NCBI GenBank assembly: GCA_000004695.1
Contig: CM000152.2
Location: 5,888,001-5,952,000, forward strand
Direction: 5' to 3'
From: Dictyostelium discoideum
Taxonomy: Eukaryota
Length of the DNA: 64,000 nt
Made by a program: the position numbers and the translations under genes
The notes under the pieces: generated by a model
Told to the model about the DNA's origin: nothing
What the model saw: only the letters and a program-made list of their open reading frames with translations
The model's database searches: none
Shown: positions 1 through 64,000 of the stretch, piece after piece
Position numbering within the stretch: the stretch's first letter is position 1
Layout: the number at the start of each line of letters is the position of its first letter

Positions 1-55
1 GTCCATCTGATTTGATCAAATTTTAAACACGAAAAAAAAAAAAAAAAAAAAGAAA

Positions 56-814
56 ATGATTGTTGAACACGCAATTGATTATATCGATTATTTAATGAAT
101 TATGTAGATTTTACAGAGAAATATTTCTTATTAACAATTGCATGCGTTGTATTCAACCCAACATGGTGGAATATTACAGCAAGAATGGAATATAAAACTA
201 AATTTATGACAAAGATTTGTGGAAGTAAAGAAAATGGTTGTTATTTATTAGCATTCTTAATTTTTTCATTAGGTATATTGCGTGATTGGTTGTAAGTTTT
301 CTTTTTTTAAAAAATAAAAAAATAATAATAAATTAAATAAATTATTAATCAAATCATCAAAATTATTATTATTATTTTTATAATTATTTTTTTTATTATT
401 AAAAAAAGATTTTCAGAAGCATTAATTAGACAACCAATTTTCCAAGAATTTGATAGATTTGAAGTTGAAGTTTTATCATATATTTTATATGGTTTTGGTG
501 GTATTTTAGTATTAGCAGCATATTTGAAATTAGGAATTACTGGTACATATTTAGGTGATTATTTTGGTATTTTAATGAAAGAAAGAGTTACTGGTTTCCC
601 ATTCAATGTTATGAATAATCCAATGTACAATGGATCTGTAATGTTATTTATTGCACATGCTCTCTCTTATAAAAGTGTTGCTGGTTTAGTTTTATCTTTT
701 GTTGTCTATGTAGTTTATAAATTTGCTTTAATCTTTGAAGAATCTTTTACGAATTATATTTATTCAACTGCTGCTGCTAATGCTGCTAAAAAAAATAAAT
801 CAAAATCAAAATAA
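56..814 (+). CDS. Phosphatidylethanolamine N-methyltransferase (PEMT/PLMT family), 2 exons: 56..291 and about 409..814
   Basis: The translation aligns along its length with human PEMT. Examples: FNPTWWNITARMEYKT matches FNPLYWNVVARWEHKT, and [32 protein letters not shown] matches [39 protein letters not shown] donor at 292 and an AG acceptor near 407/415 rejoin the frame, giving an intron of about 117 nt. Confidence 0.85.
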
Positions 815-996
815 ATAAATAAATAATAAATTTTGTTAAGATAATAAAAAAAAAAATAAAAAGTTTAAAAAATTATTTTTATATTTTAAAAGTTTTACAT
901 TTATTATTTTATATATATATCATCTTTTTTGTTTTATTTTATTTTATTTAAATATTTATAATATTTTTTTTTATTTTTTTTTTTTATTTTTTTTTT

Positions 997-2381
<1,385 letters not shown>

Positions 2382-2636
2382 TTATATTAATAAAAAAAAA
2401 TAAAAGATTATTGTTATATTATTTTTGTTGTTGTTGTTTTTATTATTATTTATAAAACTATTTGAATATATGCATATATTTTATTTATAAATTGAAAAAA
2501 AAAAAAAAATTAAAAAATAAAAAAAATAAAAAAAAATAATGAAAATCAAAAAAAAAAAAAAAAAATTTCTAAAAAAATAATGAAAATAAAAAAAAAAAAA
2601 AAAACGCGCCAAAATTTTTATTTTTATATTACTATT

Positions 2637-2793
2637 TTATTTATTTTCCAGATCTGGAAAAAACACTTTTATAGTATTTTTATAAATCTGATCTGATATT
2701 TCTTCCATATTCCCACCATTTAAACCAGAAATAACTTCTAAAACATTTCTATTTAAAATTAAAAAAAAAAAAAAAAAAATATATTTTAGTAGG

Positions 2794-2841
<48 letters not shown>

Positions 2842-3733
2842 TGGTAGTGGGGAGGGGTACCCATACTTACATAATATTACATGGTTCATTTCTATTTTGA
2901 ACACAAGAACCTAATTTAAATTTATCTCTTTTTAAAGTTGGAAAATTGGTTTTAATATATTTAAAACTTGAATGAGTTTTACGAATATCACACCAAGGTG
3001 CATCAGTTTCAATCATTAATCTATTGATTGGAATTTTTGAAACTACATCTAAATTCTCTTGAGTTTTTAAAGAACAACCATTTACACCAATATAAATGCC
3101 ATCATCCAATTCCAATAGTTTATTTAATTCATCCAAAGTACCAGTAAAAGAATGAACTACACCAACAGTGAATCTACTTCTATTTCTTTTAATGATATCA
3201 ATGAAATCTGAACATGCACCACTTTCAGCCGCACCTCGAAGATGTAAAAACAAAGGTAATTCTGTTCTCTCTGATAATTGAAATTGATATTCAAAACATT
3301 TCAATTGAATTTCTTTTGAACAAAATTCCAATCTATCATAATCTAAACCAAATTCACCAATTGCAATTATCTTTTCTTTATTTTCATTATAAATTGTTAA
3401 TAATTCTTCAATATATTCTTTTTTGATTTCATCATTACCATTAGTGGTATTAATTAATTCTTGTGAACACCTTGTTGGATGTACACCAATTGTTGTAAAT
3501 AGTCTATTTTTATTGTTGTTGTTGTTTTCTTCACTATAAGTTTTAATTAATTCTAATGATTCTTTAACTTCACTTAATCTTCCTGAAGTAATAATAATTT
3601 TTTCCATTCCAATTGACCATGCTCTCTCTAAAACTTGTTTTAAATCTGCTTCATGATATTGTTTACCATTATTATTATATTGACCTATGAACATAGGGTC
3701 TGTTAAGTTAACACCAATATCAATAAATTTCAT
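2637..3733 (-). CDS. TatD-family Mg-dependent DNase (TATDN1-like), 2 exons: 3733..2871 and 2748..2637
   Basis: The N-terminus MKFIDIGVNLTDPMF resembles TATDN1 (RFIDIGINLTDPMF). IAIGEFGLDYDR and LFLHLR are TatD motifs. The exon-2 tail NVLEVISGL...NTIKVFFP matches the TATDN1 C-terminus (ILEIMSAVR...NTIKVFFP). The intron is 2749..2870 with a GTAAGT donor. Confidence 0.85.
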
Positions 3734-5150
3734 TTTTTAAAAAATATATAAAAAAAAATAAAAAAAAAAAAAACTCAAAAAAAAAAAAAAATAAAAAAAA
3801 AAAAATTGATTACTTTTTTATTTTTTGTTAATCATTACATTAATCTTCTGTGTTAATTAAAATGACAAATTTTTCATAATCTCAATTTTAAAAAATTCTT
3901 AAAGTGGTTAAATATTCAATGGTAACAATTTTAATAACAAAAATTACCAAAATTAATAAATATTTATTTCAAATAATAAATTTAGATTTTTAAAAAATAA
4001 ACATTATTATAAAAAAAAAAAAAGTTTTTCCTGGTAAATTTGTAAAATAAAAATATTAAAAAAAACAGTTCATATGAAAAAAATATAACTAATGAAGTAA
4101 AAATAAAAAAATTTTTACATTACATAATTGTATAATGGCTAATTATTAAAATAAAAAAAGAAAAAAATCTCAATTTTAAAAAGAGTAGATTTATAAAGAA
4201 TAACTTTAATTGGTATTTTAACCTTTTTTAAAAAAAAAAATTGAAAAAAAAAAAAAAATCAAATCAAATCAAATCAACCTATTTAATTAACTTTAAAAAT
4301 TATAATGCACTAATCTCTAATATTGGAACTGTTCCAAGATTAAAATCTAATTCGAGATCATAAAATTCTTTTAAGGATCAAGGAATAAATTCTGTTTCGT
4401 GAAAATTCGGGAGGTGGCGCAGGTGAGAATTCTATTGGTATTGGTGCATTAGTTTAGTTAGTATAATAATGACTGTGGATGTAATTGGTAAAAAAAAAAA
4501 AAAAAAAAAAAAAATATATTTTAAAACTATTTTTTTTTTTTTTTTTTTGTATAAAAATGAATAAATCTTGATATTTAATATTTGTAAAAAAAAAAAAAAT
4601 AAAAAAAATATCTCAATCGTCCTAAAATTACAAAGAACCCTTTTTTTTTTTTTTTTTTTTTTTACTTAATTAATTATAATTTGTAAAATAAATAAATAAA
4701 TTTCAACTAATTATTAATTTACAAATTAACCAAAATCTAAATTAATGATATTAAAGATATTTTTTTTTTTTAAAAAAAAAAAAAAAGCTTCTATATTTCC
4801 TTTGTTATTAACAACAATTTATTTTTAAATTTTTATTTTTTTATTTTATTATTTATTTAATTTTCATTTTTTTATTTAATTTTTAATTTTTTATTTTTAA
4901 TTTTTTTCATTTGTGTGTGATTTACAAATTTGATTTATTGTCTTTGATTTTTAAGAAATTTTTAATTTTTTTATTTTTTAATTTAAAATTAAAAAATAAC
5001 CGACTTCATTGCAAACCAAAATCATACACCACTAACACTTAAGTATGCAATTATGTTTTTTTAAAAATAACCTCACTCAATTGTAATTGGTGGTGATGGA
5101 TAAAAAACAAAGAATCACCCTTGGGTATTTTTATTATATTTTTAAAAAAT

Positions 5151-5157
5151 CCCACAA
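5151..5157 (+). promoter_or_regulatory. Match to the dictyostelid upstream sequence element (DUSE, CCCAYAA) found upstream of ncRNA genes
   Basis: The exact heptamer cccacaa sits in an otherwise gene-free AT-rich intergenic region. In Dictyostelium this motif lies about 60 nt upstream of ncRNA transcription starts. Confidence 0.25.
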
Positions 5158-5214
5158 TGACTGAAAAAAAAAAAAAAAAAAATAAATTAAAAAAAAAAAA
5201 ATGAAAAAAAAAAA

Positions 5215-5346
5215 TAATCCATGAGATTTAAATCTCTTTTTATTTCAACCAAATTATTATCATTAATGGGTTAATAATAGAATCTCACACTCTCAAAATT
5301 CAACGAAACAATAATATGTGGTTATTTCTGCTTGTGATCACACCAA
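5215..5346 (+). ncRNA. Candidate small ncRNA downstream of the DUSE-like motif (type unassigned)
   Basis: Local hairpins are present (gagattt/aaatctc and gtgatcac), and the segment ends in a T6 run at about 5341-5346. I found no match to snRNA or box C/D consensus sequences. The support is position relative to the DUSE only. Confidence 0.15.
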
Positions 5347-5578
5347 CTACTCCCAAATTCTCAATTTTTTAATAAATTTAATTTTTTTTTTTTTTTTTAT
5401 TTATTTATTTATTTATTTTTTTATTTTTTTATTTTTTTTTCTTTCCTATAAATAAGAGGTTTTTTATTTTATTCTTCTTTCAAACCATTGTTCTTCAATA
5501 ATTAAAATAAAAAAAAAAAATTTTAAAACCATTGTAATTTAAAAAATAATAAAAAAATTTTAATAAAAAAAAAAAAAA

Positions 5579-5833
5579 ATGAATACCAACATAATTGAAG
5601 ATAGAACCAAAATGGAATTTTCTTATATTTGTAATAATAATAAAAGTCCTCTTGTCCTTTTTCCTGGTATTTTTTCAAGTTTTGGAATTAATGAGAATAA
5701 AGAATTTTATTATAATTATTTAGACTATAAATTAAATAATAATACAAAAAATGATAAAAATTATACACAAATTAATAAAATAAATAATAAAAATAAAAAT
5801 AAATTAAATATATTAAAAATTAATAATAATAAC

Positions 5834-5912
<79 letters not shown>

Positions 5913-6082
5913 TTATAATAAAAAATAAAAAAGAAATTTTAATAAATAATACAAATTTAGTTAATTTATGCAATAATTATTCAAATTGTTGTGATGAAAA
6001 TAAAAATATAAATAATATAAATAATGAACAAGTTTGCTTTTCAATTGATCAAGAAACTGATATTCAAATGATAATAGATTAA
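5579..6082 (+). CDS. Hypothetical Asn-rich protein (167-aa ORF)
   Basis: An ATG-initiated ORF with a complex N-terminal 60 aa followed by a long (AAT)n poly-Asn tract. I recognise no homologue. Confidence 0.35.
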
Positions 6083-6114
<32 letters not shown>

Positions 6115-6332
6115 CTATTTAAATAAAAATAAAAATAAAAAAATACCTTATTTATGGTATAAACCTTTGTACATTTTGTAAAATTAAAATTAAAATTAAT
6201 TTATTATTATTGCTATAATAAATAATTTTTTATTTTTTATTTATTTTTTTATTTGTTTATTTTTTTTAAATAAAAAAATTATTATTTTGTTGTATTTTAA
6301 AATCACTTATTATTATTGCTATAATGAGAATT

Positions 6333-6364
<32 letters not shown>

Positions 6365-6375
6365 TGGAAAACAGT

Positions 6376-8223
<1,848 letters not shown>

Positions 8224-8337
8224 ATTTTATTTTTATTATTAAATAATTTTTATTTCTTTTCTTTTTTTTTTTTTTTTCAATTGGATCTAATAATGCTATT
8301 TTTTTTTTTTTGAAAATCCAATCTTTGTTTTTTAATT

Positions 8338-8373
<36 letters not shown>

Positions 8374-8561
8374 GAAAAAAAAAATTTTTAAAACCAATCC
8401 TTTATTGTATTCTTATTGTGATTATCGATTTTTTTTAATGGCAATTTGATGGGAGTCTGTGGGTTTATTTTTTTTTTTTCTTTTTTTATAAAGAATATGA
8501 TTTTGAAAAAAAAAAAAAAAAAAACACTGCCCACTATATATTATGAACGAATCAATCACTT

Positions 8562-8614
<53 letters not shown>

Positions 8615-8719
8615 TCTTTTTTTTTTTTTTTTATATTTTTTTTTTTTTTTTGAAATTAAAAAAACCGTGTGATGGTCAAACATTGAGCGCAATGAAAAAA
8701 AAAAACCATAAAAAATAAA

Positions 8720-9130
8720 TCAGATGGATGTGTTTTTTATTATTTTTTTTTATTTTTTTTTCTTTATTTTTTTTATTTTTTTTTTTCTTTTCTTTTTTTT
8801 TCCTTTTCTTTTTTTTTTCTTCTATTTTTTTTTCCTTTTTTTTCTTTTTTTTTTTTTTTTTTTTTTTTTTTTATTTAATCAATTCCTAAATCATTATTAC
8901 TTTTTATTTTTTTTTTTTTTTTTAGTTTTAGGTTAAAATTGTTTTTTTTATTTTTTTTTTTTTTATTTTTTTTAGGTTGTGAAGGGTGGTTAGATTTTTT
9001 TTATTTTTTTTTTTTATATTTTATTTTTTTATTATTTGCTGATTGTATAGTTTTGTTCATTTTGGAGAGGCCGAGGGTTTTTTTAAAACAATTTGATTGG
9101 TTTAAAATTTTTGTGAAATTTTTTTTTTTT
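8720..9130. repeat. Polypyrimidine (T-rich, sparse C) tract of about 400 bp on the + strand; homopurine/homopyrimidine asymmetry
   Basis: From 8724 to about 8880 the + strand is almost only T and C. The ORFs predicted here (8446..9133, all poly-F) are low-complexity artefacts. Confidence 0.6.
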
Positions 9131-9278
9131 TAATTTTTTTTTTTAAACGAATTTTTAAATTCTTTTTTTATTTTTTTTTAAATAATTAGGAAAAATTGTT
9201 TTGTTTATAAGAAAAATCTTAGATTAAATTTTGGTATGTTTAACCTGAGTGGATAATAATTTGTTTAATATGTTTGTG

Positions 9279-9314
<36 letters not shown>

Positions 9315-9352
9315 TTTTAAGATATTATTTTTTTTATTTGAAAAATTAATTA

Positions 9353-10018
9353 TTAATTTATTATACAATTATTAATAGAATCACCACCACTATCAACATT
9401 TTTAATTTTTTTTATTTCAGAAATTTTAGGTGGAGGATAAGTATCCATAATTAATTGAGATAATTTTTGAAATATTAAATCAACATTTATATTTTCTTTT
9501 ACAGAAACATTATGAATGGATGGTATTGATAAAGAGTCACAAAATTCTTGAGGCTTTTTTAAATCAACAATAGTAGTAATCTTTGAATCATCTATAAGAT
9601 CACATTTATTTCCTACAATAAATAGTATTGGTTCAGGTGATGGATAAAGATTTGAAGTTTGATATGAATTTTTAATTTTTGAAATCCAATTTGATAGGTT
9701 ATTAAATGATTCTAAATTTGTAACATCATACATTATTATAAAACCATGTTGATGTTTTAAATAGTTTTCATAAAATAATTCTTTAAATTTGCACCCACCA
9801 TTTCCATCAAATATCATTAATTTCACTTTGACAATTTCGTTTGTTGATTGATTTTTCAATTCAATAATTTTATTTTTAATTTCAATTCCATGCCAAAGTT
9901 GTATTCCATTTTCTACAAACATACCATCACAATATCTACTCAATAAAAAAGATTTTCCACATTGATTATCTCCTACCAAAACAATATTTAATCGGTAATC
10001 ATGATCCATTTTAGCCAT
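9353..10018 (-). CDS. Ras-superfamily small GTPase (Rab-like), atypical
   Basis: G1 is GDNQCGKS, G4 is NKCD, G5 is SVK, and the C-terminus is CIIN (CaaX-like). G3 is degenerate: FDGNG in place of DTAGQ. Confidence 0.75.
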   Translation of the reverse strand: MAKMDHDYRLNIVLVGDNQCGKSFLLSRYCDGMFVENGIQLWHGIEIKNKIIELKNQSTNEIVKVKLMIFDGNGGCKFKELFYENYLKHQHGFIIMYDVTNLESFNNLSNWISKIKNSYQTSNLYPSPEPILFIVGNKCDLIDDSKITTIVDLKKPQEFCDSLSIPSIHNVSVKENINVDLIFQKLSQLIMDTYPPPKISEIKKIKNVDSGGDSINNCIIN

Positions 10019-10061
10019 ATATTTTATTTTTTAAAAAAAAAAATAAAAAAAAAAAATTAAA

Positions 10062-10094
<33 letters not shown>

Positions 10095-10383
10095 GAAATA
10101 AATTAAAAGAAAATTTTAAAAGAAAAAAATTAGAAAATCTTGGTATAACTATTTTTATTAATTTAAATTAAATTTTTTTTAAAAAAAAAAATATCAACTT
10201 GCCATTTTTTTTTTTTCTTTAAAAAGGATGATTTTTTATTTTTTTATCCAATTCACATTTTCATTTTTTTTTTTTTAAAAGCCCAAAAAAATAAAATGGC
10301 TTTTTTTTTTCTTAAAAACCCAAAACAGTTCAATATGAAATATTAAAAAAATACCAGTATTACCCATTTGGTTTTCGATGACT

Positions 10384-10456
10384 TTTTTTTTTTTATTAAC
10401 ATCACTCAGTTTTCGATGACACCTTAGCAAAGTGTATTAACCATTTGTTTTTCGAT
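10384..10456 (+). repeat. Tandem partial copies of the tRNA-Ser 5' end plus its upstream flank (39-bp unit tttcgatgacaccttagcaaagtgtatta..), some abutting T-runs
   Basis: ttttcgatgac+T11, then ttttcgatgacaccttagcaaagtgtattaaccatttgtt, then the intact gene. Each unit contains the first 17 nt of the tRNA. Confidence 0.7.
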
Positions 10457-10537
10457 GACACCTTAGCAAAGTGGTTAATGCGGCGCCCTGCTAAGGCGTT
10501 CTCTTCGGAGGCGCAGGTTCGAACCCTGCAGGTGTCG
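10457..10537 (+). tRNA. tRNA-Ser (anticodon GCU), copy A
   Basis: Acceptor stem GACACCT/AGGTGTC with G discriminator. Anticodon loop CTGCTAA. Long variable arm (CTC/GAG stem), typical of type II tRNAs. T-arm GCAGG-TTCGAAC-CCTGC. Length 81 nt, CCA not encoded. Confidence 0.9.
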
Positions 10538-10566
10538 ATATTAAAGTAAAAATATCTTAGATCAGT

Positions 10567-10577
10567 TGTTCGATTCC
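10567..10577 (+). promoter_or_regulatory. External B box (exB) downstream of tRNA-Ser A
   Basis: tgttcgattcc lies about 30 bp 3' of the tRNA. It resembles the internal B box GGTTCGAACC. This is an established feature of Dictyostelium tRNA genes. Confidence 0.6.
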
Positions 10578-10584
10578 GGATAAA

Positions 10585-11254
10585 TTGAATTACATACAAC
10601 CAATATTAACAAAAAACCAACCCTCTCAAACATTAAACACAAATAATATTTCACTACCACCAACACTCAAAGAAATCTACTCGACAATACTAAACAATCA
10701 CCAATGCAAATCAAAAGACTATATTGGCAAGAAATATTCAGATCTACTTCTTACTTCGCACCAACAATCAATACAACTATTATGGAAATACACATACGAC
10801 CAACTTTTTGTCAAAATTCAAAAACTAAAAGATCCAAAAGGCCGAGATACAATGCAAAGATTCCATGCTAGATGTCTTCCGATTAATCATCTACACAACA
10901 AAGTTTGCCCCATTTGCAACAATGAAATGAATAATGATCCCTATGGTCATTTGTTTTTCAATTGTCAGCACACAATCAACTTCATAAACCACGACAAATT
11001 AAAATATTTTATATATAAAAATTGCAATGGAAACAAAAACTGGTCACTAACAAAAAAGAATGGAGCATAAACACTAATGAACCAATTCCAACAATTACAC
11101 CACCAATTAATTATTAATTACCTAATCTAAAATAACATACTATTTTAAATTCACAAAAACTAAAAAACCTAAAATAAATAAATAAAAATAACATACTAAT
11201 TGTATACTACAATAGTTTATTTATATCAAAAAAAAAAAAAAAAAAAAAAAAAAA
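10585..11254 (+). mobile_element. 5'-truncated non-LTR retrotransposon fragment (TRE3-like, downstream of tRNA): ORF2 C-terminus, 3' UTR and poly(A)
   Basis: The ORF carries a Cys/His-rich C-terminal motif (CPICNNEMNNDPYGHLFFNCQHT) of the same type as the ORF2 C-termini of the other TRE copies in this window. An A27 tail at 11228-11254 follows it. The fragment sits immediately 3' of a tRNA gene. Confidence 0.7.
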
Positions 11255-11631
11255 CTATAAAATTTCTCATCAAAAGACACACTCTCCTTCCACCAATTCA
11301 TCTAAATCAATTACAATTTTATTTGGTTTATTTTATTTTAAATACACATATTTAAAACTGAATATCTAAAAAAAAAAAATAATAATAACAACTACACTTT
11401 TTTTTAACTAGACTTAATTTTAAAATTAAAATCCTTTATTTGATAATTCAAATTAAAATAAAGATTACATAGCATTTTAAAACTATTAATTATTGTTTAT
11501 TTCCTTTAATTTTGGATAGACACTGATTAATTAAAAAAAAAAAAACAAAAAAACACTAACCAAAGACACAATGAGATTCCTTAAAGTTTTATAATATTTT
11601 TATTTTATTTATAAAGTTTACAAAAGAATTT

Positions 11632-13257
11632 TTATTTTTTTTTTAAAATTAATTTAATTTCATCTTTTGATAATTGATAAACTGGTTTAAAAGAAAAAGA
11701 TAAATCATCAGGTAATGAGCAAAAATCAGGGAATAATGGACCAGAGGAAATACCACGACGAGACATATCACAAGAGAATTGGCCAATACGAGGGAGAGCA
11801 AGAGTGATATTATTAATTTCAGTAGCAGACCATAATCTTTCAGAGATACCAATAGCTCTTGGCCAAACTCTGGCATCCCAATTGACGGTACTAACTTGTT
11901 CACCAAACATAGTAGCTTCACCACCTAAAATATTTTCAGCATTTGAAGTAATATTTAATCTTGGATCTGATGCATAGAAATCTTCCCAAGTATCTTGCCA
12001 TTCATAATGATAATGATTTCCAGTTGGTGATTGTCTATCTAAATAGAAAAAGAACGATGTTATAGTTTTATAACCAGCGGCTAGTACATCTCTTAGATCA
12101 TTAATATTTGTCCAAGTTTGAACCAAAGTAGTTTCTTTATCAAATTTAACACCATGTTGAAGTACATCATTCCAGGCGATTTTAGTACGATTAATTGATT
12201 TCAAAATTACATCTAATTGATCTTCAAAATATTGAAAAGCATCAGAAGTATTATAGTTATTAGTTTTCATCCATTTTTGAATTGAAGTATCATTGGCCCA
12301 ACAATCAATTACCAATTCATCACCACCAGTATGGAAATAACTATCTTGGAATAGAGGTGCAATCTCTGAGAAAAAGTTTTCAAGAAAACTATAAGTGTAT
12401 GGATTTGAACAATCTAATGGAATTGAACTTTGTGGATAGCCTGGACAATTGGATAACAGCTCTGGATAGCCTACACCCCATGATGCAGAATGGCCTGGAA
12501 CATCAAATTCAGGAATCACACGAATTCCATAGGTTTTAGCATAGGCAACCACCTCTAAAATATCATCATGTGTAATAATTGCACCAGGTCCAAGTAATGC
12601 TTCAGTTAACTTTGGATAGGTTTTCGATTCCACTGGGAATGCAACAGTATCTATTAAATGCCAATGCATAGTATTGAATTTATTATAACCCATCGAGTCA
12701 ATAATATGAAGTACCATATTCTTTGGAAGGAAATGACGGGCATTATCAACCAACAATCCTCTCCATTGATAGGTTGGATAGTCTACAACTTCAGCACATG
12801 TCAATGAGTAACTATTTTCTACAACATCATAAACTACCATTTGTTTGAATGTTTCTAAACCTCTCATTGCACCATAGATTGTATTGGCTTTTATTTGATA
12901 AGTGTCTTGATTCACTAATAAAAAGTAACTTTCATCAATACCCAATTCAAGTGTTTCATCATCACTTGCAATAATTAATGATAACTCGATATTTGAAGAG
13001 CTATCTTTTAAAACATTATTTGAAACAAATGGGAAAAATAAACTCTGATATCTTGAAATTGAAATACTTAATATTGTTGATTCAATATTACTTTTAATTG
13101 ATATTGATCCTACTGATAATGGAATATTACAACCAATCATTGTAACTTCTTGTGGATATGGTACTACATTTAATGGTTGTTCATTTGATGATTGTGATAA
13201 AACTTTAATTATTACAATTGAAAATATTAAAAAAATTGTTAAAAATTTATTTATCAT
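11632..13257 (-). CDS. Beta-N-acetylhexosaminidase, glycoside hydrolase family 20, with signal peptide
   Basis: Contains RVIPEFDVPGHSASWG and the catalytic FHTGGDE (H-x-G-G-D-E) motif. The N-terminus is hydrophobic. The 541-aa ORF is intron-less. Confidence 0.9.
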   Translation of the reverse strand: MINKFLTIFLIFSIVIIKVLSQSSNEQPLNVVPYPQEVTMIGCNIPLSVGSISIKSNIESTILSISISRYQSLFFPFVSNNVLKDSSSNIELSLIIASDDETLELGIDESYFLLVNQDTYQIKANTIYGAMRGLETFKQMVVYDVVENSYSLTCAEVVDYPTYQWRGLLVDNARHFLPKNMVLHIIDSMGYNKFNTMHWHLIDTVAFPVESKTYPKLTEALLGPGAIITHDDILEVVAYAKTYGIRVIPEFDVPGHSASWGVGYPELLSNCPGYPQSSIPLDCSNPYTYSFLENFFSEIAPLFQDSYFHTGGDELVIDCWANDTSIQKWMKTNNYNTSDAFQYFEDQLDVILKSINRTKIAWNDVLQHGVKFDKETTLVQTWTNINDLRDVLAAGYKTITSFFFYLDRQSPTGNHYHYEWQDTWEDFYASDPRLNITSNAENILGGEATMFGEQVSTVNWDARVWPRAIGISERLWSATEINNITLALPRIGQFSCDMSRRGISSGPLFPDFCSLPDDLSFSFKPVYQLSKDEIKLILKKK

Positions 13258-13784
13258 TTTTACTTTTCTTTTATTTAAAGTAAAATTGAATTGTTTTTTT
13301 AAAAATAAAAAAAAAAAAAAAATAAAAATAAAAAAAATAAAAATTAAAAAAATTAATTAAAAAAAAAAAAAATGATTTGGTTAAATTGAATTTTCAATCA
13401 AAAATTCTTTGAAAAAAAAAAAAAAAAAAAAATTAAAATGGAAATTTCTTTATTTTAATAATTTTTTAGATTTATTCTTTCTTAAGATAGAAAAAAAAAA
13501 AATCTAACAAAACTTTAAATGTTATATTTTATTTTTTATGGAAACAGAAATGTTGTGTTGTGAAAATTTTTATATCATAATTAGAAATTTGGATATTACT
13601 GAAATAAATAAATGATTTTTTTGGGATTAATTGTATAAAATTTTTTTTTTTTTTTTTGATTTTTTTAGGTAGTGTTTTTTTTTTTTTCTTCTATTTTTAT
13701 ATCTTCTCATGATTGGATTTATTCCTTCTTATAAATGGTTCAGTAAATCCGGAAGGAAATAATCTTGATTGGGCAAAAATCAGG

Positions 13785-13940
13785 TGCTTTAAAATTTTCA
13801 TAAAAGACACCTTTGCAAAGTGTATCACCCAAAAATTTTTCAATGACACCTTAACAAAGTGTATCACACAAATAATTTGTGTGTACAACTTATTAAAGTA
13901 TATTTCGATTACACCTTTACAAACTGTAATACCCAAAAAA
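13785..13940 (+). repeat. Degenerate cluster of tRNA-Ser 5'-end-like fragments (gacaccttWRcaaagtgtatcac..), with no intact tRNA
   Basis: Three divergent copies of the 39-bp tRNA-5'/flank unit lie immediately next to the 3' terminal module of the minus-strand TRE at 13941+. Confidence 0.6.
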
Positions 13941-14060
13941 TTTTCTGCGACAACATTTTTTTTGAATAGAATAACGCAATTTTTAGTTACTTCTTCTTGA
14001 GATATGACTCATTTTATTAATTTTATTATTAGATATTACAGGTGCCTTTTAAGGTTGTAT

Positions 14061-14102
<42 letters not shown>

Positions 14103-14862
14103 TTGGGGGGTGTAGAGTGTGTTTAGTGACGTAATATATTTGTTGAGGGTTGATGGTAGTGCTACTGTGTGTAGTGGTGAGTTCCAGTGTTTGCTAAATC
14201 TTTCGAGTTGTAGGGAGATGATGTTTTTAAATTATTTTATTTGTTCTTTGTTGGTTGCTTTTTTTTCTTGTCTGATTAGTTTCTATATGTTGTTTTTTGT
14301 TCTTTCCCAGGCTGCTGTTTGAGTTTTCTTTAGTTGTTTTCTTAAGTTTTTGAGTGTTGTGGATTTTCTTGTTTCTTCTTCTCCAGATGTTTTCGCAAAT
14401 AATGGCTATGGCGTTGGCTGTTAATGGAATGTCTAGTCTGTTGAAGATTTCTATTCCCCAATTGATTCTGGATCCTCCAGATTTTTCTTGAATGTAGTTG
14501 ATGCACTCTTGAGTTTCTTTAATGTGTGATTTGCATTTGAAGAAGATGTGTTCTGAGGTTTCCTGTTCGTTACACCAGATGCAAGGGGCGTTGTGGATCT
14601 TTGGAAGAGCTTTAAGAGCTAATCTCCAGAGGAGGTCTCTTCCTTTCAAGTTGACTATTTTCCTGATTTCTAGAAAAGGGAGAGTTGTTTTTTTAATTTC
14701 TTTCATGATTTGGGTCTGACCCGGAGTTGGGTTGAAAGAATCGTAATTTGGATATTGGTTTTCATGAGATCATTGTATATTGTTTTGAGGTTGGGGAGAA
14801 CTTCGTAATGGGGTTTGAACCATGATTCTGCGAGAACATAGGGAAGTGTATAACCTCAATAT
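13941..14862 (-). mobile_element. 5'-truncated TRE5-like non-LTR retrotransposon (ORF2 C-terminal Cys/His domain, 3' module with internal A-run)
   Basis: The ORF 14227..14706 (KGRDLLWRLALKALPKIHNAPCIWCNEQETSEHIFFKCKSH...) is paralogous to the copies at 17421..18809 and 49429... Poly(T) on the + strand at 14061-14098 is poly(A) on the element strand. The terminal module gaatagaataacgcaatttttagttacttcttcttgagata recurs at 16460-16510. Confidence 0.7.
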
Positions 14863-14870
14863 TTTTCCAT

Positions 14871-14951
14871 GACACCTTAGCAAAGTGGTTAATGCGGCGC
14901 CCTGCTAAGGCGTTCTCTTCGGAGGCGCAGGTTCGAACCCTGCAGGTGTCG
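14871..14951 (+). tRNA. tRNA-Ser (anticodon GCU), copy B
   Basis: Identical over its 81 nt to copy A. Confidence 0.9.
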
Positions 14952-14982
14952 AAATTTTTTATTCAATCAAACCTGAATAACA

Positions 14983-15030
14983 GGTTCGATTCATTCATAG
15001 GTAAAAAAAAAAAAAAGGTTCGATTCATTC
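14983..15030 (+). repeat. 14-bp direct duplication of the exB box (ggttcgattcattc) flanking an oligo(A)14: footprint of a TPRT event truncated to its tail
   Basis: Reads caGGTTCGATTCATTCatag-gtA14-GGTTCGATTCATTCtag, starting 32 bp after tRNA-Ser B. Confidence 0.55.
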
Positions 15031-15127
15031 TAGTATTAAAAATAATTAATAAACTCTTAACCAAATCTATTATTAATAGTTTTTAATAATAAAACGAAAA
15101 AAAAAAAAATTATATCTTTTATATAAA

Positions 15128-15179
<52 letters not shown>

Positions 15180-16068
15180 AATTAAAATATATAAGTTAAA
15201 TTAATATATGATTGTGGTGTTGAAATGAGACATTTAATGTAAAACAACACTTTTATTTAATTTATCTCCCACACCACACATTATTAATAATTTTTTTTTT
15301 TTTTTTTTTGTCAAACACAAAACGCATTAAAAACTATAATAATATTTTAATTTTATTTTAATAATAATTTAATTATATTTTCCCATTTGTTTTTGTATTT
15401 GATAGACAAAAACTTAATAGTAAAATTTTTCCTATGGGTTTTTGATAAGAAATATAATTTTTCATTTCATTTTTAAATCTTAAAATATAAAATATCTTAT
15501 CTAGTAGAAAAGATTAAAAATTAAAATACTAAAAAATAATAATAGTAAAAATAATAGTTATAATAGTACTCTATTATCTTCAACAAATAAAGATAATGAA
15601 GTTTGTACAACTACCAATTCAATAACAACTTTAGATGATAAAGCTTTTTATTTTAATAATTGCAATAGAAAGGCTGAAATATGTGTATTATTAAAACATC
15701 AATAACCACAGATGGTATATTAAATATTAGAGGAGAAGTTTTATTACCAAAATTTAAAAAAAAAAAATAAAAATAAAAAAAAAAAAGAAAAAAGAAATAG
15801 AAAAACAAAAATTTATAAATTAAAATTATTACTTCCGTAATATTTATTTCATTTTTTTTATTTATTTATTTAATAATTTTTTTTTTTTTTTTTTATTTTA
15901 TTTTATTTAATTTTTTTTTTTCGATTTGAGTAGGATTTATAAATAATTTGAATGTTGATGGATGATTTGTGGGGAGATAATAGTATAGAAAAAACAATCA
16001 AATATTTTTATTAGATTTATCTAATAGTTTCCAATTTAGAAATTTGTAATTGTTCTTGGATTCAACTC

Positions 16069-16128
<60 letters not shown>

Positions 16129-16321
16129 AAATTTGTTTTTTTGAATTATTATTTTTTTTTAAATTCCTAAAATTGAGACTCTCCAGTTACTCACCTCGAT
16201 CCAAATATGAACACTTTTGTTGTTTGTTTAAAACAAAACACACTTAAAAAAAAAAAAAAAAAAAAGGAAAAACAAAAAAAAAAAAAAAAAAAATAATTTT
16301 TAAAACAATTAGAAACCAAAT

Positions 16322-16444
16322 TAAACAACGACACCTTAGCAAAGTGTATTACCAATTGGTATTCAATGACACCTTAACAAAGTGTATCACCCATTTGGTT
16401 TTGGATGACACCTTAGCAAAGTGTATTACCCATTTGGTTTTCGA
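16322..16444 (+). repeat. Tandem array of about 3.5 copies of the 39-bp tRNA-Ser-5'/flank unit, with no intact tRNA
   Basis: Copies read gacaccttagcaaagtgtattaccaattggtattcaat, gacaccttaacaaagtgtatcacccatttggttttggat, and gacaccttagcaaagtgtattacccatttggttttcgat. The array ends gacac+T9 at the 3' end of the next element. Confidence 0.7.
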
Positions 16445-16550
16445 TGACACTTTTTTTTTGATTGGAATAACGCAATTTTTAGTTGCTTCTTCTTGAGATA
16501 GATCTCATTTTATTTTTAGATAGGTTTCAGGTGCCTTTGAAGGTGGTAGA

Positions 16551-16593
<43 letters not shown>

Positions 16594-17345
16594 TTAAATT
16601 TAAATTTTGTGTTGAGGGATGTGATGTATTTGTTGAGGTTGGATGGAAGTGTTATGTGTATTGGAGAGTTCCATTGTTTACTGAATTTTTGGAGATGTTT
16701 GGAGATGATGGATTTGAATTTCTTGATCTGTTCTTCGCTTTGTGCTTTTCTTTCTTGTCTGGTTAATTTGTAAATTGTGTTTTTGGTTCTTTCCCAGCTG
16801 CTGTTAGTGTTTTTTTAGTTCGTGGATTAATAACTCCTTCTTTAAATTTTTGAGAGTGATTCCTTCATAAACTTTTTTGTTTTTTCTTTTCCAAATGTTT
16901 TCGCATATTATTGCTATGGCATTGGCAGTTAGTGTAATATCGAGTTTGTTGAACACTTCTAATCCCAGAAGTGATTTTGGAGCTTCCACTTTTATCTTGG
17001 ATGTGATCTATACCATCTTGAGAGTTGCTGAGGTGTGATTTGCATTTGAAGAATATGTGTTCAGAGGTTTCAGGCTCGAGGCACCATACTTTGAAAAGTT
17101 ACCTCCCCAGATTCGATGATAGTATAGTAATCCCTCATTGCGGAGTTTTTAGTTGCGATACTTATTGGTCCGGTTATACATTGTTTTTTTTTTAATTGAG
17201 TTTTATCCACAATTTCGCTTATTTTTTGTAGGCATTTGTGTTGCTTAATATTTGTGGTGTTGTTTGTGATTTTCATTTTATTTTCTTTCTATTTTTTTTA
17301 TTTTTCTTTAAAAAGTTAAAAATCTGGAAATTTTCTGATTAACTT
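16445..17345 (-). mobile_element. Internally deleted TRE5-like element: 5' leader and ORF1 start (MKITNNTTNIKQHKCLQ) fused to the ORF2 C-terminal domain and 3' module
   Basis: The 5' end cttgggaacccaagttaatcagaaaatttccag matches the element 5' end at 50031. The ORF1 start at 17276 matches 50105. The distal ORF (16804..16989, LTANAIAIICENIW) matches ORF2 of copy B. The internal A-run is 16556-16588 and the terminal oligo(A) is 16445-16453. Confidence 0.65.
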
Positions 17346-17353
17346 GGGTTCCC

Positions 17354-17424
<71 letters not shown>

Positions 17425-18885
17425 TTATAGAAAGTACTGAGTGAATTATTGTATTTTTTGAGATGTTTCGGAAGTTCTATTGCGTGAAGAGGTGAGTTCC
17501 ATTGTCTGCTAAATTGTAATAGCTTTAGCGAGATTAGTGAGTCTAATTTATTTTGTTCTTCTGGCCGTTGCTTTGATTTGATTCTTAATGTTTTGTTTAT
17601 AACCGCTTGTGTCCTGTCCCATGCAGCTCTTTGTGTTTTAATCAGTTCACGTATGACTTGTTGTCTGTGAATTATTATTTCTTTTTCATCGTGAATGAGT
17701 TTATTTCTTTTGTGCCAGATTCTTTCGAATATAATAGCTATTAAATTGGCTACTAGTGCGATTTGTAGATGGTTTAAAATCTTCACATTCCAGGTGTGAG
17801 TGGTGTGTCCACACTTAGTTAGGGTGTAGTTGAATATTTCTTGTGTGTTTTTGATGTGGGCTTTGCAGTTGAAGAATATATGTTCTGAAGTCTCATCTTC
17901 CCCACACTGTTGGCATGGCATGTTGTATATTTTTGGTAATGCTTTCAGTGTGTATCTCCATAATAGATCTCTACCTTTCATGTTTATTATTTTTTTGATT
18001 TCTTTAAATGGAAGGTGTTTGCTATTAATTTTGGTCATTATTTCTTTTTGGCCAGGAGTTGGTATGAATTTGTTGTGTTCTGGAGATTGAGTTGTCATCA
18101 TATCCTCGTATATTTTTTTTAATTTTGGGAGGTGTTCGTAGTGTGTTTGTTTATTTTGTGGAGTTTTTAATTGGGTCCATGCTTGCTTGCATTGCCAGTG
18201 TAGTTGTAGTTGTAGTTGATTTTGTTTTGTTGTTGTTTTGTTGTTGTTGTTGTTTCTGAGTTCCTCTTCCCACAGTTTTATATATGAACTAGGAGTGTTA
18301 CTTACTCTTTGGTGGAGGTATCTTTCGAATAACCATGCTTTCTGTGCTAGTTCTCTTGTCTTCAGGTTCCATAAGTTTAGGCCACCATTGATATAGTTGT
18401 TTTGTCTTCTTTGTAGTGAAAGAGAGTTTTTAGATTTTGTGTTGAAAACGAATTTTACGATGTTATTTTCAATACTATTGTGTTGTGATGTGGTGTTGAT
18501 GTAAGTGTGGAACGTTAACTGAGATAGTGCATATGTTTTTGCCATTATGAGTCTGCCCATATAGGTTGATGAAGTTGAGTTCCATGTTACTAGTTTAGCT
18601 CTGATGTTGTCTGAGATTGTATTGATTTTGGATTTGATACCCTTATTGTTGAAGTCAAATCCGAGGTACCGTTCGTTTGATTTTATGACGGTGTATAGCG
18701 TTCTGGTGTTCCATTTGAAAGTGATACACGAGCATTTGGTTTGGTTTATTTTTGCGCTGGTTGCTTGGCAAAACTTCTTGATCCATTCATTCATGAGGAA
18801 ATGGTCCATAAAGTTGTATGCTATTGTTGCTGTGTCATCGGCGAACTGTAATATGTCATCGATGACAGCTTAAAAAAGTGTATTA
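17346..18885 (-). mobile_element. 5'-truncated TRE5-like element: reverse transcriptase from just before the FADD motif through the ORF2 C-terminus to poly(A)
   Basis: The reading frame begins AVIDDILQFADDTATIA (RT motif C). It continues into ORF 17421..18809 (ERYLGFDF...KGRDLLWRYTLKALPKIYNMPCQQCGEDETSEH). Poly(T) on the + strand at 17355-17423 is a 69-nt poly(A) tail. The proximal end lies about 20 bp upstream of tRNA-Ser C. Confidence 0.8.
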
Positions 18886-18902
18886 TTCATTTGGTTTCCG
18901 AT

Positions 18903-18983
18903 GACACCTTAGCAAAGTGGTTAATGCGGCGCCCTGCTAAGGCGTTCTCTTCGGAGGCGCAGGTTCGAACCCTGCAGGTGTCG
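18903..18983 (+). tRNA. tRNA-Ser (anticodon GCU), copy C
   Basis: Identical to copies A and B. A degenerate fragment of the 39-bp unit precedes it. An exB-like tgttcgattct follows at about 19013. The 3' flank is similar to that of copy A. Confidence 0.9.
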
Positions 18984-19137
18984 ATCTTTTAGTAAGTTAT
19001 ATATTAGATCAGATGTTCGATTCTGCGTAAATTAAATCAGGTTACACAAAATTATTAGTTCCATAGTAATAATTTTAATTGTTCCATTATTTTCTAATAC
19101 TACTGGCAATTGGAAACTTGGTACCATTGCTTGTAGT

Positions 19138-19320
19138 AGTTTTATTGATAGGTTTTGTAGTAGTAGTAGTAGTAGTAGTAGTTTTGTTTAGGTTGTTGAT
19201 TGTTGTATTGCTTGTTGGTAATTGATGTGTGGTTGTTGTTGGTGTGGTTGTTGTTTGTGTGGTTGTTATTGGTGTGGTTGTTATTGGTGTGGTTGTTGAT
19301 GCATTAGTTGTTGGTGGAGT
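19138..19320 (+). repeat. G/T-rich minisatellite: (GTA)9, then 4-5 copies of about 24 bp ggtgtggttgttgttRgt
   Basis: Read directly from the sequence. It is encoded as poly-Val in ORF 19229..19525. Confidence 0.7.
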
Positions 19321-19525
19321 TGATGGTATTGATTTAGTCTTTAAGGATTACAATCTTCCACCAATTCCTATCAGTGTCATCCCAAGAAACTATTTCGAAA
19401 CTGTCAAAGAATGGCTCGATTCATTCAATATTAAATTTTATCAATCTGAACGTAATTACAATTGGAAGAGAATTATGGATACAATCAAAAGTGATGTAAA
19501 GAAATTCCATGACGATGGTGTTTAG
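19229..19525 (+). CDS. Possible exon of a hypothetical gene; the conserved-looking C-terminal 60 aa follow the repeat-encoded poly-Val
   Basis: The distal part of the ORF (DYNLPPIPISVIPRNYFETVKEWLDSFNIKFYQSERNYNWKRIMDTIK) is non-repetitive. No homologue recognised, and the start is uncertain. Confidence 0.2.
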   Translation: MVVVGVVVVCVVVIGVVVIGVVVDALVVGGVDGIDLVFKDYNLPPIPISVIPRNYFETVKEWLDSFNIKFYQSERNYNWKRIMDTIKSDVKKFHDDGV

Positions 19526-19560
19526 TCTTTCCTGGAATTTAGAAGAAGAGGAAGAAGATA

Positions 19561-19956
19561 GTGGCGATGATGATTATCATTCCAATAGTGACCAATCTGA
19601 ATCTAGTGATTATCTCTTCAATGTCTTCAGGTTCTGATGATGATGATGAAGATTCTTCCCAAGGTGAAAATTGGGAAGATTTAGAACAAAAAGCTGAAAG
19701 AGATGATAAAATGAAAACTTTCGATGTAACAAATAAAAGAAAAAGAGATGAAAAATCTGTTAGTAGTAGCAATAGACCATCCTCTTCAAAATCAGGTAGT
19801 AGTAGTAGTAGTAGTGGTGGTGGTGGTGGTGGTGGTGGTGGTGGTGGTGGTGGTGGTGGTGGTGGTGGTGGTTCAATTAGATCAAAATCTTCATCTTCAT
19901 CTTCAAAAGGTTCATCATCCTCTTCCTCAAAATCATCTTCATCAAAAAGAAAATAG
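19561..19956 (+). CDS. Hypothetical acidic Ser/Gly-rich protein (131-aa ORF); may be spliced to the preceding ORF
   Basis: The ORF has a DDDDEDSS acidic patch, a KRKRDEK basic patch, and a (GGT)n poly-Gly run of about 20 residues. It is low-complexity. Confidence 0.3.
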   Translation: MAMMIIIPIVTNLNLVIISSMSSGSDDDDEDSSQGENWEDLEQKAERDDKMKTFDVTNKRKRDEKSVSSSNRPSSSKSGSSSSSSGGGGGGGGGGGGGGGGGGGSIRSKSSSSSSKGSSSSSSKSSSSKRK

Positions 19957-20195
19957 AAATAATAAAAAATAAAAAAATTATTATTAAATTATTATGATTT
20001 ATAAATTTCTACTTTATTTGGAAATTGCAAATTTTATTATTATTATTATTTTTTTTTTAAAATGTAATTACTTGTTTTACATTTTTTTGTTTTCTATATT
20101 TGGCGCGCCATAAATTTTTTTTTTTTTTTTTTTTTTTTTTGTAAAACCCAAATAAGTTCAAAAGATCCTTAAACTTTTATTATTATTATATTTTA

Positions 20196-20226
<31 letters not shown>

Positions 20227-20361
20227 ACTAACCTTAATTATAAAAAAAAATTATTAGAATTATTATAATTTTTTTTTTTTTTTTAAAAACAAACATAAAG
20301 TTTTAAAAAAAATAAAAACTACCAATAAATTTAAATATCAAAAAAAACCTTTTAATAAAAA

Positions 20362-22463
20362 ATGGACATTTCAGGATTTTTGAAAGAAAATAAAGAAAGT
20401 TTAAAGGATTTAAAAGAAGATGATATTAATGAAATATTAGAAGATTATGAAATTGATAATATTAATGATCCAAAACAAAAAATAAGATTTTTCAAACAAG
20501 TGGAAAATACAAGAAAAAGGTTAAAAATTGAAGAAAAAAATAGAATGTTGGAAGAAGATATAAATAGAATGTATGAAGAAGAAAAAAATAGAATGTTGGA
20601 AGAAGAAAAAAAAGAATTTTTAATAAAAGTGGAAGAAGAAAAAAAAGAATTTTTAACAAAAGTTGAAGAAGAGAAACAAAAATTAAAGACAGAAGTGGAG
20701 GATCTTAAATCAATCATTTTAACTTCTTCAACTAAAAATGTAAATATTCAATTCGAGACTGTTGTTAAATTTAAATTAATTCTAATTAAAAATTATTAAA
20801 AAAATTTATTAAAATCTAGGGTGATTTAAAAGGAACAACTTCATATTCTGAATTGTTTAAAATCAAGAATTCCCTAAAGTTGATAGAAGAAAACTGTGAG
20901 TTCAAAGATTGGAACATACCAAGTGGTATAGAATTAAAGAAACATGTCATCAATTTAGATGATTGCAACCAAGAATCTACCATGCAATCGAAATTGGATG
21001 AATATTTTAAAGATTTTAATAAAAAAAGGAAATTAATTATTACAAATGGAACGAAAATAAAGATTAATAGTATAATAAGCAATAGGTATTGTGATTACTT
21101 TATTAATCAAAAAGGATTTCCATTTGAACCCTATTGGATGCACATGGTTGGTGATATAAAGAAAGGTTCAATATCAAGTGATACAAACCTGGATCAAGTT
21201 CTTAAATATATTGATATAATCGTTGAAAAGTCAAATCATCATGTTTTAAACCGTCCAATGTTTGGTTTCTTAATGAATAAAACAAAAATAAAATTTGTAA
21301 AGTATGATATTGAAAACAATAAATATTATATTACAATCGACTATGATTTAAGAATTGGGTTTCAATACCTTTCAAATATAATGATTTACCTCGAACAATT
21401 TATTAGAAACATTCCAAATAGCTTACAAACTATATTGAAAAACCATACAAATGATTCTGTCGAATTTTATTATGGCGCAACATCTTCAGTTTTCATTGTA
21501 AATAAGGAGTTTGTTTATAAATGGTTTAATTATCCTTATTTTTTTCAAACCGAAGTTAAATATTTAACTTTTATTGATGGTATTGAAGGTACTCCATCAA
21601 TAAAACAACAAAACCAAACTGAAAACTGGATTCAAATATCACCTAGAGGCCAATTGATTAAGAACTTAGAAGGCAAACCCATTGATATTTCCTTTTATAC
21701 TAAGGTATGTAAATTTAATTTACAGTCAATAATTTATAATTATATTTTCTTTTTAAACACTTATTTATAATCTTTTTTTCAATTAATATATATATATTAA
21801 ATTAAAATAGTCTGTCGAAATACTCAAAAACATACATCAAGAGAGGTTATACATAGAGATATTAGATTATCAAATCTTTTAATGGATTCTGGTGGCGATC
21901 CTCTTTTGGTAGATTTTGGTTTTGCAAATTTCACTGAAAATGAAGAATTCTACCAAGGAACAATGAATACTGCTTCAAATAGGATCTATAATATTTTAAT
22001 AAATAATAGAACCAATCATGCATTTTCTGTAGTTGAATCTGATGATTTAGAGTCATTAGTAAAGGTTTATATTATGGAGAATGAACAAGCTGTTAAAAGA
22101 ACTATCAAATCAATACCAAATTCGGAAATTGGATTGTTTCGCACAATGTGGGAATTTTTTAATACAGAATGCTTCCCCCAATACTCCACACTTTTCCAGC
22201 AAGCCCAAAATATAAACTATGAAGAATTGAAAAATGAATTTATTAAAATTGATAAAATAAAAAATACAACCACAACTTCAAATAATAACCAAAATCATAC
22301 AAATATACACAAAAATACCATTGCAAATACAACTTCATACACTAATACCCTTGAAACCTCAACTACTAACCCAAATACAAATACAACTACATCTGATACA
22401 AATACAAGTACAACTTCAACCACTAATACAAATACAACTACATCTAATACCATTACGGCTTAA
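20362..22463 (+). CDS. Atypical protein kinase with N-terminal coiled coil, 3 exons: 20362..20739, 20820..21708 and 21811..22463
   Basis: Exon 3 carries VIHRDIRLSNLL (HRD catalytic loop) and DFGFA (DFG). Exon 2 carries a degenerate glycine loop (GATSSVF), VYKWF (the VAIK lysine) and QTEVKYL (the alpha-C Glu). Both introns have GTAAAT donors and AG acceptors and keep the frame. The C-terminal tail is Thr/Asn-rich. Confidence 0.7.
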
Positions 22464-22686
22464 AGTGTAAATAATATGGTGCCATTGTTAGATACCACAC
22501 TTCATGGGCTATGAACCAATAACCAATAATGTCACTGTCCCATTAATAGCGGGTAATACATTATTTAAAAATTGATTTAATTAGTCAAATTCTACCTAAA
22601 ACTTTCAAATTCCTAGAGCAAAAACAATAGAATAAAAAAATAAAAAATAACTTCAAATATTACTATTTCTCTAAATTCTCAATTTT

Positions 22687-22730
<44 letters not shown>

Positions 22731-23074
22731 AACTAATTTTATTATTAAATTTAGTAAATATGTAAAAATATTACAAAAGTACTATTATGATTTATTTAAT
22801 TAAATATTTTTTATATTATTACATATAAATTTTATATATAATATATATTATTATTAAAATAGAGATATACTATATTATTATATATTAGTTTTGTTATTAT
22901 TATTATATTATTATTATTATTATATTATTATTATTACTATTATTATTATTGCTATTATTATTATTATATTATTATTTTTTATTATTATTTATTATTATTA
23001 ATTATTAATTATTAATTTATTTTCTATTGACTGCACCTTGAGCAACTGTACCAAAAACACCAAGCTTTTAATGG

Positions 23075-23961
23075 TCATTTGAAAGTTTGGAATATGAAAG
23101 CTGATGGAAAAGTAACTAGTGAAGCTAAACCAGAGAAATAAGTTACCAATACAAATGCATGCACATTTGGACACACCTTTCTCACTGCGATATAAGAGAT
23201 TGCACCAAAGAATGCACCTATAATACCTATAAAAATATATAATAATTTATGTGGATCACTTTCAGCATGACTTGCACTTGAACCATCATTATGATCATCG
23301 TGGAAAAGGAATGATGGTTTTGAAATAACTGTAATACCACATAATGATAAGAATGCACATATTGCTTGAACTGGTCCCCATTTCTCTTTTAATAGTACCG
23401 CAGCTAATGCAGCGGTCATAACTGGATTAGTGAATGAAATGATTACAGCTTCTGATAATGGTAAAACTGTGATGGTATAGAAATAAGTGCATAAACCAAT
23501 AGTACCTGAAAGACCACGTAATGATAAGAATAAACGCTTTTCTTTTGGACTAATGGATTAATTTTCAATGGAAATAAAATTAAAAGACAACCTATAAAAC
23601 AATAAAATGACCGAAAGAAAGTAATCTCTAATGATGATAATTCTTTTGAAAGTTGTTTAACTGCTAATGCCATAACTGAAAAAAGACCAGCACTAAGTAC
23701 CAATAAAATAATACCTTGAAATTTAGACCAAATCTCATCCCATTTTTGTAAATATTTATTTCTTTGAACAACTTTAACATTACCATCATCTGTAATTTCT
23801 TCATCATCATTATTATTATTTTCACCACCAGGAGTAGTGGTTAAATTGGAATCAACCTTATTCATTGGAATATTATCGCTATCGTCATCCTCTTCATTAT
23901 TTGCAGCTTCAATATCACGTGGCGATGGTGGCTTTTCAGATGGTGAAACCTGAAGTACCAT
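23075..23961 (-). CDS. EamA/DMT-superfamily transporter (SLC35G/TMEM20-like); the frame changes near 23540, from either a small intron or a frameshift
   Basis: A second frame reads RLFLSLRGLSGTIGLCTYFYTITVLPLSEAVIISFTNPVMTAALAAVLLKEKWGP, then a second EamA half (ISKPSF...IGIIGAFFGAISYIAVRKV). The first two TM helices are in ORF 23443..23961. I could not place a canonical GTA donor. Confidence 0.6.
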
Positions 23962-24370
23962 ATGATCTTCAGAGGCAACACTATATAATAATGGATTAAC
24001 AAATAATTGACTTAATTTTAAACCAGCACTCTTATTTAAATTTGTTGTTGATGATTTTAAACCTTTATTTTCTGGAATTGAATTTGTTGATGTTTTTAAT
24101 ACATTGTTTGGTACTGCATTTGATGATTTATTTAAATCAATTTTATTATTTTGTAATGATTCAAGTTGTTCTTTATTTTTTTTTAATAATGATTTTGTAT
24201 CTTCAATATCATCGAATTGGTTAAAACAAAAAAAATTTTAAAAATTTAGAAAAAAAAAAATAAAAAATAAAAGCCAAATAATGAAAATTTAATTTAAAAA
24301 AACTATTTTTCTTGTTCACCAATGAAGGAGATCAATTTTTTATTTACAATTTTTTTTTTTTAAATTTTTT

Positions 24371-26070
24371 CTAAACTTTTGATTTATTTGGTGAAGGTGG
24401 AGCCAAATCTTTTAAAGATTCAAATTTATCTTTATTTGCTTGATAAACCACTTGAGATTGATTTGAATATTTAAAAAATTGTCTAAAACCTACATCAAGT
24501 CTATCATCATTTGAGAGATAATTAAATAACTCTAAATGATCATTACTTAAGGAATCTAATAATAAAATTTTAACCAAATCTGACTTTGTGAAAATTGGAT
24601 TCAAGAGACGATGTTCAATTTTTGCACTATGATTTTTTAAACTTGATTTCTTTGATAAAAGAAAAGGATACTTTTGATCTAAATATTTGATGATATCTAA
24701 TCTACCAAACTTTGATAATAAACTTAAAAAAGTTAAAAGGAATTGAATTTTTGAATTTGGAAACTCTTGAGGTGGTATCAATCGATATTTAATCATTTCT
24801 TTTGGACCAAATTGATTGTACTTGATCAATTGTAAATCTTTTTTTGAGGGTTTTGATTTTTTCATTTCTTGTTTTAATTTTTCTTTTTTTTCAATTTCTT
24901 CTTGTTTATTTTTCTCTTTTTCTTGGATTTTTCTTTCTTTTTCAAATTCTTTTCTTTGTTTTTCAATATGTTTTTCTTTTTCAATTCTTTTCTTTTCAAT
25001 ATCTTTTTCTAATTTTAATTTTTTCTTTTCTTTTCTATCATCTTTTTTTGTTCTACCTCTTTTAAAATCTATAACCTTATATGGTTTTAGTGTATTATTA
25101 TGATTATCATCATCATCATCGTCATCATCATCATCATCTTTGTTGTCGTTGTCATCATTATCATTTTTTTCATTAATACCATAAGGATTAGTTTTATAAG
25201 TTTCTGATATTAATTCTTTTTTAAAATATTCATCAATTGTTCCAATGATTTTTTCATTTTCATCAAGATTACCATCATTATTATTATTATTACAATTAGT
25301 TGACAATTTACTCAGTGGTGGTTCAATAGTTATATCACTTGTCAGCTTCACTTCTTTATCTAATGTAGGATTATAACTATCATCCATTTCAATATCTTTA
25401 ATCTCTGATTTATTTTGAATAGAATTTTCTAAAGATTTTGAAGTAGTTGTTGTAGTTGTAATTGAAGTTGAAGCTAAAGTTGTAGTTGAGGTTGTTAAAT
25501 TTGATTGATTTTGAATTTTACTATCTACTTTTGGTACTATTAATTTTTGTTGTTGCTGTTGTTGTTGTTGTTCTATTTGTGGTAAAATCTTTTCAAATGT
25601 ATGAATTTCTCTGAATACTGAAAAATAACGTTCCATAAATTTATTTATAAAATCTAAATCACCTCTTTGAATAACTTCATAAAGTAATCTACCACAATGT
25701 TTAAATACTAAATCATCGTTATTATTATTACTATTTTTATTATTTGAGTTATTATTATTATTATTATTACCATCTAAATTATTATTATCTAAATTATTAA
25801 AATAATTTGTTAAAATTTCAATATTAAATAATTGATCACTTCTACCAGTTAAATATAATAAAGCTTTTAAAGTTGGAAAAGTTAATTTACAACGTTTTGA
25901 AATGATATCATTATTTCTAGTTGAAAATATCCAATCCATTAATTCGATTTGATTTAAAGTGAATGATTCTATCTCTTCAGGATTTGAATGATTTGTAAAG
26001 ATATTATATTCGAAATTAGTATTATCAATTATAAATTTAATATTTGAAATATCATATCTACTCCAATGTT
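24371..26070 (-). CDS. Hypothetical protein with poly-N/Q/D tracts and a Lys/Glu-rich coiled-coil segment. The ORF stays open upstream of the listed Met, so the gene is probably joined to the 26083..28077 ORF
   Basis: The 522-aa ORF continues in frame 5' of its first ATG (..SKHWSRYDISNIKFIIDN..ELMDWIF). The KEKKKLKLEKDIEKKRIEKEKH segment looks like coiled coil. Confidence 0.45.
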
Positions 26071-26082
26071 TACTTGAATTCT

Positions 26083-26274
26083 CTAAGAATTGGTATCACT
26101 ATTAATATTACCACACCAACAATCAATAACATATTTATCAAATTCATAAATTTCAGGTTTTGAAACTATATATCTTGCAGTATTTAATACTTTTTCATTT
26201 ACTAATAATATTTCTTTACTTTGGTCATTATTAATTTTATTTCTATTAATTGTTGGTGATAAAATTGTTGATTG

Positions 26275-26310
<36 letters not shown>

Positions 26311-27450
26311 TAATTGATTATTATTTGAATAATTATTACTATTATTATTATTTGAATTATTATTACTATTATTATTATTTGAATTATTATTATTATTTAA
26401 ATTATTATTATTATTATTGCCAATACCACTACCACCACTAAAATGAATTTTAATTGTTGGAAATTTTAATTTACCATTTAAATTATTAATACCGACACCA
26501 TGATAATAATTATCATTTGTTATAATATTACCATTATAATCTAAATTATTATTATTATTTTCATTTTCATATTGAGATAATAATATTCTATTTTCAAATT
26601 CTTGTAATAATTCAACTCTTCCATAACGATATAAAGTAATGATTGAACATAATTGTTTATTTTTTATATTATTCAATATGAAATTTAAAATCTTTAAAGA
26701 GTAAACATATCTAAATATATTGAAATTAAATTTACTAAAATTCTTTACCGGTAAAACTAATAAATCATTACCATATTGATTAAATACAAATTCTACCAAT
26801 TCTAAATCATCTGTAGTCAACAATAAATTAAAAATAAATAATGGTGAACATTTATTTTCATAAACAATCGCTTGGTCTTTACTATCTTTAATTAAATCAA
26901 TTATAAATTGTTTTTGTTTAATTTTATCATTTTTACAATATTGAAATAAGAAACTACTATTATTTGAATTATTTGAATTATTATTTTTATCATCTTGTTG
27001 TTCTTGTTGTTCTTGTTCTAATTGTATTAAATAAATATCAGAAATTTTATTCTCTAATATAAATCTATTATTATCCATACCACTAAAATCATTTTTACTA
27101 AACCATTTTCTTAATAATCTATATTCACCATATCTAAATGCATCAATTTCAGAATTTTTAAAACAATAACAAAAATTAAAATCTAAATTATTGTTATTGT
27201 TTTCAGAATTTAAAAAATTTTCTCTATCAAAATTCATAAAATATTTTTGACTTTTTTGATTTAAAATTGAATAATACATTAATAATAATCTATTTATAAT
27301 TTCTTTAATTTCTTTATTTTCATTACCTGCAATCAATGACTCAATTTTTTTACTTTTAATATCTTTTGATAATTTATTTGAAATTTCAATTAATTCTAAA
27401 TTTGAAATTGAATAAAATTCATTATTAAAATTATTTTTAGAATCTTCTTT

Positions 27451-27520
<70 letters not shown>

Positions 27521-27924
27521 GAAGATTTTGAAAATTGTTGTTGTTGAGATTGTTGTTGTTGTTTAATAGTTTTTAAAATTTTATATAAATTTAAATTATT
27601 TATTAATTTACAAGATTCAATTAATGATTTAATTTTAAAATTATTTTCAAATGGACATAATCTAAATAAATTAATTAAATATAATGGTTGATCTTGTGGT
27701 ACTTGAAAATTTAATTCTGATATTAAATAATTTAAAACTTTAAATCTTTTTTCAACTAAATTACTTGGTGTATTAAATATTAATTTCCAAATTTGAATTA
27801 AACATTCACTTGGTCCATTTATAATTAATGTTGAATAATTATTAAAAAAATATTTAATAACTTTAAAATGATTATATTTAATTGATTGAATTAATGTACC
27901 TGCATTTGGTATAAATTTATTTGA

Positions 27925-28020
<96 letters not shown>

Positions 28021-28077
28021 GAAAATTTCATTAAAATCATCTTCAATTAAAACTCTTAAAACAGCATACAACCACAT
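26083..28077 (-). CDS. Hypothetical Asn/Gln-rich protein (664-aa ORF)
   Basis: A long ORF with blocks of ordinary composition between (AAT)n and (CAA)n tracts. No recognisable domain. Confidence 0.45.
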
Positions 28078-28940
28078 GATATTAAATCAATAATTCTATC
28101 TTTTAAATTAAACATTCTACACCAATTATATTTATATAAATTTCTATAAAAATTTAAATCATCTTTTATAAATGAAAAAAGTGGTAAAATTGTTGATCTA
28201 GTTGTTAAAATACCATCAATTTCACAATTTACTCTTGGAAATATTAAATATTGATTTTTTGACTTTTTTTTTTTTTTTTTTTTTTTTTTATAAAAATTAG
28301 TAATCCACCCCATGTTTTTTTTTTTTGGGTTTTAAAAAGTATCAAAAAAAAAGTTTATAATAATACATACAACTTTATCAATTAATAATTGTTTATGATT
28401 ATTTTTAATCATCCAATTAATTTCAATTGCTTCATAATAATTTTTAGTTTTTTTAAAAAGTAAATTACTATCTCTATTTAATAATGGTGAAAATGTATTT
28501 GATAAAGTATCTAAAAAAGATAAAATCCATCTAAAAAGATATTTATTTTTAATTACTCTCCAAAAGAGTAATTCGAAATTTTCGATATTATCTTTAACCA
28601 TTAAATTATTTGAACCGATTAAAGGTAAATTTTTATGATTATTATTTAAACTATTTTTAATTTCTTGGTTTAATAATTTACCACTATTATCAATATTACT
28701 AATTTCTTTTTTCCCCATTTCCATATAATATTGTTGTCTAATTTGTGAAATTATTTCAGATTTTTTTAAAGCTGGTGAAAAAATTCTACATGATTGTGCA
28801 ATATGATATAATTCATGAAATCCTAATTTTTCAATATTTTCTAAATTAATTTCTTTTATGATATCATTTTTTATATTGTTTTGATTTTGATTTTCACCAT
28901 TCATTGTTGAAAATATTTGTGTTATTTTTAAAACTAACAA
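28056..28940 (-). CDS. Hypothetical protein, upstream exons 28940..28366 and about 28262..28059. Probably the 5' part of the same gene as 26083..28077
   Basis: ORF 28332..28940 ends at a GTATGT donor directly after ..LLIDKV. ORF 28056..28313 can be entered from an AG acceptor after an A-run. The frame relationship to the next ORF is unresolved. Confidence 0.3.
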
Positions 28941-29205
28941 AAAAATAAAAAATAAAAAAAAAGTTTAAAAAAAAAGTAAAAAATGAAAATAAAAAAAAAA
29001 ATTAAAAAATGAAAAAAAAAAAAATGAAAATAATGCAAAGTGATGGAATTTAATTTAAAAAAAAAAAAAAAAAATATTTTTTTAAAAATAATTTAATTTT
29101 ATTTATTTTTAATCATATGAGTTTAGTATAGATAAATAGAACACTCAAAAATATACAAAATTATATAAAAAATAAAAAAAATGAATGTAATCATTCTATT
29201 TTAAG

Positions 29206-29258
<53 letters not shown>

Positions 29259-29327
29259 ATATATACAGATAAAATTAATTCACTTTTTACCTTTTTTTTA
29301 CTTTTTTAATATTTATTTATACCTTTT

Positions 29328-30251
29328 TTATTTTTTATTTTTATTATTGAATAAAAAAGGAAAATTAATTGAAAATAAACCAGAAGTTACAATTGCAGCA
29401 GTTTCCATACGTAAAATTGTATTTCCTAATTTTGAAATATAAAAATTACTATCATTTCTTTTATCTATAGTTTGTTGTAATTGATTAATTTCATTATTTG
29501 TAAAACCTCCTTCAGGTCCAATTAAAATTAATGTATCTCTAACATTATTATTATTATTTTCTTTAATTTCATTAAAAATTAATGGTAATGGTTTACCATT
29601 TGGATCAAATAAAAAAATATGAGAATATTTTGATTGTTTTATAGTATCAATATTAAATTTATCTTTTAAAAATTGTTTATATGGTTGTGGTGGTATTATA
29701 TTCATTAAATGGTTATTTTTTGATTGTTTTGATGATTCAATGATAATACGTTCAAATCTATCAAGTTTATTTGAAGTTAATGATCCTGACGATGGTGATG
29801 ATTTTGAATATTCACTCTCTAAAAGGAATAAATTCTTTACACCAATTTCTGTTAGTTTCTCTATCATCCATTCAGCTCTCTGTATTTTTGGTAATGATGT
29901 TGCCAAATCAATATTAATATTAATATCAATATTATTATTATCATTATTATTATTCATATTTATAATTTCATCAATATCTTCTTTATTATTATTACTATTT
30001 TCATTAATTATTGAATTTTTATTATCTTTTTTTAAAGCTTTATTACTATCTAATTGTAATTTTATTTTAGTTTCATTTTTACCAATATCTATAATTGTTG
30101 CTTGACAGTTTTGACCATTTGAATCAAATACTTCAATAACATTGCCAACTTTTAATCTTAGACTCTTTTTTAAATGACTATGTTGTTGACCACTTAATAA
30201 AAGTGATCCGCCATTAACAAATGGAATATTATTAATAAAAAATCGTCTCAT
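29328..30251 (-). CDS. RsmE-family 16S rRNA (uridine-N3) methyltransferase (DUF558/SPOUT)
   Basis: Contains LIGPEGGF and NTILRMETAAIV, the signature C-terminal motifs of RsmE. The N-terminal PUA-like region (RFFINNIP..VGNVIEVFD) has an Asn-rich insertion. Confidence 0.75.
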   Translation of the reverse strand: MRRFFINNIPFVNGGSLLLSGQQHSHLKKSLRLKVGNVIEVFDSNGQNCQATIIDIGKNETKIKLQLDSNKALKKDNKNSIINENSNNNKEDIDEIINMNNNNDNNNIDININIDLATSLPKIQRAEWMIEKLTEIGVKNLFLLESEYSKSSPSSGSLTSNKLDRFERIIIESSKQSKNNHLMNIIPPQPYKQFLKDKFNIDTIKQSKYSHIFLFDPNGKPLPLIFNEIKENNNNNVRDTLILIGPEGGFTNNEINQLQQTIDKRNDSNFYISKLGNTILRMETAAIVTSGLFSINFPFLFNNKNKK

Positions 30252-30531
30252 TCCAATAGAAATTAAAAAAAAAAAAAAATGAAAAAAAAAAAAAAAACGG
30301 AAATTGGTGCAAAGTTAAAAAAAATAAAGAAATTATATTAATCAAATTATAAACGGACGTTACATTAATACAGATATAAATTATTCAAATTCAGGTTTAT
30401 TATTTATTAAAACCAAACCAGCAATATTTATTATTTTTATAAAAATTTATAAATCAATTGAATATTTTTTTTTTTTTAGGATTTTAAAATTTCCAACTTG
30501 ATCTTCTATTAAAAATTCCATTTTCAAAAAT

Positions 30532-30603
30532 GGCTCCATAGCATAGTGGTATTGCGCTTCCCTAGTAAGGAAGAGGTCATGAGTTCGATCCTCATTGGAG
30601 CCT
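30532..30603 (+). tRNA. tRNA-Thr (anticodon AGU)
   Basis: Acceptor stem GGCTCCA/TGGAGCC. Anticodon stem CTTCC/GGAAG with loop CTAGTAA. T-arm ATGAG-TTCGATC-CTCAT. Followed by T8. Confidence 0.85.
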
Positions 30604-30638
30604 TTTTTTTTAAAAAAAAAAAACACAGTTGGGTCAAT

Positions 30639-30648
30639 GGTTCGACTC
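30639..30648 (+). promoter_or_regulatory. External B box downstream of tRNA-Thr
   Basis: ggttcgactc lies 36 bp 3' of the tRNA. Confidence 0.55.
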
Positions 30649-30971
30649 TTTACAAAATTTTGCGTGGGGAATAATATATAAAAAACAAAAATCAGAGGAG
30701 AGTTGTCCTCTTATCCATAAAACATTTGTAAATATTTATTAGACGGATAAATAAATAGTATAATTAATCAACAACTGTTATTGTGGATATTACGCCACAT
30801 TAACAAACTTATTATTTAATGAAATAAAACTTTATAAAACACTTTATTAAAGTTATGTTGATATAAGCAATTAAAGTAAAATAAATATTTAAAAAAAAAA
30901 AAGATAATAATAAAATAAAATAATAAGTAATTTATTAATTGGATGAAGGTTAAATTTCTCTAAATTATAAA

Positions 30972-31270
30972 ATTTAGAGAACTTTAGCTTTAATATGAAT
31001 TCCAAGAATACCTAATAAATTAGCCATTATATCAGCATTGATTAAATTTGTTGATTGATTACCACCAAATGAAGAAGTAATTCCCTTGGTTTCATTATTT
31101 GAATTTACAGAGATTGTTTTGTTTAAAGAATTACCATTATGAATTGAACCAATTCTAGAAATTGAGGCTACATAATTAAATTAAAATTTTAAAATTTAGA
31201 AATCGAGGAGTAAAAATAATTATAAAAATAGATTAAGAAATCATAATATTTATTTACAAATTAGAGTCAT
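30972..31270 (-). CDS. hssA/2C/7E-family-like small protein, 2 exons: 31270..31258 and 31166..30972
   Basis: Exon 1 is 13 nt (ATG ACT CTA ATT t) followed by a GTAAAT donor. The acceptor is tatgtag. The product is MTLISSISRIGSIHNGNSLNKTISVNSNNETKGITSSFGGNQSTNLINADIMANLLGILGIHIKAKVL. Both the MTLxSSIS..IGS N-terminus and the tiny first exon are typical of this Dictyostelium family. Confidence 0.6.
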
Positions 31271-32217
31271 TTTTTTAATTTTTTTTTTTTTTTTTTTTGT
31301 TTGTTTGTATTTTTAATTTAATGGTAAAAAAAAAAAAAAAAAAATAATTTATAGAAAAAAAAAAATACATTATTAAGAAAAAATAATAAAAAAATTATCA
31401 ACTATTTAAAAAAAAATACAATAGTTCAGTTATTTACTAAATATATTTGGGATATGTTTTGATTATTAAAGATGTAAAAATATTTAAAAATGGAATAGAT
31501 CAATTTTGTTGAACTTTCTTTCTAAAAATTTAAAATCTAGATTAATTATTCTAATTTCAATTAATAAATAAAATGATTAATCTAACTTTATTAAAAAGGA
31601 AAATAAAAAAACGATATTTGTAAATAGAACAATGTATTAACCCTATTAAAAAAAATTAAAAAATTAAATCTTACTCACTTTTTTTAATTAACCACACAAA
31701 CACAAAGAATTTTTTTTTTTCTCTTTTTAGTTTGAAGATCTACCAAATTCTTTTAATAATCAATGTATATTGTGATATATTTGTTTGTTTTTAATTTTAA
31801 TAAATTATATATTTTTATAGAAGGAAAAAAATTAATTTCAAATAATAGTTACATTTTTTAATATTTCAAACAATAAAAAAAAAAATAAAAAAACGATTAA
31901 TCTGGTACATCCATTGAGCAATTAAAAAATTAAACTGTTTCTAGAATAATTTTAGTTAATTTTATAAAAAAGATGAAAAGAATTACCCTTACACTTTGTA
32001 GATTAAAAATAAAATCCCAAACCCACAGATCCAATTTTTAATTTTCTTTTTTTTTTTTTTTTTTTTTTCAAAAAAAAATTAAACCCAACATTTAACTTTT
32101 TTTTTTATAAATAAAAAATTAATAAAGTAAAAATGAAAAATAATTGTAGAAAACTTTTTTCTTTTATTTATTTTTTACTTTGTTTAAACAATAGTTAATT
32201 TAATACTAATTCATTAT

Positions 32218-32334
32218 TAGAAAACATTGACTTTAATTCTAATACCAATAATACCTAACAAACTAGCCATAATGTCAGAATTAATTAAACTTGGTAATGA
32301 ATGACTACGTTGAAGACGTTCACTATTGAAACCT
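32218..32334 (-). pseudogene. Partial paralogue of the 30972..31270 small gene (C-terminal 38 codons only: ..ERLQRSHSLPSLINSDIMASLLGIIGIRIKVNVF)
   Basis: The C-terminus is conserved with the gene above (LINADIMANLLGILGIHIKAKVL). I found no upstream ATG-plus-donor exon. Confidence 0.35.
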
Positions 32335-32576
32335 TATTTAATAATTATTCATTTAAATTTTAGTTTATGATTATTTGATTAATAATATGAGAAATGATGA
32401 AATAAAAAAAAATTTTAAACAATTGGAATTTATATAAAATAAAATTGTAATTTTTAAAAAGTTTAAAAAAAAATATTAAAAGTATAAATAACATTTTCAG
32501 ATTACAGTTTTTTATATAATGAATTATTTTAAATGTGGTAATTTTGCAATAAAATTAATTCATTCTGGTTTGATTA

Positions 32577-32625
32577 CAATTTAAAAAGCATATAAATTTA
32601 TATGTTGCATATAAATTTATATGCT
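32577..32625. repeat. Perfect tandem palindrome: aaaaag-[catataaatttatatg]-ttg-[catataaatttatatg]-cttttt
   Basis: Each 16-mer is self-complementary, and the whole 49-bp segment is an inverted repeat. It lies about 520 bp upstream of the giant ORF. Confidence 0.8.
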
Positions 32626-33038
32626 TTTTAAATAAAAAAAAAAAAATTTTTTTGGTTTTTTGAATCTTTTTATTTTTTTTTAATTTTAAAAATAGATATG
32701 GATAATTGATCACTTTAGTTTTTTTGTTTATTTCCAACTTTCAAAATAATTAATTTAAACTTAATGTATTTTTTAGATTTTATTTTTTTAATGCGTATTT
32801 GGTTTCGTTTTAATACTTTTTTTTTTTTTTGTTTTTTTTTTTTTTTATGAGTCATCTTTCACTCATTGATGCGAGCAATCATTTTTTTTGATCAAATTAT
32901 TTTATTTATTTCGAATTAAATTTTTTTTTTTTTCAAAAATAAAAAAAAAAAATAAAATAAAAAAAAAAAAAACAAAAAAATCTTTTTTTTTTTTTTATAA
33001 AAAAACTTCAATGGTTAACAAATAGAAATAAATAAATT

Positions 33039-33048
<10 letters not shown>

Positions 33049-33071
<23 letters not shown>
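33049..33071. repeat. (CA)11 microsatellite
   Basis: acacacacacacacacacacaca. Confidence 0.9.
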
Positions 33072-33146
33072 CATTTATATAAACATAGAATTTTTTTTAT
33101 TATTTTTTTTTTTTTATGATTTCCATTTTAATATTTGTAAAATACT

Positions 33147-42200
<9,054 letters not shown>

Positions 42201-42269
42201 TTAAAAGGTGATAATAGAAATTTTTTTAGGAATTTTTTTTTTTTTATTTTATTATTTATTTAATATATT

Positions 42270-44022
42270 TTATATTTTATATAATAATAAACCCATTACC
42301 TGTACACTATAAACTTTTAAATTTTTAATATCATTAAAATTTGTTGATTCTTGTTGATTATCATTATTTATGAAATTAAAATAAATTAATTCTTCATTTT
42401 CACCACCTGCTAATAATCTACAACCTTGAAGAGTTTCATCATAGTATGAAATTCTTTTAATATATGGGTAATCTTTATCAAGTTCAAATGTATGAATTGT
42501 AAGATTTGAATTTGAATTATCAAAGTTTACTAATAAATTACCATTAATAGTATGATCACCATTACCATTAAAAGTTTCATTATAAATTAAAAATTCATTT
42601 CCATGGAAATCTTTATAAAAACCTGCTAAAAATGAATTTGGGATAATTGGAATTTCTTGTTTAATAAGATAATTTTCAATTTGTTGAATTTTAGATGCTT
42701 CTTCATTTAATAGGATTTCATATATTGGTACTAAAATATCAATTGTTGAATTAATATAAATATCTGGTGAATTAATATCTGATAATGATGAAAAGAAGAA
42801 TCCTAATTTTAATGGTCTAACAAATGCCATATTTGAGTGGTATCCTGTTAAATCACCATTCTTTGCTGATATCCAAATTGAATTACTTGTATCATATGTA
42901 TGTAAAAAAGGTATACCATAAACACTAAATCCGTCTCTTAAAAGGTTCATTGGTGAAAATAATTCATTTAATGTTGTTTCTTCTAAATAAAATGATGATT
43001 CACTCTGTTGCTGATTTTCATCACTTAATAAGAAGATCATAAATTTAGCCATATCATTAGCAGTTGAAAAAATGCCACCACCTGGTGAATTCCAACCAGC
43101 TGGTGAAATTGGAGCAATTGAAAAACTACCATTACTCTTTTTATATAATCCAATTGCCATATTATCTTTAACTTTTTCATCATAATTAAATGTAGTATTA
43201 TCCATTCCTAATGATTTAAAAATATTATTTGTAACCCAGTATTCATATGCTTGTTGTTCTTTCATTGTTTTTTTCATTTTTAATGATTCACCTAAAACTC
43301 TACCAAGTAATGAAAATCCTAAATTTGAATAATGTGATAAAATATTTGGTTGTTTTGAAATTAAAAATTGTTTTGATAATTTTGAAAGTATGACTTTATC
43401 ATTACATTTATTTGTTCCATAATCAATTCTATCACATGGAGTCTCTCTTGCCAAACCACTTTGATGAGATGCCAATTGTCTAAATGTAATTTTTTCATTT
43501 CTTTTATCTTTATAAATTGAATTAATTTTAAATTGTGGGAAATAATCACGAATATCATCATCCAATGAATTTATAATACCTTGATCTCTTAATTTAAACA
43601 TCATTAATGATGTAAAAGTTTTTGTAATACTTGCAATTCTAATACTTTTGAAATATAAAAAAAAATAATAAAAAAAAATTATTATTAAAAATATAAAAAT
43701 AAAAAACAATTTTTTAATATCATAAAATTATTTCATACTTATTATTAAGAGTTAAATTTAAAGAATTTTCATCTAATGGATTTATTTTTCCATATGCTTT
43801 AGAGAAAATTATTTCATCCTTGTATACGATAGTGGCAATAAATGATGAAATATTATCTGATTTCATTTTTGTTTGAATTAAATTATCAATTTCATTATAT
43901 GCTTTTAATAATAAAGGATGATTTTGATCAATTTTTATTGGTTTTGGATATGTTGGACATGTTTTAAATAAATTTAAAAATGTAAATATTAAAATTATTA
44001 TATATTTATAATTTGTATTCAT
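42270..44022 (-). CDS. Beta-lactamase-family serine hydrolase (LACTB/esterase-like), secreted, 2 exons: 44022..43726 and about 43645..42270
   Basis: The SxxK active-site motif is ASITKTF. Exon 1 encodes a signal peptide and the start of the domain ([16 protein letters not shown]). The donor is GTATGA after ..LNLTLNNK. Paralogous to the next gene. Confidence 0.75.
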
Positions 44023-44393
44023 TTTTTAATTTTTTTTCTTTTTATTAAATTTTTTTTATTATTTAATTTTTTTTTTTTTTTCTTTCTTTTTTTTTTTAAA
44101 AATAAAATAAAAAAATTTTTTAATAATTAAATTAATTTAATAATTCCATGAAAGTTGAGGGGTGATCAATATTTACACACACACACCCACTTGGTAAACA
44201 GTTACTTTTTTTTTGTGTGGGTTTTAGTGGTAAAGTGTAAAATCTCATTTTTATCTTTTGGTGATGTTTTATAAATAAATTAAAAAATAAAAATAAACAC
44301 CCCAAAAGTGAACAGAAAAAAAAAAAAGAAAAAAAATAAAATTAAAATTTATTTTTATTATATTTCTATTATTAGAATAAAAACTATTTAAAA

Positions 44394-44797
44394 CTATTTA
44401 AATAATAAAGAACCCATAATTTGAACACTATAAACAAATAAATTATTTATATCAATATTTTGATTATTATTATTATTATTAAAATCAATAATTGTACCAT
44501 TAATATCTTTAAAAGTGAAATAAATTAATTCATCATTACTTCCACTAGCTATTGTTCTACAAGTTGGTATTGATTCATTATAGAATGAAATTCTTTTAAT
44601 ATATGGATATTCATTATCAAGTTCGAATTTATTTAAAACTAAACTTGCACCATTATAACTTACTAATAATCTATTTAAATAATCACCATATGTTGTTTGA
44701 TTTAAAATTAAAAATTTATTACCATAATCATTTGTATAAATTCCAATTAAAAGTGAATGAGGGATTTTTGAAATAAAAATAGATTCCATAGTATTAT

Positions 44798-44844
<47 letters not shown>

Positions 44845-46183
44845 GAATTTGAACTTGTTGTTGTTGAATTAATTACTGAATCTATTGCTGCTTGTTCTAA
44901 TAATTTTTTATAAACTGGTATTAAAATATCAATTGCAGCATTTGTATAAACATCGCTACTACTAACACTTGTTAATGATGAAAAAAATAAACCTAATTTG
45001 TATGGTTTTACAAATGCAATATTTGATACATATCCTTGTAAGTCTCCATTTTTTGATAAAATCCAAAGAGAATTATTGGTACTATACGAATGTAAAAATG
45101 GCATACCATAGGAAGCAGACCCATCGTTTAACAAATTACTTGGTGAAAATAATTCATTTAATGTTGATTCTTTTAAATAGGATGGTGATCTTATATCTAG
45201 TGAATTATTATTCATACCTAATAAATGTATCAATAGTTTACCCATATCTCTTGCAGTTGAAAAAACACCACCACCAGGTGAATTCCAACCTGATTTTGTC
45301 ATTGATGGTATTGAATATTTACCATTATTATTTACTAATCCTGGTGCAGTATTATTAATAATATCTTCATAATTGAATGTTGTATTATTCATTCCCAATG
45401 GTTTAAATATATTATTTGTAACCCAATATTCATATGGCTCTTGTTCTTTCATTCTTTTCATTCTTAATGATTCACCTAAAGTTCTACCAAGTAAAGAATA
45501 TCCTAAATTTGAATAATGTGATAAAGTAGTTGGTTTTGAAATTAAAAATTGTTTTGATAATTTTGCTAAAATAATTTTCTCTGTACAATTACTTGTTCCA
45601 AATTCATTTCTATGACATGGTGTCTCTCTTGATAAACCACTTTGATGTGATGCCAATTGTCTAAATGTTATAAACTTTTCTTCTTTTTTTTTAAAAATTG
45701 ATTTAATCTTAAATTTTGGGAAATAATCACGAATATCATCATCTAATGAATTAATTATACCTTGGTCTCTTAATTTAAACATCATTAATGATGTAAATAC
45801 TTTTGTAACACTTGAAATTCTAAAACTAAATAATAATTATTTTAAATTAAAAAAACATATAAAAGATTTTTTTAAAATAACTTTTTAATTTCTTTAAATA
45901 CATACTTATGATCAAGAGTTAAATTTGGTGAGTTAATATCTAAATAGTTCAATTTACCATATGCTTTTGAAAAAACAACTTTGTCCATGTAAACAATAGT
46001 TGCAACAAATGATTTAACACCATCAGCTTTCATTTTACTTTGGATTAATAAATCAATATCATTATAAGCTTTTAATAATAATGGGTCATTTTGATCAATT
46101 TTAATTGGTAAAGGATAAGTTGGACATGAATATAATAAATTAGCAAATGTAAATAACAAAAATAAATATAAATAATATTTCAT
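44394..46183 (-). CDS. Beta-lactamase-family serine hydrolase, tandem paralogue, 2 exons: 46183..about 45890 and about 45800..44394
   Basis: Exon 1 ([52 protein letters not shown]) is about 60% identical to exon 1 of the previous gene. Exon 2 is collinear with it ([33 protein letters not shown]). It carries a poly-Thr insert encoded by (ACA)n. Confidence 0.7.
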
Positions 46184-46888
46184 TTTTTTTTTTTTTTTTT
46201 TGATAATAATATAATAATTATTTTATTTTTCATTTAAATAGTTAATTTTTTTTTTTTTTTTTATTAAATTGAATTGATTATAATAAATTCGAAATCCTGA
46301 TTAAAAAATTTGTTCGAATTCATCTTAGATAGTTGTAAATTTGTAGGTATTAAATGAGAAATCTATCTGATCTTATTCTAAACTAAAATTTTATTAGAAA
46401 TCCATCATTTTTATTGTTTTAATTTTGTTGAAAAAAAAAAAAAAAGTGTTTTGGGCAATTGAATATTATTGGTCAAAACAAAACAAATCTAAATGTTTTC
46501 AGTTGGACTCTTAGTGGGACGAATAAAAAAAAAAATTAAAAAATCTATTTTTGTCATTTTTTTTAAAATTTGAAAAAAAAAATTTTTCATTTTTTAATGT
46601 TGAAAAGTAAATTCTAGAACACCCAAAAATACACGATAATATAAAATGTAAAAAAATGGATGAGATCATATAAAAAAAAAAAAAACAGAATAATCTAATT
46701 CATATTTTTTAAAAATTTATTTATTTTTCATTTTTTGTAATTGTTATTATTACTTAAAAAAAAAAAAAAAAAAAAAAAAAAAGTAGTTGTAACTATTTAA
46801 TTAAATCTTTTTTTTTTTTTTTTCTTTTTTTATTTTCTTTTTAAAAAAAATAATAAATAAATAAAAAAACTATAAATTAATTTATTAT

Positions 46889-48399
46889 TTAAAAATCGAA
46901 TTGACCCTTTGTTAAATTAAATTCATCAATTATGGTATTATTGATGTTTGCAACAAATTGCCAATTTAAGGTTGTTGAATTAATTACATTTAATAAACCA
47001 AATCCATTGATCGAAGTTCTAAGACCAGTTGTCCATTGTTGAGATGGTTGCCAAATCATATCTTCACCTTCAACATCGCCACCAGTACCAACTACAATGT
47101 GAACTGTTGCTTTTGGTGATTCAACGTCACCCATAATTTTATTTTTAAAAACTGGTAAAGTACGTTCATAAGAATGAGCATGACCAGAAATAAATAAATC
47201 TACATTATATTTATATAATAAATCTTCTAATGACCATAAATATATTTTTTTACTTTCAACAACATCTATATTTGAACACCAATCCCAAACTACTGAACAA
47301 TAAAATGGACCTTTAAAAAATTAATATTATTAATAACCAAACACTTTTAAAAAAATCTTTTTTTTTTTAAAAATTAATTTAAATTTTTTATACATACGAT
47401 GAGAATACATTACAATCCATCCATTTGGATTTGATTTACGATATTGTTTTAAATCATTTTCAATCCAAGTATGTTGACTTGATAATGGGAAATAGTCATG
47501 TTCACTCGAAAATCCAACAAAATGAATACCATTATAATCATAAGAATACCATGAATCACTTTCAAAATCTACTGGCATTTGCCATGTTTTTGTATAAACT
47601 GATAAATCTATAAATCTATCATGATTACCTTTTTTTTATTATTTAAAAAAAAAAAAAAAAAAAAAATCAGTAAATCTATAAATCTGACAATGACCAACTT
47701 TTTTTTTATTTTTAAAAAAAAAAAAAATAAAAAAAAAAAGAAAAAATAATAATTACCTGGACATGTTAAATAGGGTAAATGAGAAGATAATGGTGAAATT
47801 GAATTTTGAAATTTATTCCAAATTGTTTGATTACCTGGTAAATTATATGGTTTTTGTTTATCAGCATAAGCAATATCACCAACATGATGTAAAATTTGAA
47901 TTTCATTTATACGTGATATTAAATTATCAACAGTGTAAACATCTGAATTTAAACTATCACCTTCAATCCAACCCATATCACCAAAGAATGATGTTGTGAA
48001 TGGAATAACTTTACCAAATGGTGCATCGAATTGATTGGTTGTAAAATTAAATATTGAACTCCAAATATTCAAACTCTTATCACCAACACAATAGAAATAC
48101 ATTGTTGATGGTGATAATGATGACATTACAGCTGTATTAATTTTACCATCAAATCCAATCGTATCATAAGAAATGATTTCACCAATTGATGTGAATGATG
48201 AATCTTGAATTGGTTCAAACATCTCTGTACTAAATAAAACGGTTGGAGCTTTGGTTTCATTAATTGTATACCATGTTACTCTCATTTGATCTTTTGATTT
48301 TGTAAAAGCCAACTTTATTGATTCAGGTATTACATTTTCTGTAAATACATTTGAAATATTTAAAAATAAAAATAAAAATAAAATAATAAATTTATCCAT
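46889..48399 (-). CDS. Purple acid phosphatase (metallophosphoesterase), secreted, 3 exons: 48399..about 47757, about 47626..47408 and about 47306..46889
   Basis: All five PAP metal-ligand motifs occur in order: GDMG, GDIAYAD, GNHD (split across intron 1, GTAATT donor), VMYSHRP, GHAHSYER. A signal peptide is present. The introns restore the frame. Confidence 0.85.
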
Positions 48400-49206
48400 T
48401 TTATTTTATTTCTTTAATAAAAAAAAAAAAATTAATAATTAAAAGTTGGAGAGAAAAAAAAAAATAAAAATAAAAAAATGGGTTTGGTTTGTTTTAGGCC
48501 TAAAATAAATAAATTAAATATCTTAAAAAAAAACATTTGGCCAAAAGTTTTTTTTTTTTTTTTTTTACATTTTTCGGTATAATCGGAATAAAATTTTAAT
48601 TTTGTTTTGTTTGGGGTGTGAAAATGAGAAAGCGGTGTGACTTTTTTTGAGGTGATATTTGCAGTATTTGGGAAAATAAAAAAAAAACATTTTTTTGAGT
48701 ATAATTCTTAGGAAATCTTATCACAAACATTAAAAATAGATTTATTTATTAATTTTTTTTTAATTTTTTAATTTTTTTTTAATTTTTTTTTTTTTTTATT
48801 TTTTTTTTTTTTTTTTGAGCAAGGGTCGAAAATATCAGCGAACTATACCAAAAAAAACAAAAAAAGCTTTTTTTATTTGTTTTTTTAATGTAATTAATTG
48901 ATTTGTAATTTTGAGGACTATTGGAAAAAATAATATTTTTAAAAAGAGTTTGTGGCTTCAAATTAAATAATAATTATAGTGTGAGAATTTAAAAAAAAAT
49001 AAAAAAAATAAAAGTGATTAAGTCTTATAACCTTTTTAATTTTTTTTTAATTTTTTTTTTTTTGTTAAAATTAGTTTCATAAATAGAAAAAATATCTAAA
49101 TAATTTGTCCATATTTTTTTAATTAATTTTTAATTTAAGATACAATTATAATTTTGATTAAATTTAAATAGAGATTATTTTTGGTCTAGTACAACTAAGT
49201 TTTAGG

Positions 49207-49217
49207 GGAATCGAACC
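49207..49217 (-). promoter_or_regulatory. External B box downstream of tRNA-Leu
   Basis: The reverse complement ggttcgattcc lies 31 bp 3' of the tRNA. Confidence 0.55.
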
Positions 49218-49247
49218 TTTGATTCAAAGAGCATTCTTAAAAATTAT

Positions 49248-49329
49248 TGTAAGCTAAGGGATTCGAACCCTTGTATCAATGATATTGCAGCCTTAATGCA
49301 ACCCCTTAGACCAGCTCGGGCAAGCTTAC
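49248..49329 (-). tRNA. tRNA-Leu (anticodon AAG)
   Basis: Acceptor stem GTAAGCT/AGCTTAC. 3-bp D stem (CCC/GGG). Anticodon stem TTGCA/TGCAA with loop TTAAGGC. Long variable arm. T-arm AAGGG-TTCGAAT-CCCTT. Length 82 nt. Confidence 0.85.
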
Positions 49330-49384
49330 TTTTTTTGAAATTTTATTAATAATATCCTGTTAAATATAGGTTTTTTTATAATCA

Positions 49385-50030
49385 ATAGCAAACACCTTCC
49401 ATTTAAAGAAATTAAAAAAATAATATACATGAAAGGTAGAGACCTATTATGGAGATACACACTTAAAGCACTACCAAAAATATACAACATGCCATGCCAA
49501 CAGTGTCGGGAAGATGAGACTTCAGAACATATATTCTTCGACATCAAAAACACACAAGAAATCTTCAACTACACCTTAACCAAGTGTGGACACCACTCAC
49601 ACCTGGAATGTTAAGATTTTAAACCATCTACAAATTGCACTAATAGCCAATTTAATAGCTATTATATTCGAAAAAATTTGACACAAAAGAAACAAACTCA
49701 TCCACGATGAAATAGAAATAATAATTCATAGACAACAAGTCATACGTGAACTATTTAAAACACAAAGAGCTGCATGGGACAGAACACAAGCGGCTATAAA
49801 CAAAACATTAAAAATCAAATCAAAGCAACGGCAAGAAGAACAAAATAAATTAGACTCATTAATCTCGCTAAAGCTATTACAATTTAGCAGACAATGGAAC
49901 TCACCTCTTCACGCAATAGCACTTTCCAAACATCTCAAAAAATACAATAATTCACTCAGTACTCTCTATAAATAAAAAAAAATAAAAAAATAAAAAAAAA
50001 ATAAAAAAAAAAAAAAAAAAAAAAACCTGG
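49385..50030 (+). mobile_element. 5'-truncated TRE5-like element (ORF2 C-terminus and poly(A)). Its proximal end is about 55 bp upstream of, and divergent from, tRNA-Leu
   Basis: MKGRDLLWRYTLKALPKIYNMPCQQCREDETSEHIFF.., then ..NSLSTLYK, then an A-rich tail at 49976-50030. About 90% identical to copy 17421..18809 at the protein level. Its position matches the known TRE5 preference for about 48 bp upstream of tRNA genes. Confidence 0.8.
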
Positions 50031-50342
50031 AACCCAAGTTAATCAGAAAATTTCCAGATTTTTAACTTTTTAAAGTAAAATAAAAAAAATAGAAAGAAAA
50101 AAAGATGAAAATTACAAACAACACCACAAATATAAAGCAACACAAATGCCTACAAGAAATAAGTGAAATTGTGGATAAAACTCAACCAAAAAAAAACCAA
50201 TTCAAATACGTCATAAACATCAATCATGAAGCTGATGATAAAATAAAAAAAGATTTAGAAAAAAATTTGGACAAAAAAGATGTTTTAATCAAAAGTAATA
50301 ATCCAATTCAAAATTCGAAACAAAAAAAAAAAAAAAAAAAAA
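50031..50342 (+). mobile_element. Tandemly inserted TRE5-like 5' fragment: element 5' end cctggaacccaagttaatcag.., start of ORF1 (MKITNNTTNIKQHKCLQEISEIVDKTQ..) and oligo(A)
   Basis: It begins directly at the end of the preceding element's poly(A). Its 5' leader and ORF1 start are the same as in the 16445..17345 copy. A22 at 50320-50342. Confidence 0.6.
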
Positions 50343-50424
50343 AGTAAACTAACCCCTCTTTTAGAGACCCTGTAAAAAAAAAAAAAAAAAAAAACTAAAA
50401 ATAAAATGAGATCTAGCATCTCAA

Positions 50425-50612
50425 GGAGAAGCAACTTTTTTTTTTTTTTACCTAAAAGCGGTGTATTGTTATATTTTATTACATTTTTAAATTTTTAGAT
50501 TTTAAATTTTTAAATTTTTATATTAAGGAGAAGCAACTATTTTTTTTTTTTTACCTAAAAGCGGTGTAGGAGAAGCAACTTTTTTTTTTTTTTACCTGTG
50601 ATCAGACCTTCA
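50425..50612 (+). repeat. Composite block (ggagaagcaact-T13-acctaaaagcggtgtattgttatattttattacatttttaaatttttagattttaaatttttaaatttttatatt .. T14-acctgtgatcagaccttca) repeated at 52246..52432
   Basis: Two copies in the same orientation, about 187 bp each at roughly 90% identity, flank the TRE3-like element 50704..52236. Within each block, the short modules ggagaagcaact and oligo(T)-acctaaaagcggtgta recur. Confidence 0.75.
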
Positions 50613-50692
50613 AGGAATGTCCTTGTGTCTTTTCGGCGGTGTTTGTTAAACGATTTTATTTTTATTATTCAATTGTATTAAATTTTTTAAAC

Positions 50693-50703
<11 letters not shown>

Positions 50704-50740
<37 letters not shown>

Positions 50741-52236
50741 ACTACTTAAATTTGAAGAGGGTTCGGAAATGCTGGGGTTTGCCAGGCTTTGTTGAATTTG
50801 TATTTGTGAAGATCTTGATTGGTGTTTTTTAGTATTGCTTCGTCGTGTTTGATTTTCTTTAGTGTGATGAATTTTTCAGTTTCGATGAGATTTAGTAATT
50901 CTGTTTCTATGACCTTTTGCTCGAATTTTGGCTCTGGTTTGCTTTCATCAGTGTTGAACAATTTGTGACAGATTATCTTCCATAATTGGTGTGCTATTAT
51001 TCCTATGAGATTGGGGAAGATTCTCTCAGTTCTGTTGTATTTTGATATGTCTAAGGTATCCATTGACCATCTGTGGATTTTGATGAATGATAATTTGTTA
51101 ACTGTTGATATGATGGTTTTTTCAATATCTAGGATATCTTGGCATAGAGTGAAGAGGTGAGAATAAGGGTCTCTGAATAGGTGGCCACAGATCTTGCATC
51201 TGGTGTCTCTTTCGTGGTTGATACCTGGAAGTGATCTTGAGAAGAATCTGAAGAGGGTGTTTCTACCTTTTTGGTGAGAAATGCTGTTGATGTTTATGAA
51301 TACTTTGGGTATTGCTGTGTTGTATCTCACCGCCCATAACTTCTGCCATTCTGTTCTTCTTGGTGTTGGGTGTCTGTCTTTGATCATGAGTTCGTAAATT
51401 TCTTTCAGTTTTAGTGGTTCATCATTGTCGTTTCTTATACAGTCTGGAAGTTCATTTATCTTTGGATGATTTTGGTAAAATTTGACTCTGAATACACCCC
51501 AGTGTCTGCACATATCGTTGAGGGTTGAAGTGTGGGCTTTTTTCTACTTAATTGCTCCATGTACCATTCTTGTAAAGTATTGTTGTTGTTGTTGTAGTTG
51601 TTATGGAGTAGCCTGTTCATGTACCAGATTTTGAATGCTATATGTCTTAGTTCTATATCCCATAATTTTATGCCTCCTTCTTTCCAATCTGCATATGCTC
51701 TGTCTATTTTCATCATAGTTTTGTATTTTCTCTCTTCTGTATATGTATTCTTAACTGAGGAGAATAAGAACCATCTGGTCATGTTATTTATTTCCTCAAT
51801 TTGTTCTTCATTTAGATTATCCATGTATTGATGGTATGTTAATTTGGATAGAACGTATGTTTTGAGAATTGTCATCTTTGCCTTCATCGTTATTGCTTGT
51901 GATTTCCATTTTATTAGATTGTTTTTCATTTCTTGGATTAAAGTGTTGTATTTTGAATTTAAACCTGTTTTGGTGAAATTGAGGCCAAGATATCTTTCTG
52001 GGACTGTACTCTCTTGGAATGGTAGATCGTGTGGTTTATCTCCTATTGCCATCATTACTGTTTTCTCTTTGTTTAACGATGATGATGTTGCTGAGCAGTA
52101 CTTTTGGATTTTAGTATTAATTTTCATTAGTTCTTCTGTGGAGTTTGTAAAGGTTGCTATGTCGTCAGCAAATGCAGTGAGTTTTAATGATTTGGAATTT
52201 GGTAGAGTGAAGCCTTTGATTGTATTATCATTGTAG
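50704..52236 (-). mobile_element. 5'-truncated TRE3-like non-LTR retrotransposon (RT C-terminal half from the FADD motif, Cys/His-rich ORF2 end, 42-nt poly(A)), 75-270 bp downstream of tRNA-Val
   Basis: The frame begins ..LKLTAFADDIATFTNS (RT motif C), then MKINTKIQ...ERYLGLNF... (ORF 51456..52127). The second ORF 50746..51513 ends with RCKICGHLFRDPYSHLFTLCQ. Poly(T) on the + strand is at 50704-50745. This lineage differs from the TRE5-like copies and matches the downstream-of-tRNA preference of TRE3. Confidence 0.75.
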
Positions 52237-52245
52237 GAGAAGCAA

Positions 52246-52432
52246 CTAATAATTGCGTTATCTTTTTTTTTTTTTTACCTAAAAGCGGTATATTGTTATA
52301 TTTTATTACATTTTTAAATTTTTAGATTTTTAAATTTTTAAATTTTTATATTGTTATATGTTGATATTTTTGGTTATATTATTATAATTGCGTTATCCAA
52401 TTTTTTTTTTTTTACCTGTGATCAGACCTTCA
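52246..52432 (+). repeat. Second copy of the composite block (see 50425..50612)
   Basis: It abuts the truncated 5' end of the TRE3-like element and lies about 74 bp 3' of tRNA-Val. Confidence 0.75.
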
Positions 52433-52505
52433 TGCGTTATCCAATTCAAAAAAAAAAAAAAATATAGGTTTTTTAAATGTAAATTTAAATGAAAAATATT
52501 AGTTT

Positions 52506-52579
52506 GTATTCAGAGCGGGAATCGAACCCACGACCTAATCCGTGTTAAGGATTCGTGATAACCGACTACACCATCCGAA
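52506..52579 (-). tRNA. tRNA-Val (anticodon AAC)
   Basis: It is collinear with eukaryotic tRNA-Val(AAC): GTTCGGA-TGG-TGTAGTCGGTTATCACG-AATCCTTAACACGGATT-AGGTC-GTGGGTTCGATTCCCGC-TCTGAAT-A. The acceptor stem has two G.U pairs. Confidence 0.8.
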
Positions 52580-53282
52580 CTAATCGATATTTTTGAAAAA
52601 ATTTAGCTTGTACCGGTTTTTTAAAAACAAGGTTTAATAATCAAAGATCAAATAATAAACGAACTTAAAAAGAAGCAGCATGGGACAAAGCAAAATCTAA
52701 CATCAACAAACTAATTAGACAACGAACCAACATTCAATTCCGTCAACACACTTTTTAGATAAAAAAAAATAAAAAAATAAAAAAAAAAAAAATAATAATA
52801 AAATTTTAATAAAATTATCAAATGTACTTGTCCAATTCAAAAAAGCTAGATAAATCATTGGAGGAGATTTGTTTTGTGAAAAATGTAAATTGTGGGGTGA
52901 AGACTTATTAATAAAAAACATTTTCTTATAATCTTAAAGCAATTCAAAGATCTTCTCCAGCATTTTATTCTACTATATAATACTAACTGTGACCCTTGGT
53001 CAGAATTACTATAAATAAATGATAAAATTAAAAGTAAAACTAATAGGAACCATAATGGACTTAATATGGTATATATTAATACAAAACTTTTTAAAAACAA
53101 AGTAACAATAAAAATTATTTTTTTATTTTTTTTTTTTTTGTTTTTTTTTAATATTTTTTTTATTTATTTAATATCTAGTGATGGAAAAAAAAAAGACCTT
53201 TTTCATATAAAATATTTATATAATATTATAATTTTTTTTAATTTTTTTTTTTTTTTTTTATAAAAAGTCGAGTAGTAAATGT

Positions 53283-55202
53283 TTAACCATTAACAATTTT
53301 GGAATAACCATTTCTTCCTCTACTAATTTTACGAATGATTAAAATCAAAACAGTTGCAATGATAGCAGCACCAATTATAACACAAATTACGATTGCAGCC
53401 ACTTCACCAGGAGATAGTAATGATGGTTTATCAGGTTGATAATCATAGGAACAACTATTTTGAAATTGTTGATCACCTTGAATGGAACAAACTTTACCAG
53501 AACCACAACCAATACCATTTGGAGTTGGTATTGATGAATCGGTATTATTGTTAAATGTCATATTACTAAAGTTTATATTTGAATTTAAACAATAAACTGA
53601 TGAACCAGCAACCGCTTCATTATTTAAGAATTGACAACTGTAGAGATATAATTGACCCTCTTGAGAGAAAATAGAACCACCAATATCGGTTGCATTATTA
53701 CCATTAAATACTGAATTATAGATTTTTACATACTGTTCAGGTAATGAACCATTCATTTGAATTGCACCACCAATGGCTGCTCTATTATTGATGAATGTGG
53801 AAGACTCTATTATAATTGAAGAATCAATGATATTAATTGCACCTGCCGACTCTGTCAATGATTTACTATTGTTATTATTTGAAAATAAACATTGATTGAC
53901 CAATACATTTGAGAAGGAATTACTTAGAGATAATGGTATGGTATTAACATTATCACTAAAGGTACATTGTTGAAAGGTTGTAGTTGAATCAGAACCAAAA
54001 ACAACAAACCCTACACCACCGATTGCATTTGTAAATGTTGTATTTGATATCAAGAACAATGGTGAACCTGTACCCATACCACTTATTGAATTGAAAAAGA
54101 ATGCTGGTGAACAATTACTACCTTCAATCAATGAATTATTCATCACTAAATAACCTGACCAAATATAACCAATACCATTATTACCACTATTATTAAAAAA
54201 TCTACAATCATTAATTGTTATTAGTGTTGTTGAATTTGAAAAAATTATACCACCAATTGTTGTTAATTCTTTTTTAATTTCATTTGATTGATTTTGATTA
54301 TTATTATTTAATATTGTTGTTGTTGTTGTTGTGGTTGTATTAATAAAACTTGAATTAATTATAGTTAAAGTACTATTAATTGCACCAGAACCACCACCAC
54401 TATTACCAATACCATTAATCATTGCAAAACTACCACCAACTTGACTTGCACCATTATTAATAAATGATGATTGATCGATTGTAATATCTACCCAACTACC
54501 TTGATTTAAAATTACTGAACCACTTGATTGGTTACCATTTTTAAATGTAATACCCAAAATATAAATGGTCGTTAAATCATTACTCTTACTTGGTTTAATA
54601 TTTATAAATGAATCAATTGCATCTGTTAAATCAATTATAACTTTATTTGATAAAATAAATGGTGGTGATGATGATGATGATGATGATGTTGTTGATGTTG
54701 ATGTAGTTGAATCATCTGATGATATAACTTCTTTTTTTGAATGTGATTTTGATGAAGGTGAAGAAGAGGAGGAAGAAGAAGAAGAAGAAGATGATGATGA
54801 TGTTGAATCATTATTTATAATATTTATAGTTTTATTGGTTAAAATACCAAAAGTTGTAGTATTTATATAATAAGTACCAGGAACTATTGTTAGGGTAATT
54901 TCTTGATAAGAAGGATTACATGATTGAATTGCACTAAATATTGTTGAACATGGGAAATTCAATGTACCACAACCAACTGAGGAATTTGAACTCGAATCAA
55001 CATATGTATTGCATGTTATAATTTGATTATTACTACCATTATTACTACTACCACTATCACTAATAATATCATTACAATTAACCAGTGAACTTGTAAAATA
55101 AATAATAAATAAAATAAAAAATAATTTTATAATCATTTTTTTTTTTATTAAACAAATAAAAAAAAAAAAAAATAAACAAAAAAAAAAACTTAATTTGATC
55201 AA
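53283..55202 (-). CDS. Type I membrane protein with chlamydial polymorphic-membrane-protein-like (PMP, GGAI/FxxN) beta-helix repeats and a poly-Ser stalk
   Basis: It has a signal peptide (MIIKLFFILFIIYFTSSLVNC) and repeats such as NNRAAIGGAIQMNGS and NNEAVAGSSVYCLNSNINFSNMTFNNN. A single C-terminal TM helix (VAAIVICVIIGAAIIATVLILII) is followed by a basic tail. Confidence 0.7.
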   Translation of the reverse strand: MIKLSFFFCLFFFFFICLIKKKMIIKLFFILFIIYFTSSLVNCNDIISDSGSSNNGSNNQIITCNTYVDSSSNSSVGCGTLNFPCSTIFSAIQSCNPSYQEITLTIVPGTYYINTTTFGILTNKTINIINNDSTSSSSSSSSSSSSSSPSSKSHSKKEVISSDDSTTSTSTTSSSSSSSPPFILSNKVIIDLTDAIDSFINIKPSKSNDLTTIYILGITFKNGNQSSGSVILNQGSWVDITIDQSSFINNGASQVGGSFAMINGIGNSGGGSGAINSTLTIINSSFINTTTTTTTTILNNNNQNQSNEIKKELTTIGGIIFSNSTTLITINDCRFFNNSGNNGIGYIWSGYLVMNNSLIEGSNCSPAFFFNSISGMGTGSPLFLISNTTFTNAIGGVGFVVFGSDSTTTFQQCTFSDNVNTIPLSLSNSFSNVLVNQCLFSNNNNSKSLTESAGAINIIDSSIIIESSTFINNRAAIGGAIQMNGSLPEQYVKIYNSVFNGNNATDIGGSIFSQEGQLYLYSCQFLNNEAVAGSSVYCLNSNINFSNMTFNNNTDSSIPTPNGIGCGSGKVCSIQGDQQFQNSCSYDYQPDKPSLLSPGEVAAIVICVIIGAAIIATVLILIIRKISRGRNGYSKIVNG

Positions 55203-55375
55203 TTTATATTTATTTTTTTATTTTTTTATTATTTTTATTTTTGTGTGTGAAAGGATTTGAAAAAAAAAATAATAAAAATATAAAAAAAAAAAAAAGAAAA
55301 AGGAATAGAAAAAAAAAAGAAAAAAAATTAAAAATAAAAAAAAATAAAAAAAAATTAAAATTAAATAAAAAAATC

Positions 55376-55406
<31 letters not shown>

Positions 55407-55855
55407 TTTTTTTTTTTTGGGACCACCCACTTATTAATTAATTTTTATATGCATTTTTTTTTTTTTTTTTTTTTTTTTGAAGTTTGCAGATCATATTTTA
55501 AGGAAAAATATTTTATTTTATTTTTATTTTTTTAATATTTTTTTTTTCACAAACTGAACACTTATCAATGAACTAAATGATATAAAATTCTATTATTTAG
55601 TTTTTTTTTTTTTTATTTATTAATTTTTTTTTTTTTTTTTGTACATTCTTAAGAATCTTACGAAAATATTTTTTTTTTTTAAATAAACAATAAAAAAATT
55701 AAAAAATAATAAATTAAGATATTTATTTTTTGGGAAAAAATATCTCCTTTTTGGAAAATTTAGCGGAGTTTTTTTTTTGTTTTTTTTTTTTTTTGGATTA
55801 AAAAAATTATATTTAAGTTTTTTTTTTTTTTTTTTTTTTTTAACAGAGATAAAGA

Positions 55856-56914
55856 ATGAACAAAGAATTAGTTGATTTAAATAGTTTAATAGAATTTAAA
55901 AGTTTAAAGGAACTTCAAGAATATCCATTCAAAGAATTTATAACAACATTAGTATATAGAGGTTCAGAAGTTTTAACAAAAGAAGATTTACCAAAGAATG
56001 AGAATGGTATTTTAAAAGTTATTAAATTAACTGATATTAGTCAATCCAATATTAATGTTTCAATTATACCAGAAGGAGTTGAAGAATTACATTTCCCATT
56101 CGAGAATGAAACAGTTACAACAAATTTAAAAAATGGTGGTTCATTACCAAAATCAATTAAATCAATTTATAATTTCAATATAAACAGTGAAATTGATTAT
56201 TTAATTGATTCAACTACAATTCCAAATCATATTACAACATTATCATTTAGATGTTATTCAAATTTTAATGGTAATATTAGTAATAATAATAATAATAATA
56301 ATGAAAATTTTAAAATACCAACAACAATAACATCATTAACATTTGGTGATGATTGGAAAAATGGTGGTCACCAATTAAAAAGTGGTGATTTTCATGAAGG
56401 TTTAAAGAATTTAGATATCATTGGATACGATAAACCATTAACAAGTGGTGTTTTACCGCAGTCACTTGAATCTTTATCAATTGGTCATTCAAATGATTAT
56501 ATATTACCACCATCAATTTTTCCTATTAATTTAAAGAAACTATCAATTAGTAGTCAATTTAATAAAGGATTAACCGTACCAACTAGTTCAATACCAAAAT
56601 CAATTACATCATTAAAATTAATGTCAACTGGTTTTGAAATTGATGAGTTTTTATATAGAAACTCTACAATTAAAAATTTAGAAATTTATATATCTTTAAA
56701 AGATCCAAAACAAATCATTACAAAAGAAATGTTACCTTCAAATTTAGAATCATTAACAGTTTCAACTGAATCAAATATAATTGAAAATAATTCATTACCA
56801 ATCACTTTACAATCATTAAATTATTCAATTCAAAATTCAAATTCAAATATTTATGAATTACTTAATAATGGTTTCTTAAATCAAGGTTTAAAAAAATTAA
56901 TTATTAATTTACCA

Positions 56915-56987
<73 letters not shown>

Positions 56988-57484
56988 TTAATAATAATAA
57001 TAATAATAATAATAACATTGATGATAATTGTATCTTCCCAAATTCATTAAAAGAATTAACATTTGGAAATGATTTTAATATTAATTTAAGTAATGGTGGA
57101 TTTTTCAATGAAGGATTGCAAGTATTAAAATTTGGTTATTCATTCAATTCTGAAATTGAATTAGGTTTATTACCAAAATCTTTAAAACATTTAGAAATTG
57201 GTGGTTGTTTTAATAATAAAATTAAAATTGGATGTTTACCAAATGGCTTAAAGATATTAAAATTTGATGAATGGGGTAATTTTAATCAACCTTTTGAATT
57301 TAATGTTTTACCAACTGAATTGGAACAATTATTTTTACCAAAATGTTATAATCAACCATTATTATCACCAGGTATTTTACCATTAACATTAAAAGTACTT
57401 CAAATTCCAAAAAAATTAAAAACTGATAATTTAATTAATGATTCTTCAATTCCGTCATCAATTTTAATAATTAAATTTAATTAA
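55856..57484 (+). CDS. FNIP-repeat protein (Dictyostelium FNIP/DUF285-like repeats)
   Basis: It carries reiterated units of about 22 aa: LTFGDDWKNGGHQLKSGDFHEGLKNLDI, LPQSLESLSIGHSNDYILPPSIFPINLKKLSI, LTFGNDFNINLSNGGFFNEGLQVLKFGYSFNSEIELGLLPKSLKHLEIG. It also has an (AAT)n poly-Asn insert. Confidence 0.75.
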
Positions 57485-57974
57485 AAAAAAAAAAAATAAT
57501 AAAAAGAAAAAAAATAATAATAATAATATTATATAATTCACCACATTCAAATATTTATTATACAATTAAAAAACCCTATTTTAATAAAAAAATAAAAAAA
57601 ATAAAAAAAATAAAAATTAAATTTTACAATCACATAAAATAACAATAAAAAAAAAAAAAAAAATTTATAAAAAAAAATAAATTAATAATAAATATAAAAA
57701 AAAAAATCAAAGAATGTTCTTTCGTGAAAAAAAATAAATTCAATATTTTATAAAAACATAAACCTCTTTTTTTTTTAAAGAGATAAAAAAAATATATTGA
57801 ACAAACTAACCCCCACTAATCTAAATATTGTGGTAAATTTAATATGGATTTTTCCATTAACTTAAAATTATAAGGGAAAATATAAATTTCAATTTCAAAT
57901 TATTTTCCCTTTAATTCAAAAAAGTATTTAAACATAAAAAAAAAAAAATTTATTATTATCAAAAATAAAAAATC

Positions 57975-58173
57975 ATGTTTAATAATTATAATTTTAAAAC
58001 TAAAAATATAACAATAAATGGAGATATTACATTCTTTACCATTGATATCGTTTTAATATTCTTATATATTTCTCTATTAATTTTTACAACTGCATATACA
58101 AAAATAAAAAGTAAATAAATATACATTTATTAAAAATAATATTATAGCTATTAACAAAGTTTACCTTTTTTTT

Positions 58174-58211
<38 letters not shown>

Positions 58212-59124
58212 GAATTACATTTTTTTTTAATATTGGGGATTTTATTTAGAATTTTATCTTTTTCTCTATTTATAGTTAATAGAGAAGGATTAATTCATGA
58301 AAAATATATAGGAGATATACTCTATGTAGTTCATACATTGGGTACATTATGTTTGTTAACTTTATTTTCATGTATTTCACTTTTACTGTAATTATCATTT
58401 TCAATAAACATAATTAATTAAATTATAAATTTATTAATAGAATTTATTATTTTTTTAATATATAAATAAATATAGATTTTCAATATACAATAGGGGGAAT
58501 TGTTATAATATTGATTTGAAATTATATAAAAAAGGAGTAATAATAATAAATTTGGTGGTATATTTTATTGTATTTTCAATGATTTTTTATGAATTAATGT
58601 TTTCTCTAAAAGAAATGAAATCATTTAATACACTACCCTACTCAAAACCTCAAAAAGCAATTCAATTTTTTGTATCCGTAATATATTTATTTTTTGGTGT
58701 TTTATCATTTTTTATTGGTGACATGTATGTATATTCTATAGTATTAAAAAAAAAATAAAAATAAAAAATTACTAATTAATAAAACATTTTAAGGTCTTTA
58801 TTTAAAATTGTAAAAGAATTCAATAGAGATGATGGGTATTACATCAATTCATTTACAAAATTTAAATTTAAATTTGGAAAAGTTTTAATATTCAGTATGT
58901 TATATTTCTTTGTTCGTTTTATTATTACAATAACATTAATTTTCACACCAATCGAACAAACACATGGTATTTTTGAAATTATTTTCTATAGTTTATTCGA
59001 AATTCTTCCAATATCACTAGCAATATGGATAATAGACAAACTTGAAAATGAAGCAATTGAATTAAAAGATTCAAATGAAGAACCAGATAAATTCTCTCAC
59101 TTAAAAGAAGAAGAAAAAATATAA
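57975..59124 (+). CDS. Candidate multi-exon gene for a small polytopic membrane protein (at least 4 short hydrophobic exons)
   Basis: The ATG at 57975 opens MFNNYNFKTKNITINGDITFFTIDIVLIFLYISLLIFTTAYTKIK, followed by a GTAAATAAAT donor. Further hydrophobic exon-sized ORFs (58210-58390, 58516..58758, 58897..59124) are separated by AT-rich segments ending in TAG/AAG. I did not verify phase continuity. Confidence 0.3.
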
Positions 59125-59253
59125 GAAAAAGTACTCACACACATATGGAATTTAAAATGCTTTACTTACAATTTTAATAAATAAATAAAAAAATTTGGAT
59201 AATAGTTTTTTTTTTTTTTTTTTTTTTTTTTATTTATAGTTTTTTAAATTTAT

Positions 59254-62200
59254 TTATAATAATTTTTGAGATCTAATTTCTTCTAATTTTTTAATAACTT
59301 CAGAAGGTGATCTTGATAATTCTTCAGAGATTGATAATTGTTTTTGATAATTTAAAGTTGAGAATTGTTCACAAAGGTCACCATCGATAATATTTTTAAC
59401 TGGGAAATAATAGGAACGATAGGCAAGATGATCACGACCGCATAATGGTAGACAATCGGATCTCATATTCATTTCTAATGTTGAAAAGAAATCTACGTCC
59501 TCTCTTGATGTGAAGGGGATTAAGGCACCAATGGCACCACTGATGGTTGTGTATAGTATAACCTCTGGTCCACCGACTACCAATGAAGTTTTATTTAAAG
59601 TTGTAACGGTATCACCAACAAAGAAATTAGCTATATGGTCCAATTTATGAGGGGCGCCGTTTAAAGTGCCACTTTCAAATTTCAATTTAGTGCCAGTTGG
59701 ATCCTCTTCAACCTCATCAGAGATTAGTAATGGTAAACGTAATACAAAGATATTACCAAACTTATCGGCACCCGCAACCGTATCATAATCCAACATAACC
59801 GATGAAGTCATCCAACGTGGTGCTAAATCATCTGCAAACACATATAACATATTCTCTGATCGTTTATACTTTATGAAATGAATGCTCTCTTGGATGTCAC
59901 CAACCACCAACCTGTCGCCTAAACTATGAATATTGACGATTGTATTTGGTAGATTCTTTGTCTCACATTTTCTAAGTAATTTCTTTTTACCCATATCATA
60001 GATACGTATTGATTTACCAACACCACAAACCAATTTACCTTGAAACTGTGCCATTGCATAAACTGGTTCCTCCACCTCGGTCTTATAAAGTAACTCCAAT
60101 TTCTTACCACCATCAATGAAACGATAAAGATTTAAATGTGCACTCTTATGACTCTTTGGATTTAATACCATATCAGTTACACAACCAACCACTAAAAATA
60201 TCTCACCACTTTCACCAAATGAACATGTACAAACACTAAATCCTGCCTCACCATCTTCCAACATCAATGACTCTAAAGATTCATGTGTAATTGGATCCAT
60301 AATTTTAATATAAGATTTCCATTTACCTTTACCAGCTTTTGGTTTAAATAATTTTTTAAATGGTTCAATTTCATTATTATTATTTTGATCATCATCATCA
60401 ATATCCATTTCTTGTTGTAACTCTTTTTGTTTTTCTAATAATAATTTTTCAGATTGTTCATTAATTTTATCAATATCAATATTATCTGTATTATAATTTG
60501 TTTCAGTCTCTAAAATTATGATATAACTTGTTTGTGGATGAATTATAAATCTTTTTGGTGTTGCATTTAATTTAATAGTTTCTTGATTGAATAAATCACC
60601 CAATTTATCAATTGAGAAAATTATGATTTTATTTTCACTTGTTGCTACAATACTCTCTGCTGATTGTTCCGATGAAAGATTGGATGCATTCTCTAATGGT
60701 TCAATTGATAATGGTACAATATCTAATTTACCTTGATTAATATAATTTAACCAAACTCTACTTGATAATGCTAACATTGCATTTGAACCTCTAACTTTAA
60801 CTTTAAATAATTTCACCGGTTTTCTACCTAATAATCTTGTTCTAATATCTGATAATTCACCTGTAACACTATCTAATGTTGCACGTTTAACAACACCATT
60901 TTTTAAACCAACAAATAAAAATAATGATCCACCACTTGTGACTGAACTACTTGCTGATGAGGTTGAGGTTGTTGTTGTGGTGGTTTGACCAGTTTGTGAT
61001 TGTGATTTTTTAGTTTCAATACCCATTTCATTTAATTGCATTTCAATAATTGATAAACTTTCAATATAAACTTTATCAGTATCTAACATTGAAACTTGAC
61101 CTAAACAATTATCACGATCTAATGAAAGAACTCTAATTGGACCTTCCCAATCGGATACTGCAATGAAACGTGCCATATTTCTACCTTTTGGAATTGGTGA
61201 AATTTCAATGCATGCTATATCTCTTCTAAGATCTTTTTTAATGATTTCAATTAAATTTGATGCTTGATCCAATTCGAAATAAATGATTTCACCACCACTT
61301 AATGCAATCGCCAATTGTGATTGATTAGCTGATGCACGTACAATGGTTTTTCTGCCTGGTGCTCTCCATTCATTAATTCTTAAATCGGATTTAATATGAC
61401 GGAAACCTGTTGGGAACACTTGAATAATTGCATCGTCTCCCATTGATTTCACTAATAGTGTGGTTGTAGTCTCCAATATACCACTCTCATGATTCTCTTG
61501 AATGGTATCACCAACACTTAACACTGATGTAGTACCAACGAATGATACAACTATATATTTATCAGTTTGGTCGATTGCATTGGGTGAGGTTGATTTTGGT
61601 ACTGTCCAAATTCCACTTGGCACACCAGGTAAATTGGCAGTGGTGATTGTGGTAACCGATAGGCCATGTCGTAACACCTTCAATGACGAATTCAAGCCAG
61701 TACCACATAATGAATAGAGTTGAGGGTTCTCTTCCCTAACTAAATCCAAAACTTTGAAATCGATAATGGGTGACAACGATGATAAATGTGATGTTGGCTC
61801 CAAATTCTTCAACTCCTCCATTTTAGTACCACATGAATTTCTAGGAGTGAACCAAAGATGGCCGTCCTTATCCTCCAATCTCTTGGCTTGGCCCTCTTCC
61901 TCCTCGTCACCAATCGATTTGAAAAAGTATAATGTATGATCACCAAATTCTGATGCAGCGAAAAGGAAGCCGTTCTTCAATACGGTTAAACAATTTGCCA
62001 ATACTATCGTGTCGAAATAGTTTACATTCACCTCTGAAACCTGGTCACCCTGGTAGTCCAATGTGATCTTGTAAAGATCTCCATGCTCTGATTGCACTAA
62101 AAAGAAGAACATTCCCTTTTGTTTATGTGATGAATGAGAGATTATCAATACTCCTTTATTGGGGTCACTACCATATCTACGTGGTATTCTAGAACGCACC

Positions 62201-62680
62201 TCTGCATGATCTTGGTTACGATACACTATATAATCCTCTGATGCTACCAATACACCACCTGGTCCCTCTGTACCACCTGGTACTGTCATCACTATGTTTG
62301 CACTGTCGTCAACTTGATCACTCCATTTTCTAACAACATTATTTAAACCTAAATCCAATTCATAATAAGTCAACAATTTCTTTTTCTTTCCAATATCTTC
62401 ATCCATCATCTCCTCAATTGATCCACCACCACCACCACCACTACTACTATCCTCCTCTGTATAATCAACTGATATGGTTGCAAATATTGGGTTATCAAAT
62501 CCAACATCAACACCACACATTGAAAATACAATTGTATTTGATTTATGTGCCTCCAATGGTGATGAAATTGTTAAATTTGCTGATGAATCTCTATTTAAAA
62601 TATAAACTAATTTTTGTTTTTCAATTGCACCTAAAATTATAATTATAACATATAGTGTATTAATATATATATTTATCTAT

Positions 62681-62711
<31 letters not shown>

Positions 62712-63124
62712 TATAATATATAAGACATACCAATCATAAAAGCTCTTCCTTTTGGATCAACTGCTAAATATTGACCAGGTACAATACGACGACAACCTGA
62801 ACGACCAAAAGTTTCTTGATGAATTTTATCAAATTGATTCTTTTGTGAATTATATTCCAAGATTACAACACGACCAGAATCTGAACCTACGATAATATAA
62901 TCTTTAGTACCACTTGTTAAACGAAATGGTATTATTGATCTAACTATACCAAATACTTCTGTATATAATACTGATTGCATTTTACCATTTTCATCATATC
63001 TAATCAATTCTAATGATCTACCATGATTTAATACTATTTCAACTTGTTTTGTACCTGAAAAATTACCACTAATCGATTGATATACCGATGTTGGTCTTTG
63101 TAATGTTAAATTATATAAATACAT
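59254..63124 (-). CDS. sf3b3: Splicing factor 3B subunit 3 (SF3B3/SAP130), 2 exons: 63124..62731 and 62630..59254
   Basis: Exon 1 reads MYLYNLTLQRPTS..GTKDYIIVGSDSGRVVILEYNSQKNQFDKIHQETFGRSGCRRIVPGQYLAVDPKGRAFMI, which matches the human SF3B3 N-terminus. After a GTATGT donor and a 100-nt intron (62631..62730), exon 2 continues GAIEKQKLVYILNRDSSANLTISSPLEAHKSNTIVF and runs to ..LCEQF..SEELSRSPSEVIKKLEEIRS, collinear with human SF3B3. Length is about 1,256 aa. Confidence 0.9.
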
Positions 63125-63285
63125 TTTATTTTTTTTTATATATGTAAATATATATTTTAAATTTATTTATCTCCTACCCCTTTTATTAAGGCGATATTAA
63201 TAAAAAAAATAATTAAAAAAAAAAATATAAAAAATTTGGAAATGAAAATGAGAACGTTCAAATTATAAAAAATGAGATCATTTTC

Positions 63286-63317
<32 letters not shown>

Positions 63318-64000
63318 CAATTTTTTTTTTTTTTTTTTTTTTTAAATTGTTTGTGAAAAATTCTAAACAGAAATAAATTAAATTTAATTCATCCAAATCC
63401 AGGACTTCTTTAATCTTAAAAAAAAAATAAGTTCTGAAAGTAATTTTCTTATTCAGTTTTTATTTTTATATAATAAAACAAATAAAAAAATAAAAATAAA
63501 AAAGAAGAAGAAATAAATGAAAATAGGAAATTTATAAACTTAAATAAAAAAATAAACCTTTTTTTTTTTGAATTGGATTTAAAAAAATAAACCAATTCAA
63601 ATCAAATTAATTTCCCTATTCATTCTTCTTCAAAATTAAAACAATTACAAGAAATGAATGGTAAATAATTAAATTCTAAAAAAAAAAAAATTGATTAAAG
63701 GAAAAAAAAAAAAAAAAAAACATAATGATTACATCCATTTTTTTATATTTTATATCATTTTGTATTTCTGAGTGCTCTATTTATCTATTCTAAACCCATG
63801 TTAGAAATAAATAAAATTAAATCATTGTTAAAAAAAATATTAAAAATAAAAAGAATAAAAAAAACATTCGACTGTAAACCTTTAATATTGGTTGAATTTA
63901 TTTGAAACAACATTATAAAAAATTTATATGTGTAAGTTTGTTCAAATTAAAAAATAAAAATAAAAAAATAAAACAATCAGTTTGTAGGATGGAAATTGAA

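Follow-up and report, generated by a model that had tools for sequence, protein, structure and literature searches.

Sequence comparison indicates that copy D, a short retroelement upstream of tRNA-Ser(GCT) no. 3 on chromosome 3 of Dictyostelium discoideum AX4, is a chimera: the A-modules and B-module of TRE5-A, up to ORF1 codon 32, are followed by a 91-nt orphan segment (U) and by the ORF2 C-terminus and C-module of a TRE5-C-like element. With moderate confidence we favour two successive integrations at this tRNA gene, first of D as a template-switch chimera and then of a TRE5-A element. The window analysed, a stretch of 64,000 nucleotides, carries TRE5 remains at two tRNA-Ser(GCT) targets (Table 1). 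It was compared with L004, the orthologous locus as given by a more recent assembly from the same strain lineage; L004 contains an additional 754-bp block. Of the proteins mentioned below, P0003, P0004 and P0018 belong to D. discoideum or D. discoideum AX4.

Table 1. TRE5-derived features, their targets and flanking repeats (window coordinates; TSD, target-site duplication)
Feature	Position	Strand	Remarks
39-bp units, array	13791..13954	+	native upstream region where A' inserted; units of ~39 bp
A' distal TSD	13943..13954		TTCTGCGACAAC
A', 5'-truncated TRE5-C-like element	13955..14826	-	no 3' B-module
A' oligo(A)	13956-13963	-	
A' C-module	13964-14062	-	
A' A-run	14063-14098	-	
A' ORF2 C-terminus with Cys/His motif	14227-14706	-	ORF, DDB_G0282541
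A' proximal TSD	14827..14838		TTCTGCGAGAAC
tRNA-Ser(GCT) no. 2	14871..14951	+	target of A'
39-bp array, tRNA-Ser 5'-like units	16330..16450	+	3.1 copies; native region upstream of tRNA-Ser no. 3
9-bp repeat, distal copy	16441..16449		TCGATGACA; in the window flanks the D + TRE5-A composite
D 3' part, TRE5-C-like	16451..17088	-	
D oligo(A)9	16451-16459	-	
D C-module	16460-16553	-	
D A-run	16554-16588	-	
D degenerate ORF2 C-terminus	16589-17088	-	tblastn matches in three reading frames
U, orphan segment at junction	17089..17179	-	91 nt; frame in phase with ORF1 ATG open
B/U junction of D			CTCAATTAAAAAAAAAACAATGTATAACCGGACC
TRE5-A B-module nt 1-177, D 5' end	17180..17356	-	ORF1 ATG at 17276, codons 1-32
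A-run, 69 nt	17358..17426	-	fusion point in window; 754 bp missing relative to L004
5'-truncated TRE5-A.1	17421..18854	-	last 1.43 kb of ORF2; 462-aa ORF 17421-18809
TRE5-A proximal TSD, 15 bp	18855..18869		GTCATCGATGACAGC (element sense GCTGTCATCGATGAC); includes TCGATGACA at 18859-18867
tRNA-Ser(GCT) no. 3	18903..18983	+	target of D and of TRE5-A
Second 5'-truncated TRE5-A	49380..50434	+	92.8% identical, collinear with L002 7272-8324
ORF2 end, then internal A-run	49380-49975	+	
Canonical 3' B-module, then A-run	50026-50321	+	
First part of C-module	50344-50434	+	
Terminal C-module piece and oligo(A)	52433..52461	+	100% to L002 8333-8358
TSD of second TRE5-A	~49365-49376, 52462-52473		TATAGGTTTTTT

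TRE5 elements and their tRNA gene targets

The sequence-only reading had described a nested and tandem array of three TRE5-like elements. Minus-strand TRE5-type sequence does occur at all three places, but it is not nested and belongs to two targets, since about 1.4 kb of non-element DNA and a tRNA gene separate A' from the group formed by D and TRE5-A. The 5' ends of the elements face tRNA-Ser nos. 2 and 3 and a tRNA-Leu gene from 44-50 nt away; tagged TRE5-A integrates 46-49 bp upstream of tRNA genes (PMC3159450). In the native array upstream of tRNA-Ser no. 2 (TRF period 39), each unit consists of the first ~20 nt of tRNA-Ser(GCT) and a 19-nt spacer. The pattern GACACCTTAGCAAAGTG has 11 matches against 0.03 expected.

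TRE5-A.1 (DRE) is the autonomous tRNA-gene-targeted non-LTR retrotransposon of D. discoideum, with the layout AB-ORF1/ORF2-BC (PMC3159450). We saw this modular structure directly in loci L001, L002, L004 and L007, and in it the ORF2 stop and the 3' B-module are normally separated by an A-run. The two TRE5-A copies of the window are ordinary 5'-truncated elements, 98% and 92% identical to the full-length copy. Each has the internal A-run, the 3' B-module, a C-module, oligo(A) and TSDs of 12-15 bp, and each lies 48-50 nt upstream of a tRNA gene, towards which its 5' end points. The exception is the 3' B/C end of the first copy, which is absent from the window and present in L004. This first copy, whose 5' end is 48 nt upstream of tRNA-Ser no. 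3, is 98.4% identical to full-length TRE5-A.1 (L002 6454-7920), and collinearity with TRE5-A.1 runs from 18854 to 17180 at 98%. The second copy starts 50 nt upstream of tRNA-Leu (49248-49329, minus strand), and nested insertions split its terminal piece from the remainder. Window positions 17180-18030 match 50201-49380 at 91%.

The repeat of the leader and ORF1 start at 50031..50342, taken earlier for a tandem fragment abutting another copy's poly(A), is real. However, it is the canonical 3' B-module of TRE5-A.1, with the internal A-run on one side and the C-module on the other, the arrangement also seen in L002, L004 and L007, and the supposed foreign poly(A) is the element's own A-run preceding the 3' B-module. 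The A-run at 17358-17426 is likewise no simple tail.

TRE5-C is a relative of TRE5-A that ends in the C-module without a 3' B-module, its C-module being ~78% identical to that of TRE5-A, with published C-module folds of 51 nt for TRE5-C and 54 nt for TRE5-A (PMC3159450). The same order of ORF2 stop, A-run and C-module with no B is found in A', in the 3' part of D and in copies from L003 and L007; over the last 87 nt these show 73-78% identity to TRE5-A, in line with the published value, and their terminal hairpin region is shorter by 3 nt, as published. We assign A' and the 3' part of D as TRE5-C-like from published descriptions of TRE5-C rather than from a reference sequence. A', whose 5' end is 44 nt upstream of tRNA-Ser no. 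2, has a weak zf-RVT match in its ORF2 C-terminus, along with matches to P0004 (100%) and P0005 (98%). A' would have integrated there as a 5'-truncated TRE5-C-like element with a 12-bp TSD, whose two copies match at 11 of 12 positions.

Parts of copy D

D (16451-17356 in the window, minus strand) had been proposed to be a mini-element that retains both termini after an internal deletion. A TRE5 5' part joined to a Cys/His C-terminus and a 3' module is indeed found upstream of the tRNA-Ser gene at 18903. Both termini are present in L004, where D has A-modules, C-module and oligo(A), whereas in the window it lacks an A-module. In L004, the 5' end of D is genuinely that of TRE5-A: it comprises one complete A-module and part of another (1.3), 99.6% identical to the canonical sequence. 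The adjoining B part is 100% identical between the window and L004, 99.4% identical to the 3' B-module of the neighbouring TRE5-A (98.9-99.4% to TRE5-A overall) and 97.8% identical to L002 7876-8097; from the window alone, 17180-17356 is not separable between D and its neighbour. The ORF1 N-terminus matches P0001-P0003. The break, placed earlier at ORF1 codon 68, falls after codon 32 (...KKKQ; 17180/17179), and codons 33-68 of the 68-aa ORF (17276..17070) are U and out-of-frame ORF2 sequence. No TRE5-A sequence is found in D past ORF1 codon 32.

The 3' part of D is 76.5% identical to A', 79.6% to L003 6188-6831 and about 71-75% to TRE5-A. It differs from other TRE5-C-like copies in being frameshifted and only 76-80% identical to them. 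Over the last 87 nt of its C-module, identity to TRE5-A is 75% and identity to A' and L003 is 87-89%. The C-module keeps the predicted three-stem fold, and its predicted first hairpin, 3 nt shorter, agrees with the 51-nt TRE5-C as opposed to the 54-nt TRE5-A fold. Thus, the halves of D (99% TRE5-A versus ~75%, TRE5-C-like), with 91 nt between them, do not derive from the internal deletion of one element.

U has no match within the window or L001-L007 apart from the orthologous site, none in Rfam, no fold-prediction signal and no homologous protein other than P0018. Neither the donor of U nor that of the TRE5-C-like part was found in the window or L001-L007. P0018 is D's own gene call, and its cluster (5.8-billion-protein set, 90% identity) consists of a single member from a single contig. 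Copies with the same breakpoint elsewhere, which the sequence-only reading had envisaged, did not appear: among 1.84 billion protein cluster representatives, only P0018 spans the junction.

D has a 9-bp direct repeat, TGTCATCGA, at each side, 48-50 bp upstream of tRNA-Ser no. 3. D interrupts the last unit of the 39-bp array, and the periodicity is uninterrupted again once D and one repeat copy are removed. Six extra nucleotides (TGACGA) stand between the 9-bp repeat and nt 1 of D's A-module.

The 754 bp absent from the window

The window and L004 differ by 6 substitutions and 18 homopolymer indels in 20 kb and by the 754-bp block. The extra sequence in L004 lies between the internal A-run of TRE5-A and the A-run preceding D's B-module, and consists of the B, C and oligo(A) of the TRE5-A 3' end, the second copy of its 15-bp TSD (GCTGTCATCGATGAC, L004 7093; missing in the window) and the 1.3 A-modules of D. 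In the window as given, TRE5-A ORF2 seemingly continues straight into D's B-module. This fusion mimics a normal TRE5-A 3' UTR; at 50 kb the same arrangement is a real 3' UTR.

An assembly collapse across the A-run and the B repeat is in our view more likely than a real deletion. Long homopolymers followed by a repeat such as this one of 177 bp are classic collapse sites in Sanger-era shotgun assemblies, and the two sequences are otherwise almost identical. A true loss in the AX4 lineage, by recombination or slippage between the A-runs or between A-run and B repeats, is quite conceivable, though the lesser prospect. The missing block is bounded by direct repeats (the A-runs, then 177 nt with one differing position), and the B start in the window (CTTGGG) is D's variant, which puts the junction inside the A-runs. 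The 69 nt of the window's run come close to the sum of the two L004 runs (34 and 42), a figure compatible with either collapse or deletion. If the loss were real, AX4 would have a 3'-truncated TRE5-A fused to D's B-module.

Origin of copy D

Under the favoured explanation, tRNA-Ser no. 3 would have received two target-primed integrations in succession at the usual position, about -48. D would have inserted first, as 1.2 kb made up of TRE5-A A-modules, B nt 1-177, the 91 nt and a 640-nt TRE5-C-like 3' end (ORF2 Cys/His tail, A-run, C-module, A9). A 5'-truncated TRE5-A.1 (ORF2 end, A-run, B, C, oligo(A)) would then have landed between D and the tRNA gene, its 15-bp TSD overlapping the 5' junction of D. 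This order is supported by the position of TRE5-A between D and the tRNA gene and by its TSD, within which lies the TGAC immediately after D's left repeat copy.

D most likely arrived in the form of a single chimeric cDNA. Reverse transcription may have started at the C-module of a defective TRE5-C-like transcript and switched template by way of the 91-nt piece. On TRE5-A RNA it would have resumed immediately 3' of the B-module's A10 run and continued to the 5' end of that RNA. The chimeric nature is argued by the unequal divergence of the two parts, the frameshifts in the 3' part and the orphan U. Template switching by LINE reverse transcriptases makes chimeric retrocopies such as mammalian U6/L1 and other snRNA/L1 chimeras. 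Like these, D would be a single target-primed insertion in which different RNAs are joined head to tail and which has one oligo(A) and one TSD pair. It differs in that its putative 5' partner is the RNA of another retrotransposon, joined internally, and in its third piece. A jump to an internal position of the acceptor RNA is less typical than an end-to-end switch, and the six nucleotides of TGACGA exceed the usual one or few.

A series of events is possible but on the doubtful side: an old 5'-truncated TRE5-C-like element at -48, a later full-length TRE5-A (or TRE5-A.2), and a deletion that began at B-module nt 178 and ended a little upstream of the Cys/His motif in the old element, with U as filler DNA captured at the repair junction and the 5'-truncated TRE5-A as a third event. 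Stacked insertions at one tRNA gene are demonstrated here by that third element through its TSD, which overlaps the flank of D. With 99-99.6% identity to other copies of TRE5-A, the 5' part of D looks young; the 3' part is frameshifted and only 76-80% identical to the nearest relatives available. TGACGA could be the 5' end of the old element, and no second copy of the junction occurs among the searched proteins. The outer 9-bp repeat is expected under both models, because successive TRE5 insertions at nearly the same nucleotide, followed by deletion, would also leave it, and it is thus no proof that D integrated as one unit. Against this series, it takes two integrations, a deletion and a filler capture where one event with template switches would do. 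Moreover, no TRE5-A 3' end, inner TSD or further TRE5-C-like sequence is left between the parts, and neither partner matches U.

That D belongs to a non-autonomous family of internally deleted TRE5 elements moved in trans, with 50031-50342 as a second trace, is highly improbable. In L004, D does have a full TRE5-A 5' end, oligo(A), the 9-bp repeat, canonical position and orientation, and a C-module whose predicted fold is conserved. A precedent for mobilisation of ORF2-less derivatives exists in TRE5-A.2 (AB-ORF1-BC), which is mobilised in trans by the TRE5-A.1 ORF2 protein (PMC3159450). D resembles TRE5-A.2 in being short, without functional ORF2, with a 5' A-module promoter, a 3' C-module and the same type of integration site. 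However, TRE5-A.2 has the whole ORF1 and a 3' B-module, consists entirely of TRE5-A sequence, occurs in multiple copies and is mobile in experiments, whereas D has no 3' B-module, takes its 3' 640 nt from another family and was found as one copy. D keeps 32 of 444 ORF1 codons and lacks the ORF1 that matters for mobilisation: tagged TRE5-A without ORF1 lost 99.5% of its retrotransposition, and heterologous TRE5-B ORF1 was inactive (PMC3159450). The family reading is also opposed by the differing origins of the halves with U between them, by the canonical nature of the B-module at 50026-50321 and by the restriction of junction-spanning proteins in searchable collections to this locus.

The template-switch chimera with a later TRE5-A remains our preferred account. 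D is probably a one-off product rather than a propagating family, and the region is debris of tRNA-gene-targeted non-LTR retrotransposons that is mostly ordinary for Dictyostelium.

TRE5-A modules and their copies in the window

Most of what seemed unusual in this stretch is the published modular structure of TRE5-A, viewed through a 754-bp gap in the reference. [quoted passage not shown] Both the second B-module in the TRE5-A 3' UTR and the pile-up of TRE5 elements ~48 bp upstream of tRNA genes were already known.

TRE5-A reference copies were retrieved from a recent D. discoideum assembly via proteins with the same ORF1 N-terminus. One of them (L002) is a full-length TRE5-A.1, whose 3' end leads from the ORF2 stop through ~35 A, a B-module with the ORF1 ATG, an A-run and the C-module to oligo(A). 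Another (L001) provides the 5' end, in which tandem 199-bp A-modules are followed by a 67-bp partial A-module, an A-run and the B-module. The ORF2 of the full-length copy (L002 6454-7920) matches window 17382-18854 at 98.4% identity, and the stretch from 18854 down to 17180 is collinear with L002 6454 to 8097 (98%). Likewise, 49380-50434 is collinear with L002 7272-8324 at 92.8% identity. Comparison of the window with itself aligns 17180-18030 with 50201-49380 (91%) in a single alignment that crosses the "poly(A)" uninterrupted, which argues against a chance abutment of two independent elements. The sequence-only reading had taken 50031-50342 for a tandem fragment with the same 5' leader and ORF1 start as the mini-element D. 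Because of the collinearity with the 3' end of L002, this segment is instead the ordinary 3' B-module of a 5'-truncated TRE5-A, with the C-module following from 50344.

A complete modular TRE5-A 3' UTR (A-run, B, ~135-bp C-module, oligo(A)) is present at 49976-50434 together with 52433-52461, and also at the orthologous locus L004 (6593-7092). Window 17180-17426 holds just an A-run and 177 nt of B, and this B is that of D. The TRE5-A 5' ends that face a gene lie 48 nt from the tRNA-Ser at 18903 and 50 nt from the tRNA-Leu at 49329. Target-site duplications measure 15 bp (L004 5146 and 7093) and 12 bp (~49365 and 52462). The G+C content of the window is ~22%, and three of its six tRNA genes are tRNA-Ser(GCT).

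Coordinates of elements, genes and repeats in the window
Feature	Position	Strand	Remark
A'	13955-14826	-	TRE5-C-like copy
D	16451-17356	-	chimeric mini-element
U	17089-17179		91-nt orphan segment of D
TRE5-A beside D	17421-18854	-	
DDB_G0282541	14227-14706	-	ORF identical to D. discoideum AX4 protein
DDB_G0282561	50105-50347		ORF identical to D. discoideum AX4 protein
tRNA-Ser(GCT)	start 10457	+	
tRNA-Ser(GCT)	start 14871	+	no. 2
tRNA-Ser(GCT)	start 18903	+	
tRNA-Leu	49248-49329	-	
tRNA-Val	52507-52580	-	
39-bp units	10418-10456		
39-bp units	13791-13954		
39-bp units	16330-16450		
39-bp units	18864-18902		
Tandem duplicate	42373-44071 and 44512-46230		77-78% identity
Nested insertions	50435-52432	-	split the C-module of the TRE5-A at 49380

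Upstream of each of the three tRNA-Ser(GCT) genes lie one to four in-phase 39-bp units, each made of a copy of the tRNA's first ~20 nt (with the A-box-like TTAGCAAAGTG) and a 19-nt spacer; this pattern gave 11 matches against 0.03 expected, and the gene-proximal unit is the site of TRE5 insertions. The B-box-like GGTTCGATTCATTC occurs twice at ~14983-15030, outside and just downstream of the tRNA-Ser at 14871-14951. The tandem duplicate, with minus-strand ORFs of 479 and 463 aa, is unconnected with the TRE5 finding.

The several insertions within the C-module of the TRE5-A at 49380 form the sole truly nested arrangement that we saw. Their 3' ends consist of a T-run plus either ACCTAAAAGCGGTGTA or ACCTGTGATCAGACCTTCA, each lies between duplicated C-module target (AGGAGAAGCAAC four times, TGCGTTATCCAATT twice), and one of them (50746-52236) has a 1.5 kb non-LTR ORF2 tail. 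They are found 50-300 bp downstream of the tRNA-Val, the position expected for TRE3-type elements. Finally, L002 1-8357 has the order ORF2, A-run, B, ORF1, ORF2, A-run, B, C. These two TRE5-A units with a common B-module and no A-module or C-module between them suggest either that a 5' B-module recombined with a 3' one or that the assembly is at fault.

The orthologous locus and the 754-bp difference

A chromosome-scale contig of GCA_054883475.1, from an almost identical strain, likewise encodes P0004, which is 100% identical to the A' ORF, and products identical to those of the neighbouring genes (hexosaminidase, Ras-like) are indexed only for this assembly. Differences between the locus on this contig (L004) and the window amount, over 20 kb, to 6 substitutions, 18 homopolymer-length indels and one 754-bp block that is absent from the window. 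Read in the sense of the elements, L004 starts with the tRNA-Ser and 33 nt of flank, followed by GCTGTCATCGATGAC, a 5'-truncated TRE5-A with complete A-run, B, A-run, C and oligo(A), a second GCTGTCATCGATGAC and GA. It continues with a full A-module and a 67-bp partial one (99.6% identical to the canonical sequence), an A-run, B nt 1-177, U, the TRE5-C-like tail, the C-module and A9, and ends with GTGTCATCGA and the upstream array. From this order it follows that the TRE5-A is a normal insertion, located 48 nt from the tRNA and flanked by a 15-bp duplication, and that D is an element in its own right whose TRE5-A 5' end is genuine and full-length. The termini of D in L004 are the A-modules at 7110-7378 and the C-module plus A9 at 8200-8311, the C-module being of the TRE5-C and not the TRE5-A type; D in the window has no A-module. 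Six extra nucleotides (TGACGA; L004 7093-7110) separate D's left repeat copy from A-module nt 1, and together with the target they form the perfect 12-nt palindrome GTCATCGATGAC.

The window fuses the internal A-run of the TRE5-A to the A-run that precedes D's B-module, and its B is 100% identical to D's B and one base off the TRE5-A 3' B. The edges of the 754-bp block are A-runs followed by 177-bp B-module repeats (window 17358-17426 vs L004 6593-7412), and the A-run of the window, at 69 nt, nearly equals the two L004 runs added together (34 + 42). The block is absent either because the AX4 reference collapsed here during assembly or because a real deletion occurred between the repeats. Of the two arrangements, that in L004 makes biological sense and is the ancestral one, since both duplication copies and canonical ends are present. 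The gap falls exactly at the border of the two elements and disguises it, which calls for caution in repeat annotation.

Composition and origin of D

The 3' part of D extends from 17088 to 16451 and consists of the ORF2 C-terminal Cys/His part in three reading frames, followed by an A-run, the C-module and A9. This part shares 76.5% identity with A' (13903-14562 vs 16400-17071 in the self-comparison) and 79.6% with the L003 copy from another strain. Over the last 87 nt of the C-module, D, A' and L003 show 75.0%, 77.5% and 72.6% identity with TRE5-A and 87-89% with each other; the published value for TRE5-C and TRE5-A.1 is ~78%. In A', D, L003 and the copy at L007 the ORF2 stop is followed by an A-run and, immediately after it, the C-module, with no 3' B-module. 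The 3'-terminal fold of these copies has the same three stems as that of TRE5-A, with a first hairpin shorter by 3 nt and one compensatory pair, and the published folds comprise 51 nt in TRE5-C vs 54 nt in TRE5-A. Based on the missing 3' B, the 73-78% identity over the last 87 nt and the 3-nt shorter fold, we call A' and the 3' part of D TRE5-C-like, a putative assignment by published TRE5-C descriptions. The matching proteins are named 'hypothetical protein' only.

A' itself is a separate, 5'-truncated insertion 44 nt upstream of tRNA-Ser no. 2, with the 12-bp duplication TTCTGCGA(C/G)AAC; contrary to the initial description of 13941-18885 as a nested array, nothing is nested there. The ORF of A' is intact, and a copy on another chromosome (P0005) shares 98% identity with it. 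Pfam searches of the ORFs returned a weak zf-RVT match for A' and nothing else.

The canonical ORF1 start is MKITNNTTNIKQHKCLQKISEIVDKTQLKKKQFKYVININ..., and the window version is ...KKKQ, then CITGPISIATKN.... TRE5-A sequence in D ends with base 1 of codon 33 (17180), which lies four bases past an A10 run, and ORF1 is represented by codons 1-32 only, which moves the breakpoint away from the codon ~68 first proposed. The junctions of U with B and with ORF2 are CTCAATTAAAAAAAAAACAATGTATAACCGGACCAATAAG and GGAGGTAACTTTTCAAAGTATGGTGCCTCGAGCCTGAAACC, respectively. When the window and L001-L007 were searched with U (17179-17089) by blastn (word size 7) and tblastx, the orthologous site was the sole match, and U as a piece of the TRE5-A A-module, ORF1 or ORF2 was therefore rejected. 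As a degenerate continuation of ORF2 it gave p = 0.15-0.87 in Smith-Waterman alignments with the upstream ORF2 of A', L003 and TRE5-A (300 shuffles). The sole exception was an 18-mer (16/18) in TRE5-A ORF2, which is non-collinear and non-significant against the whole element, and an ORF2 origin of this kind was rejected. Rfam (E <= 10) and ARAGORN identified no small RNA, tRNA or rRNA fragment, and folding z-scores of +0.9 and +0.7 do not indicate a structured RNA; a known RNA as the source of U was rejected as well. Word-indexed and exhaustive HMMER searches with the open frame of U recovered only P0018, the gene call of D itself. The remaining hits are confined to residues 1-33, apart from P0020, whose match is repetitive and of low identity.

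D is bounded by TGTCATCGA, removal of D and one copy leaves an unbroken 39-bp periodic array, and the 5' end lies 48-50 nt from the tRNA. These flanks, the restored array and the spacing fit an integration of D as one unit. D was inserted before the TRE5-A, since the latter separates D from the tRNA and has duplicated a target that takes in nucleotides of the D 5' junction. We favour the view that D is a single chimeric cDNA produced by template switching: reverse transcription would have begun on a defective TRE5-C-like RNA and would have switched, via U, onto TRE5-A RNA beside the A10 run. The evidence for entry as one unit is not decisive, because successive TRE5 insertions strike nearly the same nucleotide, which is evident from the third element. 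If an old TRE5-C-like insertion had been followed by a full-length TRE5-A and then by a deletion with filler DNA, the outer repeat would be no different; such a course of events is conceivable, if somewhat doubtful.

Copy number and significance of D

The sequence features first described are real; their interpretation was half right for D and wrong for the 50-kb fragment. For a deleted family mobilised in trans we found no support, given that protein-level searches gave no second junction product, that P0022 is a spliced prediction and that D has no ORF1. In these searches P0018, from the locus of D, is the only junction-spanning protein, one member on one contig. Moreover, the 68-aa ORF has no record elsewhere, and no copies of U were found in ~150 kb of other Dictyostelium DNA.

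Two further proteins, P0022 and P0027, have the ORF1 N-terminus fused to TRE ORF2 C-termini. We considered P0022 as another chimera, but at its locus (L007) a TRE5-A 3' end of normal structure is followed, after ~400 bp of other DNA, by a separate TRE5-C-like copy; P0022 is thus a spliced gene prediction spanning two elements. The TRE5-A (4478-5357) and TRE5-C-like (5770-6437) copies at L007 have the clean duplications CAATTCCTATGAAAT and CTTCTATGAAAT, sit at equivalent points of a repeated sequence and have no tRNA or Rfam Pol III gene within 2.5 kb.

Removal of ORF1 from a tagged TRE5-A reduced retrotransposition by 99.5%, and low activity without ORF1 is predicted from published data (PMC3159450). 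TRE5-A.2 (AB-ORF1-BC) has a complete ORF1 and a 3' B-module, whereas D has codons 1-32 and no 3' B. The name 'TRE5-A.3' had no match in the literature searched. It is improbable, in our judgement, that D belongs to, or founded, a hybrid non-autonomous element, so far undescribed, that is mobilised in trans and has the TRE5-A A-module promoter and the first 32 ORF1 codons at its 5' end and a TRE5-C-type C-module at its 3' end. If it were, the reverse transcriptase of one TRE5 family would accept the C-module fold of another. Dictyostelium TREs are not known to be mobilised across families when ORF1 is absent in cis.

As an apparently single copy without ORF1, D is a curiosity and not a new class. 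The oddity that is left over is an apparently single-copy TRE5-A/TRE5-C chimera with intact ends in the complete locus and an orphan 91-nt insert. If D entered as one cDNA, it would be a natural case of template switching between two TRE families, and a natural test of whether the integration machinery needs the fold of the C-module rather than its sequence.

Follow-up and report, generated by a model that had tools for sequence, protein, structure and literature searches.

A probable near-empty TRE3-type insertion that duplicated the external B box of a tRNA-Ser gene in Dictyostelium discoideum

The region downstream of tRNA-Ser(GCU) copy B (Ser B) of Dictyostelium discoideum contains two identical copies of an external B box (exB), separated by six bases and a run of 14 A residues. 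This structure is very probably a near-empty, 5′-truncated insertion of a TRE3-type retrotransposon that duplicated the exB as part of its target-site duplication (TSD). So read, the insert is a micro-copy that was previously unannotatable, produced by a known element family through a known mechanism. Only 4-5 nt of the element are left, which makes homology by alignment impossible; the assignment therefore rests on the association of a terminal AGGT with the oligo(A) tail, the TSD and the genomic context.

TRE3 elements are tRNA-gene-targeted, APE-type non-LTR retrotransposons of D. discoideum and comprise the subfamilies TRE3-A to TRE3-D. They integrate in the transcriptional orientation of the tRNA gene, 40-150 bp downstream of it, and end in oligo(A) (PMC5911963). 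The distances observed between element and tRNA gene are 14-228 bp for TRE3-A, 34-188 bp for TRE3-B, 14-305 bp for TRE3-C and 49-285 bp for TRE3-D (PMC5006619, Table 1).

Structure of the insertion downstream of tRNA-Ser(GCU) B

The analysed window, i.e., the whole stretch of 64,000 nucleotides (64 kb), derives from D. discoideum, and the gene neighbouring the tRNA genes is the β-hexosaminidase gene DDB_G0282539. Three tRNA-Ser(GCU) genes (Ser A, Ser B and Ser C) are spaced about 4.2 kb apart and interleaved with fragments of TRE-type non-LTR retrotransposons. Ser B and Ser C are preceded by TRE5-like copies in a head-to-head arrangement, and a TRE3 copy follows the exB of Ser A in the tRNA's orientation, ending in ...TTTATATC(A)27 at 11228-11254.

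Tandem arrays with a period of about 39 bp are found upstream of each tRNA-Ser(GCU) gene (window positions 10371-10455, 13800-13990 and 16330-16500) and also in the related loci L003 and L004 described below. Each array unit combines a copy of the upstream flank with roughly the first 17 nt of the tRNA and contains the A-box-like TAGCAAAGTG (TTTTCGATGACACCTTAGCAAAGTGtatta...). TRE5 insertions separated the Ser B and Ser C arrays from their genes, and the arrays are kept in strains that are ~7-8% diverged.

On the + strand, tRNA-Ser(GCU) B is followed by T6, ...AATAACA, GGTTCGATTCATTC, ATAGGT, A14, a second GGTTCGATTCATTC and TAGTATT... (Table 1). The T6 run is presumably the Pol III terminator, and the first exB lies beyond it at +31/32, as in other tRNA genes. 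The two copies of GGTTCGATTCATTC form an exact direct repeat of 14 nt, or of 15 nt if the ambiguous preceding A is counted (14982-14996 and 15016-15030). The first copy begins 31 nt past the tRNA end predicted by ARAGORN, and the insert begins at +45. The ARAGORN bounds of the tRNA-Ser genes seem to be one base too wide at each end, and offsets from the tRNA end may accordingly be off by 1; for Ser B, the 7-bp acceptor stem GACACCT/AGGTGTC plus the discriminator G gives 14871-14951. Within this 1-nt difference between ARAGORN and the acceptor stem, the distance of 32 bp given in the initial annotation is right.

Altogether, the insertion adds 34 bases, made up of the exB repeat, ATAGGT and A14. 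The initial annotation had described the repeat as flanking only an oligo(A); the exact repeat and the A14 are both present, but the spacer is ATAGGT plus A14 and not oligo(A) alone. With six nucleotides and a tail, the insert has no coding capacity (no ORF1 or ORF2), as expected for an extremely 5′-truncated copy, and it is an integration remnant rather than an element.

Table 1. Features at tRNA-Ser(GCU) B, at its paralogs and at the tRNA-Val(AAC) comparator locus, in window coordinates
Feature	Position	Strand	Basis or details
tRNA-Ser(GCU) copy B, targeted gene	14870..14952	+	ARAGORN; acceptor-stem pairing suggests 14871-14951
Internal B box GGTTCGAACCC of tRNA-Ser B	14930..14940	+	Sequence; GTTCRANNC motif at 14931-14939
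T6 run right behind tRNA-Ser B, probable Pol III terminator (exB further out)	14955..14960	+	
TSD copy 1: exB GGTTCGATTC + ATTC	14983..14996	+	Ancestral offset +31; may include A14982
ATAGGT, putative residual retroelement 3′ end	14997..15002	+	Sequence; match to the tRNA-Val TRE3-type 3′ termini
A14 tail, on the side distal to the tRNA	15003..15016	+	Sequence; tails of the siblings have 13-14 A
TSD copy 2: second, displaced exB	15017..15030	+	Sequence, motif scan; about +65
Single exB of paralog tRNA-Ser A, GTTCGATTC	10568..10576	+	Offset +30
Single exB of paralog tRNA-Ser C, GTTCGATTC	19015..19023	+	Offset +31
tRNA-Val(AAC), comparator target	52506..52580	-	Five AGGT-type insertions downstream
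V1	52390..52446	-	TSD (AA)TTGGATAACGC(A), 52444-52434 / 52400-52390; 19-nt insert TGAAGGTCTGATCACAGGT, 52432-52414; A13, 52413-52401
V2	52249..52397	-	TSD GATAACGCAATTAT, 52397-52384 / 52262-52249; 107-nt insert ending ...ACCGCTTTTAGGT; A14, 52276-52263
V3	50568..52247	-	TSD AGTTGCTTCTCCT, 52247-52235 / 50580-50568; 1641-nt insert, 52234-50594, ending ...GAAGGTCTGATCACAGGT; A13-14, 50580-50593
V4	50526..50580	-	TSD of V3, AGTTGCTTCTCCT; 15-nt insert ACACCGCTTTTAGGT, 50567-50553; A13, 50552-50540
V5	50424..50538	-	TSD of V3, AGTTGCTTCTCCT; 76-nt insert ending ...ACACCGCTTTTAGGT, 50525-50450; A14, 50449-50436

A pattern search for GGTTCGATTCATTC with at most two mismatches returned three matches in the window, compared with 0.33 expected, and none of 200 windows simulated with a Markov-1 model contained a direct repeat of at least 14 nt with at least five G/C within 60 nt. 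A 13/14 match to the duplicated 14-mer, GGCTCGATTCATTC at 19413-19426, lies inside an ORF ~430 bp downstream of tRNA-Ser C and is probably due to chance.

The Ser B structure is base-for-base the same in the independent assembly GCA_054883475.1 (a chromosome-scale record of 6.43 Mb from the same lineage) and is thus not an assembly artefact. The tRNA-Val locus is likewise identical in this assembly. An exact-protein look-up of DDB_G0282539 retrieved only this same-lineage assembly, in which the insertion is present.

A terminal AGGT and a tail of 13-14 A are shared with TRE3-type copies

Runs of at least 10 A are very common in the window (189 in 64 kb), so the A14 carries no meaning by itself. 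AGGT stands before six of the 189 runs. Each of these six comprises 13-14 A, is flanked by a TSD and is found downstream of, and co-oriented with, a tRNA gene. AGGT precedes none of the other 183 runs of the window and none of the 284 runs in loci L002-L005 (0/467 together), and its background rate before an A-run is ~0.3%.

Besides the Ser B insert, the six copies comprise the five insertions V1-V5 downstream of tRNA-Val(AAC), which are nested or adjacent, all co-oriented with the tRNA gene and flanked by TSDs of 11-14 bp. V3 is a 5′-truncated TRE3-type element that retains the end of the RVT_1 domain (33.1 bits, cut-off 29.6) and the C-terminal part of ORF2, and V1 is identical to the final 19 nt of V3. 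The insert lengths of the six AGGT-type copies form a graded series of 6, 15, 19, 76, 107 and 1641 nt, in which the Ser B insert is the shortest; the TSDs of the series, Ser B included, measure 11-15 bp.

The (T)AGGT of the Ser B insert agrees with the TRE3-type termini ...CTTTTAGGT and ...ATCACAGGT at the tRNA-Val locus over 4-5 nt. Either the sixth base of ATAGGT (A) or the fifth (T, compared with C in the ...CACAGGT type) mismatches these 3′ ends, and the leading A or AT is probably non-templated. The initial annotation had read the structure as a retrotransposition event truncated to its poly(A) tail. Its reading as a retrotransposition footprint is borne out by the five tRNA-Val inserts, with their AGGT, 13-14 A and similar TSDs, and agrees with published TRE3 biology (PMC5911963, PMC5006619). 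The truncation is indeed severe, but 4-5 templated bases, (T)AGGT, are kept in addition to the tail, together with one or two probably non-templated ones.

In a screen of all A-runs of the window for direct repeats with one copy immediately at the 3′ end of the run and another upstream, the Ser B insert and the tRNA-Val sites were the only short-insert matches (6 to ~120 nt before the A-run). The same screen gave matches 1.2-6 kb apart, two of which are tRNA-Val events and three of which are matches of 10 to 20 nt. A search of the window for close repeats (at least 12 nt, at least four G/C, at most 80 nt apart) returned only Ser B, V1 and V4 as two-copy repeats outside coding regions and tandem arrays, and each of their spacers ends in AGGT plus A13-14.

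Other 3′ ends were compared as well. No match to ATAGGT was found among the ends of the TRE copies beside the three tRNA-Ser genes; it matches solely at the tRNA-Val locus. The TRE3 copies at Ser A, at L002 (tRNA-Gly(GCC)) and at L007 (tRNA-Ala) end in ...TTTATATC(A)n, and the TRE5-type copies in ...CCCCAACTTT(A)n or ...TTTCTATAAAT(A)n. Three A-runs preceded by GGT, at 4490, 8566 and 31326, have neither a TSD nor a tRNA context and were treated as unrelated. A scan of the TRE3 loci L002 and L007 yielded no further AGGT-type stubs. As to the subfamily, all protein matches were annotated as 'hypothetical protein', and the literature search returned nothing on the 3′ ends of TRE3-B, -C and -D.

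The tails of all six AGGT-type copies contain 13-14 A, while other TRE tails are longer and variable, with A27 and A20 in TATATC-type TRE3 copies and about 35 or more A in TRE5-type copies. Such uniformity points either to a tail that is templated or limited in length or to a very recent burst.

A further feature of the tRNA-Val locus is the 13-14-nt target (T)AGTTGCTTCTCCT, about +79 from the tRNA gene, which is present four times and separates V3, V4 and V5 (window 50424-52248, - strand). Four copies around three independent inserts imply that an identical pair of staggered nicks was used three times. The reused target sits within the 3′ end of a TRE5-A-like copy (...TAATAATTGCGTTATCCAATTC(A)15).

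External B boxes in paralogous and orthologous loci

Both exB copies at Ser B fit the B-box motif GTTCRANNC, which was adopted for the scan from PMC5391098, as GTTCGATTC at 14984-14992 and 15018-15026. A B-box-like GTTCRANNC is located 30-37 nt past the 3′ end of five of the six tRNA genes in the window, and two copies are seen only at Ser B. The offsets are +30 to +32 in Ser A, Ser C and tRNA-Leu and +37 in tRNA-Thr, and the exB of the L002 tRNA-Gly gene likewise falls within the +30 to +37 range. The bases after the exB core vary among the paralogs (ATTC in Ser B, CGGA in Ser A, TGCG in Ser C). Since the Ser B repeat includes these paralog-variable bases, the second box was copied from the first and is not an independently maintained motif.

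With the hexosaminidase gene as an anchor, syntenic regions (loci L003-L005) were fetched from three diverged assemblies, two labelled 'D. discoideum' and one 'D. cf. discoideum'. Their hexosaminidase proteins share 97%, 97% ('D. discoideum') and 96% ('D. cf. discoideum') identity with DDB_G0282539; DNA identity is 91-93% over the hexosaminidase gene block and ~73-76% in the intergenic region downstream of tRNA-Ser B. In all three, the tRNA-Ser gene upstream of hexosaminidase has one exB, 31 nt past the tRNA, which is the offset of copy 1 at Ser B. In L003 and L004, the region further downstream aligns to window positions 15071-15454. The motif scan bears out the single exB that the initial annotation had reported for copies A and C, and a duplicated exB without an A-run, which it had named as the mark of simple slippage, is present in none of Ser A, Ser C and L003-L005, each of which has one exB. 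No exact empty site was found among these genomes: the same-lineage assembly is filled, and the flanks in the strains ~7-8% diverged are not alignable base for base.

A long run of A at 15134-15178, located 182 nt past tRNA-Ser B, was considered as the tail of a second truncated TRE3 copy and ruled out. Its surroundings occur with ~A20 at the orthologous place in L003, and its flank aligns in L004. The run has 45 A in the window, 34 A in the second assembly and ~20 A in L003; it is a length-polymorphic homopolymer and not a TRE tail.

The tRNA-Ser genes upstream of hexosaminidase also differ in number (window 13257-19300 compared): the AX4 lineage has two (B and C), L003-L005 have one. This single gene has Ser C-like immediate flanks, and in L003 and L004 its distant downstream flank is Ser B-like. 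The 30-nt spacer between tRNA and exB at Ser B is unlike that of every other copy. The layout in AX4 suggests a lineage-specific rearrangement, duplication or gene conversion.

Proposed origin and alternative explanations

The structure at Ser B very probably arose from abortive target-primed integration of a TRE3-type element. The endonuclease of the element would nick the bottom strand at the 5′ edge of the exB, between 14981/14982 and 14983, and the 3′-OH thus released would serve as the primer for cDNA on the poly(A) tail of an RNA of the element that ends in ...AGGT(A)n. Reverse transcription would stop nearly at once, when only the tail and the terminal 4-5 nt of the 3′ UTR had been copied. 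The top strand would be cut 14-15 bp downstream, after 14996, and the cDNA would be joined with one or two extra bases. Gap repair or fill-in would then generate a TSD of 14-15 bp that holds the whole exB, with exB - ATAGGT - A14 - exB as the product. Given this TSD model, the staggered nicks bracket the exB, so it is wholly inside the TSD and became duplicated; the initial annotation's placement of an integration nick at the exB is supported to this extent.

This scheme builds on what is observed directly, namely the exact repeat, an AGGT plus A14 that bona fide TRE3-type copies also carry, the offset from the tRNA gene and the orientation relative to it, and the presence of just one exB in the paralogs and orthologs. 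We infer the order of the nicks, with the bottom strand cut first at the 5′ edge of TSD copy 1; early termination, as opposed to a later deletion, and membership in a TRE3 subfamily are presumed.

A later deletion would require that a longer or full-length TRE3-type copy had integrated and later lost its whole sequence from the boundary with TSD copy 1 up to the last 6 nt. The end product would look alike, and internal deletions do occur in TRE copies of the region, for example in the Ser A copy as compared with the L002 copy. Such a deletion must, however, begin exactly at the 5′ junction and spare TSD copy 1, and three separate precise deletions would be needed for the stubs of 6, 15 and 19 nt, whereas the graded series from 6 to 1641 nt is the outcome to be expected of 5′ truncation during integration. 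A secondary deletion is therefore improbable.

The TRE proteins could also have mobilised another polyadenylated cellular RNA in trans, in which case ATAGGT would represent the terminus of some unrelated mRNA. L1 is a known case of such trans-mobilisation (PMC2912911), and six bases are insufficient to identify a template. Yet AGGT, expected by chance before an A-run at only the background rate given above, fits both TRE3-type 3′ ends in the window, and the A14 tail matches the 13-14 A of the tRNA-Val TRE3-type copies, which makes an origin from an unrelated RNA very improbable.

Replication slippage or a tandem duplication of 34 bp, with the A-run as ordinary AT-rich intergenic sequence, was considered in view of the abundance of A-runs, a 34-nt period that the repeat search reports at 74% identity, and the tandem 39-bp repeats upstream of these tRNA genes. 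It was rejected as highly improbable. Just 14-15 nt are duplicated, and these are identical, while the 20 nt that follow each copy agree at 10/20 positions, as expected by chance in A-rich sequence. Slippage would not separate the copies by 20 nt of unrelated sequence, and the AGGT plus A14 shared with the TSD-flanked tRNA-Val inserts would remain unaccounted for.

Independent selection of the second exB as a functional extra TFIIIC site has a negligible probability: B-box motifs are functional TFIIIC sites (PMC5911963) and most tRNA genes of the window have an exB, but the identity of the two boxes reaches into non-conserved flanking bases, two boxes occur in no paralog (Ser A, Ser C) or ortholog (L003-L005), and the spacer bears a retroelement signature.

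Nick positions relative to the B boxes

If TSD copy 1 marks the first nick at Ser B, its offset from the tRNA end is +31, compared with +42 for the TRE3 copy at the L002 tRNA-Gly gene and +60, +65 and +79 (three times) at tRNA-Val. The first nicks are 53-101 nt away from the internal B box; at genes with an exB, their distance to it is 0 or 12 nt. The Ser B offset (53 nt from the internal B box) is shorter than that of the other events (+42 to +79) and than the usual ~100 bp, and lies within the published ranges.

At L002, the tRNA-Gly(GCC) gene is followed by a TRE3 copy ending in ...TTTATATC(A)n, with the TSD TTCTACGAA starting 2 nt past the exB, at +42 (L002 positions 9431-9451 and 10773-10781). 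This is another integration hard against an exB. A second TRE3-like copy is located in tandem behind this TRE3.

TRE3 is said to take either the internal B box or the exB as reference, and positioning by TFIIIC has already been proposed in the literature (PMC5911963). The initial annotation had suggested that the Ser B insertion fits this idea, but the claim was not upheld, as it relies on one event, the offsets range from +31 to +79 without a fixed register, and the idea was already published. No fixed nick register is seen among the resolved events, and a single event at an exB neither supports nor refutes positioning by TFIIIC.

Comparison with other retrotransposons

The Ser B insert resembles TRE3 in being located downstream of the tRNA gene, co-oriented with it and 5′-truncated, with an oligo(A) on the far side, and a TSD in the range of ~11-16 bp; its terminal (T)AGGT plus A14 is like that of two TRE3-type 3′ ends in the window, which have A13-14. 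The start of the TSD at +31 and of the insert at +45 fall within the observed range of 14-305 bp (PMC5911963, PMC5006619). The orientation is that of TRE3, since A14 follows ATAGGT on the tRNA strand, and TRE3 copies are likewise co-oriented with the tRNA at Ser A, the L002 tRNA-Gly, the L007 tRNA-Ala and tRNA-Val. The A14 and the exact repeat of 14-15 bp correspond to the oligo(A) and variable-length TSD of TRE3. Unlike other TRE3 copies, the insert has only six non-A bases, no ORF and nothing annotatable by a homology search; its TSD is the exB itself, nearer to the tRNA than usual, and the abundant copy type (Ser A, L002, L007) ends in ...TTTATATC(A)n instead.

L1 targets are chosen by the endonuclease consensus TTTT/AA anywhere in the genome. 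The Ser B target, in contrast, is set by the closeness of a Pol III gene; its primer end, ...GAACC(T), has hardly any complementarity to poly(A). Severely 5′-truncated mammalian LINE-1 insertions, produced by target-primed reverse transcription, share with the Ser B insert the TSD, the poly(A), the 5′ truncation and the extra or microhomologous bases at the 5′ junction (PMC2912911).

For TRE5-A, a further member of the TRE family, TSDs and frequent non-templated bases at the 5′ junction were shown experimentally in de novo integrations (PMC5391098), and the TRE5-A copy in L002 has a 14-bp TSD. TRE5 elements differ in that their integration sites lie ~47 bp upstream of tRNA genes and their orientation is opposite, whereas the Ser B insert is downstream and co-oriented.

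Skipper-2 is an LTR element that is integrated by an integrase, makes short TSDs and is not known to carry a poly(A) tail, which the 14-bp TSD and A14 tail of the Ser B insert do not fit. It shares with the insert the general region downstream of tRNA genes: this LTR retrotransposon (DGLT-P) is located 8-23 bp downstream of D. discoideum tRNA genes (PMC5006619).

Implications for TRE3 integration and Pol III gene flanks

Taken alone, the Ser B locus confirms known biology without changing it. What makes it noteworthy is that the TSD is a Pol III control element, so that the tRNA gene now has two exB boxes spaced by 34 bp. The stub records both integration nicks at single-base resolution without the element itself being needed, and these nicks bracket and duplicated a putative TFIIIC site. 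The empty allele is predicted to read ...AACAGGTTCGATTCATTCTAGTATT..., and filled and empty alleles would differ by 34 bp.

The targeting experiments cited in the reviews PMC5006619 and PMC5911963 concern TRE5-A, and TRE3 targeting is far less studied. Stubs seem to be recurrent for AGGT-type elements, and the AGGT plus A13-14 signature makes them findable. A tentative extension, which we consider possible though rather doubtful, is that abortive insertions, each comprising a tail and a handful of bases, are a routine product of TRE3-type elements of the AGGT(A)13-14 type and escape homology-based annotation. If this were true, micro-insertions would be common near the ~400 tRNA genes of D. 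discoideum and would allow the nick sites of TRE3 to be mapped at nucleotide resolution relative to the B and exB boxes. They would also reveal nick sites that are very precise and reusable, as illustrated by the 13-nt TSD used three times at tRNA-Val, and would constitute a mechanism that duplicates or moves Pol III control elements and makes extra TFIIIC sites. Many such stubs, if present, would provide a natural map of integration and a rate for the remodelling of Pol III gene flanks by retrotransposition.

Follow-up and report, generated by a model that had tools for sequence, protein, structure and literature searches.

Probable repeated insertion of TRE3 elements into the 3' end of a TRE5-A element between two tRNA genes of Dictyostelium discoideum

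Why should a truncated TRE3-like element be flanked on both sides, in the same orientation, by what looks like one long repeated block? This question is raised by positions 50425-52432 of a 64-kb stretch of Dictyostelium discoideum DNA (hereafter the window), for which a first-pass annotation had described a block of about 187 bp on either side of a 1.5-kb element and had offered three explanations: an unrecognised terminal module shared by TRE lineages, a hot-spot target, or ectopic recombination between two insertions. The analysis presented here indicates that the "187-bp block" very probably represents the remains of five separate TRE3 insertions, which are crowded into a stretch of about 30 bp downstream of a tRNA-Val gene and entered the tail of a TRE5-A element that was already there. 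The original observation was thus confirmed in part, and its interpretation is partly supported, in the hot-spot option only.

Repeated motifs and their genomic context

The AT content of the window is very high, and the proteins that it encodes match D. discoideum and close relatives. Searches with ARAGORN placed the interval between a tRNA-Leu(AAG) and a tRNA-Val(AAC) gene, both on the minus strand, and identified three tRNA-Ser(GCU) genes and one tRNA-Thr gene in the rest of the window. A database look-up gave no record for a neighbouring 617-aa protein, and a homology search of proteins gave no match for a phosphatase exon.

The repeated motifs are genuine and non-random. When at most one mismatch was allowed, GGAGAAGCAACT was found in four exact copies (starting at 50425, 50527, 50569 and 52236) with 0.02 expected; three copies of ACCTAAAAGCGGTRTA were present versus 0.01 expected, and two copies of ACCTGTGATCAGACCTTCA versus 0 expected. 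A T run of 13-14 nt stands ahead of each repeated motif. The motifs lie where they had first been reported, in numbers far above chance. The unit that they were thought to form did not survive direct alignment of 50425-50612 with 52236-52432, in which only three pieces were common to both sides: a 12-mer, a piece of about 92 nt (T14, ACCTAAAAGCGGTRTA and 62 nt of AT-rich sequence, with 2 differences between the sides) and a piece of 32 nt (T13 and ACCTGTGATCAGACCTTCA). Between these pieces lie 40-55 nt without relationship between the two blocks, and the common pieces differ from one side to the other in their left and right neighbours and in their flanking duplications. The blocks are mosaics and not copies of a single 187-bp unit.

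TRE3 inserts and the TRE5-A element that contains them

Two types of TRE3 3' end were distinguished when the interval was read on the minus strand. The a-type ends in ...TGAAGGTCTGATCACAGGT(A)n and the b-type in ...TACACCGCTTTTAGGT(A)n; they are 67% identical in DNA and would correspond to two TRE3 subfamilies, recognised here by their 3' ends and by identity to other copies downstream of tRNA genes (loci L001, L002, L007 and L008). Five inserts, named a to e, carry these ends (Table 1). All five share the minus-strand orientation of tRNA-Val(AAC), and all display the hallmarks of non-LTR retrotransposition: tails of A13-14, variable 5' truncation and target-site duplications of 12-16 bp. These duplications and truncations are read directly from the DNA, as are the identities of the elements. 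The four short inserts (a, b, d and e) are non-coding. Aligned with the canonical b-type 3' UTR (locus L002), inserts b, d and e start at three different points within one 3' UTR. The extra A at 50539, next to insert d, is the same as the next host base. The first-pass reading of the modules as a 3' end, oligo(A) and target, repeated, is borne out by these inserts with their tails and duplications. The resemblance between the two sides of the interval comes from there being no more than two kinds of 3' end to draw on, a b-type end being followed by an a-type end on both sides; we treat this shared order as a coincidence.

Table 1. Positions in the window of the tRNA genes, of the TRE5-A host and its TRE3 inserts, and of the TRE5-C-like copies
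Feature	Position	Strand	Description
TRE5-C-like copy, C-module and oligo(A)	13956-14097	-	73% identity to host C-module
TRE5-C-like element	13957-14825		target-site duplication TTCTGCGASAACA; 5' end 45 bp upstream of tRNA-Ser 14870
Second TRE5-C-like copy, C-module and oligo(A)	16451-16580 (copy 16451-17180)	-	74% identity
tRNA-Leu(AAG)	49248-49329	-	ARAGORN; target gene of host TRE5-A insertion
Left host TRE5-A target-site duplication	49367-49378	+	TATAGGTTTTTT, 38-49 bp upstream of tRNA-Leu
Host TRE5-A-like element	49379-52462	+	5'-truncated, split by the five probable TRE3 inserts
Host ORF2 C-terminus	about 49381-49960		followed by A-rich run to 50025
Host 3' B-module	about 50026-50321		about 296 bp, ATG at 50105
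Host C-module	50322-50436, 52248-52262, 52398-52400 and 52445-52447		four pieces; about 136 bp rebuilt
Insert e target-site duplication	50423-50436 and 50525-50538		AAGGAGAAGCAACT, 14 bp
Insert e	50437-50524	-	b-type TRE3 3' end, 75 nt + A13
Insert d target-site duplication			GGAGAAGCAACT(A), 13-14 bp
Insert d	50540-50568	-	b-type micro-insertion, 16 nt (TACACCGCTTTTAGGT) + A13
Insert c target-site duplication	50565/9-50580 and 52232/6-52247		GGAGAAGCAACT, extendable to TGTAGGAGAAGCAACT
Insert c	50581-52235	-	a-type TRE3, 5'-truncated, 1.65 kb (body about 1640 nt) + A13
Insert b target-site duplication	52249-52262 and 52384-52397		ATAATTGCGTTATC
Insert b	52263-52383	-	b-type TRE3 3' end, 107 nt + A14
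Insert a target-site duplication	52389-52400 and 52433-52444		TGCGTTATCCAA
Insert a	52401-52432	-	a-type micro-insertion, 19 nt (TGAAGGTCTGATCACAGGT) + A13
Host A15 tail	52448-52462
Right host TRE5-A target-site duplication	52463-52474	+	TATAGGTTTTTT, directly after A15 tail
tRNA-Val(AAC)	52506-52580	-	ARAGORN; target gene of the five probable TRE3 insertions

Insert c, the 1.5-kb element of the first description, contains a reverse transcriptase (RT) C-terminus, a Cys/His-rich stretch as putative zinc-finger region, one frameshift, an internal A36 run (50702-50737) and a 3' UTR of 121 nt. Its protein matches RVT_1 (E = 2.8e-07) over the RT C-terminus only, and its best homologues are Dictyostelium non-LTR RTs; protein P0003, which is 98% identical and comes from a fuller copy, has an endonuclease domain. 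From window position 52233 down to 50581, insert c is 97.6% collinear with longer copies at loci L007 and L008 and is therefore 5'-truncated. Its 3' UTR aligns with loci L001, L002 and L007. From this RT match and collinearity, insert c appears to be an ordinary 5'-truncated TRE3-type element, as the first-pass annotation had recognised, and its true target-site duplication has an ordinary length of 12-16 bp instead of the abnormal one that had been suspected. The T36 run at 50702-50737 was considered as the end of the element and rejected, all a-type copies having an internal A-run and the same 121-nt tail. The element extends 121 nt past T36 to 50581, so that its own 3' end accounts for "ACCTGTGATCAGACCTTCA + T13" on the left. 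The 5'-terminal "TA" of insert c could be taken for non-templated bases but is better read as belonging to a duplication of 14-16 bp that extends into insert d. In its 16-bp form, this duplication takes in the first 2-4 nt of insert d, from which it follows directly that c was inserted later than d.

Loci for comparison were fetched from the genomic regions around the RT homologues of insert c. Copies of a-type TRE3 were found downstream of tRNA-Phe (L001), tRNA-Val (L002) and tRNA-Gln (L007), and share one architecture, in which the end of ORF2 leads into an internal A-run, a tail of 121 nt with TGAAGGTCTGATCACAGGT as its last part, and a terminal oligo(A). They are flanked by locus-specific target-site duplications of 14-18 bp (17-18 bp with A16 at tRNA-Phe, 14 bp with A13 at tRNA-Gln), and the tail of the copy in L002 is A19. 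A b-type terminus lies downstream of another tRNA-Val in L002, with a 14-bp duplication and A17. By sequence, both types of end would thus be canonical TRE3 termini that occur at unrelated tRNA loci. The uniform A13-14 tails in the interval were also considered as a special property, which was rejected since other copies have A13, A16, A17-19 and A21; lengths of 13-14 are unremarkable and fall inside the 13-21 range of the other copies.

The DNA around these inserts belongs to a second element. The TRE5-A-like host starts (49379) 50 bp upstream of tRNA-Leu (49329), in opposite orientation, shares 91% identity with another copy at 17180-18030, and has the 3' architecture specific to TRE5-A, namely a B-module with an ATG, a C-module and oligo(A), in that order. 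Its modules were compared with those of other genomic copies. In the published TRE5-A, the 3' B-module measures 290 bp and contains the ORF1 start, the C-module measures 134-137 bp, and oligo(A) follows (PMC3159450); the lengths of the host modules fit these values. When the five inserts were deleted together with one duplication copy per insert, the rebuilt sequence was ...CTAAAAATAAAATGAGATCTAGCATCTCAAGGAGAAGCAACTAATAATTGCGTTATCCAATTC-A15. Over about 63 nt, this rebuilt end of the C-module has 100% identity to an uninterrupted TRE5-A-like 3' end at locus L004, and it is nearly identical to that at locus L005. The TRE3 inserts have their target in a 5'-truncated TRE5-A, at the 3' end of its C-module. 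Joining both host flanks leaves a spacer of 80 bp between tRNA-Val and tRNA-Leu.

The module of 35 bp had also been noticed at the ends of TRE5-like copies, at 13960-14010 and 16460-16510, and we located a related module there at 13970-13981 and 16466-16492. As one of three options, the 35-bp module had been proposed as an unrecognised module common to TRE lineages. Judged by its sequence, it corresponds to the last part of the C-module that has been published for TRE5-A and TRE5-C, an outcome that the first-pass annotation itself had listed as a refutation, and here it would be the DNA into which TRE3 inserted and not a part of TRE3. The C-module is common to TRE5-A and TRE5-C, in two versions that are 78% identical (PMC3159450); in TRE5-C it stands at the 3' end without a 3' B-module. 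In the TRE5-C-like copies of the window, the C-module directly follows the ORF2 A-run and has 73-74% identity to the host C-module, versus the published 78%.

Order of events and alternative origins

TRE5 elements insert about 44-54 bp upstream of tRNA genes in opposite orientation, and TRE3 elements 40-150 bp downstream in the same orientation (PMC5911963). Counted from the 3' end of tRNA-Val in the DNA before insertion, the TRE3 targets lie between +62 and +93 nt. Insertion took place at three staggered positions, +62-73, +65-78 and +79/80-91/93, and three times at the last of them. The geometry of both TRE5-A and TRE3 at this locus matches the published tRNA-targeting rules. The starting state would have been a tandem pair of tRNA-Val(AAC) and tRNA-Leu(AAG) genes about 80 bp apart, into which a TRE5-A inserted some 50 bp upstream of tRNA-Leu in opposite orientation. 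Such an insertion brings the 3' C-module to 45-110 bp downstream of tRNA-Val, the interval targeted by TRE3. Five independent TRE3 integrations by target-primed reverse transcription would have followed, from two subfamilies and all in tRNA orientation, each one 5'-truncated to a body of between 16 nt and 1.65 kb and each receiving its own A13-14 tail and 12-16-bp duplication. These events were presumably directed by the distance from a Pol III gene, and we infer that Pol III transcription factors position the integration. Each target-site duplication renews the site without changing its distance from the tRNA gene, which allows insertion to be repeated. At the site used three times, e would be the oldest insert, followed by d and then by c, the newest lying closest to the tRNA; where a and b belong in the sequence of events is likewise inferred. 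Three insertions within 1-2 nt at one site result in four GGAGAAGCAACT copies and in the reiterated modules of a 3' end, oligo(A) and GGAGAAGCAACT. Both ingredients of this scheme have precedents: the formation of tandems by successive targeting of one tRNA gene has been published for TRE3, and repeated integration at exactly the same position has been documented for TRE5-A. TRE3 came to lie inside another TRE because the two tRNA genes are only 80 bp apart. Insertion of TRE3 within a TRE5-A C-module departs from the usual picture, and three insertions within 1-2 nt are tighter than uniform use of the 40-150-bp interval predicts, which implies an additional local preference.

Orthologous loci, reached through the orthologues of a neighbouring FNIP-repeat gene, provide empty and partly filled states of the same site, and tRNA-Leu adjoins tRNA-Val in all three (L003, L004 and L006). 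The independent assembly GCA_054883475.1 (L003) has the same composite structure, with the same order, duplications and tail lengths; it differs from the window only in other homopolymer lengths and four SNPs. In a divergent D. discoideum strain (L004), a TRE5-A was inserted independently and differs in both its duplication and its 5' end. The C-module of this TRE5-A is intact and contains no TRE3, though equally distant from tRNA-Val. In D. citrinum (L006), the locus is empty, the two tRNA genes being 77 bp apart, compared with 80 bp in our reconstruction.

An artefact of assembly might be suspected in a region with many homopolymer runs and near-identical short repeats, but is hardly conceivable given that L003 presents the same structure. 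Duplication of a pre-existing composite block, either through ectopic or unequal recombination of one insertion with another or in the form of an unusually long target-site duplication caused by insertion of the 1.5-kb element, would account for the 12-mer, the b-type piece of about 92 nt and the a-type piece of 32 nt found in the same order on both sides. This origin is nonetheless highly improbable. The b-type bodies differ in length (75 versus 107 nt), as do the flanking duplications in sequence (AAGGAGAAGCAACT versus ATAATTGCGTTATC, and GGAGAAGCAACT versus TGCGTTATCCAA), the spacers are unrelated, and the a-type piece on the left simply forms the 3' terminus of the 1.65-kb element. Unequal exchange between copies of a duplication, moreover, would copy whole units and not differently truncated ones. 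Recombination is not needed, each copy having its own clean duplication and its own 5' truncation point.

Three TRE copies of the window have the 35-bp module at their ends. This could suggest that the module, or the whole block, belongs to TRE3 as a terminal module or is common to all TRE lineages, in the manner of a terminal repeat. We consider this scarcely credible: the module is absent from the independent TRE3 copies at L001, L002, L007 and L008, which are flanked by unrelated, locus-specific duplications, TRE5-A in L004 and L005 carries it in one unbroken piece at the 3' end, and the literature already names it as the C-module of TRE5-A and TRE5-C. It is also conceivable, if very unlikely, that the TRE5-A C-module attracts TRE3 without a tRNA gene, through a 3' hairpin or a host factor that binds it, for instance the C-module-binding factor. 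All five TRE3 insertions are indeed in the last 35 nt or so of the C-module, a stretch with a predicted hairpin region (PMC3159450), and three of them are 1-2 nt apart. Four other C-modules, however (13956-14097, 16451-16580, L004 and L005), have no TRE3, that of L004 being as far from its tRNA-Val and yet empty; TRE3 copies elsewhere occupy unrelated sequence at similar distances from tRNA genes, and the tRNA rule already accounts for the +62 to +93 position. Successive tRNA-directed insertion of TRE3 remains our preferred reading, and a hot-spot target was the right choice among the three explanations first offered.

Significance and relation to known systems

The biology of this locus is the already known tRNA-targeting behaviour and matters little beyond annotation. 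The locus may be viewed as a natural record, clean and decodable in full, of tRNA-targeted retrotransposition in succession, first of a TRE5-A and then of TRE3 in five events whose order can be derived; relatives preserve the empty and half-filled states. It could serve as a teaching example. It is also a possible starting point for asking how precisely TRE3 picks its nick site; to our knowledge, the precision of integration has been profiled experimentally only for TRE5-A. As a tentative and rather doubtful extension, TRE3 integration might be nucleotide-precise at each tRNA gene (within 1-2 nt), self-renewing and often aborted after 16-19 nt of the 3' end, so that both the activity and the site precision of TRE3 would be underestimated genome-wide. 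Micro-insertions of 16-19 nt mean that repeat annotation of Dictyostelium tRNA flanks can overlook real integrations, and, if TRE3 does behave in this precise and often aborted manner, standard repeat annotation would pass over such micro-insertions and their A13-14 tails on account of their small size.

The inserts resemble the TRE3-A to TRE3-D elements of D. discoideum in their position (+62 to +93), orientation, oligo(A), 5' truncation and 12-16-bp duplications, in the apparent remnant of an ORF2 with RT and zinc finger, and in the formation of tandems by successive targeting, which is published for TRE3. They differ from them in that three of the five insertions reuse one site within 1-2 nt, in that two are micro-insertions of 16 and 19 nt plus tail, and in that they lie inside a TRE5-A C-module and not beside another TRE.

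In site-specific non-LTR elements of the R1/R2 type, the duplication restores the preferred site and later copies stack head-to-tail with copies of the target between them. The same logic of site renewal may apply here, by analogy only, specificity at this locus being probably positional (relative to a Pol III gene) in contrast to the recognised DNA sequence of R1/R2-type arrays.

The C-module itself agrees with the one described for TRE5-A and TRE5-C (PMC3159450) in preceding the oligo(A) of TRE5 copies located 45-50 bp upstream of tRNA genes, and its A-like and C-like versions are about 25% different here, for a published identity of 78%. In contrast to the module as described, the one between tRNA-Leu and tRNA-Val is a passive target, present in four pieces, parts of which have been duplicated as target-site duplications.

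Independent TRE5-A insertions between the tRNA-Val and tRNA-Leu genes

Comparison of the window with the orthologous locus of a divergent D. discoideum strain (L004) showed that the tRNA-Val/tRNA-Leu spacer received separate TRE5-A insertions in the two lineages. The target-site duplications are unlike (AGGCCAGAATTTT in one lineage vs TATAGGTTTTTT in the other), and the 5' ends of the two elements also differ. In addition, the window has a TRE5-like fragment of about 170 bp, corresponding to the end of ORF2, on the upstream side of tRNA-Val; it is 47 bp away from this gene and oriented opposite to it. It ends within an A-rich run, carries neither B-module nor C-module and is missing from the orthologous site in L004.

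The orthologous locus of the independent assembly GCA_054883475.1 (L003) was compared with the window. Six SNPs were found across 18 kb, four of which are grouped in the TRE5-A B-module. This cluster could be due to gene conversion between TRE5-A copies or to a consensus error. A gene model of 1100 aa in this assembly covers the TRE3 ORF together with the neighbouring 617-aa gene and is probably an annotation fusion. P0001 and P0003 (the latter a protein from a fuller TRE3 copy) also stem from gene calling on fragments of TRE3.

Coordinates of the tRNA-associated features and retroelement copies
Feature	Window	Other locus
tRNA-Ser(GCU) gene	10456	
tRNA-Ser(GCU) gene	14870	
tRNA-Ser(GCU) gene, plus strand	18902-18984	
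Tandem 39-bp array	13791-13878	
Tandem 39-bp array	16330-16450	
Tandem 39-bp array	about 18857-18901	
TRE5-C-like copy	17180 down to 16451	
TRE5-A-like copy	18860 down to 17181	
TRE3 fragment, 285 bp	19057-19338	
tRNA-Val/tRNA-Leu spacer with TRE5-A	49330-52505	L004 5324-6610
B-module SNP cluster	50186-50303	L003 4344-4461
TRE5-like fragment	about 52627-52795	
1100-aa gene model		L003 4898-9288
Tandem TRE3 pair		L002 9957-12612

tRNA-Ser(GCU) genes and associated TRE5 copies

The three tRNA-Ser(GCU) genes have identical anticodons and are spaced by 4.0–4.4 kb. TRE5 copies lie upstream of at least two of the three, the examined genes at 14870 and 18902, a pattern that points to segmental triplication or to repeated targeting. 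In addition, a 39-bp unit forms tandem arrays upstream of the tRNA-Ser genes, and the TRE5 insertions split these arrays; the first 17 nt of the tRNA-Ser(GCU) sequence, among them the A-box-like TAGCAAAGTG, make up the start of the unit.

The TRE5-A-like copy, 91% identical to the host element, abuts the TRE5-C-like copy without any gap at 17180/17181, and this junction corresponds to an oligo(A) within the B-module of the former. Either the arrangement is a chimera or the TRE5-A is 3'-truncated; template switching, or insertion with deletion, is possibly its origin.

TRE3 copies elsewhere

In L002, downstream of another tRNA-Val(AAC), a b-type TRE3 is directly followed by an a-type TRE3. Their sites are staggered, with GTTTTGAGGTTGAT and TTGATGTTGATGATGT as duplications. 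The pair adds a second case in which TRE3 copies have formed a tandem.

In L001, the a-type TRE3 copy downstream of tRNA-Phe has a 5' region to which a further fragment in the window is 98% identical. This fragment is located downstream of the tRNA-Ser gene at 18902-18984, at a distance of 73 bp, but is oriented opposite to it and departs from the usual rule that TRE3 elements follow the orientation of the tRNA.
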